Shown one piece after another: positions 1-64,000 of a stretch of DNA of 64,000 nt; position 1 is the first letter of the stretch; every line of letters starts with the position of its first letter. Both the position numbers and the translations under genes were made by a program. Where the stretch lies: assembly GCA_963724325.1 (NCBI GenBank), contig CAVRUH010000007.1, positions 416,001 to 480,000 of the forward strand. The letters run 5' to 3'. The notes under the pieces were generated by a model, which was given only the letters and a program-made list of their open reading frames with translations, did not search any database and had not been told where the DNA came from. Origin of the DNA: Waddliaceae bacterium. GTDB lineage: Bacteria > Chlamydiota > Chlamydiia > Chlamydiales > Waddliaceae.

Positions 1-2
1 AA

Positions 3-2273
3 GTTCGAGCAAAATATGACACTGCTACAGCAAAATTGGGACAGCATCGCATGGATCGCACTGCGAAAAACCCGGAACTAGAGAAAAATTCAAGGTTTTC
101 TCAAAGACAAACCGTTAAATTAGATCCAAGTAAACTCGGCATTGCCGACGCAAAAGCCGCTAAACTCGCAAGCGGCCCCCCAAAAAAACCACTTCCACCT
201 CTTCCTAGTGGAAATATAAACCAAGTTCGTGTCCAAGCAAAGACCGCTGAGTCATTACCCCGAAATATTTCAAATCAACCAGTTGCAAATGGCCCAGACA
301 TAAAGGCAGAAACGGCTAAAAAGATCCAAAATGCCATAGAAAATCTCGATGGAGACATTGATCAAACACACTTTGAAAAGTATGGGGTATCTCAACAAAA
401 AGGAGAGATTGACGGCGTTAAATACGAAATTAACTACTATAAGAAAGGTGCTTATAACGGCGCCAAAACCGAAGGATTTATCGTCCGCCTCGATACAGCT
501 TATAAGGCAATAAGGGAAAAATTCGCGGGAGATGAAAAATTTTTACAAATTTTTGATAAACTTTATAACGAATGTAAAGGTGACATCAACAAAAATTGCC
601 AGCTTGATGTTGAGACGATGAAAGATCCCAAAACTTCTATACCACACTACAAAAAGGCGCACGCGATTGCTGAGGAGAAAATTGCACAATTTCTTACAGA
701 TTCGGTCCATCTCAGAAACAGCGTTGGAACTCAAGGTGCAAAACCTTGCAAATTGGCCGATCTTCAACAAATGGAAAAAGACTACATCGTAAATCACGGT
801 CGTCCAGTCGTAATTAATGTTTTTTTTGCCGGAGATAAAAAATTTGTGAGCGCTCAATTTCCCGAAACCAAACATGGAGAGGCGCTCCCAAGTTCCGTCC
901 GTTATAAGGATGGTCTTTCAAATTATGTAACCACAGCTTTTGGCGAACTCAATGAAAATAATCAGGTCAATATTAGTTACCAAGCTGTAAGACATACAAT
1001 CATTACCCCTATCGCCATCGAAGATAAACACACCCGTCAAGCAATGGGCGTAAATAATGTGAAACAATCGCTCAAAGACTGGGCAGATAAAAAGAAAACA
1101 GATAAAAACAACGGCGACACAAAAGAACAAGCAATCGAAGTAGATTTAAGAACGATGATGCTCCTTACACCTGTTGTCGGAGATGATTTCCTGAGAAACA
1201 AAAGCAACGGAAAATGGAAGGGAGAAGGAGAATACACACAGTTTAAAGAGAGTGCGCTTATTTTAGCATCTTTCAATAATCAAACGATAGATATTGGTAC
1301 AGAAGGTAATCCAAAGTGGGTTAAAGTTAGTAGCTCAACAATGAATTTGGGGGTCAACGAAGTCGCTGCAAAGAACACTGTTCTAGGAGGAGTTGCACAG
1401 GGATTAACGAAATTATTAGGTCAACAGGGTAGGCAAGATGCACTTAACGCCAAAGGATTTCTAGAATTCCAAAGAGATATAAACAAATTTCTTGGCCTGG
1501 AAAATAAAGATGTCCCAAAAACAATGCACGAGCTTAACAATAATATCCAGAATGATTTTTCTGAATTACATGCTTCATATGGACAACTGCTTCAGCTCGA
1601 TAAGGAAGGTAAAAACACGGATGATATCAAGAAAAAAATTGACAATTTAACTGGCCAGATCGAAAAAAAAGAAAAGGAATTAGGGAAGTTAAACTTAAAA
1701 CAAGTCAATGAATTTAGTAAACAATATACTGGTGGAAATAATTTAAAAAGAAATCTCAACGAAATGAATGAACAATTGAAATTTATAAATGATCCAGAAA
1801 AACGGGATATTTATAAACTATTTTGCCGTGCTAAAGAGGTTTTTCTTACAGGCGATTTTGCTAAGTCCGATACAGTCATGGAATTTCAAAAAATCTATAT
1901 TAACCTTCACTCAAAAATGTCTAATTGCATTGAATTCAATTGCAAAAGCGGTGAAGATCGATCAGGCAGAGTCGATGATGCCGTACAGGAAATGGAACTT
2001 AAAAAACTTCTCAACGGCTCAATTTCCGATGATGAAATCATGCATACCATCCATCAGTTTTCTGCCAGTCAAAACAACACTGAATGGAATTCCGGCGCTC
2101 GCGGCCTGCAAATATCGGCTGCTGTCAACGATAAGAGCATCGCAACCATTGATAACAAAAATTCAAAATTGGCAAAAGAAGTCTATACAGTCGCTAAAGA
2201 AATCAAAAATCCTTCAGTTGCTGTACGGGCATACATAGAAGATAGTAAAAAATATTTAAACTCCGTCAAATAG
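3..2273 (+). CDS. Putative secreted phosphoinositide phosphatase effector (SopB/IpgD-like CX5R), 5'-truncated by the window edge
   Basis: Frame is open from position 3. NCKSGEDRSG (Cys codon at 1941) resembles SopB/IpgD NCKSGKDRTG, followed by NSGARGLQ; low-complexity N-terminus with KKPLPPLP. Confidence 0.7.
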   Translation, partial: VRAKYDTATAKLGQHRMDRTAKNPELEKNSRFSQRQTVKLDPSKLGIADAKAAKLASGPPKKPLPPLPSGNINQVRVQAKTAESLPRNISNQPVANGPDIKAETAKKIQNAIENLDGDIDQTHFEKYGVSQQKGEIDGVKYEINYYKKGAYNGAKTEGFIVRLDTAYKAIREKFAGDEKFLQIFDKLYNECKGDINKNCQLDVETMKDPKTSIPHYKKAHAIAEEKIAQFLTDSVHLRNSVGTQGAKPCKLADLQQMEKDYIVNHGRPVVINVFFAGDKKFVSAQFPETKHGEALPSSVRYKDGLSNYVTTAFGELNENNQVNISYQAVRHTIITPIAIEDKHTRQAMGVNNVKQSLKDWADKKKTDKNNGDTKEQAIEVDLRTMMLLTPVVGDDFLRNKSNGKWKGEGEYTQFKESALILASFNNQTIDIGTEGNPKWVKVSSSTMNLGVNEVAAKNTVLGGVAQGLTKLLGQQGRQDALNAKGFLEFQRDINKFLGLENKDVPKTMHELNNNIQNDFSELHASYGQLLQLDKEGKNTDDIKKKIDNLTGQIEKKEKELGKLNLKQVNEFSKQYTGGNNLKRNLNEMNEQLKFINDPEKRDIYKLFCRAKEVFLTGDFAKSDTVMEFQKIYINLHSKMSNCIEFNCKSGEDRSGRVDDAVQEMELKKLLNGSISDDEIMHTIHQFSASQNNTEWNSGARGLQISAAVNDKSIATIDNKNSKLAKEVYTVAKEIKNPSVAVRAYIEDSKKYLNSVK

Positions 2274-2275
2274 TC

Positions 2276-2305
2276 TTGCATATTTAATTTTCAGTATGGT
2301 ATAAT
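2276..2305 (+). promoter_or_regulatory. sigma66/sigma70-like promoter of brnQ
   Basis: TTGCAT-N18-TATAAT, 32 bp before the brnQ ATG. Confidence 0.45.
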
Positions 2306-2337
2306 TGCTCTAACAATTAAATCGTATAGGAAATTAT

Positions 2338-3474
2338 ATGCAACCACCAAGTAAGAGTTCAATTTTAGTGCTAGGCCTGGCAATTTTTGCAATGTTCTTT
2401 GGAGCAGGAAATATCATATTCCCGTTATATGTCGGACAGTTGGCAGGGGAAAATTATTTCTGGGGATTGGCTGGCTTCTGTTTGACTGGGGTTCTTTTAC
2501 CTTTCCTTGGTGTTCTCACTATGGTCATTTATGATGGGGATTATACTCGCTTTTTTGGTACATTAGGCAAAAATATAGGCTTTCTATTTACTTTAGCCTT
2601 GCTTTCCGTTTGGATTCCTCTTGGATGCGCCCCACGTTGCGTCACACTCTCTTTTGTTAACGTTAAGTCTGTCCTTGGCGATTTTCCGATTTGGATCTTT
2701 AGCTTAGCGTATTGCATATTGGTTTACGTAATCGCCTCCAAAAAAAGCCGAGCTTTAGATATTATTGGATATGTTCTCACGCCTCTTTTGCTTCTTTCGC
2801 TCGGATTTGTTGTCTTTGAAGGCCTGCGTTATTCTCCCGGAACTGGTCCATCTCAGATGACAGAAGGTTCGCTAATGCTTACTGGGCTTTATGAAGGATA
2901 CTACACCATGGATCTTATTGCTTCCTTCTTCTTTACTTCTACCGTAATCGTTACTTTACGTGAGATTGCAAAGACTGAAAGCGACTCAAAGCATGTGATT
3001 GGCGTTGCCATGAAGTCTTGCGCGATCGGCATGGCTGTCCTCTCCGTTGTTTATATGGGATTGGTAGGAGTAGCTGCCGCTAATGCACACATTCTGGTAG
3101 GAGTCCCAAAAGATGAACTGCTCGTTAAACTTGTAACTGAGCTTCTTGGTCCTCAGATGCGTATTGTATCGACGATAGCCGTCGTTCTTGCCTGCTTTAC
3201 GACTTCGATTGCTCTTCAAATCGTTTATTCCGATTTCTTGACCAACAACGTATTAAAAGGAAAAATCTCTAAGAAAACAGGTTCCTTGCTCACCTTGGCA
3301 ACAACTTTTGGCATGTCGATTTTGGGCTTTAAAGGGATCAGCAATATAACTGGTCCGATATTGGATATATTTTATCCATTATTGCTAGTCCTCATTGTGT
3401 GGAATATCGCAATTAAGCCATTGTTGACACGTTATACCGGCGCCTATCAGGATATTCAGATCAAAGAGGTTTAA
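2338..3474 (+). CDS. brnQ: Branched-chain amino acid:cation symporter
   Basis: GLAIFAMFFGAGNIIFP N-terminal motif, GYYTMDLIASFFF, LACFTTSI; polytopic membrane protein. Confidence 0.93.
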   Translation: MQPPSKSSILVLGLAIFAMFFGAGNIIFPLYVGQLAGENYFWGLAGFCLTGVLLPFLGVLTMVIYDGDYTRFFGTLGKNIGFLFTLALLSVWIPLGCAPRCVTLSFVNVKSVLGDFPIWIFSLAYCILVYVIASKKSRALDIIGYVLTPLLLLSLGFVVFEGLRYSPGTGPSQMTEGSLMLTGLYEGYYTMDLIASFFFTSTVIVTLREIAKTESDSKHVIGVAMKSCAIGMAVLSVVYMGLVGVAAANAHILVGVPKDELLVKLVTELLGPQMRIVSTIAVVLACFTTSIALQIVYSDFLTNNVLKGKISKKTGSLLTLATTFGMSILGFKGISNITGPILDIFYPLLLVLIVWNIAIKPLLTRYTGAYQDIQIKEV

Positions 3475-3503
3475 CAATAACATCATCGCATGGACACTAG
3501 GAA

Positions 3504-3697
3504 AACAGGATATGCATGATCGCAAAGCGGCAGGGCATGAAGGCATACGCATCAACCTAAAATATCTTTTACCACAGAGAACACGAGAGAACACAAGAGA
3601 GATCATTGAGTATAAAATAGCTCTGTGCTCTCTCTGGTTTCTCTGTGAACTTGGTGTTAATTTTTTTTTAAAGTTGATGCGTATGGGATATGAAGGA
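3504..3697. repeat. Composite element: palindromic-family left arm with a nested MITE-like element (3544-3685)
   Basis: ACAGGATATGCATGATCGCAAAGCGGCAGG is shared with 32027, and variants occur at 53194 and 63284. The inner element has 13-bp inverted ends CATACGCATCAAC (3544-3556) / GTTGATGCGTATG (3673-3685), flanked by GGGCATGAAGG / GGATATGAAGG. Confidence 0.75.
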
Positions 3698-3771
3698 TTG
3701 AAAAAAATATGTTTATTTTTTTTGCAATATCATTCATTCTCATTCAAAATTATTTCACTAAAAGATTGCTA

Positions 3772-6700
3772 ATGGACCTGTTGTATACGCAAAATACTAA
3801 TGTGATTGGTCATAATGTTAGGCCGAGGCCGCCACTTGATCATATTACCTCAAAAATTGCCCGTACAAGGGCAAAATTTGCAAATTTTGTTGCTCCCGCT
3901 CTTAACAAATTTCCTTGGAAATTTTCGAATGAAACTGTAGCAGACCGCCTCAGAACCGTCTTGAAGCTTATCGTCGAAGGAAAAGAAATAGAGGAATGGC
4001 TAACCATCATCAAAAACACAGTTGGAACATCGGACGTAATCGAAACACGAATGGCAGGAAGTACTTCAGTTGCGACAGTTTATCTACCATACCTCAATTA
4101 CGTAACTGAAAAATCCGAATTAGAAGATCGAGAAGAACTTAAAAAAGAGTTCAAAAAGAAAGAATTTCACACTTCTGATGTGGACATGAAAATCAGAGTC
4201 AAGTCAGGAGCCTCCTTAAACAAGCTTTTGAATCATAAGGAATGGTGTGTCAAGTATTCCGACCAAAACGTCATTATCCTTGCCATTGGAGAAGGAAAAA
4301 AACAGAGGCTTGATGTGGTTGTCTTTAAAACTCTAAAAGCTGATTTCGCTTTTTATGGCGACGATTTAACCATTAGTCTTGACGCAACCGACTTAAAAAC
4401 TAATACAGTCATTGTCAGTAGCAAATATCCCTGGGAATGGCTGCGCGCACAAGCCTTTGGCCTCATTGGAAATGGAGGAAGACGAGTTCATGAATTATTC
4501 CCAAGACTTCTAGGCAAACTCCTCAAAGGAGAAGTTTGTACAGACAATATGGAAGTTGAGCTCTTCAATTGTTGGGTCACAGCCTATTACAACTTCAAGG
4601 CCCAAAAAAAACCTGATCCATTGAATTACATCCTGAATAAACAATGGGAGGATCACGAATCTGGAGTCGTGCTCTCACGCTACCTGCTTGCTCTCAGATT
4701 GCAGCAATTGATCCTTACCTACAGTAATGACAAGGTGTTGCTCAAGGAAGCGGCAAGCATTTATTTGCAGGGTGAAGTCCCTGCATGGATAAAATTTGCT
4801 TTTAAAGCGATGAACACTAATGAGAACAATATCGAATTAATTCATAAGTTCATCCAGCGTCTAGGACTAATTGCCTTAAGCCGCGGATGGGAGCATCCTT
4901 TCCAAGCAAAAATTATCTGGCATGGGGGTGAACAAGTCTTGAGGCTTCGTGTTAGAGGCGATTTTGGGAAAAAGGACCTGCTGCTCAAGTTTAATTTAAA
5001 AGATTTATTGGATACAATCGATGAAACTGACTCTGAGATACTTCGAGGATTCCTTCAATCGCTATCAATAGATGGAATCCGTTTGCGGGAGATGTCCGAA
5101 GATTATAAAAAATCACTTGCTGACGTAGGATTAAATTCGGATGCTGTCAAAAAATTACGAAAATCGTTTCAGTATGTAGATATGTCAGTCGATACTTTTC
5201 TGCATATTTTCACCATAGATGATATTGAAGATAAAAGTCTTAGTGAAGAGATGCTGTTTCGTATAATACAGGCCAATCCCAAAATACTTTCTGAATGGAT
5301 TCAAAAAATGGATCGACCTGAATTTAAATCTCCCGAATATACTCAAGCTATCAGCAACTTAATTTGCGAAATACCTCATTTATTCAAAATGGAATGGATT
5401 CTGGCATTTTTAAGTTCTGAAAGATTTACTGCTAAGAAGCATCCAGAAGATCAATTATGTGCTTTTTTCTTCTCAAAAAATGCCGGTGTGCTTAATAAGA
5501 TAAAATCTTTCGAAATTAGACAATTTTCTTTTAGCCTATTTTCCTCGCTTTTTCGGGCGATAAGTCCTTGGGACGAATGCTATCAAAAATGGTGGGTGGA
5601 AAAAGCCCTAAAGGACGACTCTTTGCTTGAACATCTAGAACAATCACAATATCAAGACTGTCTGCGATTGGTCAAAGGAAAAGAAGATCCCATTTTAGAG
5701 AAAATGATAGCGACAAAAAGAGGCATAGAAATGATCGTAGATTTTCAAAAGTCAGTTACCCCAAAACTTCTTTATAAAATGACTCAGAATGCTGTGAAAA
5801 TTGACGACGGCTTTGAAATGGTTGAGAAGGTATTTGCTAAATTTAAAAATTGTATGAAGGATAATAAGCACACCAAGCTTTTAACCGAGTTAGCAACAAA
5901 AATGTTAATGCAACCCGGCGGAAATTTTAATCTGGTCCTTGCAATTAGCGATTTTTTTCAAATGAGCCCAATACGAGAGCACCTTCCTGATGCAGATAGC
6001 ATCTCGAAATTAATCAAGGGCGGGCACTTCGATTGGATCTATAAGATGTTGGAAGAAACCAGTCCGGAAGATCTTAATAAACTAACTCCTGATGTCTATT
6101 CTAAAATTTTAAATGCAACCAAAGACGTAGAAAAAAAAGCCAAAGTTCTTCAAAAATGTCTGCTTGTTTCAGAGAAAATTCAATTCCAATGGGAAGCATG
6201 TCTTCAAGATGCAAAATTAAATATCGATGTATGGAGTCGATTGTGCATGCATGGGCAAGTGCTTCAAATTCCCGTGGAAAAAATAGCCGGAATAGTTATG
6301 ACAACGTTACCAAAATATGCAAAAATTGCAAAAAAATTGGACCGAATAACGCACAATTATTTTATCAAGTTGATAACAGAACTTGATGTTCCCTTCAATT
6401 ATGCCTTTTGGATGGCGCTCTATAAATCAAAAAAGGTGAATATTGAACACTTATGGGATTCTGGATTTGCTCTTTTAAAAAAATTTGGCCTTGTTCCTTT
6501 GGAACAATATAATACAACTTTTGCAAAAGATTTTCCTATATGGATGGAACAAAATTCCAAAAGGAATAATTTAGAACAGCTGCGAGAAATTTTGCGTGCT
6601 GCAGCCATTCCCATAAGGGGAAATTCGTTAATTAGAACCGTTCGATCATTAAAAAATAGTACATCAAAAGCAGCTGTTTGGGTGCTTGAGAACCCACCAG

Positions 6701-6867
6701 GCCTCGATTTCGCCATATTGCTCGTAGAAGGCATTGTGACACTTTACCTGCTTCATAGTGTATACAGACAAGGCAATATAGCAAGATTGCCTAAATTCAT
6801 GATGATTTACGCTGCACTGATAGCTTGTTGCGTGTATATAATCAACAAGGCAAAGCAACTGGCGTAA
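3772..6867 (+). CDS. Large protein with N-terminal nucleotidyltransferase-like (FAM46/TENT5-like) domain and two C-terminal TM helices; paralog 1
   Basis: Start set by identity with paralog 2 (MDLLYTQN). GS (4057), DVD (4177) and D (4312) motifs; hydrophobic pair at the C-terminus. Confidence 0.6.
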   Translation: MDLLYTQNTNVIGHNVRPRPPLDHITSKIARTRAKFANFVAPALNKFPWKFSNETVADRLRTVLKLIVEGKEIEEWLTIIKNTVGTSDVIETRMAGSTSVATVYLPYLNYVTEKSELEDREELKKEFKKKEFHTSDVDMKIRVKSGASLNKLLNHKEWCVKYSDQNVIILAIGEGKKQRLDVVVFKTLKADFAFYGDDLTISLDATDLKTNTVIVSSKYPWEWLRAQAFGLIGNGGRRVHELFPRLLGKLLKGEVCTDNMEVELFNCWVTAYYNFKAQKKPDPLNYILNKQWEDHESGVVLSRYLLALRLQQLILTYSNDKVLLKEAASIYLQGEVPAWIKFAFKAMNTNENNIELIHKFIQRLGLIALSRGWEHPFQAKIIWHGGEQVLRLRVRGDFGKKDLLLKFNLKDLLDTIDETDSEILRGFLQSLSIDGIRLREMSEDYKKSLADVGLNSDAVKKLRKSFQYVDMSVDTFLHIFTIDDIEDKSLSEEMLFRIIQANPKILSEWIQKMDRPEFKSPEYTQAISNLICEIPHLFKMEWILAFLSSERFTAKKHPEDQLCAFFFSKNAGVLNKIKSFEIRQFSFSLFSSLFRAISPWDECYQKWWVEKALKDDSLLEHLEQSQYQDCLRLVKGKEDPILEKMIATKRGIEMIVDFQKSVTPKLLYKMTQNAVKIDDGFEMVEKVFAKFKNCMKDNKHTKLLTELATKMLMQPGGNFNLVLAISDFFQMSPIREHLPDADSISKLIKGGHFDWIYKMLEETSPEDLNKLTPDVYSKILNATKDVEKKAKVLQKCLLVSEKIQFQWEACLQDAKLNIDVWSRLCMHGQVLQIPVEKIAGIVMTTLPKYAKIAKKLDRITHNYFIKLITELDVPFNYAFWMALYKSKKVNIEHLWDSGFALLKKFGLVPLEQYNTTFAKDFPIWMEQNSKRNNLEQLREILRAAAIPIRGNSLIRTVRSLKNSTSKAAVWVLENPPGLDFAILLVEGIVTLYLLHSVYRQGNIARLPKFMMIYAALIACCVYIINKAKQLA

Positions 6868-6955
6868 GGTCATTCGTATCCTGTAATATTCTTTAGATTA
6901 CAGCAGGTGTTATCTCTTTCTGAAAAATTAGTGATTTTGTAGAATATATACCTAT

Positions 6956-9900
6956 ATGGACCTATTATATACGCAAAATACTAATGTGATTGGTCATAAT
7001 GTTAGGCCGACGCCGCCACTTGATCATATTACCTCAAAAATTGCCCGTACAAGGGCAAAATTTGCAAATTTTGTTGCTCCCGCTCTTAACAAATTTCCTT
7101 GGAAATTTTCGAATGAAACTGTAGCAGACCGCCTCAGAAGCGTCTTGAAGCTTATCGTCGAAGGAAAAGAAATTGAGGAATGGCTAACCATCATCAAAAA
7201 CACAGTTGGAACATCGGACGTAATCGAAACACGCATGGCAGGAAGTACTTCAGTTGCGACAGTTTATCTACCATACCTCAATTACGTAACTGAAAAATCC
7301 GAATTAGAAGATCGAGAAGAACTTAAAAAAGAGTTCAAAAAGAAAGAATTTCACACTTCTGATGTGGACATGAAAATCAGAGTCAAGTCAGGAGCCTCCT
7401 TAAACAAGCTTTTGAATCATAAGGAATGGCGTGTCAAGTATTCCAGCCAGAACGTCATCCTCCTTGCCATCGGAGAAGGAAAAAAACAGAGGCTTGATGT
7501 GGTTGTCTTTAAAACTCTAGAAGCTGATTTCGCTTTTCATGGCGACGATTTAACCATTAGTCTTGACGCAACCGACTTAAAAACTAATACAGTCATCGTC
7601 AGTAGCAAATATCCCTGGGAATGGCTGCGCGCACAAGCCTTTGGCCTCATTGGAAACGGAGGAAGACGAGTTCATGAATTATTCCCAAGACTTCTAGGCA
7701 AACTCCTCAAAGGAGAAGTTTGTACAGACAATATGGAAGTTGAGCTCTTCCATTGCTGGGTTAATGCTTACTACAACTTTAAAGCCGAAAAAAAACCTGA
7801 TCCATTGAATTTCATACTGAATAAACAGTGGGAAGACCACGAATCTGGAGTCGTTCTTTCGCGTTACTTACTGGCCCTCCGATTGCAGCAATTGATCCTT
7901 ACCCATACTAAAGACCCTGTAATGCTTAGAGAAGCGGTAAATGTCAATTTAAAGGGAGATATTCCACTATGGCTTAATTCTATTTTTAAAGCCATGAAGG
8001 TTCACGGGGCCAATATCCAATCGATTCATAACATTATCGAACGGCTCGGTTATATCGCCTTATGTGAAGGATGGGAGGATAATCCCTTCACAGCAAAAGT
8101 AGTCTGGCATGGCGGTGAACAGGTCATGCGACTTCGATTCCGAGGCGACTTTGGAAAAAAAGACCTGCTTTTCAAGTTTAATCCAAAAGATTCCTTGAAT
8201 CCAATAGTTGGTGTTGATCCCGAAATCATTAGAGGCATTGTTCGTTCGCTATCCTTTGAAGGTATACATTGTCGAGAGATGACAGAAGAGTATAAAAAAT
8301 CACTTCTAAGCGCTGGCTTAAATCCAGATGCCGCCAAAAAGCTGAGAAAATCGTTACTTTGTTCCAACGGAAAAATTCAATTTGGAGGAAAAAAATCAAT
8401 AGTTGCTCTTGAAATTGATGAATCTGATGATCCAAAGCAACTCATTGCGGCAGGAAATTTTGTCTTTGATAATTATAAGCATGATCCTATTAAACGTCTT
8501 AAGTTGTGTTGGAAGGTTGTCAGAAAGTCTTTGATTCATGCCGCTGATTTGGTCGAAAAACTTAGAAAGGCAGGAGAAGTCCCCCCTGAAGGATACGCGA
8601 CTCTATTTAATGATGTTCTTAATGCTCGCAGCGATATTAGTATCTGCAAAGCATGCAACCCCTTTCCCGATATTGGAGACGATAATTGGCTTCTTTTGGT
8701 CCAGGAAAAGGGCTCCAAAAGAAAATTATTGGCAAAATTGATAGATACCGCAAACGTCTTAGGAGAGACTTTCCTGCAGATTTTTTCTTTTGATGATATT
8801 CAAGATCAAAGTCTGAACGAAGATATGTTGTATAAAATAGTACAAGCCAAACCTAAAACGGCTCCTCTATGGATCCAAAAAATGGATCGACCAGAATTTA
8901 TTACACCTCAATATAAACAGGCTATAAGCAATATTATTATCGACATGCCCCACGCATTTAAATTGGAATGGTTACTTGCTTATTTTCGGTCAGAACGATT
9001 CGTTGCTAAGAAACATCATGAAGACCAAATGTGTGCGGTTTTCCTCTCGAAAAATATCGGTGTGCTCAATAAGGCAAAATTCCTCGAACTGCTGCAAATC
9101 CAAGAACCAACTCTGTGGCATACCGTAGCTAATGAATGCATCAGCCGCGGCGAAGTTCTCCCTCCTATTTTCAAAACAATCAAGGATGTCGACTCTCAAA
9201 CCATTGTAACTTGCTATGAAATTATCGAAAGTACCGAGCCATCAGAAGTACTTCTTAAAAAACTTAAAAAAATAAAACTTAACGATACTCTTCGCGAGTC
9301 CGTTCTTGTACGACTTATTAAAAATTGGGACAAGAAAAAAGTCGATATACATCTCCTGGAGTTCTTTAATAGCCAAATTAAATGGAAAGAGATCTTCGAA
9401 AAAGCTCAATCAGCAAAAAGCATTTTACGCGAAATTAGACATTGTCCCTTTAGCCTCTATTCCTCGCTATTTAGAGCAATCAGTCCGCCAGACGAATGTT
9501 ACCAAAGATGGTGGGTAGAAAAGGCTTTAAAGGAAGACTTATTACTTGAAAATTTAGAGCATTCACTTTACAAAGAATGCCTCTGTTTGGTCAAAGGAAA
9601 AGAAGAACCTGTTTTAGAGAAAATGCTTACAACAAAACGGGGCATAGAATTAGTTCTAGAAATTAAAGAATCAGTTTCTTCAAATCTACTTTATAAATTG
9701 ACACTCCAAGCCATGAAAATTGAGGATGGTTCAGAAACAGCAGCAAAAGTATTTGGCAAGTTCAAAAATTATAAGAGGGATGAAAAAAACATTAAGCTCC
9801 TCACTGAATTAGCTATCACAACGCTTATGCACCCCAAAGGTAATATCGATCTTGTCATTGCTATTGGCGAATTTCTTAAAAAAAATCCAATAGGGGATTG

Positions 9901-18093: not shown

Positions 18094-19393
18094 TATTCAT
18101 TCCTTCTGCTTTAGCAATTTTCTTTAGTATTATTTTTTTCACGCGTCTTTCATCTGAACTGAGAATTTCGATTTTAAAACCATCCTCTTGTATGACATAA
18201 CCTTTGGTTGGGATTGAGCCTGCACAATGAAAAATATAGCCTCCAATAGTGTCATAGTCGCCTTCAGGAGGAATTTTAATTCCAAGCTGTTCTTCAATAT
18301 CTAGATTATTCATACGGGCATCGAGAATCCATGAATCTGCATCTCGGGTGACAAACATTTCTTCTTCTGAATCGTATTCATCTTCAATTTCCCCCACAAT
18401 TTCCTCCAGGATGTCTTCAATCGTAACAATCCCTTCCGTACCTCCATATTCATCTACGACGATTGCGAGGTGAACCTGCTTTTTGCGGAATTCAAGAAGC
18501 AAGTTTGAAATTTTCTTTGTTTCAGGAGTATACAGGACACCTTTTTGGATTGATTCAATGGGTTGTTCAAGAACCGAAAGATCATTTCCATTTTCAATGT
18601 ACTCCATCATTTTATTGTGTATATCTTTATACATTAGGACGCCTACAATGTTGTCGACGGTGTTGCGATACACTGGAATCCTACTGTAACCCTCGCTTTT
18701 AATCAACTTTGCAGCCTGCAAAATAGTGGTATCGGCGGCTAAACTAAATACATCGACACGAGGCACCATCACCTCGCGAGCAATGCGCTCCTTGAAGGTC
18801 AAAACGGATTCAATCAGTTGTCTCTCCTGAATCGTCAATTCCTGCCCTAAATGCGCCCTTTGAATAATCTCAAAAATCTCTTTGCGAGTTTTACTTAAGG
18901 GCTCTCGTATTGCTATGAGATGAAAATACGATTTGGAAAGGATAATCACCAGCCATGTAAGAGGAAACAACAGCAGCATCAAGACTGACGCTAATGGTCC
19001 CATAAATTTTAATGTCATATTGGGATACTTGGCACCGGTAATTCGAGCTAAAAACTCACTAAAAACAAAACTGGTGAGATAAAAGGCAAAAAATAGGGGA
19101 ATAGTCCATTGTGTTCCATAATCTACCGTGAGTTCCCAAACGATCAATAATGCAAAACCAGCATAAAGAAATCGCATGAGGCTTTGAGCAACCAAAGTGG
19201 CCACTAAAAGACCCTCATATTCATCTTCAGGCAAGATTTTGCGGTGAATGTCTCGATAAAAGAAATGTTTGTCCGCTGCGCTGAGGTCCAAATCCCGGTT
19301 ATATAGTCTACGCAACGCACTATTTAAAGCGGTTGTAATAAAAGCGCCGACGAAAACGAACGCTGTTGGGGTGATAAAACTAAATAATGACAA
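18083..19393 (-). CDS. Hemolysin/CNNM-CBS-CorC domain protein
   Basis: TM N-terminus, AREVMVPR, YSRIPVY, AIVVDEYGGTEGIVTIEDILEEIVGEIEDEYD. Confidence 0.92.
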   Translation of the reverse strand: MSLFSFITPTAFVFVGAFITTALNSALRRLYNRDLDLSAADKHFFYRDIHRKILPEDEYEGLLVATLVAQSLMRFLYAGFALLIVWELTVDYGTQWTIPLFFAFYLTSFVFSEFLARITGAKYPNMTLKFMGPLASVLMLLLFPLTWLVIILSKSYFHLIAIREPLSKTRKEIFEIIQRAHLGQELTIQERQLIESVLTFKERIAREVMVPRVDVFSLAADTTILQAAKLIKSEGYSRIPVYRNTVDNIVGVLMYKDIHNKMMEYIENGNDLSVLEQPIESIQKGVLYTPETKKISNLLLEFRKKQVHLAIVVDEYGGTEGIVTIEDILEEIVGEIEDEYDSEEEMFVTRDADSWILDARMNNLDIEEQLGIKIPPEGDYDTIGGYIFHCAGSIPTKGYVIQEDGFKIEILSSDERRVKKIILKKIAKAEGMNNDD

Positions 19394-19399
19394 TGCTTC

Positions 19400-19846
19400 C
19401 TACCTTTTCAGAAAAAGATCCTTGAACTTTACATTTTGCATATGTCGTGATTCGGCTGCACGCATTTTCTTCTCTTCCTCACCTAAATCGTCATATCCCA
19501 TCAAATGCAAAAGTCCATGAATGACATATAAACTGGTTTCCTGATAAAGATCTCCACCATTTTCAGCAACGAAATGAATAGCAGCCTCCGGGCAGACAAA
19601 CACATCTCCCAAAACACGATACTTTTCATGAATATCCTCATCCAAAGGAAAGGAAATGCAATCTGTAGGGGAAGGATCATCAAAATATTCGTCATGGAGT
19701 GAACAAATTGAAGGTGTATCTACAAAATGAATGGAAACTTCGTGGCAGGGCTGTCCTTCAAAATTAATGACCTCTCTAACCAAAGCAATAACTGAGGCTG
19801 GAGAGATCACAAGATCCTTTTGGTCGTTGAATACGTGTATTTCCAC
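19400..19846 (-). CDS. ybeY: rRNA maturation endoribonuclease YbeY
   Basis: PTDCISF, LGDVFVC, HGLLHLMGYDD; GTG start. Confidence 0.93.
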   Translation of the reverse strand: MEIHVFNDQKDLVISPASVIALVREVINFEGQPCHEVSIHFVDTPSICSLHDEYFDDPSPTDCISFPLDEDIHEKYRVLGDVFVCPEAAIHFVAENGGDLYQETSLYVIHGLLHLMGYDDLGEEEKKMRAAESRHMQNVKFKDLFLKR

Positions 19847-19858
19847 TGAGGTAGAATG

Positions 19859-20017
19859 CTACACTGCCGCCACTAGCGTTTTGGGGAGGCCGGTAACACG
19901 CTGGCCTTCAGTCCATTTGCCGAGGGTTTTGAGTTTTTCAACACGTTCGAAACGCTTAAGAACGTTTCTTTTTTTTGCAGTTTTTGTACTGTTTCCGTAG
20001 CTTGGGTGTCTTGACAT
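19859..20017 (-). CDS. PVC-superphylum small basic protein (52 aa), absent from the ORF track
   Basis: Translates MSRHPSYGNSTKTAKKRNVLKRFERVEKLKTLGKWTEGQRVTGLPKTLVAAV with the RNVLKRxER...GLPK signature. Confidence 0.9.
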   Translation of the reverse strand: MSRHPSYGNSTKTAKKRNVLKRFERVEKLKTLGKWTEGQRVTGLPKTLVAAV

Positions 20018-20043
20018 GATATAATCCTAATGTTTTTCAGTTG

Positions 20044-20217
20044 TTATTTGATTTTTGGGATAAATGCCATTGTTGCAAGTTCGCCTTCTAGGGCGTTAGC
20101 ATGTTCTTTAAATCCCATTGGGAGGTTATCTTTTCTAGGTCCTGTTTTTGCGGATGGTTTTCTATTTTTGCGTGGAGAAACCGACCGTCTTTCATTTTGT
20201 TTGCTGATGCGTACCAT
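20044..20217 (-). CDS. Small basic hypothetical protein (57 aa), absent from the ORF track
   Basis: AGGAG RBS; MVRISKQNERRSVSPRKNRKPSAKTGPRK...MAFIPKIK; directly upstream of the PVC small basic protein. Confidence 0.7.
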   Translation of the reverse strand: MVRISKQNERRSVSPRKNRKPSAKTGPRKDNLPMGFKEHANALEGELATMAFIPKIK

Positions 20218-20310
20218 ACTTTATACTCCTGTATTTTTATGTAGTCCATGATACATCTTTTGTCAAAACATCGCAAGCTTTTTAATCGCAGAAATGATAT
20301 CTAGGTAAGT

Positions 20311-20817
20311 ATGCTTAAGATGTTATCATTTGTTCTTGATCGGATTTTCGTTGTGGCAGGGGCTTTGCTATTTCTGCAAATCCCAAATTTTTTTGTCCAT
20401 TATACGCAGCGTTTGGGCGGGCATGCGTCTGAATTAAAATTGCAAATTGATGCGATGTATAAGATTGCGGCTCAGTCGGGAAAAACGTTGCCCGAGTTTA
20501 TAAGTAAGTTTCAATCTAGCGTAGACATGGACATTTCTTTGCAAGGAAGCTTGATGAAGGGAATGTTGGTACGTTATATGGACTTATCGGATGCATACGA
20601 AGCGATGTTGCATGCGACACCGTTGACCAGGCCTTTGATATTTATAAGTAATCTTCAGTGGAATGTCGCTTGGATGACTTGGCAGGACTTCACTTGGGGG
20701 ATTTCCTTTAGTTTAGAAGGGTTAGTTTATGGATTTATTGGGATGATTTTTGGATCTGCTCTATGTTGGCTCTTCATAAAACCTTTAAAATTAGCTTGCA
20801 AAAAAATAGCCAAGTAA
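20311..20817 (+). CDS. DUF2937-family membrane protein
   Basis: LQIPNFFVHYTQRLGGH motif; terminal TM helices. Confidence 0.8.
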   Translation: MLKMLSFVLDRIFVVAGALLFLQIPNFFVHYTQRLGGHASELKLQIDAMYKIAAQSGKTLPEFISKFQSSVDMDISLQGSLMKGMLVRYMDLSDAYEAMLHATPLTRPLIFISNLQWNVAWMTWQDFTWGISFSLEGLVYGFIGMIFGSALCWLFIKPLKLACKKIAK

Positions 20818-20850
20818 TGTATAATTTTTACTTTAAAGGAGATTAACAAT

Positions 20851-22245
20851 ATGTCATTTACAAGGGATAGAATAGGCAGTTGCAGCAACTATTACAACAA
20901 ATATAATACTACCCATGACAATAATCCTTTAATGAAACGCTCGCGTGTCGAAGGTTCAAAGGACACCTTGTCTACGCAGGCTCACCTCGAAAGAGAACTG
21001 CTTAAGCGGATGCAAGAGGGTTACTTTGAAAACTCTGATGAAAGAATCCTTTATCTCGCTAAATTCGGTAAGGATATTTTTCTTTTAATGATGGTTCCGA
21101 CGCTTTTTCTACTTGTTAAATTCCCAAAATGGATGTTTGTATCGGTTTTACCTGCGGGATTCAGAGGCCTAAAAAAAGGTGGGAAAAATTTAAAAACGCT
21201 CTTAAATGAACATGTTTTATCTCGATTAATGGAAATTTCGAAGAAAATTGCCCAGCAGATGTCTAATTTTGCTAAAAAAACTGGGGAAATAATAAAGACA
21301 GCATCCAAATTTTTTGAAGGCATTAGAAAGATCCCTGAAAAATTTAAATTCGTTACAAATCGAGGAATCGAAGCATTAGTAAAAGCATATGATGCCGCGT
21401 TGGAACCCTTTCGTAAAACAGCAGCTCTCATCAAGGGGGTCATTGAAAAGTCCCAGGAAATGGCTCTTATTGTTCTTCAGCAAATGACCAAAGTCATTAC
21501 TCCATTTAAGGCCGCAGGACATTGGATAAAAAACAAAAATGAAGCTGTTAAAGCCTTTGCTAATTCTGTTAAAGCCTTTGGTAAAAAAACATCCCAATCG
21601 CTGAATAAAATTGCGCTACCCCTTAAAGTTGCTGCGCGAAAGATCTCTGAGGTTACAAAAAAATTGAGCACCGCTTTGGCAGAATCATTTGCTAGACATA
21701 TTGAGGAACCCGTAAAAAAGTTTACTGAACAGGTAAAAACTATTGCATGGAATGTCATAGATGTTGTTAGAGCAAAGGAGCAGGTGCTCCGAGAGTGGGT
21801 GCAGAATGCGGGCCAATATGCGGTAAAATTATATCAAGGTACAATAGAAGCTGTGATCCCTTTTGCTAGAAGCGTGGTTTCTAGGATGATTGGATTGGCG
21901 CCGCATTCTCTTAAAGAGTTTTTTGAACCAATGGTTTCTTTTGTCAAAGGAACTTTTCGTCTGGGGAAATTTATGAGTAAGTTTCTCAAAGAAAAGGGTA
22001 ATTCTGCTTCTGAGTGGGTTTCAAAACATATGAAGAAGGTAAAACAGCAATTATCGAAAGCCTTGGATTGGTTCTTTATCCAATCAATAAAGCTACCTGG
22101 AAAAATTTGGGGCTATATGGTGAAGTTTGTTGCAGTTGTTGCTGAAGCAAGCAAACGCATTTTCTTTATGCTCCGTCTTCTGCTCGCTTGGATCAGAGTT
22201 CTCATCAGGTATGCCTTCGCAGAACTCAAAATTCGCATGCAATAA
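20851..22245 (+). CDS. Hypothetical basic helical protein
   Basis: 464-aa ORF with AGGAG RBS; no recognised motif. Confidence 0.75.
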   Translation: MSFTRDRIGSCSNYYNKYNTTHDNNPLMKRSRVEGSKDTLSTQAHLERELLKRMQEGYFENSDERILYLAKFGKDIFLLMMVPTLFLLVKFPKWMFVSVLPAGFRGLKKGGKNLKTLLNEHVLSRLMEISKKIAQQMSNFAKKTGEIIKTASKFFEGIRKIPEKFKFVTNRGIEALVKAYDAALEPFRKTAALIKGVIEKSQEMALIVLQQMTKVITPFKAAGHWIKNKNEAVKAFANSVKAFGKKTSQSLNKIALPLKVAARKISEVTKKLSTALAESFARHIEEPVKKFTEQVKTIAWNVIDVVRAKEQVLREWVQNAGQYAVKLYQGTIEAVIPFARSVVSRMIGLAPHSLKEFFEPMVSFVKGTFRLGKFMSKFLKEKGNSASEWVSKHMKKVKQQLSKALDWFFIQSIKLPGKIWGYMVKFVAVVAEASKRIFFMLRLLLAWIRVLIRYAFAELKIRMQ

Positions 22246-22322
22246 TTCGCTTGAATTCTATTGCATTTTCTAGTAAGATCAGGCCATATAACAATTATTA
22301 TAATGGACTTTTTCTGATGTTA

Positions 22323-23228
22323 ATGAGCAAATTTTTAGATCCGAAAAACGACTTGGCCTTTAAGCGAATCTTTGGGTCAGAGAAAAATAAAGATATTCTT
22401 ATCCATTTTCTCAACGATATTTTCGCAAAACAAACAGGTATCATTGAAGAGGTGACTTTTCTTAAGACCTTTCAGGAACCCGAAGTAGCTTCTCAACGCG
22501 TTAGTATTGTGGATATTATGTGCCAAGCTGTCAATGGCGATCATTTTATTATCGAAATGCAGGTACAGCATGAAGCTGGATTCGAAAAACGGGCACAATA
22601 TTATGCAGCAAGAGCATACATAAATCAGCGTCAGAAGGGCACAGAGTATAAAGACTTACAACAAGTAATTTTTCTCGCGATTACTGAATTTACGATCTTT
22701 CCAAATAAACCAGGCTTTTTATGTCATCACCAAGTCCTCGATATCGAATCGGGCGAACGAGATCTTAAAGATTTTTCCTTTTCGTTCCTTGAGCTGCCCA
22801 AATTCACAAAGGATATCGATCAACTTAAGACAATGACTGATAAATGGGCTTATTTTTTTAAAAATGCTGATTGCACAAGTGAAGCCGATCTTAAAAAAAT
22901 TGTCGGTTCCGATCAAATTATTGAACGTGCATTTGAAGAACTTAATCGATTTTCATGGAAATCTGGGGATCTTCTTAATTACGACTCCGTGGATATGAAA
23001 ATCTGTGCTGACAAAGCTGTCAGGGAATATGCCCTTGAATACGGTAAAAAAGAAGGCATCATAGAAGGCAAAAAAGAAGGCATCATAGAAGGCAAGAAAG
23101 AAGGCATCATAGAAGGCAAACTAGAAGAAAAGTATGAGACGGCTCGCTTTCTTATAAAAGAAAAATATGCATTTGAGACGATTGCACGCATTACACGACT
23201 TAGCGTTGAACAAATTAAAAATTTATAA
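22323..23228 (+). CDS. Rpn-family / PD-(D/E)XK nuclease family putative transposase
   Basis: FLDPKNDLAFKRIFG, IIEMQV, FEKRAQYYAARAY, FLELPKF, C-terminal EGKKEGII repeats. Confidence 0.92.
   Translation: MSKFLDPKNDLAFKRIFGSEKNKDILIHFLNDIFAKQTGIIEEVTFLKTFQEPEVASQRVSIVDIMCQAVNGDHFIIEMQVQHEAGFEKRAQYYAARAYINQRQKGTEYKDLQQVIFLAITEFTIFPNKPGFLCHHQVLDIESGERDLKDFSFSFLELPKFTKDIDQLKTMTDKWAYFFKNADCTSEADLKKIVGSDQIIERAFEELNRFSWKSGDLLNYDSVDMKICADKAVREYALEYGKKEGIIEGKKEGIIEGKKEGIIEGKLEEKYETARFLIKEKYAFETIARITRLSVEQIKNL
23047..23118 (+). repeat. 24-bp tandem repeat x3 (KKEGIIEG) in the Rpn C-terminus
   Basis: AAAAAAGAAGGCATCATAGAAGGC repeated three times with one substitution. Confidence 0.9.
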
Positions 23229-23240
23229 GGAAATGGACTA

Positions 23241-24629
23241 ATGTCTATAAGCGTACTTGATCTTTATAGCATAGGAATTGGACCCTCTAGTTCACACACG
23301 GTTGGTCCCATGCGAGCCGCATTGCTTTTCGCTAATTTTCTAGAAAATAATAACATGATCGACAAAACTAATACGATCAAAGTAGATCTGTATGGCTCTT
23401 TAGCGCTGACAGGAAAAGGGCATGGCACAGATTTTGCGGTACTTATGGGACTTGAAGGTGAAATACCTAGTACGATCGATCCCGCAAAAATAAGTTCTCG
23501 CATCCAAACAATGCACAAAGAAAAAGTTCTAAACCTGCTGGGAAAGAAAACGATTCCCTTTGATATCGATTCCCAACTCATTTTTCACAAAGATAAACGA
23601 CTTCCTTTTCACCCGAATGGAATGCGCTATACAGCTTATGACATCTTAGGGGAATCGCTCGTCGAAAGAATTTACTATTCTGTGGGCGGGGGATTCATTG
23701 TAGATCATGACCATGCTGATAAAGAAGGGCATCTTGGAGAGGAGAACCATCAACTTCCTTATCATTTTACCTCTGGCGATGAATTATTAGAACTATGCAG
23801 AGAGCATAATATGCCCATACAAAAAGTAGTGATGGAAAATGAAAAAACTTGGCGCACCGAAGAACAAACTAGAAATGCACTACTTAATATCTGGAATATC
23901 ATGAAGGATTGCGTCAAAGCAGGGTATAACCATGAAGAAGGAATTCTTCCAGGAGGCCTTCAAGTACGAAGGCGTGCGCCCGGAATCTATCGTCAGCTTA
24001 TCGAACAAAAAAAACTCAATGCAAAAGATCCAGTAGAAGTAATGAAATGGGTCAGTTTATGGGCTTTATCTGTCAACGAGGAAAATGCGGCAGGCAGTCG
24101 CGTGGTAACTGCTCCAACGAATGGAGCGGCAGGGATTATTCCAGCAGTTATGCACTACTATGATATCTTTACAGAGAATCCGACAGAGGAGGGGATTATT
24201 ACCTTCATGTTAACAGCAGGTGCCATCGGAATACTCTATAAGTTGGGTGCTTCGATTTCTGCTGCCGAAATGGGTTGTATGGGAGAAGTGGGTGTGGCAT
24301 GTTCAATGGCAGCAGCCGGACTTACAGCTGCACTTGGAGGCTCCCCAGAGCAAGTAGAAAATGCAGCTGAGATTGGGATGGAACATAACTTAGGCCTCAC
24401 CTGCGATCCAGTAATGGGATTGGTGCAAATCCCTTGTATTGAACGAAATACAATGGGTTCCGTTAAAGCCATTAATGCCTCTTTATTGGCTATGCTTCAA
24501 ATTGATGGCAACCATAGAGTCTCACTAGATCAGGTCATTAATACGATGCGCCAGACCGGAAAGGACATGCAATCAATTTATAAAGAAACTTCTCTTGGGG
24601 GGCTTGCCGTAAACGTTCCAGAATGTTAA
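23241..24629 (+). CDS. sdaA: L-serine ammonia-lyase (Fe-S, fused type)
   Basis: [42 protein letters not shown]. Confidence 0.96.
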
Positions 24630-24650
24630 AAATAGGAAAAGGAAGTGCGC

Positions 24651-25445
24651 ATGGAAAAATTTGAAGAACGTTATTCAGTTGAAATTGAAATTCACGAGAA
24701 AAAGATCTTTGGCGTTATTCACAAGCCAATAACACAGGGAAAAGTTCCCGCAGTTCTATTTTGTCATGGTCTTGCGGGACATAAAATTGGAAAACATAGG
24801 ATGTATGTTACCTTGGCAGAGTGCCTTGCACAACATGGCATTGCCAGTCTGAGAATAGACTTCAGAGGCTCAGGAGATAGCGAAGGTTCATTTTCCGATA
24901 TGACCTATACCAGCGAAGTTCATGATGCACTCATGTCTCTCACGTATTTATCAGAACTATCTTTCATAGACCCTCAAAGAATAGGGATTTTCGGCCGATC
25001 TTTCGGTGGAGCTGTTGCTATTATGGCAGCTGAAAAATTTAAAAAGCTAAAAGCAATTGCACTTTGGGCCTCAATTTTCGATGTATCACAATGGGAAAAA
25101 TCCTGGGAACTTGTGAGTACTGGCCAGGTTGATGAAAGGACTCGTCATGAGCTTATGCGAATTGATGGACAGCTTCCAGGAATGAAATTCTACGAAGAGC
25201 TTTTTAAGCTCGATTTGACAAAGGGATTATCTAGTTTAGATACAATACCTATGCTCCACATCCATGGAGAAAAGGATACTGTAGTTACCGTTGACCATGC
25301 TGACAAATTCGCAAAACACAGAAAAAATGCAAGTGCAGCAACACGCTTTCTGCGCCTGCCTCATAGCGATCATGACTTCACTCATCCTGAGGAGAAGACA
25401 AAGGCGATTCAGTTGACATGTGAATGGCTGAAGGAGAATTTATGA
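24651..25445 (+). CDS. Alpha/beta hydrolase
   Basis: HG, DFRGSGDSEG, GRSFGG nucleophile elbow, HGEKD, DHDF. Confidence 0.9.
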   Translation: MEKFEERYSVEIEIHEKKIFGVIHKPITQGKVPAVLFCHGLAGHKIGKHRMYVTLAECLAQHGIASLRIDFRGSGDSEGSFSDMTYTSEVHDALMSLTYLSELSFIDPQRIGIFGRSFGGAVAIMAAEKFKKLKAIALWASIFDVSQWEKSWELVSTGQVDERTRHELMRIDGQLPGMKFYEELFKLDLTKGLSSLDTIPMLHIHGEKDTVVTVDHADKFAKHRKNASAATRFLRLPHSDHDFTHPEEKTKAIQLTCEWLKENL

Positions 25446-26995
25446 CCTGGAAATTACAGAAAGCTCGACTTGAATACCAGCCAAAAATGCCTCATGTTTT
25501 ATTTGATTTTGAAAATCTCCTTTTTCATGAGGAGTCCGTAGCGCACCCTGAAGAATTGAATAATATATTTCCGCACATTATTGGGAAACCTTTTTTAAGG
25601 TTGTCACGGAATTCGGTCTATATGAAGCATGACCCCTTAAAAGTGGGTGTCGTTTTTTCTGGAGGGCAAGCCGCGGGCGGACACAATGTTATTTCTGGCC
25701 TCCTCGACGCCTTGCAAATCATGAATCGCGATTCTGCTATTTATGGTTTTCTGAATGGCCCTATAGGGATTATGGAGAATAATGTTATTCTCATTAATTC
25801 ACAAAAAATTGAGTCCTATAGGAACCAGGGTGGATTCGACTTAATTGGTTCTGGAAGGGACAAAATTGAAACACCTGAACAATTTCAGGCGGCAGCAAAA
25901 ACTGTTCAAGAACTTGATCTCGATGGACTTGTCATCATTGGTGGTGACGATTCGAACACCAATGCCGCATTTTTGGCGGAGTATTTTGTTGCAAATAAAA
26001 TCAAAACGAAAGTGATCGGCGTTCCCAAAACTATTGACGGCGACCTAATGAATGAATATATCGAAATTCCTTTTGGATTCGATACAGCGACAAAGACGTA
26101 TTCCGAAATTATCGGAAGCATATTGAGAGATTCGTTATCGGCAAAAAAATACTATTTTTTCATCAAGATTATGGGTCGGTCGGCCTCGCACATTGCCCTT
26201 GAATGTGCTATGCAGACCCATCCAAACATGACACTTGTTGGAGAAGAGATCGCTGCAAAAAAAATGTCATTTCAGGATATAACCAATCAAATTTGCGACA
26301 TGATTGAAGCCCGTGCTAAAATAGATAAAAACTACGGTGTCATAATAATTCCAGAAGGTGTGATAGAATTTATTCCCGAATTTCAGATGCTTATCCTAGA
26401 GCTGAATAGAGGGACTAATTTAAGCCCAGAAGCAAAGGCATGTTTAGAATCTCTTCCGAAAGATATACAGAAACAAATCACTATGGATAGAGATCCTCAT
26501 GGAAACGTCAAAGTTTCTAAAATTGAAACCGAACGATTATTTATAGATGCCGTCGAGATGGAACTCCATAGACGAAAGGCCAAACCTATCAGTGCCCAGC
26601 CCTTATTTCTAGGATATGAGGGAAGATCATGTCTACCCTCTAATTTCGATTGTGGATACTGCTATGTATTAGGTCATGTGGCCGCAATTCTTATTGACAG
26701 GGGATTCACTGGATACATGGCCTGTGTTAACGAACTTCAACGGGATTCCGACATATGGAAGATGTCTGGCATACCACTGACAACGATGATTCATCTTGAA
26801 GAAAGAAAGGGAAAGCAAAAGGCTGTTATTCGTAAGACACTCGTCGATCTTGATCGAGAGATGTTCATCGAATTTAAAAAGCACCGAAAACACTGGGAAA
26901 TTCATGACGAATACCTCTACCCGGGTCCTATACAGTTCTTTGGACCATCAGAAATCACAGATTCAGTACCCATAACCATAAAAATGCTAAGGTAA
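25442..26995 (+). CDS. pfp: Pyrophosphate-dependent phosphofructokinase
   Basis: SGGQAAGGHNV, IGGDDSNTNA, PKTIDGD, MGRSASH, GYEGR. Confidence 0.95.
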   Translation: MTWKLQKARLEYQPKMPHVLFDFENLLFHEESVAHPEELNNIFPHIIGKPFLRLSRNSVYMKHDPLKVGVVFSGGQAAGGHNVISGLLDALQIMNRDSAIYGFLNGPIGIMENNVILINSQKIESYRNQGGFDLIGSGRDKIETPEQFQAAAKTVQELDLDGLVIIGGDDSNTNAAFLAEYFVANKIKTKVIGVPKTIDGDLMNEYIEIPFGFDTATKTYSEIIGSILRDSLSAKKYYFFIKIMGRSASHIALECAMQTHPNMTLVGEEIAAKKMSFQDITNQICDMIEARAKIDKNYGVIIIPEGVIEFIPEFQMLILELNRGTNLSPEAKACLESLPKDIQKQITMDRDPHGNVKVSKIETERLFIDAVEMELHRRKAKPISAQPLFLGYEGRSCLPSNFDCGYCYVLGHVAAILIDRGFTGYMACVNELQRDSDIWKMSGIPLTTMIHLEERKGKQKAVIRKTLVDLDREMFIEFKKHRKHWEIHDEYLYPGPIQFFGPSEITDSVPITIKMLR

Positions 26996-27002
26996 AACGA
27001 AA

Positions 27003-28058
27003 ATGAAAGAAATTTCAATTGGCCAATATAAAATCGGCCAGAACCATCCTCCATTTATTGTTGCGGAAATGTCCGGAAATCACAATGGATCGCTAGATCG
27101 TGCACTTAAACTAGTTGAAGCAACAAAAGCAGCAGGAATCCAGGCAATTAAACTACAAACCTACACTGCAGATACAATTACTTTAGATAGCACTGAGGGA
27201 GATTTCGTAATACGCGATCCAAAATCACTTTGGACCGGCAGAAAATTATACGATCTGTACAAAGAAGCCTATACCCCATGGGAATGGCATAAGCCTATTT
27301 TTGATCGAGCTCGAGAGCTTGGACTTATAGCATTTAGCACCCCTTTCGATGAAACTGCAGTCGATTTTTTGGAAAATCTCAATGTGCCATGCTATAAGAT
27401 TGCCTCTTTGGAAATTGTGGATTTACCTTTGATCAAAAAGGTCGCAAACACGGGCAAACCTATGATCATGTCAGTTGGGGGCGCTTCTCTTGAAGAGATC
27501 GGCGAGGCCGTTGACACAGCAAGGGCAGGTGGCTGTAAGGACCTTATTCTACTTAAATGCACAGCAGCTTATCCAGCCCGAGCGACTGATGCTCATTTGA
27601 AAACAATTCCTGATTTAATGAAAAAGTTTCACGTTTTAACTGGACTTTCGGACCACACATTGAGTTTAGGTGTTCCCATTGCCAATGTTGCGCTTGGAGG
27701 ATGCCTGATAGAAAAACATATAACTCTTTCACGCGCGGAAGGGGGAGTCGATGCCGCCTTTTCGCTTGAGCCAGAAGAATTTAAAATGCTTGGTAAGAAC
27801 GCCAAAGAGGCCTGGGAAGCATTGGGAGAAGTACGCTATGCTCCAGTAGAATCTGAAAAGTCTATCATGACTTTTCGACCATCGCTCTTTTTTGTTGAAG
27901 ACATTACTGCAGGTGAAATTATTAGGCCTCATCATATCCGTTCGGTCCGCCCTGGAATGGGGCTTCCTCCAAAGGAAATTGATCATATTATTGGCAAGAC
28001 CCTAAACATCAATGTCAAAAAGGGAACACCCGTAAAATGGAATCTAATAAAGAAATGA
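27003..28058 (+). CDS. pseI: Pseudaminic acid synthase (NeuB family)
   Basis: AEMSGNHNG, KLQTYTADTIT, TPWEWH, GLSDHT, C-terminal SAF domain. Confidence 0.88.
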   Translation: MKEISIGQYKIGQNHPPFIVAEMSGNHNGSLDRALKLVEATKAAGIQAIKLQTYTADTITLDSTEGDFVIRDPKSLWTGRKLYDLYKEAYTPWEWHKPIFDRARELGLIAFSTPFDETAVDFLENLNVPCYKIASLEIVDLPLIKKVANTGKPMIMSVGGASLEEIGEAVDTARAGGCKDLILLKCTAAYPARATDAHLKTIPDLMKKFHVLTGLSDHTLSLGVPIANVALGGCLIEKHITLSRAEGGVDAAFSLEPEEFKMLGKNAKEAWEALGEVRYAPVESEKSIMTFRPSLFFVEDITAGEIIRPHHIRSVRPGMGLPPKEIDHIIGKTLNINVKKGTPVKWNLIKK

Positions 28059-28064
28059 TCCACT

Positions 28065-29075
28065 ATGGATGAGAAAAGTTTTTTGGAATGCGGGGTTCTT
28101 GTTGATGCGGGGGATAAACGATGCATCGTGGGATGGGGGAAAAGAACGTGGAAAAAAACTGGAGATATCTCATTCTATGCTCCAGATTTTTTTCTCGAAA
28201 CCGAAGAACCTTGGTTCACACATGAACACACTGCAATTTATCGTTTTGATGAACTGCTAGCTCTACTCAAGCCCAATGCCTTTCAATGCTCAATCAAATG
28301 GACCAATGCGGCAAAATCAACATTTAATACTGCCTTCAATAGCTTCCGTTCGGGACCCCTCCAGAAAGTCGTTCCATATGTTTTTGAAGAGGCAAAGCAT
28401 CAGATGGAATCGCCTATTTTACTCAACTCCCTTTGTTCTCTTTTAACCTATGCACAAACCCATGCGGTGCATCCATACGGTTTTTGGGATAAAAACAATG
28501 GCATGTTGGGCGCCACACCTGAATTCCTGTTCAAGTTGTCTGGAAATGACCTGACGACAGTTGCTGTTGCAGGCACTTGCCCTATCGGAGAAGCAGATAG
28601 CATGTTACATGATTCCAAATTGCTTCACGAACATCATCTTGTTGTTCAAGGAATTAAAGAGTCCATTTCTCAATATGGAAATTTCCACGTGGGAACGACA
28701 CAGGTCCAAAAATATACAAAACATTGCCACCTCATAACCCCGCTTGCTCTAGAATTATCTAAAAATATTTCGCTCGAAGAGATAATCCCTCTTTTGCATC
28801 CGACACCAGCGCTAGGAGCCTATCCGCGAGAAGAGGGGAGGCTGTGGTTAGAGGAATACAATCAATTAATTCCAAGAGAACGTTTTGGAGCTCCTTTTGG
28901 TTTCATCAATAAAAATGAAAGCTCTTGCCTAGTTGCAATCAGAAACATTCAATGGAATAATCAAAAAATCAAACTGGGAGCTGGATGCGGCATCGTTCAT
29001 GCTAGCGAATCTGAAACAGAATGGAATGAAATTCTCTTAAAAATAAAGTCGATCAAAGATATACTCGCGGTATGA
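28065..29075 (+). CDS. menF: Isochorismate synthase
   Basis: [38 protein letters not shown]; first gene of the men cluster. Confidence 0.88.
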
Positions 29076-29548
29076 ATAAACAAATCGTCGAACAAGTCCT
29101 CCAAGAGGCATGCAAAACAGGTATTTCCGAATTTTGCATCTGTCCCGGAGGCAGGAATGCCCCTTTTGTTCCGGCACTTTCACAAAAGGGAATCAAATGC
29201 TATTACTGGTTTGAAGAAAGATCAGCAGCTTTTTTTGCCCTAGGAAGATCCCGTTTGACCGAAAAACCTGTCGGAGTCATTGTAACCTCAGGCACTGCCG
29301 TGGCTAATTTGCTTCCTGCAACTATGGAAGCCTATTATACTGGAATTCCACTCCTTCTAATCACTGCTGATCGTCCAAAAAGATTCCGAGGTTCCAATGC
29401 TCCGCAAACATGTGAGCAAGTTGGGCTATTTGGAATGTATGCTCCATTTTCCCAAGACATTGCCGTTAATGAAGCATGCGATTTATCGCAATGGAATCGC
29501 ACATCACCATGTCATCTTAACGTATGCTTCGAGGAGCCGCTGTTATGA
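29072..29548 (+). CDS. menD: MenD N-terminal (Pyr) domain, split gene part 1
   Basis: [47 protein letters not shown]. Confidence 0.88.
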
Positions 29549-30540
29549 ATTTAGATTTCAAAAATCCCCTGGTTGTTGTAAGCACATTGTTGAAAAAAGA
29601 TAGGGAAGCCGTTGTACATTTTCTCCTGAAACTCGCCTTTCCTGTGTACCTGGAAGGTGTTTCTGGAATCAGGGAGGAGCCTCGTTTACAGCATCTTCGA
29701 ATTACATACATAGAGAAATTATGGGATATTGATGGTGTTTTGCGAATAGGAGGCGTCCCAACATTTCGCTACTGGCGGGACCTTGAAAACCTTGAAGGAA
29801 AAATTCCGGTATATTCCGTAAGTCATCTCCCTTTTTCAGGATTGAGCTGGGGAAATGTCATTCACTGCGATATCACATCATTCTTAGAATCATTGTGTTG
29901 GGATAAAATTCCTGTCGATCACCCCGCAATTCAAGCGGACCAAAATTTATATCAAGTAACCTTGGAACTCATTCGCGAAGAGCCCAGATCCGAGCAAAGT
30001 CTTGTCCATGCTCTTTCGCTCCAAATTCCCCGCAAATCATTAGTCTATTTGGGGAATAGCATGCCCATTCGAGAATGGGATTCATCTGCAACTTACACAA
30101 ATCGCGAGTTTCAAATATTTGCCTCAAGAGGACTGAACGGAATCGATGGACAAATTTCAACCTTTTTAGGGCTGTGCCAGCCATATCAGGAAAACTGGGC
30201 AATTTTGGGAGATCTTACCACCCTATACGATATGGCAGGTCCTTGGATTCTTCCTCAACTTTCCGATATCAATGTCAACATCGTCGTCATCAATAACGGT
30301 GGAGGAAAAATCTTCGCCGGCATGTTCCCTTATACCGAGATACAAAATCTGCATTCGCACAATTTTGAGCCTCTAGCAAATATGTGGGGACTAAATTATG
30401 AACAATGGGAAATTATCACCCCCATTTCTTCTGCAAAGCAGAATCGACTTATAGAAATAATTCCCGACGATACATCAACAAAACGATTTGCAAAAAAACA
30501 TAAAGAATTATGGCAATATATGCTCTCCACGGTTTCCTAG
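29545..30540 (+). CDS. menD: MenD central and C-terminal (ThDP-binding) domains, split gene part 2
   Basis: [44 protein letters not shown] overlap with a GAGGAG RBS. Confidence 0.88.
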
Positions 30541-31181
30541 GTCTACCCGAAGACTGGAACGACATCTTCCCCAAGGAATTTGAAATATGTGCTCCTAACT
30601 TATTTGGAACAGAAATTACTCCTGTTTCTCAATGGGTCAAAACATTCAATGCAATGGCAAAAGGTCGCAATATCCTTGCGGGCTACTCTATGGGTGGTCG
30701 TCTTGCCCTACATGCTCTGGTGGCCAATCCATCCCAATGGGAAAAGGTAATTATTATCTCGGGGCATCCAGGACACACCATCGAAGAAGAAAAAGAGGAT
30801 CGACTTAAAACTGACACCCTATGGAGCCAAAGATTTCTCTCAGATCCTTGGGACGTTCTAATAAAAGACTGGAATAATCAAGGAGTCTTAAATTCTATCA
30901 ATGTTCATCGCAATGAGACAGATTTTTCCCGAGAAGCTCTCTCAAAAGCTATTTTAAACTGGTCGGTGGGACACCAAACTTGCCTCATTGACGCCATTGA
31001 AAAACTAAACATCCCAATTCTTTGGATCACCGGAGAAAACGATCATAAATACAGTTCTATAAAAATAAAGTTCAAACATCCCGAATCGAAGAAAAGTGTT
31101 GCGCCAAGGTCTGGTCATCGGGTACCATGGCAACAAAAATCATGGTTACAACAAGAGGTAAGGAGCTTTCTATGTCGCTAG
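30510..31181 (+). CDS. menH: SHCHC synthase
   Basis: [20 protein letters not shown]; position in the men cluster. Confidence 0.88.
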
Positions 31182-32005
31182 TCGCAGAACAAGTTTGGAT
31201 TGAAGTCAAAAAATATGAAGATATCAAATTTCACATGACCGAAGATGGAGTCGCGAAAATCACCATCAATAGACCTCATGTACGCAATGCTTTCAGACCC
31301 GAAACAGTCACCGAAATGCAAGATGCCTTCGAAAGTTGTCGAAACAACCCTGATATTGGAGTCGTCATTCTTACCGGAGAAGGCCCCCTCGCTTTTTGCT
31401 CAGGCGGCGATCAACGAATACGTGGCGACGAGGGCTATGTAGGAAAAGATGGGGTCTCGCGCCTCAACGTTCTCGACCTCCAAAAACAAATTCGCTCCCT
31501 TCCTAAACCAGTCGTAGCAATGGTGGCGGGGTACGCCATTGGCGGCGGCCACGTCCTGCATATCGTCTGTGACCTCACTATCGCCGCTGATAACGCCATT
31601 TTCGGTCAAGTTGGACCCAAAGTTGGTTCTTTTGACGGCGGGCTCGGCAGCAGCTACCTAGCACGCATAGTGGGTCAAAAGAAAGCACGCGAAATTTGGT
31701 TCCTCTGCAGGCAATATAATGCCCAAGAAGCACTTGATATGGGATTGGTCAATACAGTGGTTCCTCTTGCCGAACTCGAAATAGAAACCCTAAAATGGTG
31801 CCGAGAAATGCTGCAACATTCTCCACTTGCTCTCCGTTGCCTTAAAACCGCCCTCAATGCCGATTGCGATGGACAAATGGGTCTACTCGATCTTGCCGGT
31901 AATGCTACTCTTCTCTACTACATGAGCGAAGAAGCTCAAGAGGGAAAACAAGCATTTATCGAAAAAAGAAAACCCGACTTCAGTCAATTCAAGAGACTCC
32001 CATGA
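31172..32005 (+). CDS. menB: 1,4-dihydroxy-2-naphthoyl-CoA synthase
   Basis: [39 protein letters not shown]. Confidence 0.97.
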
Positions 32006-32710
32006 TCAAGGATCTTCCTAAAAATAACAGGATATGCATGATCGCAAAGCGGCAGGATAAGAAGGATGGGAAAAAGAATATTTTCATCTTTTCCCATCCT
32101 TCTTATCCTGCCGCTTTGCGATCATGCATATCCTGTTATTTTCTAGGAGATAATATACTCGATTTGGCAAGAGGTAATCTATGAACCCTTGGATCATCGC
32201 TGTAAGGCCGAAAAAGAAAACCCGACTTCAGTCAATTCAAGAGACTCCCATGATCAAGGATCTTCCTAAAAATAACAGGATATGCATGATCGCAAAGCGG
32301 CAGGATAAGAAGGATGGGAAAAAGAATATTTTCATCTTTTCCCATCCTTCTTATCCTGCCGCTTTGCGATCATGCATATCCTGTTATTTTCTAGGAGATA
32401 ATATACTCGATTTGGCAAGAGGTAATCTATGAACCCTTGGATCATCGCTGTAAGGCCGAAAAAGAAAACCCGACTTCAGTCAATTCAAGAGACTCCCATG
32501 ATCAAGGATCTTCCTAAAAATAACAGGATATGCATGATCGCAAAGCGGCAGGATAAGAAGGATGGGAAAAAGAATATTTTCATCTTTTCCCATCCTTCTT
32601 ATCCTGCCGCTTTGCGATCATGCATATCCTGTTATTTTCTAGGAGATAATATACTCGATTTGGCAAGAGGTAATCTATGAACCCTTGGATCATCGCTGTA
32701 AGGCCGAAAA
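31963..32710. repeat. Identical 248-bp tandem triplication of menB 3' end + palindrome + menA 5' end
   Basis: Period 248 (32181/32429/32677). Each unit holds a perfect 54-bp-arm hairpin (first copy 32021-32074 / 32089-32142). Confidence 0.95.
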
Positions 32711-33516
32711 CTCTGACGGCCGCGTTTGTTCCGGTTTTAGTCGGAACTGTCATGGCGCCAGTAATCAACTGGACTATTTCAATTTACGCTCTTGCATGTG
32801 CGATATTAATTCAGATTGGAACAAACCTTGTCAATGACGCAATTGATTTCAAAAAGGGGGCCGATACCCATGAGCGATTAGGCCCTGTCCGTGTCACTCA
32901 AATGGGCCTTCTCAGTGCAAAACAAGTGATGTTCGCGGCCTTAATCTGCTTCATGTTTAGTTTAGCTCTTTGCATTCCACTCATTGAAAGGGGAGGAATC
33001 AATATCTTATTCATTGGCCTTATCTCAATTCTATGTGCCTATACTTATACCGGCGGACCCTATCCCTTGGCCTATTTAGGACTCGGGGAACTTTTCGTGA
33101 TGATCTTTTTTGGATGGATTAGCACCTGCACCGTATTTTACCTGCAGACCGAACACATGAGCGCTCATACCATTGTAGCAGGTACCCAGATAGGATTTCT
33201 CTCCATGCTAGTTATTGCCATTAACAATTTGCGAGACATTAATCAAGATGCCAAAGTCAATAAACGGACCCTCGCTGTTAGGTGCGGCAAGTTTTGGGCT
33301 AAAGTGATGATTTTGGGTTTCTTAGCTGCACCTTATCTCCTAAATTTCATGTGGGGCTTTATTCTCCCGTGGTTAACCCTACCAATTGCCTGCTTGCTGG
33401 GATATAAAATTTGGGTTTCTGAACCAGGACGGATTTATAACACCTTTTTTGGAATGTCAACGATTCTTCATCTGTTGTTTGGATTAGCTCTTGCTGCCGG
33501 ATTCTATTTTAAATGA
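32677..33516 (+). CDS. menA: DHNA prenyltransferase
   Basis: RPKTL, NLVNDAIDFKKGAD, YTGGPYPLAYLGLGE, NNLRDI..D...KRTLAVR. Confidence 0.96.
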   Translation: MNPWIIAVRPKTLTAAFVPVLVGTVMAPVINWTISIYALACAILIQIGTNLVNDAIDFKKGADTHERLGPVRVTQMGLLSAKQVMFAALICFMFSLALCIPLIERGGINILFIGLISILCAYTYTGGPYPLAYLGLGELFVMIFFGWISTCTVFYLQTEHMSAHTIVAGTQIGFLSMLVIAINNLRDINQDAKVNKRTLAVRCGKFWAKVMILGFLAAPYLLNFMWGFILPWLTLPIACLLGYKIWVSEPGRIYNTFFGMSTILHLLFGLALAAGFYFK

Positions 33517-34379
33517 AGATTTTTTACTCTCGCTATCTCCTTGAAGGAATTCCACCATTCAAAAATAGAGAAGGGGCATTATTACTTGTAGAATATAACG
33601 ATGGAAAAATTGGATACTGTGATTGCCACCCTTGGCACGAACTAGGCGACCTCCCTCTAGCGCAACAACTTTCCCTTCTAAACGAGGGAATAACAACACC
33701 ATTAACTGCCCAATCTCTCACCTTTGCAAAAATCGACGCGAATGCTCGTGTGAACAAATGCAACCTATTTACAAACCTTAAAATTCCATTGAGCCACTAT
33801 CTCGTGAAATCATTCGAAGAACCTATTCCCGAACAGTTTACCACAGTAAAAATCAAGGGGCGTGATAATCTTCCGGAATATCTTAAAGCATTGCCCAAAG
33901 CTGTAAAAATTCGACTCGACTTCAATAATAGCCACAATCATGCATCCTTTTTAAAAATTCTCGATGGCCTCCTTGAGTTTAAAGACCAAATAGATTTCAT
34001 TGAAGACCCCTTTCCATACGAGCACAATCAATGGAATTCAATTTCTATCCCATTAGCGACAGATTTCCAGCCTCTAAAAGGACCAATTTCTATTTTTAAA
34101 CCTGCAGTTGACAGTATCGATCTCTTTCAACATTGCGATCGGATCATTGTCACCAGCTACCTAGATCACCCCTTAGGACAGCTCGGAGCTGCCTATACAG
34201 CTGCAAACCTCAAAAATAGCGAAGTATGCGGCCTGCTTTCTCACCTGGTATATAAACTCAACGCTTTCAGTGAAAGAATTACAAATCAAGGTCCTCAATT
34301 AATTCCACCAAACGAGGGCACAGGCTTTGGATTTAATGATCTTCTCGAAAAACTTACATGGAGATCCATTCATGATTAA
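33513..34379 (+). CDS. menC: o-succinylbenzoate synthase
   Basis: REGALL, KIK, RLDFN, FIEDP enolase-superfamily motifs; between menA and menE. Confidence 0.8.
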   Translation: MKIFYSRYLLEGIPPFKNREGALLLVEYNDGKIGYCDCHPWHELGDLPLAQQLSLLNEGITTPLTAQSLTFAKIDANARVNKCNLFTNLKIPLSHYLVKSFEEPIPEQFTTVKIKGRDNLPEYLKALPKAVKIRLDFNNSHNHASFLKILDGLLEFKDQIDFIEDPFPYEHNQWNSISIPLATDFQPLKGPISIFKPAVDSIDLFQHCDRIIVTSYLDHPLGQLGAAYTAANLKNSEVCGLLSHLVYKLNAFSERITNQGPQLIPPNEGTGFGFNDLLEKLTWRSIHD

Positions 34380-35433
34380 TTGGGAAAATAACCAAACAGA
34401 AATTCTTCTGAATCCAAGATACTCACCAGAAGAATATTCAAGGTTTTATCGATTTCTAGAATCAATTTCTTCATTTAAGGGTCACATGTGGCTTGCTACC
34501 TCCGGCACTTCGGGGCAAACAAAATTTGTTGCCCTATCAAAAGAAGCCATTTTAATTTCTGCTGCATCAGTAAATAATCATCTCGAATCAGATTCGAACG
34601 ACATTTGGCTGAACCCTCTTCCATTATTTCACGTCGGCGGCCTAGGAATAACCGCAAGAGGGCATTTGTCTGGAGCCCATGTTTACCATTGCCAGGAAAA
34701 GTGGAATCCAGACTCCTATTGCAAGTCGTTAAATGAACATAAGGTTACTCTTTCCTCTCTTGTTCCCACACAACTCTATGATTTGGTAAAGTTACAAATG
34801 ACTCCACCAGCCTCATTAAGATCTGTCATTGTTGGGGGAGGAGCGATTGAAACTACCCTTTACGACCAAGCTCAAAAGCTCTCTTGGCCTATACTAACAT
34901 CCTATGGCCTTACCGAATGCTCATCACAAGTTGCCACATCGACTCCAGACACCTCAAAACTAAAAATACTATCGCACGTAAACGTCAAAATTATCGATGG
35001 TCTCATACATATCCAAAGCAAATCATTGCTCACTGCCTATGCCTATCTCGATGAGGGCCTTATTGATCCAAAGAATAACGGATGGCTCAAAACTGAAGAT
35101 AGGGGAGAAATCATTAATGGTTTTCTGACAGTGTTTGGAAGGTCCTCAGATTTCATTAAAATTGGTGGCGAAAGCGTCGATCTATCCGAACTTCGCTCCA
35201 TCCTGTATCAAGTAAAAGACAAACTCAAACTTACTCAGGATATCATTCTAGCAACTGCTCCCGATCCGCGACTCGGGAAAGTCATTCATCTAATAGCTGA
35301 AAAAACCATTCCACAATCTCTAATCGAAGCCTACAATGCCGCAGTCCTTCCATTCGCCAAAATCCGCTCCATCCAAATAGTCCCCGAAATAAAGCGGACA
35401 CCTACTGGCAAGATATATTTGAATAATCCCTAA
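34372..35433 (+). CDS. menE: o-succinylbenzoate-CoA ligase
   Basis: TSGTSG, LPLFHVGG, SLVPTQL, SYGLTECSSQV, RTPTGKI. Confidence 0.9.
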   Translation: MINWENNQTEILLNPRYSPEEYSRFYRFLESISSFKGHMWLATSGTSGQTKFVALSKEAILISAASVNNHLESDSNDIWLNPLPLFHVGGLGITARGHLSGAHVYHCQEKWNPDSYCKSLNEHKVTLSSLVPTQLYDLVKLQMTPPASLRSVIVGGGAIETTLYDQAQKLSWPILTSYGLTECSSQVATSTPDTSKLKILSHVNVKIIDGLIHIQSKSLLTAYAYLDEGLIDPKNNGWLKTEDRGEIINGFLTVFGRSSDFIKIGGESVDLSELRSILYQVKDKLKLTQDIILATAPDPRLGKVIHLIAEKTIPQSLIEAYNAAVLPFAKIRSIQIVPEIKRTPTGKIYLNNP

Positions 35434-35575
35434 TCAAAGTGGCACTCTGTTTTGCCAGTGATTGAGCTATAATTACACCGTTGGTAGCCAAACTTAGTGC
35501 GGAATAGGAAAAACTTATTATTTTTTTGCATCTGCGTCCAATAGCGATCACAAACATATCTTGTATGCATAGTTT
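35379..35575. repeat. Long target-site duplication, left copy
   Basis: Identical to 37224-37419 except one extra C in a C-run. Confidence 0.93.
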
Positions 35576-37223
35576 CCTGACTTCTGCCATTTAGTGCGGT
35601 TTCAGAAATTCAACAAGTTTACTTTCATTAAAATCTTTCATGTTGGTTTGTAATGTAATGGTTTTTCCTGTTAATTCGTCCTTGATGTGAGCTTCTTGAA
35701 CATTCCAGAGAATATCTCGCACTCTTCGCAAAGATAGACCTGTTTTAATTTCCAAAAATTTTCCCATCATTAGTCCCATGAAGCAGAGCAAGACATGAGC
35801 TTTAATAGCATCGTGTGTATGATGAAAAATTGGACGAGCTTTAAGATCTGTTTTTGACATGCGAAATGCTTGTTCCACATTCCAAAGCGCATGATAGTAT
35901 TCAATAACTTGAATATTTGATAAAATGCCTTCAGAAATATTTGTGCAGTACCCTTTAATACCAATAAGTTTTTTTGCCTTCTCTTCTAATTCTTTATTTA
36001 AAACAAATGCATCATTATGGGCTTTTGATTTTTTGACAAATTTGGCTCGTTTTCCTGATTCCTGCTTTACAATTATCTCTTGGGCTTTCATGATTTGTTT
36101 TTCAAATTCATATTGATCTTTCTTTGCTCGTTTTTCCGAGTAAGAACAGACTATCTCGTAAGAACGATTAGGATAAGGTAAACGAATGATATCTCCTTCT
36201 TTCTTTTTCAATCGTGATGTAATTAATTCAATAAAAGCTTTCGAACCATTTGCAAGCCGAGCACCTACAATATATTGATAGTTTTCAGCCTCCAGAAGAT
36301 CCATATTTTCTTGAGAAAGCATGGCGGCATCAGCAACAATGATCGGCTTACAATTGGAATGATGTTTTTGAAATACCTTAACTACATCCAGCATTGTATG
36401 TCCTTCAAAAGTGTTCCCTTTGTAGATTTCATGCCTAAGAGGAAACCCTTGTTGAGTTACTAGCAATCCTACAACAATTTGCGGTTGTTTTGATTTGTCA
36501 TCTTTGGAAAATCCTCGAGCTCTTAGCTCATCATTAGGTTCGTGGCTTTCAAAGTACAAAGTCGTGACATCATAGAGAACAAGAGCAAACGACTCGTTAA
36601 AATGTACTTTAGCAGTATGATAGGCTGCATTTTCAATAGCATCTTTGTGCTCTAAAAGCTTGGGAAGTAAACGATAGACAGATCGTTCTGCGTAAGATAT
36701 TTCAAAATAATTTTCCAATAATTCAATTGTGCGTAATTTTGAAGCAGGCTCTACTATACGCATCAAAGCAAGATCTTGATATAAAGGATGAAGAAATGCC
36801 AATCCACATAATTGAGAGCATTTTTTCAAGGCTAAATGAGCAAAGCGATGGGTGATTGAAGTTAATTGTAAATGGTCTACATGTAGGATCTTTGAGGGTT
36901 TTTCTATTATTGAAAAAAGAGAGGGTTGAAGAGATAGTTGTTCTCTTACAATTTCAGCCTCTTGATAAAGCACAGCTAATTCATCATCAGTATGAGAGCT
37001 ACCAATATGACGAATGATAATACGTTTGCCTTGGGCGTAACGAATTATTTGTACAGCAATCGCACCGGATGAAGTGCGAACTTTTCGAATAGAAAGATTT
37101 CCCCGCATCTACTAAAAATAGAGCTTAGTGCGGTTTTTTGCACTAAGAAAAATTGCAACCCATTGCAAATCAAACCTCTTTTTTTGGATATTTGAGGATA
37201 TTCAAATTTTGGCAGAAGTCAGG
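35576..37223 (-). mobile_element. IS1634-family insertion sequence
   Basis: 14-bp terminal inverted repeats CCTGACTTCTGCCA / TGGCAGAAGTCAGG; IS1634-type transposase; long direct repeats. Confidence 0.93.
35591..37108 (-). CDS. IS1634-family DDE transposase
   Basis: LYDVTTLYFE, GFSKD, PQIVVGL, VADAAMLS, YHALWNVEQAFRMSKTDL.ARPIFH. Confidence 0.95.
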   Translation of the reverse strand: MRGNLSIRKVRTSSGAIAVQIIRYAQGKRIIIRHIGSSHTDDELAVLYQEAEIVREQLSLQPSLFSIIEKPSKILHVDHLQLTSITHRFAHLALKKCSQLCGLAFLHPLYQDLALMRIVEPASKLRTIELLENYFEISYAERSVYRLLPKLLEHKDAIENAAYHTAKVHFNESFALVLYDVTTLYFESHEPNDELRARGFSKDDKSKQPQIVVGLLVTQQGFPLRHEIYKGNTFEGHTMLDVVKVFQKHHSNCKPIIVADAAMLSQENMDLLEAENYQYIVGARLANGSKAFIELITSRLKKKEGDIIRLPYPNRSYEIVCSYSEKRAKKDQYEFEKQIMKAQEIIVKQESGKRAKFVKKSKAHNDAFVLNKELEEKAKKLIGIKGYCTNISEGILSNIQVIEYYHALWNVEQAFRMSKTDLKARPIFHHTHDAIKAHVLLCFMGLMMGKFLEIKTGLSLRRVRDILWNVQEAHIKDELTGKTITLQTNMKDFNESKLVEFLKPH

Positions 37224-37419
37224 AGTCCCGAAATAAAGCGGACACCTACTGGCAAGATATATTTGAATAATCCCTAATCAAAGTGGCACTCTGTTTTGCC
37301 AGTGATTGAGCTATAATTACACCGTTGGTAGCCAAACTTAGTGCGGAATAGGAAAAACTTATTATTTTTTTGCATCTGCGTCCAATAGCGATCACAAACA
37401 TATCTTGTATGCATAGTTT
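37224..37419. repeat. Long target-site duplication, right copy
   Basis: Matches 35379-35575. Confidence 0.93.
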
Positions 37420-38305
37420 GTTTCATCTTTTCATATCCATCTTTCATATAAAATAGGACTTGTTCAGCTCCTTTTCGACTCAAAAGATATGCAGAACCCG
37501 TTGTGCACTCCTGGTATGACCTCAACAAAAGATCGTCAAATTCCCTAATTTCATGGTATTTGCTGGCATTTAACAAGCAAATTTCATAGTCGTAATTGCG
37601 ATCAAAAAATAATTTTAATCGTGCCAAGTTTCCATCAATGTCGGCTGTGAAGGTGACATCATCTTCAAAAATAACAGCGTGTTGATGAGGAGATTTTAAG
37701 TAATGTTCAACAATATTAGCATGGCTTTTAGTACACCCTAACATCAAATCAATTAATTTGTCACCTGTAACAGTTTCGCGTTGTGCTATATAGTGATAAA
37801 TCCGATTTAAAGGAACATGCATCTTGCAAAGCTCAGAAAGAGTTTCCTGATATCGATCCTTACGCTCTTCTAAATTGATGACATATATTATTCCTACAGG
37901 TTCCCAAGCGGGGTCATATTCGACTTTAGTATGCACAACATCCTTATAATAAAGAGGGTGGCGCCATATCTTGTTAAGGTAAGGAAGATTATTGTGCGCA
38001 TGATGATAATTACCATAGACGATGACTAATTCATTATCTTTGGGTTCGCGATGTGGATCTGTTGAGGCAATAATCTCTTTACCTTGACTCCTCAATCCCT
38101 CAATGATTTTATTGCTATGTGCAATAACATGTTCATTGACCAATAAGCAATCAAAATACTTATATTGTTGCGCTGCCTCCGCATATCTTTTCTCGTTAGA
38201 CAATTCATTGATTTTTTCCAAAATCACTTTAGCATTTTCAATTGCTGCAAAGAGGTTGGAAGCAGAAAAGAAGAGAAACAAAAAAAAGACCCTTAAAGTA
38301 ATCAT
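37274..38305 (-). CDS. Glycosyltransferase family 25-like protein with signal peptide
   Basis: YVINLEERKDR, GCTKSH, IFEDDV, AYLLSRKGA, DRYW. Confidence 0.8.
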   Translation of the reverse strand: MITLRVFFLFLFFSASNLFAAIENAKVILEKINELSNEKRYAEAAQQYKYFDCLLVNEHVIAHSNKIIEGLRSQGKEIIASTDPHREPKDNELVIVYGNYHHAHNNLPYLNKIWRHPLYYKDVVHTKVEYDPAWEPVGIIYVINLEERKDRYQETLSELCKMHVPLNRIYHYIAQRETVTGDKLIDLMLGCTKSHANIVEHYLKSPHQHAVIFEDDVTFTADIDGNLARLKLFFDRNYDYEICLLNASKYHEIREFDDLLLRSYQECTTGSAYLLSRKGAEQVLFYMKDGYEKMKQTMHTRYVCDRYWTQMQKNNKFFLFRTKFGYQRCNYSSITGKTECHFD

Positions 38306-38366
38306 GAGGATACTCCAATTTTTTTCACAACTTTGCCAAATTTCTATAAAAATTGCAATATATTTA

Positions 38367-38903
38367 CTATTTCATCTTAGAGGACAGTTTAAGCATAGGG
38401 CCATCCACGACAAAATTTCCTTCGCCGCAATGGTGGATTGTTTTAGGCCTTGTTTTCAAGGTGGATATCCAGGCCTTGCGGACCTCAAGAATAAAGATGT
38501 TATATTTTGTTGCCATTTTCGTATCAATCACCACGCATTCTAGGTTGGCAAAGCACTCATCGATAAGAGGCGCCTGTACAACTGAAGCTGGAGCCTTTGT
38601 GAGATTGAATTTCTTAAATTTATCTAGGTTTCTCCCGGATGTATTTCCTACTTTGACAACTGCTTCAGCAAGCTTTACACTAGGAATATTGATCACGCAT
38701 TCTTTGGTCTCTTTAAGGATATCAAAAGAATAGTCGCGGTTGCTCATGACAATTCCAACTATAGGGGGGTCAAAATCGATCATCATATGCCATGACATAG
38801 TCATCACATTTTCTTTCCCTTTGTGTGCAGTGGTGACCAGCACGACAGGTCCCGGTTCAAGCAACTTGTATACTTCAGCAAGAGGGAGTGATTTTTTTGT
38901 CAT
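38367..38903 (-). CDS. Flavin reductase-like (DIM6/NTAB) protein
   Basis: LLEPGPVVLVTT, NVMTMSWHM, GNTSGRNLDKF, APLIDECFANLEC. Confidence 0.9.
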   Translation of the reverse strand: MTKKSLPLAEVYKLLEPGPVVLVTTAHKGKENVMTMSWHMMIDFDPPIVGIVMSNRDYSFDILKETKECVINIPSVKLAEAVVKVGNTSGRNLDKFKKFNLTKAPASVVQAPLIDECFANLECVVIDTKMATKYNIFILEVRKAWISTLKTRPKTIHHCGEGNFVVDGPMLKLSSKMK

Positions 38904-39196
38904 AATTTTTGTCCTGTCGATTTTGCAATCTCATGCATTGGCGAAGGTTCACGACAGCGACTTCTCGTTAAAATATCGATTTTTTGTTCCCCGAATATGG
39001 GCCATATTAAGGCACGCATTTTTAATTTTGCTGCTACGGTCCCTTTTTCTAAATCAGTTTCGATATAGAGATCAATATCCCCACCCTTTTTGGCGTCATC
39101 AACGCGCGAACCAAACACCCAAATATCAGCATTAGCACCAAAAGCCTTGTGCGTTGCATCTGTCAGACAATCAATCTGCTGTTTCGTCAGCCTCAA
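38900..39196 (-). CDS. Minimal nucleotidyltransferase (MNT) antitoxin
   Basis: VFGSRVDDAKKGGDIDLYIE; TTG start overlapping the HEPN stop. Confidence 0.88.
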   Translation of the reverse strand: MRLTKQQIDCLTDATHKAFGANADIWVFGSRVDDAKKGGDIDLYIETDLEKGTVAAKLKMRALIWPIFGEQKIDILTRSRCREPSPMHEIAKSTGQKL

Positions 39197-39714
39197 TTTT
39201 TCTTCCTTTCATTTAAAATCAGGGGAAACTGCTTCATTGAAAAATTCAGCTTTTTTTCCATGTAATCAATGACTTTTTCAAGGGTCTCAAGTAGCTTTAA
39301 TGTACCAGAATAGGCCGCATTTAAGGCCTCAGCCTTTTCTTCATCAGTCTCAGGATAGTCGTGCGAAAATAAATTACGAATGTCTCTGAGCTCCTTCCAA
39401 TCTTCAAAAGATTTCAAGATCTCTCTCTTTTCCATTTTATTGAGAATATCGAGGTTTGAACCAATTTGCTCCTCTTCAAGTAATAATATGCTTCGAAAAG
39501 TTTTATTTCCCAAACTGTCTTGTAAATCACAATAGCGAACACGAAATGCGTCTAGCTTATCCATGTCATCTTCGCTTAATCCTTGAAATGATTCATTATT
39601 TAAAGGAATCATATTTGATACTCTGTCATAGGACGTTAACAATAGTTTAGCCGAACGATAAGCCTCGTTGAAGTTTAGCAAGAACAGTTTTGCAATATTT
39701 TTGTCATAAGCCAT
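39193..39714 (-). CDS. HEPN-domain toxin / nucleotidyltransferase substrate-binding protein
   Basis: RNLFSHDY = RX4HXY; coupled to the MNT gene. Confidence 0.82.
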   Translation of the reverse strand: MAYDKNIAKLFLLNFNEAYRSAKLLLTSYDRVSNMIPLNNESFQGLSEDDMDKLDAFRVRYCDLQDSLGNKTFRSILLLEEEQIGSNLDILNKMEKREILKSFEDWKELRDIRNLFSHDYPETDEEKAEALNAAYSGTLKLLETLEKVIDYMEKKLNFSMKQFPLILNERKKN

Positions 39715-39784
39715 TGGGATCTACTTGTTGTTTATAGTAAAATATAACTATATTCGCTTGATGTTTTATATGTAAAGGTTAATT

Positions 39785-40504
39785 CTATTTCGTGCCAATA
39801 ACGATGGTAGCGATTCCGCCTGTTAGAGAAATGCGCTTAGTATTGTGAAAACCCGCTGTTTGGAGGACGTTTTCTAAAGTCTCGGGAGGAACAAAGGTAT
39901 GAATGCTGTTGCATAAGTACTGATAGGCATCCTTATTCGAAGTCAGAAATCGTCCCATAATAGGCAACACGTAACGAAGATAAACAGAATGCCCAAAACG
40001 AAGAACTCTGTTCTTTGGCTGAGTCAATTCAAGAATTCCAAAAACACCACCCGATTTTAAAACTCTATGTACTTCCCTTACACATTTTAGTGGGTCCTTG
40101 ATGTTTCGAATTCCATAGGCCATAGTCGCTGCATCTATACTTTGGTTTGGAAGTGGTATTTCCTGAGCATCCGCTTGAATATAATGAATCAGATGTCGGT
40201 CCAAAGACAATTTGCCCGCTTTAATTTTTGCACACTCTAACATTTCGGGTGTAAAATCCAGCAAAAAGGTCTCGCAAGGAACTGTACGGCCCTTTAAATA
40301 ATTCAAGCCAATTTCTCCAGTTCCACAGCAAAGATCCAAAATATTATCCGGGAGGCGAGTCCCAACGACTTCCTTAACTAATTTACGATTCCAACATTTG
40401 TGCATTTGCATAGATAGCACTCCATTGGTCCTGTCGTACTGCTTTGCAATGTTTCCAAACATACTCTGAATTGTCTGAGGATCTTCTTTTTTATATTCAG
40501 TCAT
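39785..40504 (-). CDS. ubiE: Demethylmenaquinone methyltransferase
   Basis: MFGNIAKQYDRTN, LDLCCGTGE, AYGIRNI, AYQYLCNSI. Confidence 0.94.
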   Translation of the reverse strand: MTEYKKEDPQTIQSMFGNIAKQYDRTNGVLSMQMHKCWNRKLVKEVVGTRLPDNILDLCCGTGEIGLNYLKGRTVPCETFLLDFTPEMLECAKIKAGKLSLDRHLIHYIQADAQEIPLPNQSIDAATMAYGIRNIKDPLKCVREVHRVLKSGGVFGILELTQPKNRVLRFGHSVYLRYVLPIMGRFLTSNKDAYQYLCNSIHTFVPPETLENVLQTAGFHNTKRISLTGGIATIVIGTK

Positions 40505-40695
40505 TTTTTTGTTTTCTCACATATGCTGCAAGAAGTCTCCTCACTGCAATCTTTTTTCTTTTTTGTCGGATCACGCCCGCAAGTTCCAAGTTTAACCCGT
40601 GATTTTCCTGTTATAACCCAACTTATGCCAATTCCCAAAATGGCAAATAACAGAATAATAGCCGCTAAACCTGTTGTCACAAAAAGTGTTGACAT
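40501..40695 (-). CDS. Small membrane protein with Cys-containing tail
   Basis: TM helix then GTCG...C..C; ATGA overlap with ubiE. Confidence 0.7.
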   Translation of the reverse strand: MSTLFVTTGLAAIILLFAILGIGISWVITGKSRVKLGTCGRDPTKKKKDCSEETSCSICEKTKK

Positions 40696-40697
40696 TT

Positions 40698-42698
40698 CTA
40701 TTCTTCGCCCTCATCCTCATCATCAATATCGTCGAAATCATCGACTTCCTCTTCATCTAGACTCTCAACTTTCTTTACAGGTTTAGTAGAAGGTTTATAA
40801 ATCTTTTTTACCGGTTTTCCTTTCACGTAATCGATCCAAATGGGAGAACTCCAAGCCATATTGCCATCTTTTTGCGTTGCTCTTAGGTAGTAATAGACAA
40901 ATGGAGGCTTCTTATCCTTAGCATCAATGGTCACTTTTTCAAGAGGAACTAAATCGTCGTAAGCGAACTCTAGACTATATCCTGTTGGCTTATAACTTTG
41001 AATTACCTTGCCATTTCTTATGATTTCGATAAGCTTTAGGTCTCCAGTCCCTGCAACATAACCAGAAAGGTGTCGGTTGATCATCAATCCATGCTTATCA
41101 ATGGTATTTGTCTCGGAACCCATCGGCATGCCAGCGACATATAAGCCAACAATCATCCGCGCACCTGTTGTTGCGTAGCAAGATCGATTATATAAAGCCT
41201 CAAAAAGAGCAGCACGAGAATGCTCATTGGCAATGATCGCTGTCATACCAGGCATATATTGTTCCTGTTCATTTTCGAAGAAATCGGCATAGGTGCCGCG
41301 GTCGTCAAGACCTCCTGCAACAAATCCGAATCGTTTATTCTGTTTTAGGGCTGTCTGAATTGCCCCCTCAGTGGCTTCTTGAACACCTTTTTTTGCAGGA
41401 CCTTTTATCGGCAACGGATTTCCATCCTTTTGAGTGCACTCAGAAGACCCCCAAGAATTATAAATTTCTACGACTCTCTCAAAGTCGGGATTGAAATCAT
41501 CGAAGTTAAAGGTGGTTCCCTTCCCCATAGTAAAGCCGGGGATTGATATGAACTCTTTAGGAGAATGAGTCTTGTATATTTTTTTTAGGCTGCTGTTTTT
41601 AATATCTTTTTTGCGGAGAATAGGCTTTCCCTCTTTTGACCAGATAAACTGGCGGAGCCCTTCGGTTTTGTCATCGCCTTGCCACTGAAAGCCTAGCATA
41701 GTGACAAAGCGTTCGGCTTCATCAAAATCGGCAATATTTTGAGAAACCAATTTCCAAATGTCAGCAGGAGTCTCTTCAATATCTTCAAATGAAGAAGAAC
41801 TAAAAAAATTCAACGATTTTTCATCGCGAAAATGTCTAAGGCAGCTTTCAATATTTTCTGTTGAGTCAATGCGCTCAGATTCACCATGGAGCAGTCCCCA
41901 GTAAAGGCATTTTTCGTTATCGGCAAAGCATCTGATTGGAGCCGACCGGAAAATATCCCCTGTGGCTTTATTGAGAAGTTGAATTGTATAGACGCCTGCT
42001 TCGTTAAAATAGAGGTTGGGGAGAGCAATGAATCCCGTTTCAGGGACAAATAACTTCCAGTTAAGATTCTCTCTTAAATTTTCGTAACTTAATTCCACAA
42101 GAGTATCGTCGGGTGCATTATTTGTAAGGTTGCCGAATTCATCTTCAAAGCGAACAATGACATCAAAGCGTTTATTTCTAGTGACGAAAGAAGGCGACAA
42201 CAATTTAATAGTGAAAAGTTCACTCCCGCGGATATCTAATGAAAAGACTTCTGGGTCTCCAAATTGTCCCTTGCCTGAAGTATCAATTGACAGAAGAAAA
42301 GTACGCCTTCTCTGTGAGTACGATTGAGCTCGAGTTCCGTTTTTTGGTCCTGTTTTTTCGATATTTTTAGTTGCACCAAGAATGATTGTGATGTTATCAC
42401 CGGTTTCCAGCTTTAGAGGTAGTGTGAATTCGAAAACAGGGGCAAAACGATCAGGAACGTCAACTTCATGTGCCTGGAGTATTTTCCCGTCATCCAGCTT
42501 TGCATAAATTACATTTCCAGCTTCTTTGATGTTTATCGAGGGTATCTCCCAATCAATTTCTCTTCCATCACTCATAAGATCAAAACGAAGTCTTGATCCT
42601 TTCGGGAGTGGAGAAGCCGTAGTGTAAATAAATTTCCAGGTGTTGACTTCTCCCGCTGTTGCCTGGTTTGGTTCACAGAAACAAATGGAACGTCGCAT
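40698..42698 (-). CDS. DUF3604-domain (PHP-like) conserved chlamydial protein
   Basis: WGLLHGES, VEIYNSWGSSE, RSCYATTGAR, YYLRATQ.DG.MAWSSPIW; acidic tail. Confidence 0.82.
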   Translation of the reverse strand: MRRSICFCEPNQATAGEVNTWKFIYTTASPLPKGSRLRFDLMSDGREIDWEIPSINIKEAGNVIYAKLDDGKILQAHEVDVPDRFAPVFEFTLPLKLETGDNITIILGATKNIEKTGPKNGTRAQSYSQRRRTFLLSIDTSGKGQFGDPEVFSLDIRGSELFTIKLLSPSFVTRNKRFDVIVRFEDEFGNLTNNAPDDTLVELSYENLRENLNWKLFVPETGFIALPNLYFNEAGVYTIQLLNKATGDIFRSAPIRCFADNEKCLYWGLLHGESERIDSTENIESCLRHFRDEKSLNFFSSSSFEDIEETPADIWKLVSQNIADFDEAERFVTMLGFQWQGDDKTEGLRQFIWSKEGKPILRKKDIKNSSLKKIYKTHSPKEFISIPGFTMGKGTTFNFDDFNPDFERVVEIYNSWGSSECTQKDGNPLPIKGPAKKGVQEATEGAIQTALKQNKRFGFVAGGLDDRGTYADFFENEQEQYMPGMTAIIANEHSRAALFEALYNRSCYATTGARMIVGLYVAGMPMGSETNTIDKHGLMINRHLSGYVAGTGDLKLIEIIRNGKVIQSYKPTGYSLEFAYDDLVPLEKVTIDAKDKKPPFVYYYLRATQKDGNMAWSSPIWIDYVKGKPVKKIYKPSTKPVKKVESLDEEEVDDFDDIDDEDEGEE

Positions 42699-42860
42699 AG
42701 TAAATTTCCCTTCTTTATATATTTGCTTTACCAAAATTCTAAACCACTGTGCAGTAACAAGCAACAAAAAATGTTCACAAAAAAAATAAAAAAAAGATTT
42801 GCTAAAAAAATTTCTTACATGTATTTATGTCTCACACACACAAAATAGGAGAATAAACTC

Positions 42861-43157
42861 ATGATTCAAGAATTTGCCAACGAGGTTTCCGTCACCAAAT
42901 ATTTTGTCGTTAAAAATGACCGCGGGTTGCATACCCGGCCGGCAACCGAGATTGTAAAATGTGCATCTTCGTACAATTCAGAAATTCAGTTCACTTACCA
43001 TAAGAATGTAATCAATGCAAAATCCATTCTTGGAATTTTAATCTTGACAGCAGGCAAAGGAGCGCGTATTAAAATAACAGCAGTGGGACCGGATGCCGAG
43101 GAGGCTGTTGATGCTTTACTGGATCTGGCCGAAAGTAAATTTAATATCAATTACTAA
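42861..43157 (+). CDS. ptsH: Phosphocarrier protein HPr
   Basis: GLHTRPA (His15 motif) and NAKSILG (Ser46 motif). Confidence 0.94.
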   Translation: MIQEFANEVSVTKYFVVKNDRGLHTRPATEIVKCASSYNSEIQFTYHKNVINAKSILGILILTAGKGARIKITAVGPDAEEAVDALLDLAESKFNINY

Positions 43158-43165
43158 GGTTTATA

Positions 43166-43510
43166 ATGAGCTTTAATCTTTCACAGTTTCTTCTGAATGA
43201 GGGATCATTTCAGACGCAAGAATTTAATCCGGGCATAGCAATTATTAAAGAAGGGCAGCCCCCTCAAGGCGTCTATTACATTTTGAGTGGTAAAGTAGAT
43301 ATATTTAAGGCTGGTGCGATAGTTAATAGCATTGGAACGGATCATATTTTCGGCGAATTAGGTATAATTACTGGCCAACCGCGACGGGCCACTGCTATTG
43401 CACATGATTTAGTTAAAGTCATCTTAATTCCCACTCTCAAATTCAGAGAATTATATCAAAAAAATCAAGATGTCAGGGTGATCGTCGACCGTCTCATCAA
43501 AGAATACTGA
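43166..43510 (+). CDS. Stand-alone cyclic nucleotide-binding domain protein
   Basis: IIKEG, YYILSGKV, FGELG...PRRATA phosphate-binding cassette. Confidence 0.88.
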   Translation: MSFNLSQFLLNEGSFQTQEFNPGIAIIKEGQPPQGVYYILSGKVDIFKAGAIVNSIGTDHIFGELGIITGQPRRATAIAHDLVKVILIPTLKFRELYQKNQDVRVIVDRLIKEY

Positions 43511-43548
43511 TCACAGATCATTCTTAAAATTCACTAAAAAAAGAAAAT

Positions 43549-43592
43549 AGGATATGAAGGCATACGCATCAACCTAAAATATCTTTTACCAC
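43549..43592. repeat. Truncated copy of the composite element at 3533-3575
   Basis: 43554-43592 identical to 3537-3575 (39 bp). Confidence 0.85.
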
Positions 43593-43981
43593 GTTGAAGT
43601 ATGCTTATCAGTGATATCGAGGATTAAGGCCAATCGGCAGCGTATTTGATCTAAAGTTTTGGTTGAAATTTTACCTAGGATAACATAGCCACCACTTTTC
43701 TTTTCTAAGCGTTCCATTGAAAGTGTACGAATTTGATAGCAATCAATCACAGAAGGTTTTGATAATATTATGTCATCGAAGTTTGGTATGGAAACATAGT
43801 GATGTCTAGCTCTTTTCCCGTTATCGTCTGTAATTGGCAAGACTATAGCCAATTTTAATGGTGTACCCCCAACTTCTATGATGACACACGGCCGTTTTTT
43901 CTGTTTTTCATCGCCTTGTGTTGGATTAAGATTTGCTACAACTACGTGACCAGTTTCAAGTATTAGTGAAGTCTTCGGCAT
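43586..43981 (-). CDS. PemK/MazF-family toxin
   Basis: NLNPTQGDEKQKKRPCVII, LPIT, SVIDCYQIRTLSMERL. Confidence 0.9.
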   Translation of the reverse strand: MPKTSLILETGHVVVANLNPTQGDEKQKKRPCVIIEVGGTPLKLAIVLPITDDNGKRARHHYVSIPNFDDIILSKPSVIDCYQIRTLSMERLEKKSGGYVILGKISTKTLDQIRCRLALILDITDKHTSTW

Positions 43982-44186
43982 CTACACCCTCCCAAAGATA
44001 TTCACTTTCTCCTTCGATATAATCGTTAAATGCTTCCTGTTTCCACTTTTGTCTCATTTCGGAAGTTAATTTTTCCCGCAAAAGATCAAGCGCAGAATCG
44101 ATTAATTGCGTTCGAGTGGAGTAACCAAAAATTTTATAGTCATTGACGAGAGTTTCATTCTTTAGGTGACCGATATTCATTGCCAA
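43956..44186 (-). CDS. Putative cognate antitoxin
   Basis: Small ORF with GGAGG RBS overlapping the toxin start; TRTQLIDSAL helix; acidic tail. Confidence 0.7.
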   Translation of the reverse strand: MAMNIGHLKNETLVNDYKIFGYSTRTQLIDSALDLLREKLTSEMRQKWKQEAFNDYIEGESEYLWEGVDAEDFTNT

Positions 44187-44255
44187 CCTCCTTTGATTTC
44201 TATTATATCATAATACATATTTTTGCGCAAATTTTTGATTATTTATCTGTTGCAA

Positions 44256-45023
44256 TTACTGATCGGTCCATAACTGATTGAAGGCGAACATCGTGATGCT
44301 CATAATAGTGGCTGGGAAGAAAAGACGCCATGGGTAGTACTCCATGGAGGCAAGGGCCTCACTGATCATTGTTCCCCAGCTAGCCGCAGGTGCTTGCACA
44401 CCTAGACCCAAAAAACTCAAAAAGGCCTCAGTGAAAATCGCTGCCGGTATAGTAAGCGTTAATGTTGCAATAATGGGACCTGAAGCATTGGGTAATATTT
44501 CCTTAAACAATATCCTGAAAAATCCGGCACCCAAACAACGCGCCGCCATGACATAATCTTGCTCCTTTAAATACAAAATCTGACCACGTACTATTCGAGC
44601 CATAGTAATCCATCCGATCACACTCATGGCTGCAATAATAGTAAACAATCCAGGCCCCATCATCACCATTAAAAGGATCACAATCAGCAAATAGGGGAGT
44701 GAAAAAAGACAATCAGCTATTCGCATCATCACACGATCAGTATTTCCTCCTGCAAGCGCAGCAACTCCTCCCCACAATACACCAATCACAAGATCGACAA
44801 ATGCGGCCGCTGTCCCCACAAAAAGGGAAATTCTGGCTCCATACCACACCCGTGTGAAAATATCCCTGCCAAGATCATCCGTGCCAAACCAATGGGCCAT
44901 AGAAGGCGCCATATTTTTTTGTGCAAGAGAAGTCTGAGAATATGTGTAGGGCGTGATATGAGGACCAAAGATGGCCATAAATACAATAAAACAAATAATT
45001 CCGAATCCTATTCGAGATGACAT
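44256..45023 (-). CDS. oppC: Oligopeptide ABC permease
   Basis: HWFGTDDLGRDIFTR..YGARISL, EAFLSFLGLG. Confidence 0.93.
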   Translation of the reverse strand: MSSRIGFGIICFIVFMAIFGPHITPYTYSQTSLAQKNMAPSMAHWFGTDDLGRDIFTRVWYGARISLFVGTAAAFVDLVIGVLWGGVAALAGGNTDRVMMRIADCLFSLPYLLIVILLMVMMGPGLFTIIAAMSVIGWITMARIVRGQILYLKEQDYVMAARCLGAGFFRILFKEILPNASGPIIATLTLTIPAAIFTEAFLSFLGLGVQAPAASWGTMISEALASMEYYPWRLFFPATIMSITMFAFNQLWTDQ

Positions 45024-45925
45024 TATTTCCTCATAATCCTTGGATCTAATCTTTTGTATAGGGCATCGCAAAACCACACACAACTTAGGAGAATGACCCC
45101 ATAAAATATTGTAACACCCATTATTACTGAGTAATCACGATTAATAACACTGACGACAAACCAACGCCCCAAACCAGGTATTCCAAAAATTTTCTCAATG
45201 ACAAAACTGCCGACAAGAATATTGGCGCAAAGCTGTCCTAAATAGGGGAGTATAGGAAGCAAACCATTTTTTAGACCATGAAAATAGACTACACGGTTTT
45301 CGGGAATTCCTCTTGCGCGAGCTGCGGTGATATACTTTTTATCTAAAACCTCTATCATGTTGGTTCTGACGAACTTAGCTACAATTGCCGTTGGATATGC
45401 AGCTAGTGATATCGCGGGCAGCACCGATTGCATAAAGGTCCCCCAGCGGGCTACTGGAAATATACCAAGTTTCACCCCCAGAATGTACTGTAGAAGGGTA
45501 GCTATCATAAAACTTGGAATCGAAACACCCAAAGTAATCAAAATCGCCAACATATGATCCTGCCATTTTGTCTTTTTTAGGGCAGAAAAGGTTCCCAAAA
45601 CAACGCCTAGTGCAATCGCTAATGTCAGTGACTCCAGACCCAAAATGAGTGATATGGGAAATCCTTCGTTGATGATTTGATTCACCGTTCGGTCCTTGTA
45701 CTTAAAAGAGGGGCCGAAATCCCAGGTAACAACCGATTTAAGATAGCAATAATACTGATTGTACCAAGGTTTATCAAGTCCATATTGTCTTCTCAGTCCA
45801 GCTTGTATTTCCTCGGGTAGCGACTTTTCATCAGCAAACGGATCTCCAGGAATAATCCTAATTAAAACAAATGTTAGAGTCAACAGCACCCATAAGGTTG
45901 CGATAAACGAAGCAAATTGCTTCAC
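45023..45925 (-). CDS. oppB: Oligopeptide ABC permease
   Basis: IPGDPF, YGLDKP, YITAARARG, VIEKIFGIPGLG, RDYSVI. Confidence 0.93.
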   Translation of the reverse strand: MKQFASFIATLWVLLTLTFVLIRIIPGDPFADEKSLPEEIQAGLRRQYGLDKPWYNQYYCYLKSVVTWDFGPSFKYKDRTVNQIINEGFPISLILGLESLTLAIALGVVLGTFSALKKTKWQDHMLAILITLGVSIPSFMIATLLQYILGVKLGIFPVARWGTFMQSVLPAISLAAYPTAIVAKFVRTNMIEVLDKKYITAARARGIPENRVVYFHGLKNGLLPILPYLGQLCANILVGSFVIEKIFGIPGLGRWFVVSVINRDYSVIMGVTIFYGVILLSCVWFCDALYKRLDPRIMRK

Positions 45926-45932
45926 CTACACC

Positions 45933-47507
45933 TCACTCAACCGAAGCATGTTTAAAATCAAGATACCCCAAATCAGAAAAGTAAACTCCTTTTACTCTAT
46001 CTGCCTTCAAATAATTGTACGATCCAAAAAAGAGCGGCACAACAGGCATTTCCTCAACCAATAACGCCTCAGCTTTGTTGAGGAAATTGGCTCTTTTTTC
46101 AGCATCCAATTCATTCTGTGATAGATCAAGAAGAGCTATATAGATTGGATTCTCCCATTCGGTATTATTAGTGGCATTTTTGCTGAATTTGAATACCTCA
46201 AGGAAGTTGACTGGATCCCGAATATCCGCATACCAAGAGCCTAATGCAATTTGGTAGTCTTTTTGTTTTAATCGATAAAAGAAAAGCTGGCTTTCGCATC
46301 CATCTAGTTGAACAGTAATCCCGAACACCTTATTCCATTGCTCCTGGACAGTTTGAGCAATTTTATGATTTCGATCGTTCATCGCATACAAAAGAGTAAC
46401 CGAAGGAAATTCAGCAGGGGTGATATTTTTTTCACTCAATCCTTTTTCGATAAGTTCTTGCGCCAGTTGTTCCTCATTATCTACAAAAAATGGCATTGGA
46501 TCGTCTTTCATTGAAGGGGGTATAATTCCCAATGCAGGCAACTGATTCCCTTGTGTAACATGCTCTACAATGTCTTTTCGATTTAATGCATATGCGAAGG
46601 CTCTTCGAATTTCGGATTGATCAAAGGGTTGTTTTGAAGTATTCAGTCTAAACCAATGAGTACCCGCGGCAGTTGAAACCTTTAAGCGACCTTGATTTTT
46701 GAGTGTTTGAACAGCATCTTGTGGAAGTGTTGAAAGGGGAGAACCCACCCAATCGACATCTTTGTGTTCAAAAAGCTGTAGAGCTGTATTTTCATCGACA
46801 ATGACCAATGCAATTGCATTCAATTTCACCTGTGAAACATCCCAATAATAAGGATTTTTGCTCACACCAAATTCATTATGGTGCTTCCAATGATTAAACT
46901 TGAACGGGCCATTAGAAATAATGCCTTCTGGATGCTCACCATGGCTTTCACGTGTATCAGCATGTACCGGAAAATAGAAATGCGTGGTGAGAAGCTCGAG
47001 AAAATAAGGTGTAGGGGATTCTAGCGTCACAATAAGGGTGTTTGCATCTTGGGTGTAGACTCCAATATCATCCAAAGCAAGTCTCCCTTCTTTGGCTTCT
47101 TTTGCTCCTTTAATCACATACAATTGATATGCATTCGGAGCAGGGAATCTTGGATCTAAAATAGTTTTCCAAGTTTCTTCAAAATCCTGAGCAGTAATGA
47201 CATCCCCATTCGACCAATAAGCAGTACGCAATTTAAATGTGTAGGTTAGATGATCATTCGAAATACTCCAGGATTCTGCAACAGCGGGCTGTAATTTCCC
47301 GTCTAGTCCTACAGTTGTTAATCCTTCGAATAGCATATGAAGCGGTGTCACAGTAATTAAATCGCGTACCAAGCGCGGGTCTAACGATGTTAAATCGTCT
47401 TTTGAAGCTAGACGGATATCAGGCATCCATTCTCGGGTTGTTTTTTTCTCTTTATCTGACTGACAACCAACTGTTAAAATCAATACTAGGATAAGTAATG
47501 AACGCAT
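45933..47507 (-). CDS. oppA: Oligopeptide ABC substrate-binding lipoprotein
   Basis: Lipobox TVGC, SLDP, LFEGL, WSNGD.ITA.DF, SNGPF, KNPYYWD. Confidence 0.93.
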   Translation of the reverse strand: MRSLLILVLILTVGCQSDKEKKTTREWMPDIRLASKDDLTSLDPRLVRDLITVTPLHMLFEGLTTVGLDGKLQPAVAESWSISNDHLTYTFKLRTAYWSNGDVITAQDFEETWKTILDPRFPAPNAYQLYVIKGAKEAKEGRLALDDIGVYTQDANTLIVTLESPTPYFLELLTTHFYFPVHADTRESHGEHPEGIISNGPFKFNHWKHHNEFGVSKNPYYWDVSQVKLNAIALVIVDENTALQLFEHKDVDWVGSPLSTLPQDAVQTLKNQGRLKVSTAAGTHWFRLNTSKQPFDQSEIRRAFAYALNRKDIVEHVTQGNQLPALGIIPPSMKDDPMPFFVDNEEQLAQELIEKGLSEKNITPAEFPSVTLLYAMNDRNHKIAQTVQEQWNKVFGITVQLDGCESQLFFYRLKQKDYQIALGSWYADIRDPVNFLEVFKFSKNATNNTEWENPIYIALLDLSQNELDAEKRANFLNKAEALLVEEMPVVPLFFGSYNYLKADRVKGVYFSDLGYLDFKHASVE

Positions 47508-47632
47508 AAGGACCCTCCATTAAGAAAAGCCATTAAATATGAAATTCCCATAAATATCAATCACTTTTCTCTTGCACCTCTTTGCGACATAGTCTATATA
47601 GAGATAATAAGGTAAATCAATGAGGCACCAAC

Positions 47633-48211
47633 ATGTCAAACGCTAAAGGACTGTTTATTATCCTGGGGATCCTATTTTTTTCGGTCTTTTTTGGATTAGT
47701 TTTTCTAAAATTAGGAACACACTTAAATCCTGTACCTGCTGCAGAATACAATTGGCTAGAATACACTTCACCAACAAAAAGCTTTAAAGTCAAATTTCCC
47801 ACTTTACCACAAACGACAAGTAAAGTATTTACAGATCCAAACACTAACCAGAAGCGACTTTATGAAATGCACGTCTCCCAAATGGGCGATGGAACTGTAT
47901 TCATGGTCAGCACTATCACTTTCCCTGAAAAGAAAGCAAATGCTGATGATGACGAATTACTCGCAGCAGTGGCAAGTGATATGATTACATCCAACCCAAA
48001 AAATGTCATGATCAAAACAGAAAAAGGTACCTTTCAGGGCCATCATGCATTGACATTTTCTCTGAATGGAGACAACGTAAAAATATATGTTAAGACATTC
48101 GTTGTGGGTAACATAATATACATCCTCACTGAGATATCGCCAGAGGTACTGGCTGAACATAGTGAATATGACTTTTTTACAAACTCTTTTGAACTTATAT
48201 CTGGGAAATAA
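47633..48211 (+). CDS. Hypothetical membrane-anchored protein
   Basis: N-terminal TM helix; 192-aa ORF. Confidence 0.75.
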   Translation: MSNAKGLFIILGILFFSVFFGLVFLKLGTHLNPVPAAEYNWLEYTSPTKSFKVKFPTLPQTTSKVFTDPNTNQKRLYEMHVSQMGDGTVFMVSTITFPEKKANADDDELLAAVASDMITSNPKNVMIKTEKGTFQGHHALTFSLNGDNVKIYVKTFVVGNIIYILTEISPEVLAEHSEYDFFTNSFELISGK

Positions 48212-48213
48212 CA

Positions 48214-48777
48214 ATGAAAACCAAATTTTTAATGACATTATTCTTTCCTCTATGCCTTTTTGCCGAGGTTATTGAACCACCAAATGGCGACCATTTTGCG
48301 CAGCCCGGGATCATTGTACTTAAAGATGGTAAATGGGTTGGAGTTGATCACCTTTTCAACCTAACCAACAAAATTGAAGTCTATATTGAAGTGCAGAAGT
48401 CACCGACAATTACGGAAGAGATTAATACTGAAGCCATTAAAACATCTATAGAAACTCTTTTTAAGAAGGGATCGATTACAACAAAAGCAGAATCAACACC
48501 CCCTTTTCCCTTTTTTCATATGCTGATTATGATTATACCGGTAGAAAAGGGATACGCAGTGCTTTGCGAGGGACGTCTATTTGAATCGGTCCATTTAGAT
48601 CGCTTTATTACCGAAAAGAACATGTATTTCCAAGCCATCACATGGGAAAAGCAATTGCTTGTGATAGCACCCAAAGATACTTTTAGAGCCGAAATAGACA
48701 AAGCAGTTGATGAAATAGCCAATAGCTTTGTCACCCGCTACGCTTTCTTCGAAGGGATCAAAAACCGGCAGCATTAA
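48214..48777 (+). CDS. Hypothetical exported protein
   Basis: Signal peptide MKTKFLMTLFFPLCLFA. Confidence 0.75.
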   Translation: MKTKFLMTLFFPLCLFAEVIEPPNGDHFAQPGIIVLKDGKWVGVDHLFNLTNKIEVYIEVQKSPTITEEINTEAIKTSIETLFKKGSITTKAESTPPFPFFHMLIMIIPVEKGYAVLCEGRLFESVHLDRFITEKNMYFQAITWEKQLLVIAPKDTFRAEIDKAVDEIANSFVTRYAFFEGIKNRQH

Positions 48778-48796
48778 CCTTGTCGCCCAATACAGG

Positions 48797-48829
48797 AAAG
48801 GACCAAAAATACAGTTTTTTGGTCCTTTT
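48797..48829. terminator. Bidirectional terminator-like hairpin
   Basis: AAAGGACCAAAA...TTTTGGTCCTTT between convergent genes. Confidence 0.7.
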
Positions 48830-48842
48830 CGATTTTATTCCA

Positions 48843-49337
48843 CTACTTGTTTAAGCAATAGGTATAATATTCTTCTAGACCTCTTGCAACTACCTCTTTT
48901 TCAGGATCAGTTAAATAGAAAGTTTGATCTGATTTTTCTACAACTTTTGTACACTTTTCTAAAATAGTACCTTGTGTTTTTTCAATGTAGTGAAAATTGT
49001 ATTTTATAATATATTTTGACTCTTCTAGAAATTGTTGGTAAATTCGAATTTTATCAAGAGATCCATTTCCTGTTTCCAATATAATTTTTTGTAAATCTTC
49101 TTTGCCGAATATTTTTTCTCTTTCTAAGTTGACCAGGCAAACCACAACTTCAAGAAGACCTGCTGTTAATAAAGAGACAAATACGCGAATTACAATGGCA
49201 GCAATCCTTCGTACCTCATACTTTTTAGCGTCAACAGAATTTTGCGCTTGCTTTGGATCCACTAAATGGGGATAAGTTAAATAATTAATAGTCTTTTCAG
49301 GATTGCTAAGACGTTCTGGATTAATAAAGTATGACAT
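48843..49337 (-). CDS. Hypothetical protein with one long hydrophobic segment (Inc-like candidate)
   Basis: GGAGG RBS; IAAIVIRVFVSLLTAGLLEVVVCLV. Confidence 0.65.
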   Translation of the reverse strand: MSYFINPERLSNPEKTINYLTYPHLVDPKQAQNSVDAKKYEVRRIAAIVIRVFVSLLTAGLLEVVVCLVNLEREKIFGKEDLQKIILETGNGSLDKIRIYQQFLEESKYIIKYNFHYIEKTQGTILEKCTKVVEKSDQTFYLTDPEKEVVARGLEEYYTYCLNK

Positions 49338-49414
49338 ATAACCTCCAAGTTAATTTAATAACTCTAATTATATCAAATAATTATTAAGAATATGTAAAGA
49401 AAAATTTATAAAAA

Positions 49415-50885
49415 GGAAAGGAACGGTAAAGTTTGACCCCCTAAAATTGGAGGTCATACCATGTTTCAGTCCAATGTGCTTTTCAAGGCTTATTCGCACT
49501 GTTCAGGGCTTAGAAAAAGAGCTTGGATTACGAAAGTAATCGTAATCATTCAGAAGGCAACTAATTTATTGTTGTTAGCTGAGGGAGAGGGGGCCACGGC
49601 TACTTCTTTGGGCCAACGCCCCTCCGGGGGCGGTAAAATAATCATTCGATGCCTGAAAATAATTCACCGTGCCCCTTCGGTCGAGGGGGCCACGGCTACT
49701 TCTTTGGGTAATCTCATACTAACCAATAAATATATAAAAATAAATAGAAATAAAGCCCCAAATGGGTTATCTCATTGTAGTAACCAAACCATCAAGGAGG
49801 TGTAAACCATGGGGCATAGTTCATATTTAACATATTGTATAGGAAAAGGTAAAGCATATCCTTTCGGATTTAAGTTAGATGCGGTGTTCGCAGCTGAGGA
49901 ACTTGGCAAAAAACCAGCGGCTAAAAAGTTTAAAATAGCTTTAAATACATTGAAATCTTGGATTAAAGAATTCCAAAAACATGGCAAGCAAGGCCTAATC
50001 GATAAGAGAAAGGGACCCAATTTTATTCCACATAAAATTCCTCCTGACGAGGAAGAAAGGATAGTTAGCATTCGCACGATGGCACCTTGTTTTGGCCCTA
50101 ATAGAATAAAGTTCTACTTCAATGTAAATTGTTCTGTTGGAGCTATTCGTCGGGTTATTCGATCTCATAATCTTACTAAGAAACAAAAGAAAAAGCAGGA
50201 GAAAAAAAGAGACTTAAGAGCTGTTAAGGCTAAGCGTGCATCGATGACGTATCTGCAGATGGATGTAAAATACTTAACGGACATTCCTAACTATTGGGAA
50301 CAGATAAAACCTATGGGATTACCCAGGTTCCAATATACCGTCCGTGATTCTAAGTCAGGAATGCTATTCTTGGGGTATTCTGATGAGCTATCGGAATTAA
50401 ATGCACGTACGATGATTGATCATATAATAAGCGAAATGAAGCTCGATTTACCCTTTGATATCGAGAAACTTAATGTGCAAACGGATAATGGATCTGAATT
50501 TAGCGGTCAAGCAAGGAGAGTAGAAACAGCTCCCTTTGTTCAAATGATTGAAAAGACCCATGGGGCTAATCATAATTACATAAGACCTGGTCATTGTAAT
50601 GCAAATGCGGATGTTGAATCATCACATCAAACGATTGAAGTTGAATTTTTTGACTTAATAAAGGTTAAGAATCGAGATGACTTCTTCAAAAAGATCGAGT
50701 CGTATCGGTTATATTTTAATTTCACGAGGGTGAATTTTTCTAAAGGTAAAAAAACACCGCAACAAATTTGCGCAAGTGATTGGAATATAGATGTTTCTTA
50801 TAATTTTTCCTTGATAAAAACTGTGGATTTAGATAAAATAAGTACATTCTCGTATCAACGGGGTCAATCTTTACCTGATTTTACC
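49415..50885 (+). mobile_element. IS481-like (integrase-core DDE) insertion sequence
   Basis: 26-bp imperfect IRs ending GGTAAAG(T/A)TTGACCCC; 15-bp direct repeat GAAAAATTTATAAAA at 49399-49413 and 50886-50900. Confidence 0.85.
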
Positions 50886-50981
50886 GAAAAATTTATAAAA
50901 CTGTTTTCATTTCTTAAATATTCCTTTGAGGATGTCTTTGGCCTGTGCTTCAATGCCCTTTTTGCTGGAATCTGTTTCTGA
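49809..50981 (+). CDS. HTH + integrase-core (rve) transposase
   Basis: N-terminal HTH; QMDVKY, QTDNGSEF and NADVESSH give the D-D-E triad; AGGAGG RBS; reads past the IS end. Confidence 0.9.
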   Translation: MGHSSYLTYCIGKGKAYPFGFKLDAVFAAEELGKKPAAKKFKIALNTLKSWIKEFQKHGKQGLIDKRKGPNFIPHKIPPDEEERIVSIRTMAPCFGPNRIKFYFNVNCSVGAIRRVIRSHNLTKKQKKKQEKKRDLRAVKAKRASMTYLQMDVKYLTDIPNYWEQIKPMGLPRFQYTVRDSKSGMLFLGYSDELSELNARTMIDHIISEMKLDLPFDIEKLNVQTDNGSEFSGQARRVETAPFVQMIEKTHGANHNYIRPGHCNANADVESSHQTIEVEFFDLIKVKNRDDFFKKIESYRLYFNFTRVNFSKGKKTPQQICASDWNIDVSYNFSLIKTVDLDKISTFSYQRGQSLPDFTEKFIKLFSFLKYSFEDVFGLCFNALFAGICF

Positions 50982-53102
50982 AACTGAGCTGGATTTCATT
51001 TGGTCAGCCCAAGGTAGGGGATTTGTCGTCGGTGCGGGTGTTTTCTCTCTGCTGCTTCCATTGGCAATATCTAAGACTGTCCCTATAAGCAAACCTTCCG
51101 GGCTTCCTTTTTGCTTGGCAGCAAGGGACCCAATACGGGCTATTGCCATGCTAGTATCGACCTTAGGTTTATCAAGCTTCCCTTTTACCGGTATCTGTAA
51201 CAGACTATTAGCTGCCAATCCCTTTACGTTAAACGCATTTTCAAGAGCTCTATCCGAAATTCCAAGAGTTGCATCAATATAATCCCTAGCTAAATCAATT
51301 TTTCCCCAAAAGGCCAATGGATAACGGTCCATCAAAAGAAAATCAGTGCGGGAAATCTCAACAAGTCCATCATCTACGCTAAAATACTGTGGAGTAAACC
51401 AAATAGACACATTATCATTTGAATTCGCATTCAAAAATTTTGCTATTTTTTTGACTTCTCCCTTATTTCTAAAAATCAGCTTCCCTAATTCTAGCTTTGC
51501 CTTTTTAATCTTCACCATATTGATATCGAAGTCGGATACTGGAACTACAAATCCCTCTGGATCAATCAAAATACTCATTGGAGAATCTCCTGTCAAAAGC
51601 TCTCCAAGTGGAGGAAGATACTCCCGAAATAACTCGCGCCCCAGCTGCTCCGACGGCTGAGTTTGCAAATAGAGGGGGGCCTTCAATGTCAGCATGTTAT
51701 CCGTGATCAATCCCTTAAATACCAAGTATCCATTGTTTCCCTTCAAATCAACATTGGCATAACCATGTGTGCCGTTCGTGTCCACTTCTATCTCAGTATC
51801 AATAAGGTGCCCAAAAATAGGAGCAAATACATTCTGTCCTGAAAAGATCTCAAAAAAGTGAGCTGGGACCTGTTTCCCTTGCAAAAATGCATTTATACGT
51901 GATTCATCGTCAATGTACTTAACCTTTCCGTTAATTTTTCCTGCCTCAGCAACGTTCCCGTTCAGATTTGCAGAAAAATCTCTTTTCACTCCATTATACG
52001 CCCAAACAATATGTAAATCCGAAAGTAAATGCTTTTTACCTTCATCAATAAAAATCAACTTGCCAATGGAAAAGGAACCAGAAAGATTTTCTTGGCTTAT
52101 GTCATTTAACGTTACCACAACCTCAGGAACTTCTATATTGTCTGAAAAGATTCCCACTGAAAATTTCGAAAAGTCAGCTCCTGTACCCTGAAGAGACACT
52201 GAAATCAAGTCGCCAAATGTATTTTGAAAACGTTCGCCTTCTCCATAAATTTCATCTAAAAGTGCAGCAGGAACTTCCTTAATCTGAATGTTATAACTAT
52301 TCATAGCAGTAAGTAAAGTTGTAAGATTATCTACAGACTTAGGTTGGTCAAAATTAACTGTGGCAGCCCAAGAAATCGGTTTCGACTGAGAGTTCCCCAC
52401 CAATTTTAGTTCAAAATGATCATTTACCATTGACTTATCAACTGAAATATTCAAGCTTTTTCCCAATAATTTTGGAAGCATGCCAAATAAATCAGGGTTT
52501 TTCGAGGTAGCTAGCGCATCTAAAATTCCCACGGGAAAGTCCTTTATATCAGCTTTTACATGAAGATTTTCATCTTTCACTGCCATTTCAATATCAAAAC
52601 TGCCCTTCAGATTTTCTTGTTTCGTTATTCCAGATAACTTCGCTGTAAATTGTTGGTCTGACTTTGGATAATATTGCAGTTGCATATCAGTTAAAACAAG
52701 AGGGGAGGGAAGGTCCAGCAAAAGGTCAGCACCTAAACTTTCCTCCAAATTAGTCTTTCCAGAGGGTTCTTTAATAATATTTAGATTTAATGCCAATATA
52801 TCAGTTTTCTTATCAAATTGCGAATTAAATAAAACAGCGAACAAAGAACTATCGGTAGAAAATTTTTCGAATTCGGCAACAATTGCATCATCAGCATCAC
52901 GCAACGTGAACTTTTCAATATGAATGCCCCCAAACCAACTCAAAGAATAGTTTTCAATCTCAATTCGCCCCGGAATATACGAGTTCAAATGTTCAACAAC
53001 CGCTGGCTGAAAAGATTTTCGAGAAAGAAGAGTGGGGAGTGCCGCGACAGTGATGACCGCCAACACGACTGATGTGAACACAATTTTTGTAACAAGCTTC
53101 AT
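50907..53102 (-). CDS. AsmA-like large envelope protein
   Basis: N-terminal TM then LPTLLS, SLSWFGG; beta-rich body; GKIDL...IPVKGKLDKPKVD C-terminus. Confidence 0.65.
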   Translation of the reverse strand: MKLVTKIVFTSVVLAVITVAALPTLLSRKSFQPAVVEHLNSYIPGRIEIENYSLSWFGGIHIEKFTLRDADDAIVAEFEKFSTDSSLFAVLFNSQFDKKTDILALNLNIIKEPSGKTNLEESLGADLLLDLPSPLVLTDMQLQYYPKSDQQFTAKLSGITKQENLKGSFDIEMAVKDENLHVKADIKDFPVGILDALATSKNPDLFGMLPKLLGKSLNISVDKSMVNDHFELKLVGNSQSKPISWAATVNFDQPKSVDNLTTLLTAMNSYNIQIKEVPAALLDEIYGEGERFQNTFGDLISVSLQGTGADFSKFSVGIFSDNIEVPEVVVTLNDISQENLSGSFSIGKLIFIDEGKKHLLSDLHIVWAYNGVKRDFSANLNGNVAEAGKINGKVKYIDDESRINAFLQGKQVPAHFFEIFSGQNVFAPIFGHLIDTEIEVDTNGTHGYANVDLKGNNGYLVFKGLITDNMLTLKAPLYLQTQPSEQLGRELFREYLPPLGELLTGDSPMSILIDPEGFVVPVSDFDINMVKIKKAKLELGKLIFRNKGEVKKIAKFLNANSNDNVSIWFTPQYFSVDDGLVEISRTDFLLMDRYPLAFWGKIDLARDYIDATLGISDRALENAFNVKGLAANSLLQIPVKGKLDKPKVDTSMAIARIGSLAAKQKGSPEGLLIGTVLDIANGSSREKTPAPTTNPLPWADQMKSSSVSETDSSKKGIEAQAKDILKGIFKK

Positions 53103-53193
53103 GGAAACCACCTGACTTAAAGCATTATTATAGCAAAAAACAGGTCAAAACAAAACAGAAAAAGAACAAAAGATAAACTGCGCCAGAAGAGGT

Positions 53194-53358
53194 ACAGGAT
53201 GTGCATGATCGCAAGCGGCAGGATATGAATGATTGATGTAACTTCTTATCCTGCTTTAAAATAAAAAGTAATCGACATCATCTTCCTATCATCCTTCATA
53301 TCCTGTTTTCCTTTTGGAGGGAGTTAACAAGGTATCGATGTAAAAATGCACATCCTGT
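53194..53358. repeat. Degenerate copy of the palindromic family
   Basis: ACAGGATGTGCATGATCGCAAGCGGCAGGATATGAA ... ATCCTTCATATCCTGTT ... ATGCACATCCTGT (13-bp terminal IR). Confidence 0.8.
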
Positions 53359-53362
53359 TTTT

Positions 53363-53875
53363 TTAGAAGCCGATGCCGTATTTTACATACACGACAGGGA
53401 AATCTAATCTTGATTTATTATGAAATCCGGTGTTACCCACATTTGCCCAAGTTGGACCCTGCACATGAGCTTCGAGGAAATTCTTGGTCCCCTCAGATTG
53501 ACGGAATTCCTTTCCAATAACAAAGTCAGGAGCTATTGTCCAAGCGCGATCTCCATCTCTATGCTTATTGGTAAAAATGATGCCTCCAGCTGCCCCGGCA
53601 CCTAAATAGACTGGGTTACGGTTAAATGGCTTTGGGTAAAAATGGTACACGGCAATTCCTTGAAACTGATGTGCAACGAAAATAGTTGAATAGTTAGCAG
53701 AAATATCGAATCCCTTTCGACCTTCATGCGAGCGGTGACCAACGCCAATGCTTGGGATGAGCACAACAGGGCCGGTTCCTACAGTGAAATAATTAAAAGA
53801 TGTGCAACTTTCACACTCACGAGCAGATACCTGCATGGTGACTAAAGTAAGTAATGTCAATATAATTTTTTTCAT
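53363..53875 (-). CDS. Small exported beta-barrel-like outer membrane protein
   Basis: Signal peptide, alternating beta-strands, ends YVKYGIGF. Confidence 0.6.
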   Translation of the reverse strand: MKKIILTLLTLVTMQVSARECESCTSFNYFTVGTGPVVLIPSIGVGHRSHEGRKGFDISANYSTIFVAHQFQGIAVYHFYPKPFNRNPVYLGAGAAGGIIFTNKHRDGDRAWTIAPDFVIGKEFRQSEGTKNFLEAHVQGPTWANVGNTGFHNKSRLDFPVVYVKYGIGF

Positions 53876-53962
53876 GTTAAGTTCTCCTTGTTTTCTCCAT
53901 TTATTGAAGAAAACAAGTAAGGTTATATGCGAAGCTATGTTTAATTCATAGTAAAATAAGTA

Positions 53963-54544
53963 TTACTTAGGCGCCATCTGGTCATAATATTTTGCAAACC
54001 AAGCCGAATGACCACCTATCTTTTGATAATGATAGTGCTCCTCAAAGTTGCTGTAAGTGGGGAGTAAAGCTGATTTCGGAAAAATTCCCAAATCAATTCC
54101 TCGCTGAGCCATTGCCGCAGCCCTCTTTGAATTTGTGTATTCCTGAAATTCCATGGATCTTATAAATGTTTCTTTATCCATCTTACCTTGAGAAACTAAG
54201 TCATAAAGTTTTTCAATAACGGCTGTAGAAAAGGCATTTTGCATTTCGAATAGCATGGAGCCAATAATTCGACCTTCAGATTCATGAAACTCTGGATTAA
54301 TACAAATGACTCGTTGATCGACATCCCAATAAGCTCCAAACTTCTTGCCAAGTTCATGCTCGGAGATAGCAAAGCGAATAGGACCTTCCTTTTGAATGGT
54401 TGTAATCAATTCTCGTGCTTCAGGAAGCTGTCGTATCTTATCGATACAGCCCTGAACCAACTCTGCAGAGCTGGTTTCAGCAAAAAGACTTACTATAAAA
54501 AATAATGAAATAATCAATAAACATTTGCGTAGCATCTTAAACAT
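53963..54544 (-). CDS. Hypothetical exported protein
   Basis: Start MFKMLRK with GAGG RBS and signal peptide; LFEMQNA...EFQEY. Confidence 0.7.
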   Translation of the reverse strand: MFKMLRKCLLIISLFFIVSLFAETSSAELVQGCIDKIRQLPEARELITTIQKEGPIRFAISEHELGKKFGAYWDVDQRVICINPEFHESEGRIIGSMLFEMQNAFSTAVIEKLYDLVSQGKMDKETFIRSMEFQEYTNSKRAAAMAQRGIDLGIFPKSALLPTYSNFEEHYHYQKIGGHSAWFAKYYDQMAPK

Positions 54545-54618
54545 AATCCCTCTTTGATGTATAAAAAAGAAATAATAGTAGCATGACATGATTTGGATGT
54601 AAAGATAAAAGGCATTGA

Positions 54619-54773
54619 GCTGTGGCCTGCTCTCTCCGAGAGCAGGTTTGGTATGGGACGATAGCAAGGCAAACTATCGGTATAGGATGATTTTCAGTGC
54701 GGTGCGCTCCTCTTGGGAACTACCTTAATTTCGTTGTGTACCAAGCCTGCTCTCGGAGAGAGCAGGCCACAGC
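54619..54773. repeat. REPIN-like doublet of two inverted GTGG-type REP hairpins
   Basis: 35-bp arms (54619-54653, 54739-54773; 1 mismatch), each GTGG + CCTGCTCTC-TCC-GAGAGCAGG hairpin. Confidence 0.8.
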
Positions 54774-54778
54774 ACGTA

Positions 54779-54806
54779 TGGTCTGATAATGTATGTTATG
54801 TTGTGT
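54779..54806 (+). other. dif-like XerC/XerD site
   Basis: TGGTCTGATAA-TGTATG-TTATGTTGTGT vs E. coli GGTGCGCATAA-TGTATA-TTATGTTAAAT. Confidence 0.5.
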
Positions 54807-54837
54807 TTTATGAGAAAACTACACTTCGTGTTGTTAC

Positions 54838-56607
54838 TTAGACTTTTGCGAAGTTGCCGAATTTGGGTTGGACAACTTTGATTAGATCTGAGGACCTCAT
54901 TGCAATTGATTCAGACTGCAACCCGCAACTGAAAGAGATCTTGTCGCAATCTTTAATCTTCTCATCGAAATAAGTGTCAAGATTTAACAGAGGTCCAAAA
55001 GGAGGGATTCCTCCGACTGCGACACCAAAGCGCTCTAAAATCACATGCGCATCTTCAAATTCACACTTCTCTCCTACCATATCGGCCACGGCCTTCATGT
55101 CGAGCTTTAAATGCGTTAAAATATTCACTTGGTAATTCTTTTTGCTCGATTTACCTCTCAAAATAAGGGCCTTAATCCCCCCTTCCTTTTGCTCTTCATT
55201 GACCTTATGGATAAAATCAAACTCATGATGCTTTAAGAGTCTGATAATCTCATTCCTCACGTTTTCAGAGCCAAAGAAGATATGTGCTTTAATGCGATTT
55301 CCTGCAATTCTTTTTGGATCCGATGGAAATAAAGATGCTTCACGTATATTCTTTAGACCTAATATGGTCATGGTCAACCTTTCTAACCCCATGCCGAATC
55401 CACCGTGCGGCGGCATGCCGTATTTGAATATGCTGAGATAATCTTCGAAATTATTGGGATCCATATTTTTAGATTTTATTCCTGCAACCATGGAGTCAAA
55501 TGTATGTCTTCGTTGTCCGCCAGAAGTAATTTCTGTTCCAGCACAAAGCAAATCGAATGTATTGGTAAGTTCGGGATTCCCATCTTGCGGATACGAATAG
55601 AAAGGTCTCTTAATGGTCTTCCAATCTATAATAAATATTAGGTCGGTACCAAATTTTTCCTTGGCATAGCGGCAAAGCTCTCTTTCTGCCGCTGGACTCA
55701 AATCAGGTTCATTTCGTTCGTCAACACCGGTTCTTTGAAAGAACAGCTCCTGCGCTTCGGCGAAGGTAAGTCTTGGGAATGGCACATCCTTCGGCGCTTT
55801 AATGATTTCTCCACCTAAAGTGGCTATTTCTGGAGCGCAGTTTTCATGTAGATAACTGACGATGAATTTAATGCAATTTTCTTGGACATCTAAAACTTCA
55901 TGCCAGTGTTCGAAAAAGCCCATTTCAAACTCAAATTGCTTTCCTTCTGTCAGGTGACGCGGGGTATTTGAATTTTCAGCACGGAAAAATGGCATAAGAG
56001 CAAAAACTCTTTCATTAACTCCTACCATAATCTGTTTATAAAGCTGACTGCTTTGCGCCAATGTTGCTGTGTAACCAAAGTAATCGACAGAAAAGAATTC
56101 GGCTCCCCCTTCAGAAGAAGCGCCAATCAAATTTGGGGCAAAATATTCAACGGCTCCTATAGTATCATACATAAACAGACGATAAGCATGGGCGATGGCC
56201 GATTGAATTTTAAAAACTGCTTGTATTTGCCTATTGCGCAAAGATATGGGGCGGTGATCGAGGATAAAGTCGAGTTCATTTATCAGTTTTGGCTTTTGAT
56301 ATTCAATAGGTGAAACATCGTAGATGGGTACTTCAACTGTAATTTGAGGATGCGTAAGCTCAACCTTCAAATCTGCATGCTCAGAAGCAGCTACCATTCC
56401 TTTAATTCTTAGAATTGTGCCAGATTGGAGATGGGCTATTTTCTGGTATTCATTTTTATCCTCGATGATCACTTGGATGAACCCTGTTCGGTCGCGTAGG
56501 ATTAAAAAAATCACTTTTCCGAGAGCTCGAACATTATTTATCCAGCCCCGGACTTCTACTTCTTTACTGACATGTTCAAACAATTGATTTGCTAAAACTC
56601 GATCCAT
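54838..56607 (-). CDS. aspS: Archaeal-type (likely non-discriminating) aspartyl-tRNA synthetase with C-terminal YbaK/ProX-like domain
   Basis: VRGWI, ILRDRTG, LAQSSQLYKQ, FRAE.S.T.RHL, YGMPPHGGFGMGLERL; tail KALIL...GGIPPFG. Confidence 0.88.
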   Translation of the reverse strand: MDRVLANQLFEHVSKEVEVRGWINNVRALGKVIFLILRDRTGFIQVIIEDKNEYQKIAHLQSGTILRIKGMVAASEHADLKVELTHPQITVEVPIYDVSPIEYQKPKLINELDFILDHRPISLRNRQIQAVFKIQSAIAHAYRLFMYDTIGAVEYFAPNLIGASSEGGAEFFSVDYFGYTATLAQSSQLYKQIMVGVNERVFALMPFFRAENSNTPRHLTEGKQFEFEMGFFEHWHEVLDVQENCIKFIVSYLHENCAPEIATLGGEIIKAPKDVPFPRLTFAEAQELFFQRTGVDERNEPDLSPAAERELCRYAKEKFGTDLIFIIDWKTIKRPFYSYPQDGNPELTNTFDLLCAGTEITSGGQRRHTFDSMVAGIKSKNMDPNNFEDYLSIFKYGMPPHGGFGMGLERLTMTILGLKNIREASLFPSDPKRIAGNRIKAHIFFGSENVRNEIIRLLKHHEFDFIHKVNEEQKEGGIKALILRGKSSKKNYQVNILTHLKLDMKAVADMVGEKCEFEDAHVILERFGVAVGGIPPFGPLLNLDTYFDEKIKDCDKISFSCGLQSESIAMRSSDLIKVVQPKFGNFAKV

Positions 56608-56661
56608 ATATGCTCCATTCTTTATGAAGCTCTATCTTATCAAAAGTGAACAAAAAAAGAA

Positions 56662-56690
56662 AGGAGCGGATCGAGATTTCGATCCGCTCC
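56662..56690 (-). terminator. Intrinsic terminator
   Basis: GGAGCGGATCGA...TCGATCCGCTCC followed by a U-rich run on the minus strand. Confidence 0.8.
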
Positions 56691-56704
56691 CTGGAAAAGA
56701 AGGA

Positions 56705-57208
56705 TTACTTCTTACCTTTTTCTGGGCAACATGGATTTCCACATGTATGCTTCCAATAATATTCTGGAACATATTCACAGTGTTCTTCGCAAACCATTTT
56801 CTTTACGGTTTTGCAATCTGGCACTTCATATGTTTCTTTTCTCATTCTTGTGCAGCATTCTGTATAATACTCAGGAACCATTCTGCAACGCTTCACTTCG
56901 TATTGTTCAGGAACTTCTCTGCAGCAAGTTTTTGTGCATGGAATTTGTTCTTCTACACATTTTTGTGTGGTGTAGTAGCGTGGGCAGTAACGCACATATA
57001 AGCAATAGCATTCACCAGTAGCTTGATCTTCTGGATTTGCAGGATGCTCAGCTGGGCATTCATTATTTGCTTCAGCTCTGCTTGGATTATTCTTTGAAGC
57101 CTTTGTAGCTTTTGCAGATTGATCCATTTTAGCTGGTTCATCTGAATATCCGTACTGTGTACAGAATAGACAGCAAGCCAATATTGTTAATGATAAAAAT
57201 TTCTTCAT
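56705..57208 (-). CDS. Cysteine-rich exported protein
   Basis: GGAGG RBS, signal peptide, 17 Cys in the mature part, repeated C..VPE.Y units. Confidence 0.8.
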   Translation of the reverse strand: MKKFLSLTILACCLFCTQYGYSDEPAKMDQSAKATKASKNNPSRAEANNECPAEHPANPEDQATGECYCLYVRYCPRYYTTQKCVEEQIPCTKTCCREVPEQYEVKRCRMVPEYYTECCTRMRKETYEVPDCKTVKKMVCEEHCEYVPEYYWKHTCGNPCCPEKGKK

Positions 57209-57448
57209 AATAATCTCCTCCATGGAGTTAATTTAGAAACATCTTTTGCAAAATGTCTAAGGATCATTATCCTTATCTAATTTCACATATGCACTATTTC
57301 CTTATTTTGGTAAATATTTTTTTTATAAAAAAATCTACTATAATTAAAATAATTTATAACTATATAAGCATGAGAGAGATATGTATGTGCTTGCGCAAAT
57401 TCTCTCACATGCGTACAATGATTCTGTTAATATACAAAGGACAGAAAA

Positions 57449-57613
57449 ATGACGCCAATCACCAAATTTCTCATGATTTTCATGATGACATGTGCTTTAA
57501 CCTCTTGCTATAGAATGCCTAATGATGATGAGTATTCTCTCGTACCGGCAACAAATAACCCTGATGTAACTAGAGGCGTTGGCGAAAGCATGATGCCTGG
57601 AGCAGGCTTCTAA
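57449..57613 (+). CDS. Small lipoprotein (54 aa), absent from the ORF track
   Basis: AAGGA RBS; MTPITKFLMIFMMTCALTSC (lipobox LTSC) YRMPNDDEYSLVPATNNPDVTR... Confidence 0.72.
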   Translation: MTPITKFLMIFMMTCALTSCYRMPNDDEYSLVPATNNPDVTRGVGESMMPGAGF

Positions 57614-57634
57614 ACTATGCTAGGAGGCGATTTT

Positions 57635-58081
57635 ATGTTACCATTAAATCTTGAAAACATTCTGCAATTTCTCAAAGATGAGGGATACGAGGCACATATT
57701 CAAGCAGAAACTGGACAGATTTATTGCATACTAAAAATTCTGCGCCAAGACTTTCCTCTTTTTATTAGGATATTTGAAGAGAGTAAGTTGCTTCAATTAA
57801 TTGTATTCATTCCCAGCGCAATCAAAGAGGGGGCCTTCAATGATGCAGGGAGGCTTTTACACCTGATAAATAAGCAAATTGATGTTCCTGGTTTTGGAAT
57901 GGATGAAACTGCCAAAATCCCATTTTATCGGATCATGCTCCCCTCTTTTGAATCTCAAATTGACAGTGTAATGCTGAAATCGTATTTGCACTCAATGAAG
58001 ATTATTTGCGAAAATTTTGCCCCCACTATTATAACAGTTGCTAATGGAGCTGCCACTTTTGAAGGGGTGCAAAAAAGATGA
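57635..58081 (+). CDS. mcsc: Type III secretion chaperone Mcsc (CT260-like)
   Basis: PLFIRI...LLQLI...RLLHLINKQIDVPGFGMDE...FYRIMLP; immediately upstream of dnaQ as in Chlamydia. Confidence 0.85.
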   Translation: MLPLNLENILQFLKDEGYEAHIQAETGQIYCILKILRQDFPLFIRIFEESKLLQLIVFIPSAIKEGAFNDAGRLLHLINKQIDVPGFGMDETAKIPFYRIMLPSFESQIDSVMLKSYLHSMKIICENFAPTIITVANGAATFEGVQKR

Positions 58082-58776
58082 GTCTGAGGCCTATATATTA
58101 CGATACGGAAACAACGGGAATTAAGACGGATAAAGATCGCATTGTTGAAATCGCTGCGTTTGATCCTGTTCAGGATCGTACTTTTGAAATGCTAATTAAT
58201 CCGGGTATTCCCATACCGTCAGAAGCATCGGCTATTCATAAAATTACTGATGAAATGGTTAAAAACTCCCCTTCATTTGCTGAGGCCGGAAGAGAATTTT
58301 TGTCTTTTTGTGCAGGTGATGTTATATTAATAGCACATAATAATGACAATTTTGACCTGCCTATGATTAAAAGTGAATTTGCAAGGCATAGCATTGAATT
58401 CCCCGCTTTGAAAACATTGGATTCATTGAAGTGGGCCAGGAGGTATCGACCCGATTTGCCTAGGCATCCTTTGCAATTCTTACGGGAAATTTATGGAATT
58501 CCATCGAATAATGCTCACCGCGCTTTGGATGACGTCATTGTGTTGCATCAGATATTTAGTCAGATGATTGATGATTTGACAATGGAACAGGTTGTTGAGC
58601 TCATGGAGAAGCCGAAGGCTGTGGGTCGTATGCCATTTGGAAAATATCAAGGGCAGCCGCTGAAAGACGTTCCATCTAGTTATATCGCCTGGCTAAAGGC
58701 TAATGGAGCCCTCGACAAGCCTGAAAACAAAGAACTCAAAGAAACTTTCACACAACTTGGTCTTCTTTCGGTTTAA
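58078..58776 (+). CDS. dnaQ: DEDDh exonuclease (DNA pol III epsilon-like) with DUF3820-like tail
   Basis: YDTETTG, AHNNDNFD, HRALDD; MPFGKYQG tail. Confidence 0.9.
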   Translation: MSLRPIYYDTETTGIKTDKDRIVEIAAFDPVQDRTFEMLINPGIPIPSEASAIHKITDEMVKNSPSFAEAGREFLSFCAGDVILIAHNNDNFDLPMIKSEFARHSIEFPALKTLDSLKWARRYRPDLPRHPLQFLREIYGIPSNNAHRALDDVIVLHQIFSQMIDDLTMEQVVELMEKPKAVGRMPFGKYQGQPLKDVPSSYIAWLKANGALDKPENKELKETFTQLGLLSV

Positions 58777-58777
58777 A

Positions 58778-64000: not shown

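Follow-up and report, generated by a model that had tools for sequence, protein, structure and literature searches.

A candidate translation-coupled leader and a portable two-unit cassette in an IS481-like insertion sequence of a chlamydia-like bacterium

The window—the whole 64,000-nucleotide stretch of DNA from a Waddliaceae bacterium (genome G000) that was analysed—harbors on its plus strand an IS481-like insertion sequence of 1473 bp, termed ISA (49414..50886). The ends of the element are set by six copies at 100% identity in the same genome, homology stopping at 49414 and 50886. Each of the six copies is bordered by its own, unrelated target duplication of 14-15 bp; repeat comparison in the window identified the 14-bp duplication AAAAATTTATAAAA at 49400..49413 on the left and 50887-50900 on the right. 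The terminal inverted repeats are imperfect and 27 nt long (left repeat 49414..49440, plus strand; right partner 50860-50886), with 94% complementarity over a 16-nt core. Inverted repeats and a target duplication at 6/6 copies are features of the IS481 family, as is a transposase encoded by a single ORF that combines an N-terminal helix-turn-helix with an rve integrase core (Pfam matches HTH_32, HTH_28, and rve_3). This ORF (49809..50981, plus strand) comprises 359 codons within the element, contains no stop codon there and continues into flanking DNA; the open frames across the six copies encode 361-493 aa. The NCBIfam IS481 model scores the transposase at 143.7 bits, under its cut-off of 224 bits, the next-best family being IS3 with 58.8 bits; relatives score 129-148 bits with the IS481 model. 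Since IS481 is the best family and the score nevertheless falls below the curated cut-off, the element is, judged by these model scores, a divergent IS481-like clade. An earlier sequence-only reading of the locus had proposed an IS481-like element around a structured leader, and the family assignment holds for a divergent member, with the span corrected to 49414-50886 and 14-15 bp duplications added. A single-protein search of the genome contigs recovered one relative only.

Between the left repeat and the transposase gene lies a leader ORF of 114 codons (49461..49805, plus strand) that shares the frame of the transposase and is preceded by a GGAGG motif 7 nt before its ATG. Its stop codon TAA (49803-49805) is situated between the transposase Shine-Dalgarno sequence (49794-49802) and the ATG at 49809, 3 nt ahead of the latter, the two ORFs being separated by TAA ACC. 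An ORF ending within the spacer between the Shine-Dalgarno sequence and the ATG of the downstream gene is the layout expected of a coupled leader, and the frame, its GGAGG ribosome-binding site and its end at that of the transposase had all been correctly recognized in the sequence-only reading. The leader frame stays open in only 18/20000 dinucleotide shuffles, and the other two frames of the leader contain 9 and 10 stops. It is also open in 5/5 cassette-bearing relatives and in two that lack the cassette described below. The ORF measures 114 codons in ISA, 110 in L130, and 114 in L073; in G044, it comprises 78 codons and continues in frame into the transposase, and such a fused form also occurs in the contig-truncated L125. 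In the cassette-less elements G245a and G245b, open leader ORFs of 61 and 64 codons are found with the same arrangement of leader stop and transposase start as in ISA, and the leader lies in the transposase frame in ISA, L130, and G245b. Every internal indel among aligned leaders (3, 12, 15, and 96 nt) has a length divisible by three; the sole frame-shifting indel, of 1-3 nt right before the ATG, is found in L073, where the leader ORF finishes 8 nt past the transposase ATG in a different frame. In an IS481-like element of genome G253, the left-end ORF has just 22 codons, the predicted stem at the transposase start (see below) being nonetheless present. The coupling layout is not uniform among relatives, with L073, G044, L125, and the G253 IS481-like element deviating from it.

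The open frame is not accompanied by a signature of protein conservation. Omega values of the leader range from 0.63 to 0.97 (0.6-1.0 rounded) as compared to 0.046 (~0.05) for the transposase. Between ISA and L130, differences are spread evenly over the three codon positions of the leader (15/23/20) whereas those in the transposase (40/24/145) accumulate at the third position, where 334 sites carry 145 differences; leader identity between the two elements amounts to 78-86% in all three parts. Judged from these substitution patterns, the leader is under nucleotide constraint and shows no protein constraint. Since the frame is kept open in the absence of protein constraint, translation of the leader, rather than a peptide, appears to be under selection. 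The suggestion of an upstream peptide therefore stands with respect to a frame that is open in all relatives examined and unlikely to be so by chance, and fails with respect to a conserved product.

Folding of the leader points to structures at both of its ends. On the plus strand, the predicted fold is more stable than expected (z = -3.35; 0/100 shuffles fold as well), as compared to z = -2.14 on the minus strand. In the minimum-free-energy fold, GACCCCC of the inner left repeat pairs with GGAGGTC, containing the Shine-Dalgarno sequence of the leader, in a hairpin at 49435..49455 (plus strand); in the G245 relative, the corresponding arms read AACCTCC/GGAGGTT, a compensatory change. At the other end, GCCCCAAATGG (49755-49765) is predicted to pair with CCATGGGGC (49807-49815), which contains the transposase ATG, forming an anti-start stem (49755..49815, plus strand). 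An equivalent duplex, with its upstream arm within the leader ORF, is predicted in 13/13 related elements; the arm lies 20-47 nt upstream of the start (38-47 nt in 11/13), and the z-scores range from -0.8 to -5.6 (-1.8 or lower in 12/13). The arms vary between elements yet match within each, as exemplified by AUGGGGC/GCCCCAU, AUGGAGCG/CGCUCCAU, AUGAAGUC/GACUUCAU, AUGGGGCUCA/UGAGCCC-CAU, AUGUGGCUCC/GGAGCC, and UUGGGACU/AGUCCC. A downstream start that is occluded by a predicted structure, which upstream translation could open, is a second property expected of a coupled leader. The promoter scan of the leader yielded nothing convincing; the only sigma-70-like site of the left end, TTGACC-18-TACCAT (9/12), would initiate downstream of the leader ATG. 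Another stem noted previously, GGATTAC-GAAA-GTAATC with its GNRA loop, is present at about 49525-49541; it is missing from the closest relatives L130, L073, and G044.

On balance, we regard the 370-nt stretch as the leader of the transposase mRNA, which likely holds transposase synthesis at a low level and ties it to translation of the leader ORF; the cassette represents a separate and portable module that this ORF reads through. In transcripts reading in from outside, the left repeat would fold onto the ribosome-binding site of the leader. Where the leader is translated, the ribosomes would unwind the anti-start stem before terminating on the transposase start site, such that transposase would be made solely through translational coupling to the leader ORF. 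We infer this coupling from layout and predicted structure. Since the transposase has a strong Shine-Dalgarno sequence of its own, independent initiation may also occur. Translational coupling is a known kind of self-restraint in insertion sequences, and in IS10 and IS50, fold-back structures inhibit translation of impinging transcripts. In IS200, two stem-loops in the 5′ untranslated region are reported to counter impinging transcripts and hide the translation start of the transposase (PMC3196728, citing the original work). The hairpin formed by the left repeat and the Shine-Dalgarno sequence, and the anti-start stem predicted in 13/13 relatives, would fill the same roles as these devices of IS200 and IS10/IS50. 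Two differences exist: in the window, the two structures are separated by a long leader ORF whose end falls on the transposase start site, and the start codon and the first two or three codons are occluded rather than the Shine-Dalgarno sequence.

The GC-rich cassette embedded in the leader (49562..49708, plus strand; 147 nt) consists of two units, and the same architecture is found in 52 distinct elements. It opens with TAATTTAT..GTTAGCTGAG, followed by repeat 1 (49587-49612), a variable part, TAATTCACCGTGCCCCTTC (49660-49678), and repeat 2 (49683-49708). As the sequence-only reading had stated, the 26-mer GAGGGGGCCACGGCTACTTCTTTGGG occurs exactly at both repeat positions, and TAATCATTC recurs at 49543 and 49639 with the same 96-nt period; the two units are direct, not inverted. 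Within each element, the flanks of the two repeats are 0.81 identical, as compared to 0.53 between elements. The variable part contains a small hairpin, CGCCCC-TCCG-GGGGCG (49617..49632, plus strand), for which compensatory variants exist within the same cassette subtype: CGCCGC/GCGGCG in L141 and L162, AGCCCC/GGGGCT in L170, and TGCCC/GGGCA in L073. A second predicted hairpin (49667..49695, plus strand) is formed by CCGTGCCCCTTC, the loop GGTC, and GAGGGGG-C-CACGG. Its inner stem is paired in 307/364 cells across the 52 elements, corresponding to 5.9/7 pairs as compared to 2.5/7 in the control. C.A mismatches in this stem (40) outnumber G.U pairs (25), so the plus strand is not favoured. RNAalifold on the 52 cassettes retained an invariant 5-bp stem only, with no covariation, the columns of the second unit being fixed by the search pattern; several segments of 10-20 nt outside this pattern are nearly invariant. 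Searches of the leader against Rfam 15 at E <= 10 gave no match close to a gathering threshold (best match astro_FSE, 17.4 bits with E 0.21, the gathering score being 70). Similarity between the reverse-complemented repeat and the 3′ end of 16S rRNA (GTAGCCGT) is weak—across eight cassettes, between 0 and 131 of 300 shuffles score equally well—and not significant for the cassette of the window. The sequence-only reading was right in seeing this core as an unusual non-coding module with structure and repeats. The cassette is predicted to act in cis, as a nucleic-acid structure modulating expression, and not as a guide.

The cassette extends well beyond ISA. A pattern representing its first unit, searched in 401 sampled genomes with the reversed pattern as control, matched 8/401 genomes; the control gave one match. 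In metagenome contigs, a second-unit pattern detected 51 loci, of which 50 contain a transposase-family ORF at 500 nt or less from the cassette; the 51st (L138) was set aside as a chance match. The adjoining transposases belong to IS21, IS3, IS481, ISNCY, IS30, ISL3, IS110, and ISAs1. The cassette resides inside IS21, IS3-like, and IS110 elements and adjoins transposase genes of five further families; it is part of a multi-copy element in G000, G253, and G256, lies between istA and istB in 16 loci, and has the opposite orientation to the adjacent transposase gene in 15/50 loci. No inverted repeats enclosing antisense cassettes were found where the neighbour is an IS481 or ISNCY transposase. 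G253 contains 14 first-unit matches, and all nine copies that could be aligned are inside an IS3-like element, 3/9 with two units and 6/9 with one, so that the second unit is dispensable for spread. In the genome of the window, 6/6 first-unit matches are inside ISA copies, with no solo copy. A single extra genomic occurrence of CACGGCTACT is located at the end of an unrelated gene. In a tree of cassettes, a clade with 99/98 support mixes IS481-like, IS3, ISNCY, and IS110-adjacent copies, and 18 changes of context label are needed where the minimum would be 10. The cassette gave no blastn match in plasmids, its pattern had no match in viral contigs, and full-text literature searches turned up no account of either the cassette or this leader.

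Our tentative proposal, held at less than even confidence, is that the cassette constitutes an accessory shared by insertion sequences of environmental chlamydia-like bacteria, which moves among eight families and either is kept for a need common to these elements—for example, controlling or protecting the transposase transcript—or is a parasite confined to mobile elements. A rival view, which we consider rather unlikely, regards the cassette as a mini-element that is selfish, or as a hitch-hiker shuffled by recombination, which lives inside insertion sequences, is tolerated in their non-essential stretches only and is useless to the host element; the real control devices would then be the ribosome-binding-site hairpin, the ORF, and the anti-start stem only. 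The tree, which crosses families repeatedly and unites four contexts in the 99/98 clade, fits this view. So do the differing unit numbers among otherwise identical G253 copies (three two-unit and six one-unit forms of nine), the absence of the cassette from the close IS481-like G245 relatives, its occurrence in either orientation relative to the transposase, and its invariable position at gene ends or in intergenic DNA, where upstream ORFs enter it and stop at differing places. REP/BIME sequences, MITEs, and Rickettsia palindromic elements are short hairpin repeats that likewise occur at gene ends, between cistrons, or in-frame, and whose unit number varies through recombination; the cassette resembles them in forming hairpins, in being tolerated at gene ends and in-frame, and in its variable unit number. 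In contrast to these repeats, however, its units are direct, it occurs only in or beside insertion sequences and never in host genes (in the three multi-copy genomes), and neither terminal inverted repeats nor a consistent target duplication were found at its edges. Solo dispersed copies, another mark of such elements, are likewise missing from the genome of the window, where no copy lies outside ISA. Genes for Y1 (IS200/IS605-type) transposases, as candidate mobilisers, are found in 4/5 cassette genomes and are absent from G253 despite its 14 cassette copies. In addition, no clean empty site could be reconstructed, the cassette-less G245 leaders being too diverged to align, and the near-invariant segments of 10-20 nt outside the search pattern in the 52 elements point to function.

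It is less probable still that the cassette attenuates transcription conditionally or acts as an insulator. Each of the two identical repeats is a potential partner of the pyrimidine arm CACCGTGYCCCTTC: with the downstream copy, a GC-rich hairpin would form just ahead of a U-rich tail and stop RNA polymerase, whereas with the upstream copy, polymerase would pass, the choice being made by ribosomes that end on or run over the first unit. This would be reminiscent of trp-type leader-peptide attenuators, in which one arm pairs with either of two like segments and the ORF ends in or crosses the first; the cassette shares the arm, the two like segments, and an ORF that stops within the first of them or extends across it. 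The repeats, near-identical within an element and differing between elements (0.81 versus 0.53), behave as needed for two alternative partners of one arm. The second hairpin is predicted in nearly all elements (-12 to -24 kcal/mol), with CUACUUUGUUUUGG-type tails after it, many upstream ORFs terminate within or close to the first unit, and insulation from read-in or read-out transcription is plausible at every position seen. However, unlike trp attenuators, the cassette has no canonical terminator or regulatory codons and occurs in mobile elements in both orientations. An intrinsic-terminator scan of 49414-49808 called no site in the leader of the window, where the U-rich run starts 4 nt past the stem. 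Furthermore, the identity of the repeats runs through tail and loop, which is more than arm pairing requires, and a terminator between istA and istB, as in 16 loci, would cut off istB.

A functional small protein encoded by the leader, for instance an OrfA-like regulator, is improbable, and so is a transposase extended at its N-terminus through stop-codon read-through or in the fused forms. The frame is open in all relatives, is that of the transposase in ISA, L130, and G245b, and is fused to it in the stopless arrangements of G044 and L125. A precedent exists in IS91, in which orf121 lies upstream of tnpA with its stop overlapping the start of that gene, and its conserved, functional product is described as acting on transposition (PMC13181058). 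In both cases, an upstream ORF within the element ends at the transposase start, with both read from one transcript. Unlike Orf121 as described there, the leader ORF of the window lacks protein-level constraint and varies in length with the cassette, by 32 codons for a change in unit number. The omega range and flat codon-position pattern given above argue against a functional protein, as do the lack of any Pfam or NCBIfam match of the leader and the G245 leader peptides, which match that of ISA in the first 5-7 residues only. Read-through is disfavoured by the stops themselves: ISA has UAA-A and L130 has two TAGs in frame, both of them poor read-through contexts.

We consider it very unlikely that the cassette functions in single-stranded DNA form, for instance by providing a signal for priming or single-strand initiation that would help replicative copy-out transposition. 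Most of the host families, namely IS3, IS21, IS30, IS110, and ISL3, are known to form circles by copy-out-paste-in; the hairpins tolerate both orientations relative to the gene, and the counts of C.A and G.U do not single out the transcribed strand. However, the orientation of the cassette to the nearest element end is inconsistent, it resembles no known signal that could be compared, and its second unit is dispensable in G253.

The least credible reading, to which we give hardly any weight, is the original suggestion of a guide- or bridge-like RNA for an integrase-core enzyme, whose variable loops would specify the target or the element ends. The cassette does resemble the bridge RNAs of IS110/IS1111 and the omega RNAs of IscB/TnpB as a structured element beside a mobility gene with a two-part architecture—each unit combining a constant box with a variable part—and in G256 it follows a gene of the IS110 family, which uses bridge RNAs (PMC11208160). 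The 9-nt segment CGGTAAAAT (49631-49639) is, as claimed, the reverse complement of the right terminus at 50878-50886. This match is one of 14 inverted pairs of at least 9 nt in 1.5 kb and is read as close to chance. It sits in a cassette segment with the counterparts GGCGGTAAAC, GGCGGTATAA, and GGCTGTATAA in cassettes adjoining IS3, IS110, and ISNCY transposases; this segment is conserved with the cassette subtype and not with the element end. The proposal that variable loops track targets is contradicted by six identical leaders in six unrelated 14-15 bp targets, and loops that could pair with both a fixed target and the element ends, as found in bridge RNAs, are not seen: the two supposedly variable repeats are identical within the element, are not complementary to its ends or flanks, and gave no match when compared with the rest of the element and the genome. 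Unlike bridge and omega RNAs, the window element is associated with neither a DEDD (RuvC-like) recombinase nor a RuvC nuclease and has no Rfam match; its enzyme is an rve DDE transposase, the cassette accompanies seven other, unrelated transposase families as well, and one cassette subtype alone is found in IS481-like, IS3, and ISNCY contexts.

The leader of ISA represents a comparative case of an insertion sequence restraining its own transposase, in which a left-end hairpin, a seemingly translated leader of non-coding character, and a predicted start-codon stem that co-varies across 13 elements would act together. To our knowledge, insertion sequences of different families have been thought to share nothing except their hosts. 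In these bacteria, one conserved and folded module is carried by, or lies next to, members of at least eight families, with evidence of repeated exchange between families and of gain or loss of units among otherwise identical copies. If functional, the cassette would point to a host-specific need in the expression or survival of insertion sequences in these intracellular bacteria; if selfish, it would be a parasite of parasites. Either way, it may serve as a marker of regions borne by insertion sequences in metagenomes of chlamydia-like bacteria.

The IS481-like element of the window (ISA) is present in six copies in its genome (G000), which share 100% identity over the full element and the 368-nt leader. 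Flank alignment of the six copies places the ends at 49414 (AGGAAAGGAACGG...) and 50886 (...TGATTTTACCG), a length of 1473 bp, with termini forming imperfect inverted repeats of 27 nt (16-nt core at 94%). Each copy has its own target duplication of 14–15 bp, which is the long end of the range for IS481-type elements. The transposase comprises HTH_32, HTH_28, and rve_3 domains, and as judged by model searches ISA belongs to a divergent IS481-like clade, since IS481 is the top NCBIfam model yet its 143.7 bits fall below the cut-off of 224. The transposase frame (49809–50981) has no stop inside the element and continues into flanking DNA, so that each copy's flank supplies a C-terminal tail of 2 to ~134 residues (frames of 361–493 aa).

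Within the ~370-nt leader between left repeat and transposase ATG (49809), the elements described by the sequence-only reading are all present: an exact 26-mer pair and a 9-mer pair, each with 96-nt spacing, the named hairpins, and a 114-codon frame (49461–49805) with a GGAGG. The fold of the + strand has a z of −3.35, with 0/100 shuffles as good (− strand, z −2.14), and the frame is open in 18/20000 dinucleotide shuffles, the other two frames containing 9 and 10 stops. Leader and transposase share one frame with TAA ACC between them, a point that had gone unnoticed. The proposal that the leader encodes a guide- or bridge-like RNA fails on the targets: one identical leader accompanies AAAAATTTATAAAA, AAACACCAATAAAA, TTAAATTAATTTTA, AATTAGAAGAGAAG, a TAAATGGTCCATC-type site, and ACCTCGAACAGGAGA, which are mutually unrelated, and a fixed guide therefore cannot specify them. 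No motif common to the six was seen apart from AT-richness in four (window copy: 49400–49413 / 50887–50900). CGGTAAAAT matches the right terminus over 9 nt; inverted pairs of at least 9 nt number 14 in 1.5 kb, this one included, and it lies in a segment that is conserved with the cassette subtype, as GGCGGTAAAC, GGCGGTATAA, and GGCTGTATAA in IS3, IS110, and ISNCY surroundings. The cassette repeats have no further match in the rest of ISA or the G000 genome, and an Rfam search of the leader matched no family.

The alternative reading, an upstream peptide, proved half right. Of the 401 genomes of the order sample, 11 contain relatives of the transposase (E ≤ 1e-40); a further one (L073, 71% identity) comes from a MAG with the label Margulisiibacteriota, on a contig of 1.6 kb, and others (L130, L125) from metagenome contigs. 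The leader frame of these relatives begins with MFQS (once VYKS) immediately past the left repeat and covers the whole leader. It comprises 114 codons in ISA and L073, 110 in L130, 78 in the element of genome G044, where it runs without a stop into the transposase, and 61 and 64 in two elements of genome G245 (G245a, G245b) that are devoid of the GC-rich core; in the contig-truncated L125 it is fused to the transposase. In ISA, G245a, and G245b it stops within the spacer from the transposase Shine-Dalgarno to the ATG, L130 has two in-frame TAGs there, and in L073 the stop is located 8 nt beyond the ATG in a different frame. Indels inside aligned leaders measure 3, 12, 15, or 96 nt, the sole frame-shifting one being 1–3 nt immediately 5′ of the ATG in L073. 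Omega (Nei-Gojobori) is 0.63–0.97 for the leader, with codon-position differences even at 15/23/20 between ISA and L130; for the transposase it is 0.046, with a 40/24/145 pattern in the same pair. The open frame is thus kept, while the peptide, by these substitution patterns, is not conserved. Because leader DNA is nevertheless 78–86% identical between ISA and L130, alike in 5′ part, cassette, and 3′ part, while 145/334 transposase third positions differ, selection appears to act on the nucleotide sequence and open frame of the leader rather than on a protein. The observation that started the analysis is real, though the guide-RNA reading of it is wrong.

Two structures suggest what the leader may do. 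At the left end, GACCCCC (49435–49441, inner left repeat) pairs with the leader Shine-Dalgarno GGAGGTC (49449–49455) in the minimum-energy fold; the corresponding arms of G245a, AACCTCC and GGAGGTT, differ by a compensatory change, with one mismatch repaired. Further downstream, GCCCCAAATGG (49755–49765), within the leader ORF, pairs with CCATGGGGC (49807–49815) in the transposase start region. Duplexes between a 15-nt start window and the 108 nt preceding it were scored for 13 distinct IS481-like elements (300 dinucleotide shuffles each); such an anti-start duplex was found in all 13, 20–47 nt from the start (38–47 nt in 11/13), with z from −0.8 to −5.6 (≤ −1.8 in 12/13). Its arms vary among elements yet match within each: AUGGGGC/GCCCCAU, AUGGAGCG/CGCUCCAU, AUGGAGUC..., AUGAAGUC/GACUUCAU, AUGGGGCUCA/UGAGCCC-CAU, AUGUGGCUCC/GGAGCC, and UUGGGACU/AGUCCC. 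In ISA, transposase codon 2 is GGG instead of GAG, and the upstream arm has a matching C in place of U. In the model that we infer, the left-end hairpin would conceal the leader ribosome-binding site in read-in transcripts; translation of the leader would unfold the anti-start stem and bring terminating ribosomes onto the transposase start site, so that the transposase would be made by translational coupling. Three findings count against this model, namely the strong Shine-Dalgarno of the transposase itself, an IS481-like relative in genome G253 that has the anti-start stem with a left-end ORF of only 22 codons, and a promoter search of the leader that returned none that was convincing. Fold-back inhibition in IS10 and IS50 is a known form of self-restraint to which this arrangement may be likened. 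By analogy, the ISA leader would be a variation on known IS self-restraint, comparable also to the stem-loops of IS200 (PMC3196728) and the orf121 overlap of IS91 (PMC13181058). G000 also contains a second IS481-like element, absent from the window (L034–L038; C7:374612–375649 and four other places; five full copies and one broken), whose transposase is 46% identical to that of ISA and whose anti-start stem is perfect over 11 bp. The ~765 nt from its left repeat to the transposase start include an opposite-strand ORF of 151–195 codons with its own GGAGG, for which a Pfam search gave no match.

Embedded in the ISA leader is a two-unit cassette (the GC-rich core, 49562–49708). In a leader DNA search of 401 genomes (phylum sample), its box region also matched beside genes that are not IS481-like. 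A first-unit pattern, TTAGCTGAN{4,30}CRCGGCTACT, occurs in 8/401 genomes (G000 6, G253 14, G256 9, and five with one each; 1 match for the reversed control), and a second-unit pattern, CACCGTGYCCCTTCN{8,20}CACGGCTACT, in 51 metagenome loci. One of these (L138), a GC-rich chance match without a first unit, was excluded. From 5′ to 3′, the cassette consists of TAATTTTATYGNNGTTAGCTGAG, a repeat of ~30–36 nt (loop, purine-rich run, invariant CACGGCTACT, pyrimidine-rich tail), a variable part of 25–45 nt, TAATTTCACCGTGTCCCTTC, and the repeat a second time. Second-unit invariance carries no evidential weight because its columns are fixed by the search pattern; first-unit conservation and the purine-rich arm are free of it. 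Between the pyrimidine arm and the second repeat's purine-rich run, 307/364 cells are paired (282 Watson-Crick, 25 G.U; 57 mismatches, 40 of them C.A), or 5.9/7 pairs versus 2.5/7 for random 7-mers in the same elements. Since C.A exceeds G.U in this arm, the fold as read from the alignment does not favour the + strand. Folding predicts hairpin 2 for almost every element (−12 to −24 kcal/mol), the window's subtype has a small variable-part hairpin with three compensatory variants, and RNAalifold reported no covariation on the cassettes. Flank identity of the two repeats is 0.81 within an element versus 0.53 between elements. The IS21-type elements (L132, L134, L144, L145, L169) have an extra small hairpin ~10–40 nt past the cassette (CCCCATACTAAGAATAAGGGG and variants), in which stem changes appear compensatory. 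Read in reverse complement, the invariant box includes GTAGCCGT, shared with 16S rRNA helix 45 (G000 C1:583527, 589913) and lengthened to AACAAAGTAGCCGT in some cassette types; the 16S local alignment is better than shuffles for some types, the window's own not being among them, and is a lead only.

NCBIfam searches of 71 flanking ORFs of metagenome loci and 12 of genome loci placed an ORF of a transposase family no more than 500 nt away in 50/50 metagenome loci kept. IS21 accounts for 21 (16 in the istA-istB gap or just 5′ of istB, 5 past istB; all sense; also genome G369), IS3 for 10 (4 sense at or over the orfB end, 6 antisense 36–112 nt past the stop; also G253), and IS481 or IS481-like for 7 (2 sense in the leader, 5 antisense 27–66 nt past the stop; also ISA, L073, G044). 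The others are ISNCY (3, antisense; also G172, G272 (sense)), IS110 (4: 1 sense, 3 with the gene 400–485 nt off on the other strand; also G256), IS30 and ISL3 (2 each, sense; no genome copies), and ISAs1 (1, antisense; also G367). The cassette is internal to ISA in G000, to the IS3-like element of G253, to the IS110 element of G256, and to IS21, where it is sited between both genes. In one IS21-type context (L134, 2205–3077, and L151), a tyrosine-recombinase-like ORF (XerD model, E 3e-10) replaces istB after the cassette. Siting at gene ends, between cistrons, and in a leader, together with nucleotide-level conservation, fits a cis-acting structure modulating the transposase message, either its expression or its stability. 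The cassette might alternatively be a conditional attenuator, as one arm has two identical partners; however, a canonical terminator was not found and the placement between istA and istB would be odd.

The spread of the cassette bears on a further candidate, a selfish hitch-hiker of insertion sequences. In a maximum-likelihood tree of 52 cassettes, a 99/98 clade mixes IS481-like leaders, IS3, ISNCY, and one IS110-adjacent copy, and a 97/99 clade mixes IS21, IS3, ISNCY, IS110, and IS481 neighbours. Because of these mixed-family clades and the 18 label changes required against a minimum of 10, the cassette has, on the evidence of the tree, moved among IS families repeatedly. Such crossing suits a hitch-hiker, as do both orientations (31 sense, 15 antisense within 150 nt of the transposase) and varying unit number: G044 has a one-unit version of the ISA-type leader, and nine aligned G253 copies contain two units in 3/9 and one in 6/9, differing by exactly 80 nt and otherwise identical. 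Terminal repeats, target duplications, and solo copies are, however, lacking, and G000 has the cassette in its six ISA copies only; it was not found in plasmids or viral contigs. In the G253 copies (L092–L119), the 80-nt difference alters the OrfB C-terminus, which reads into the cassette, and in one IS110 copy of G256 (L101, C1:~1754154) foreign sequence, probably another inserted element, begins inside the second cassette repeat. A single-strand DNA signal is a last candidate. Whichever role applies, what is unusual about the ISA leader is the cassette embedded in it, which merits a thorough survey with covariance models as well as work at the bench.
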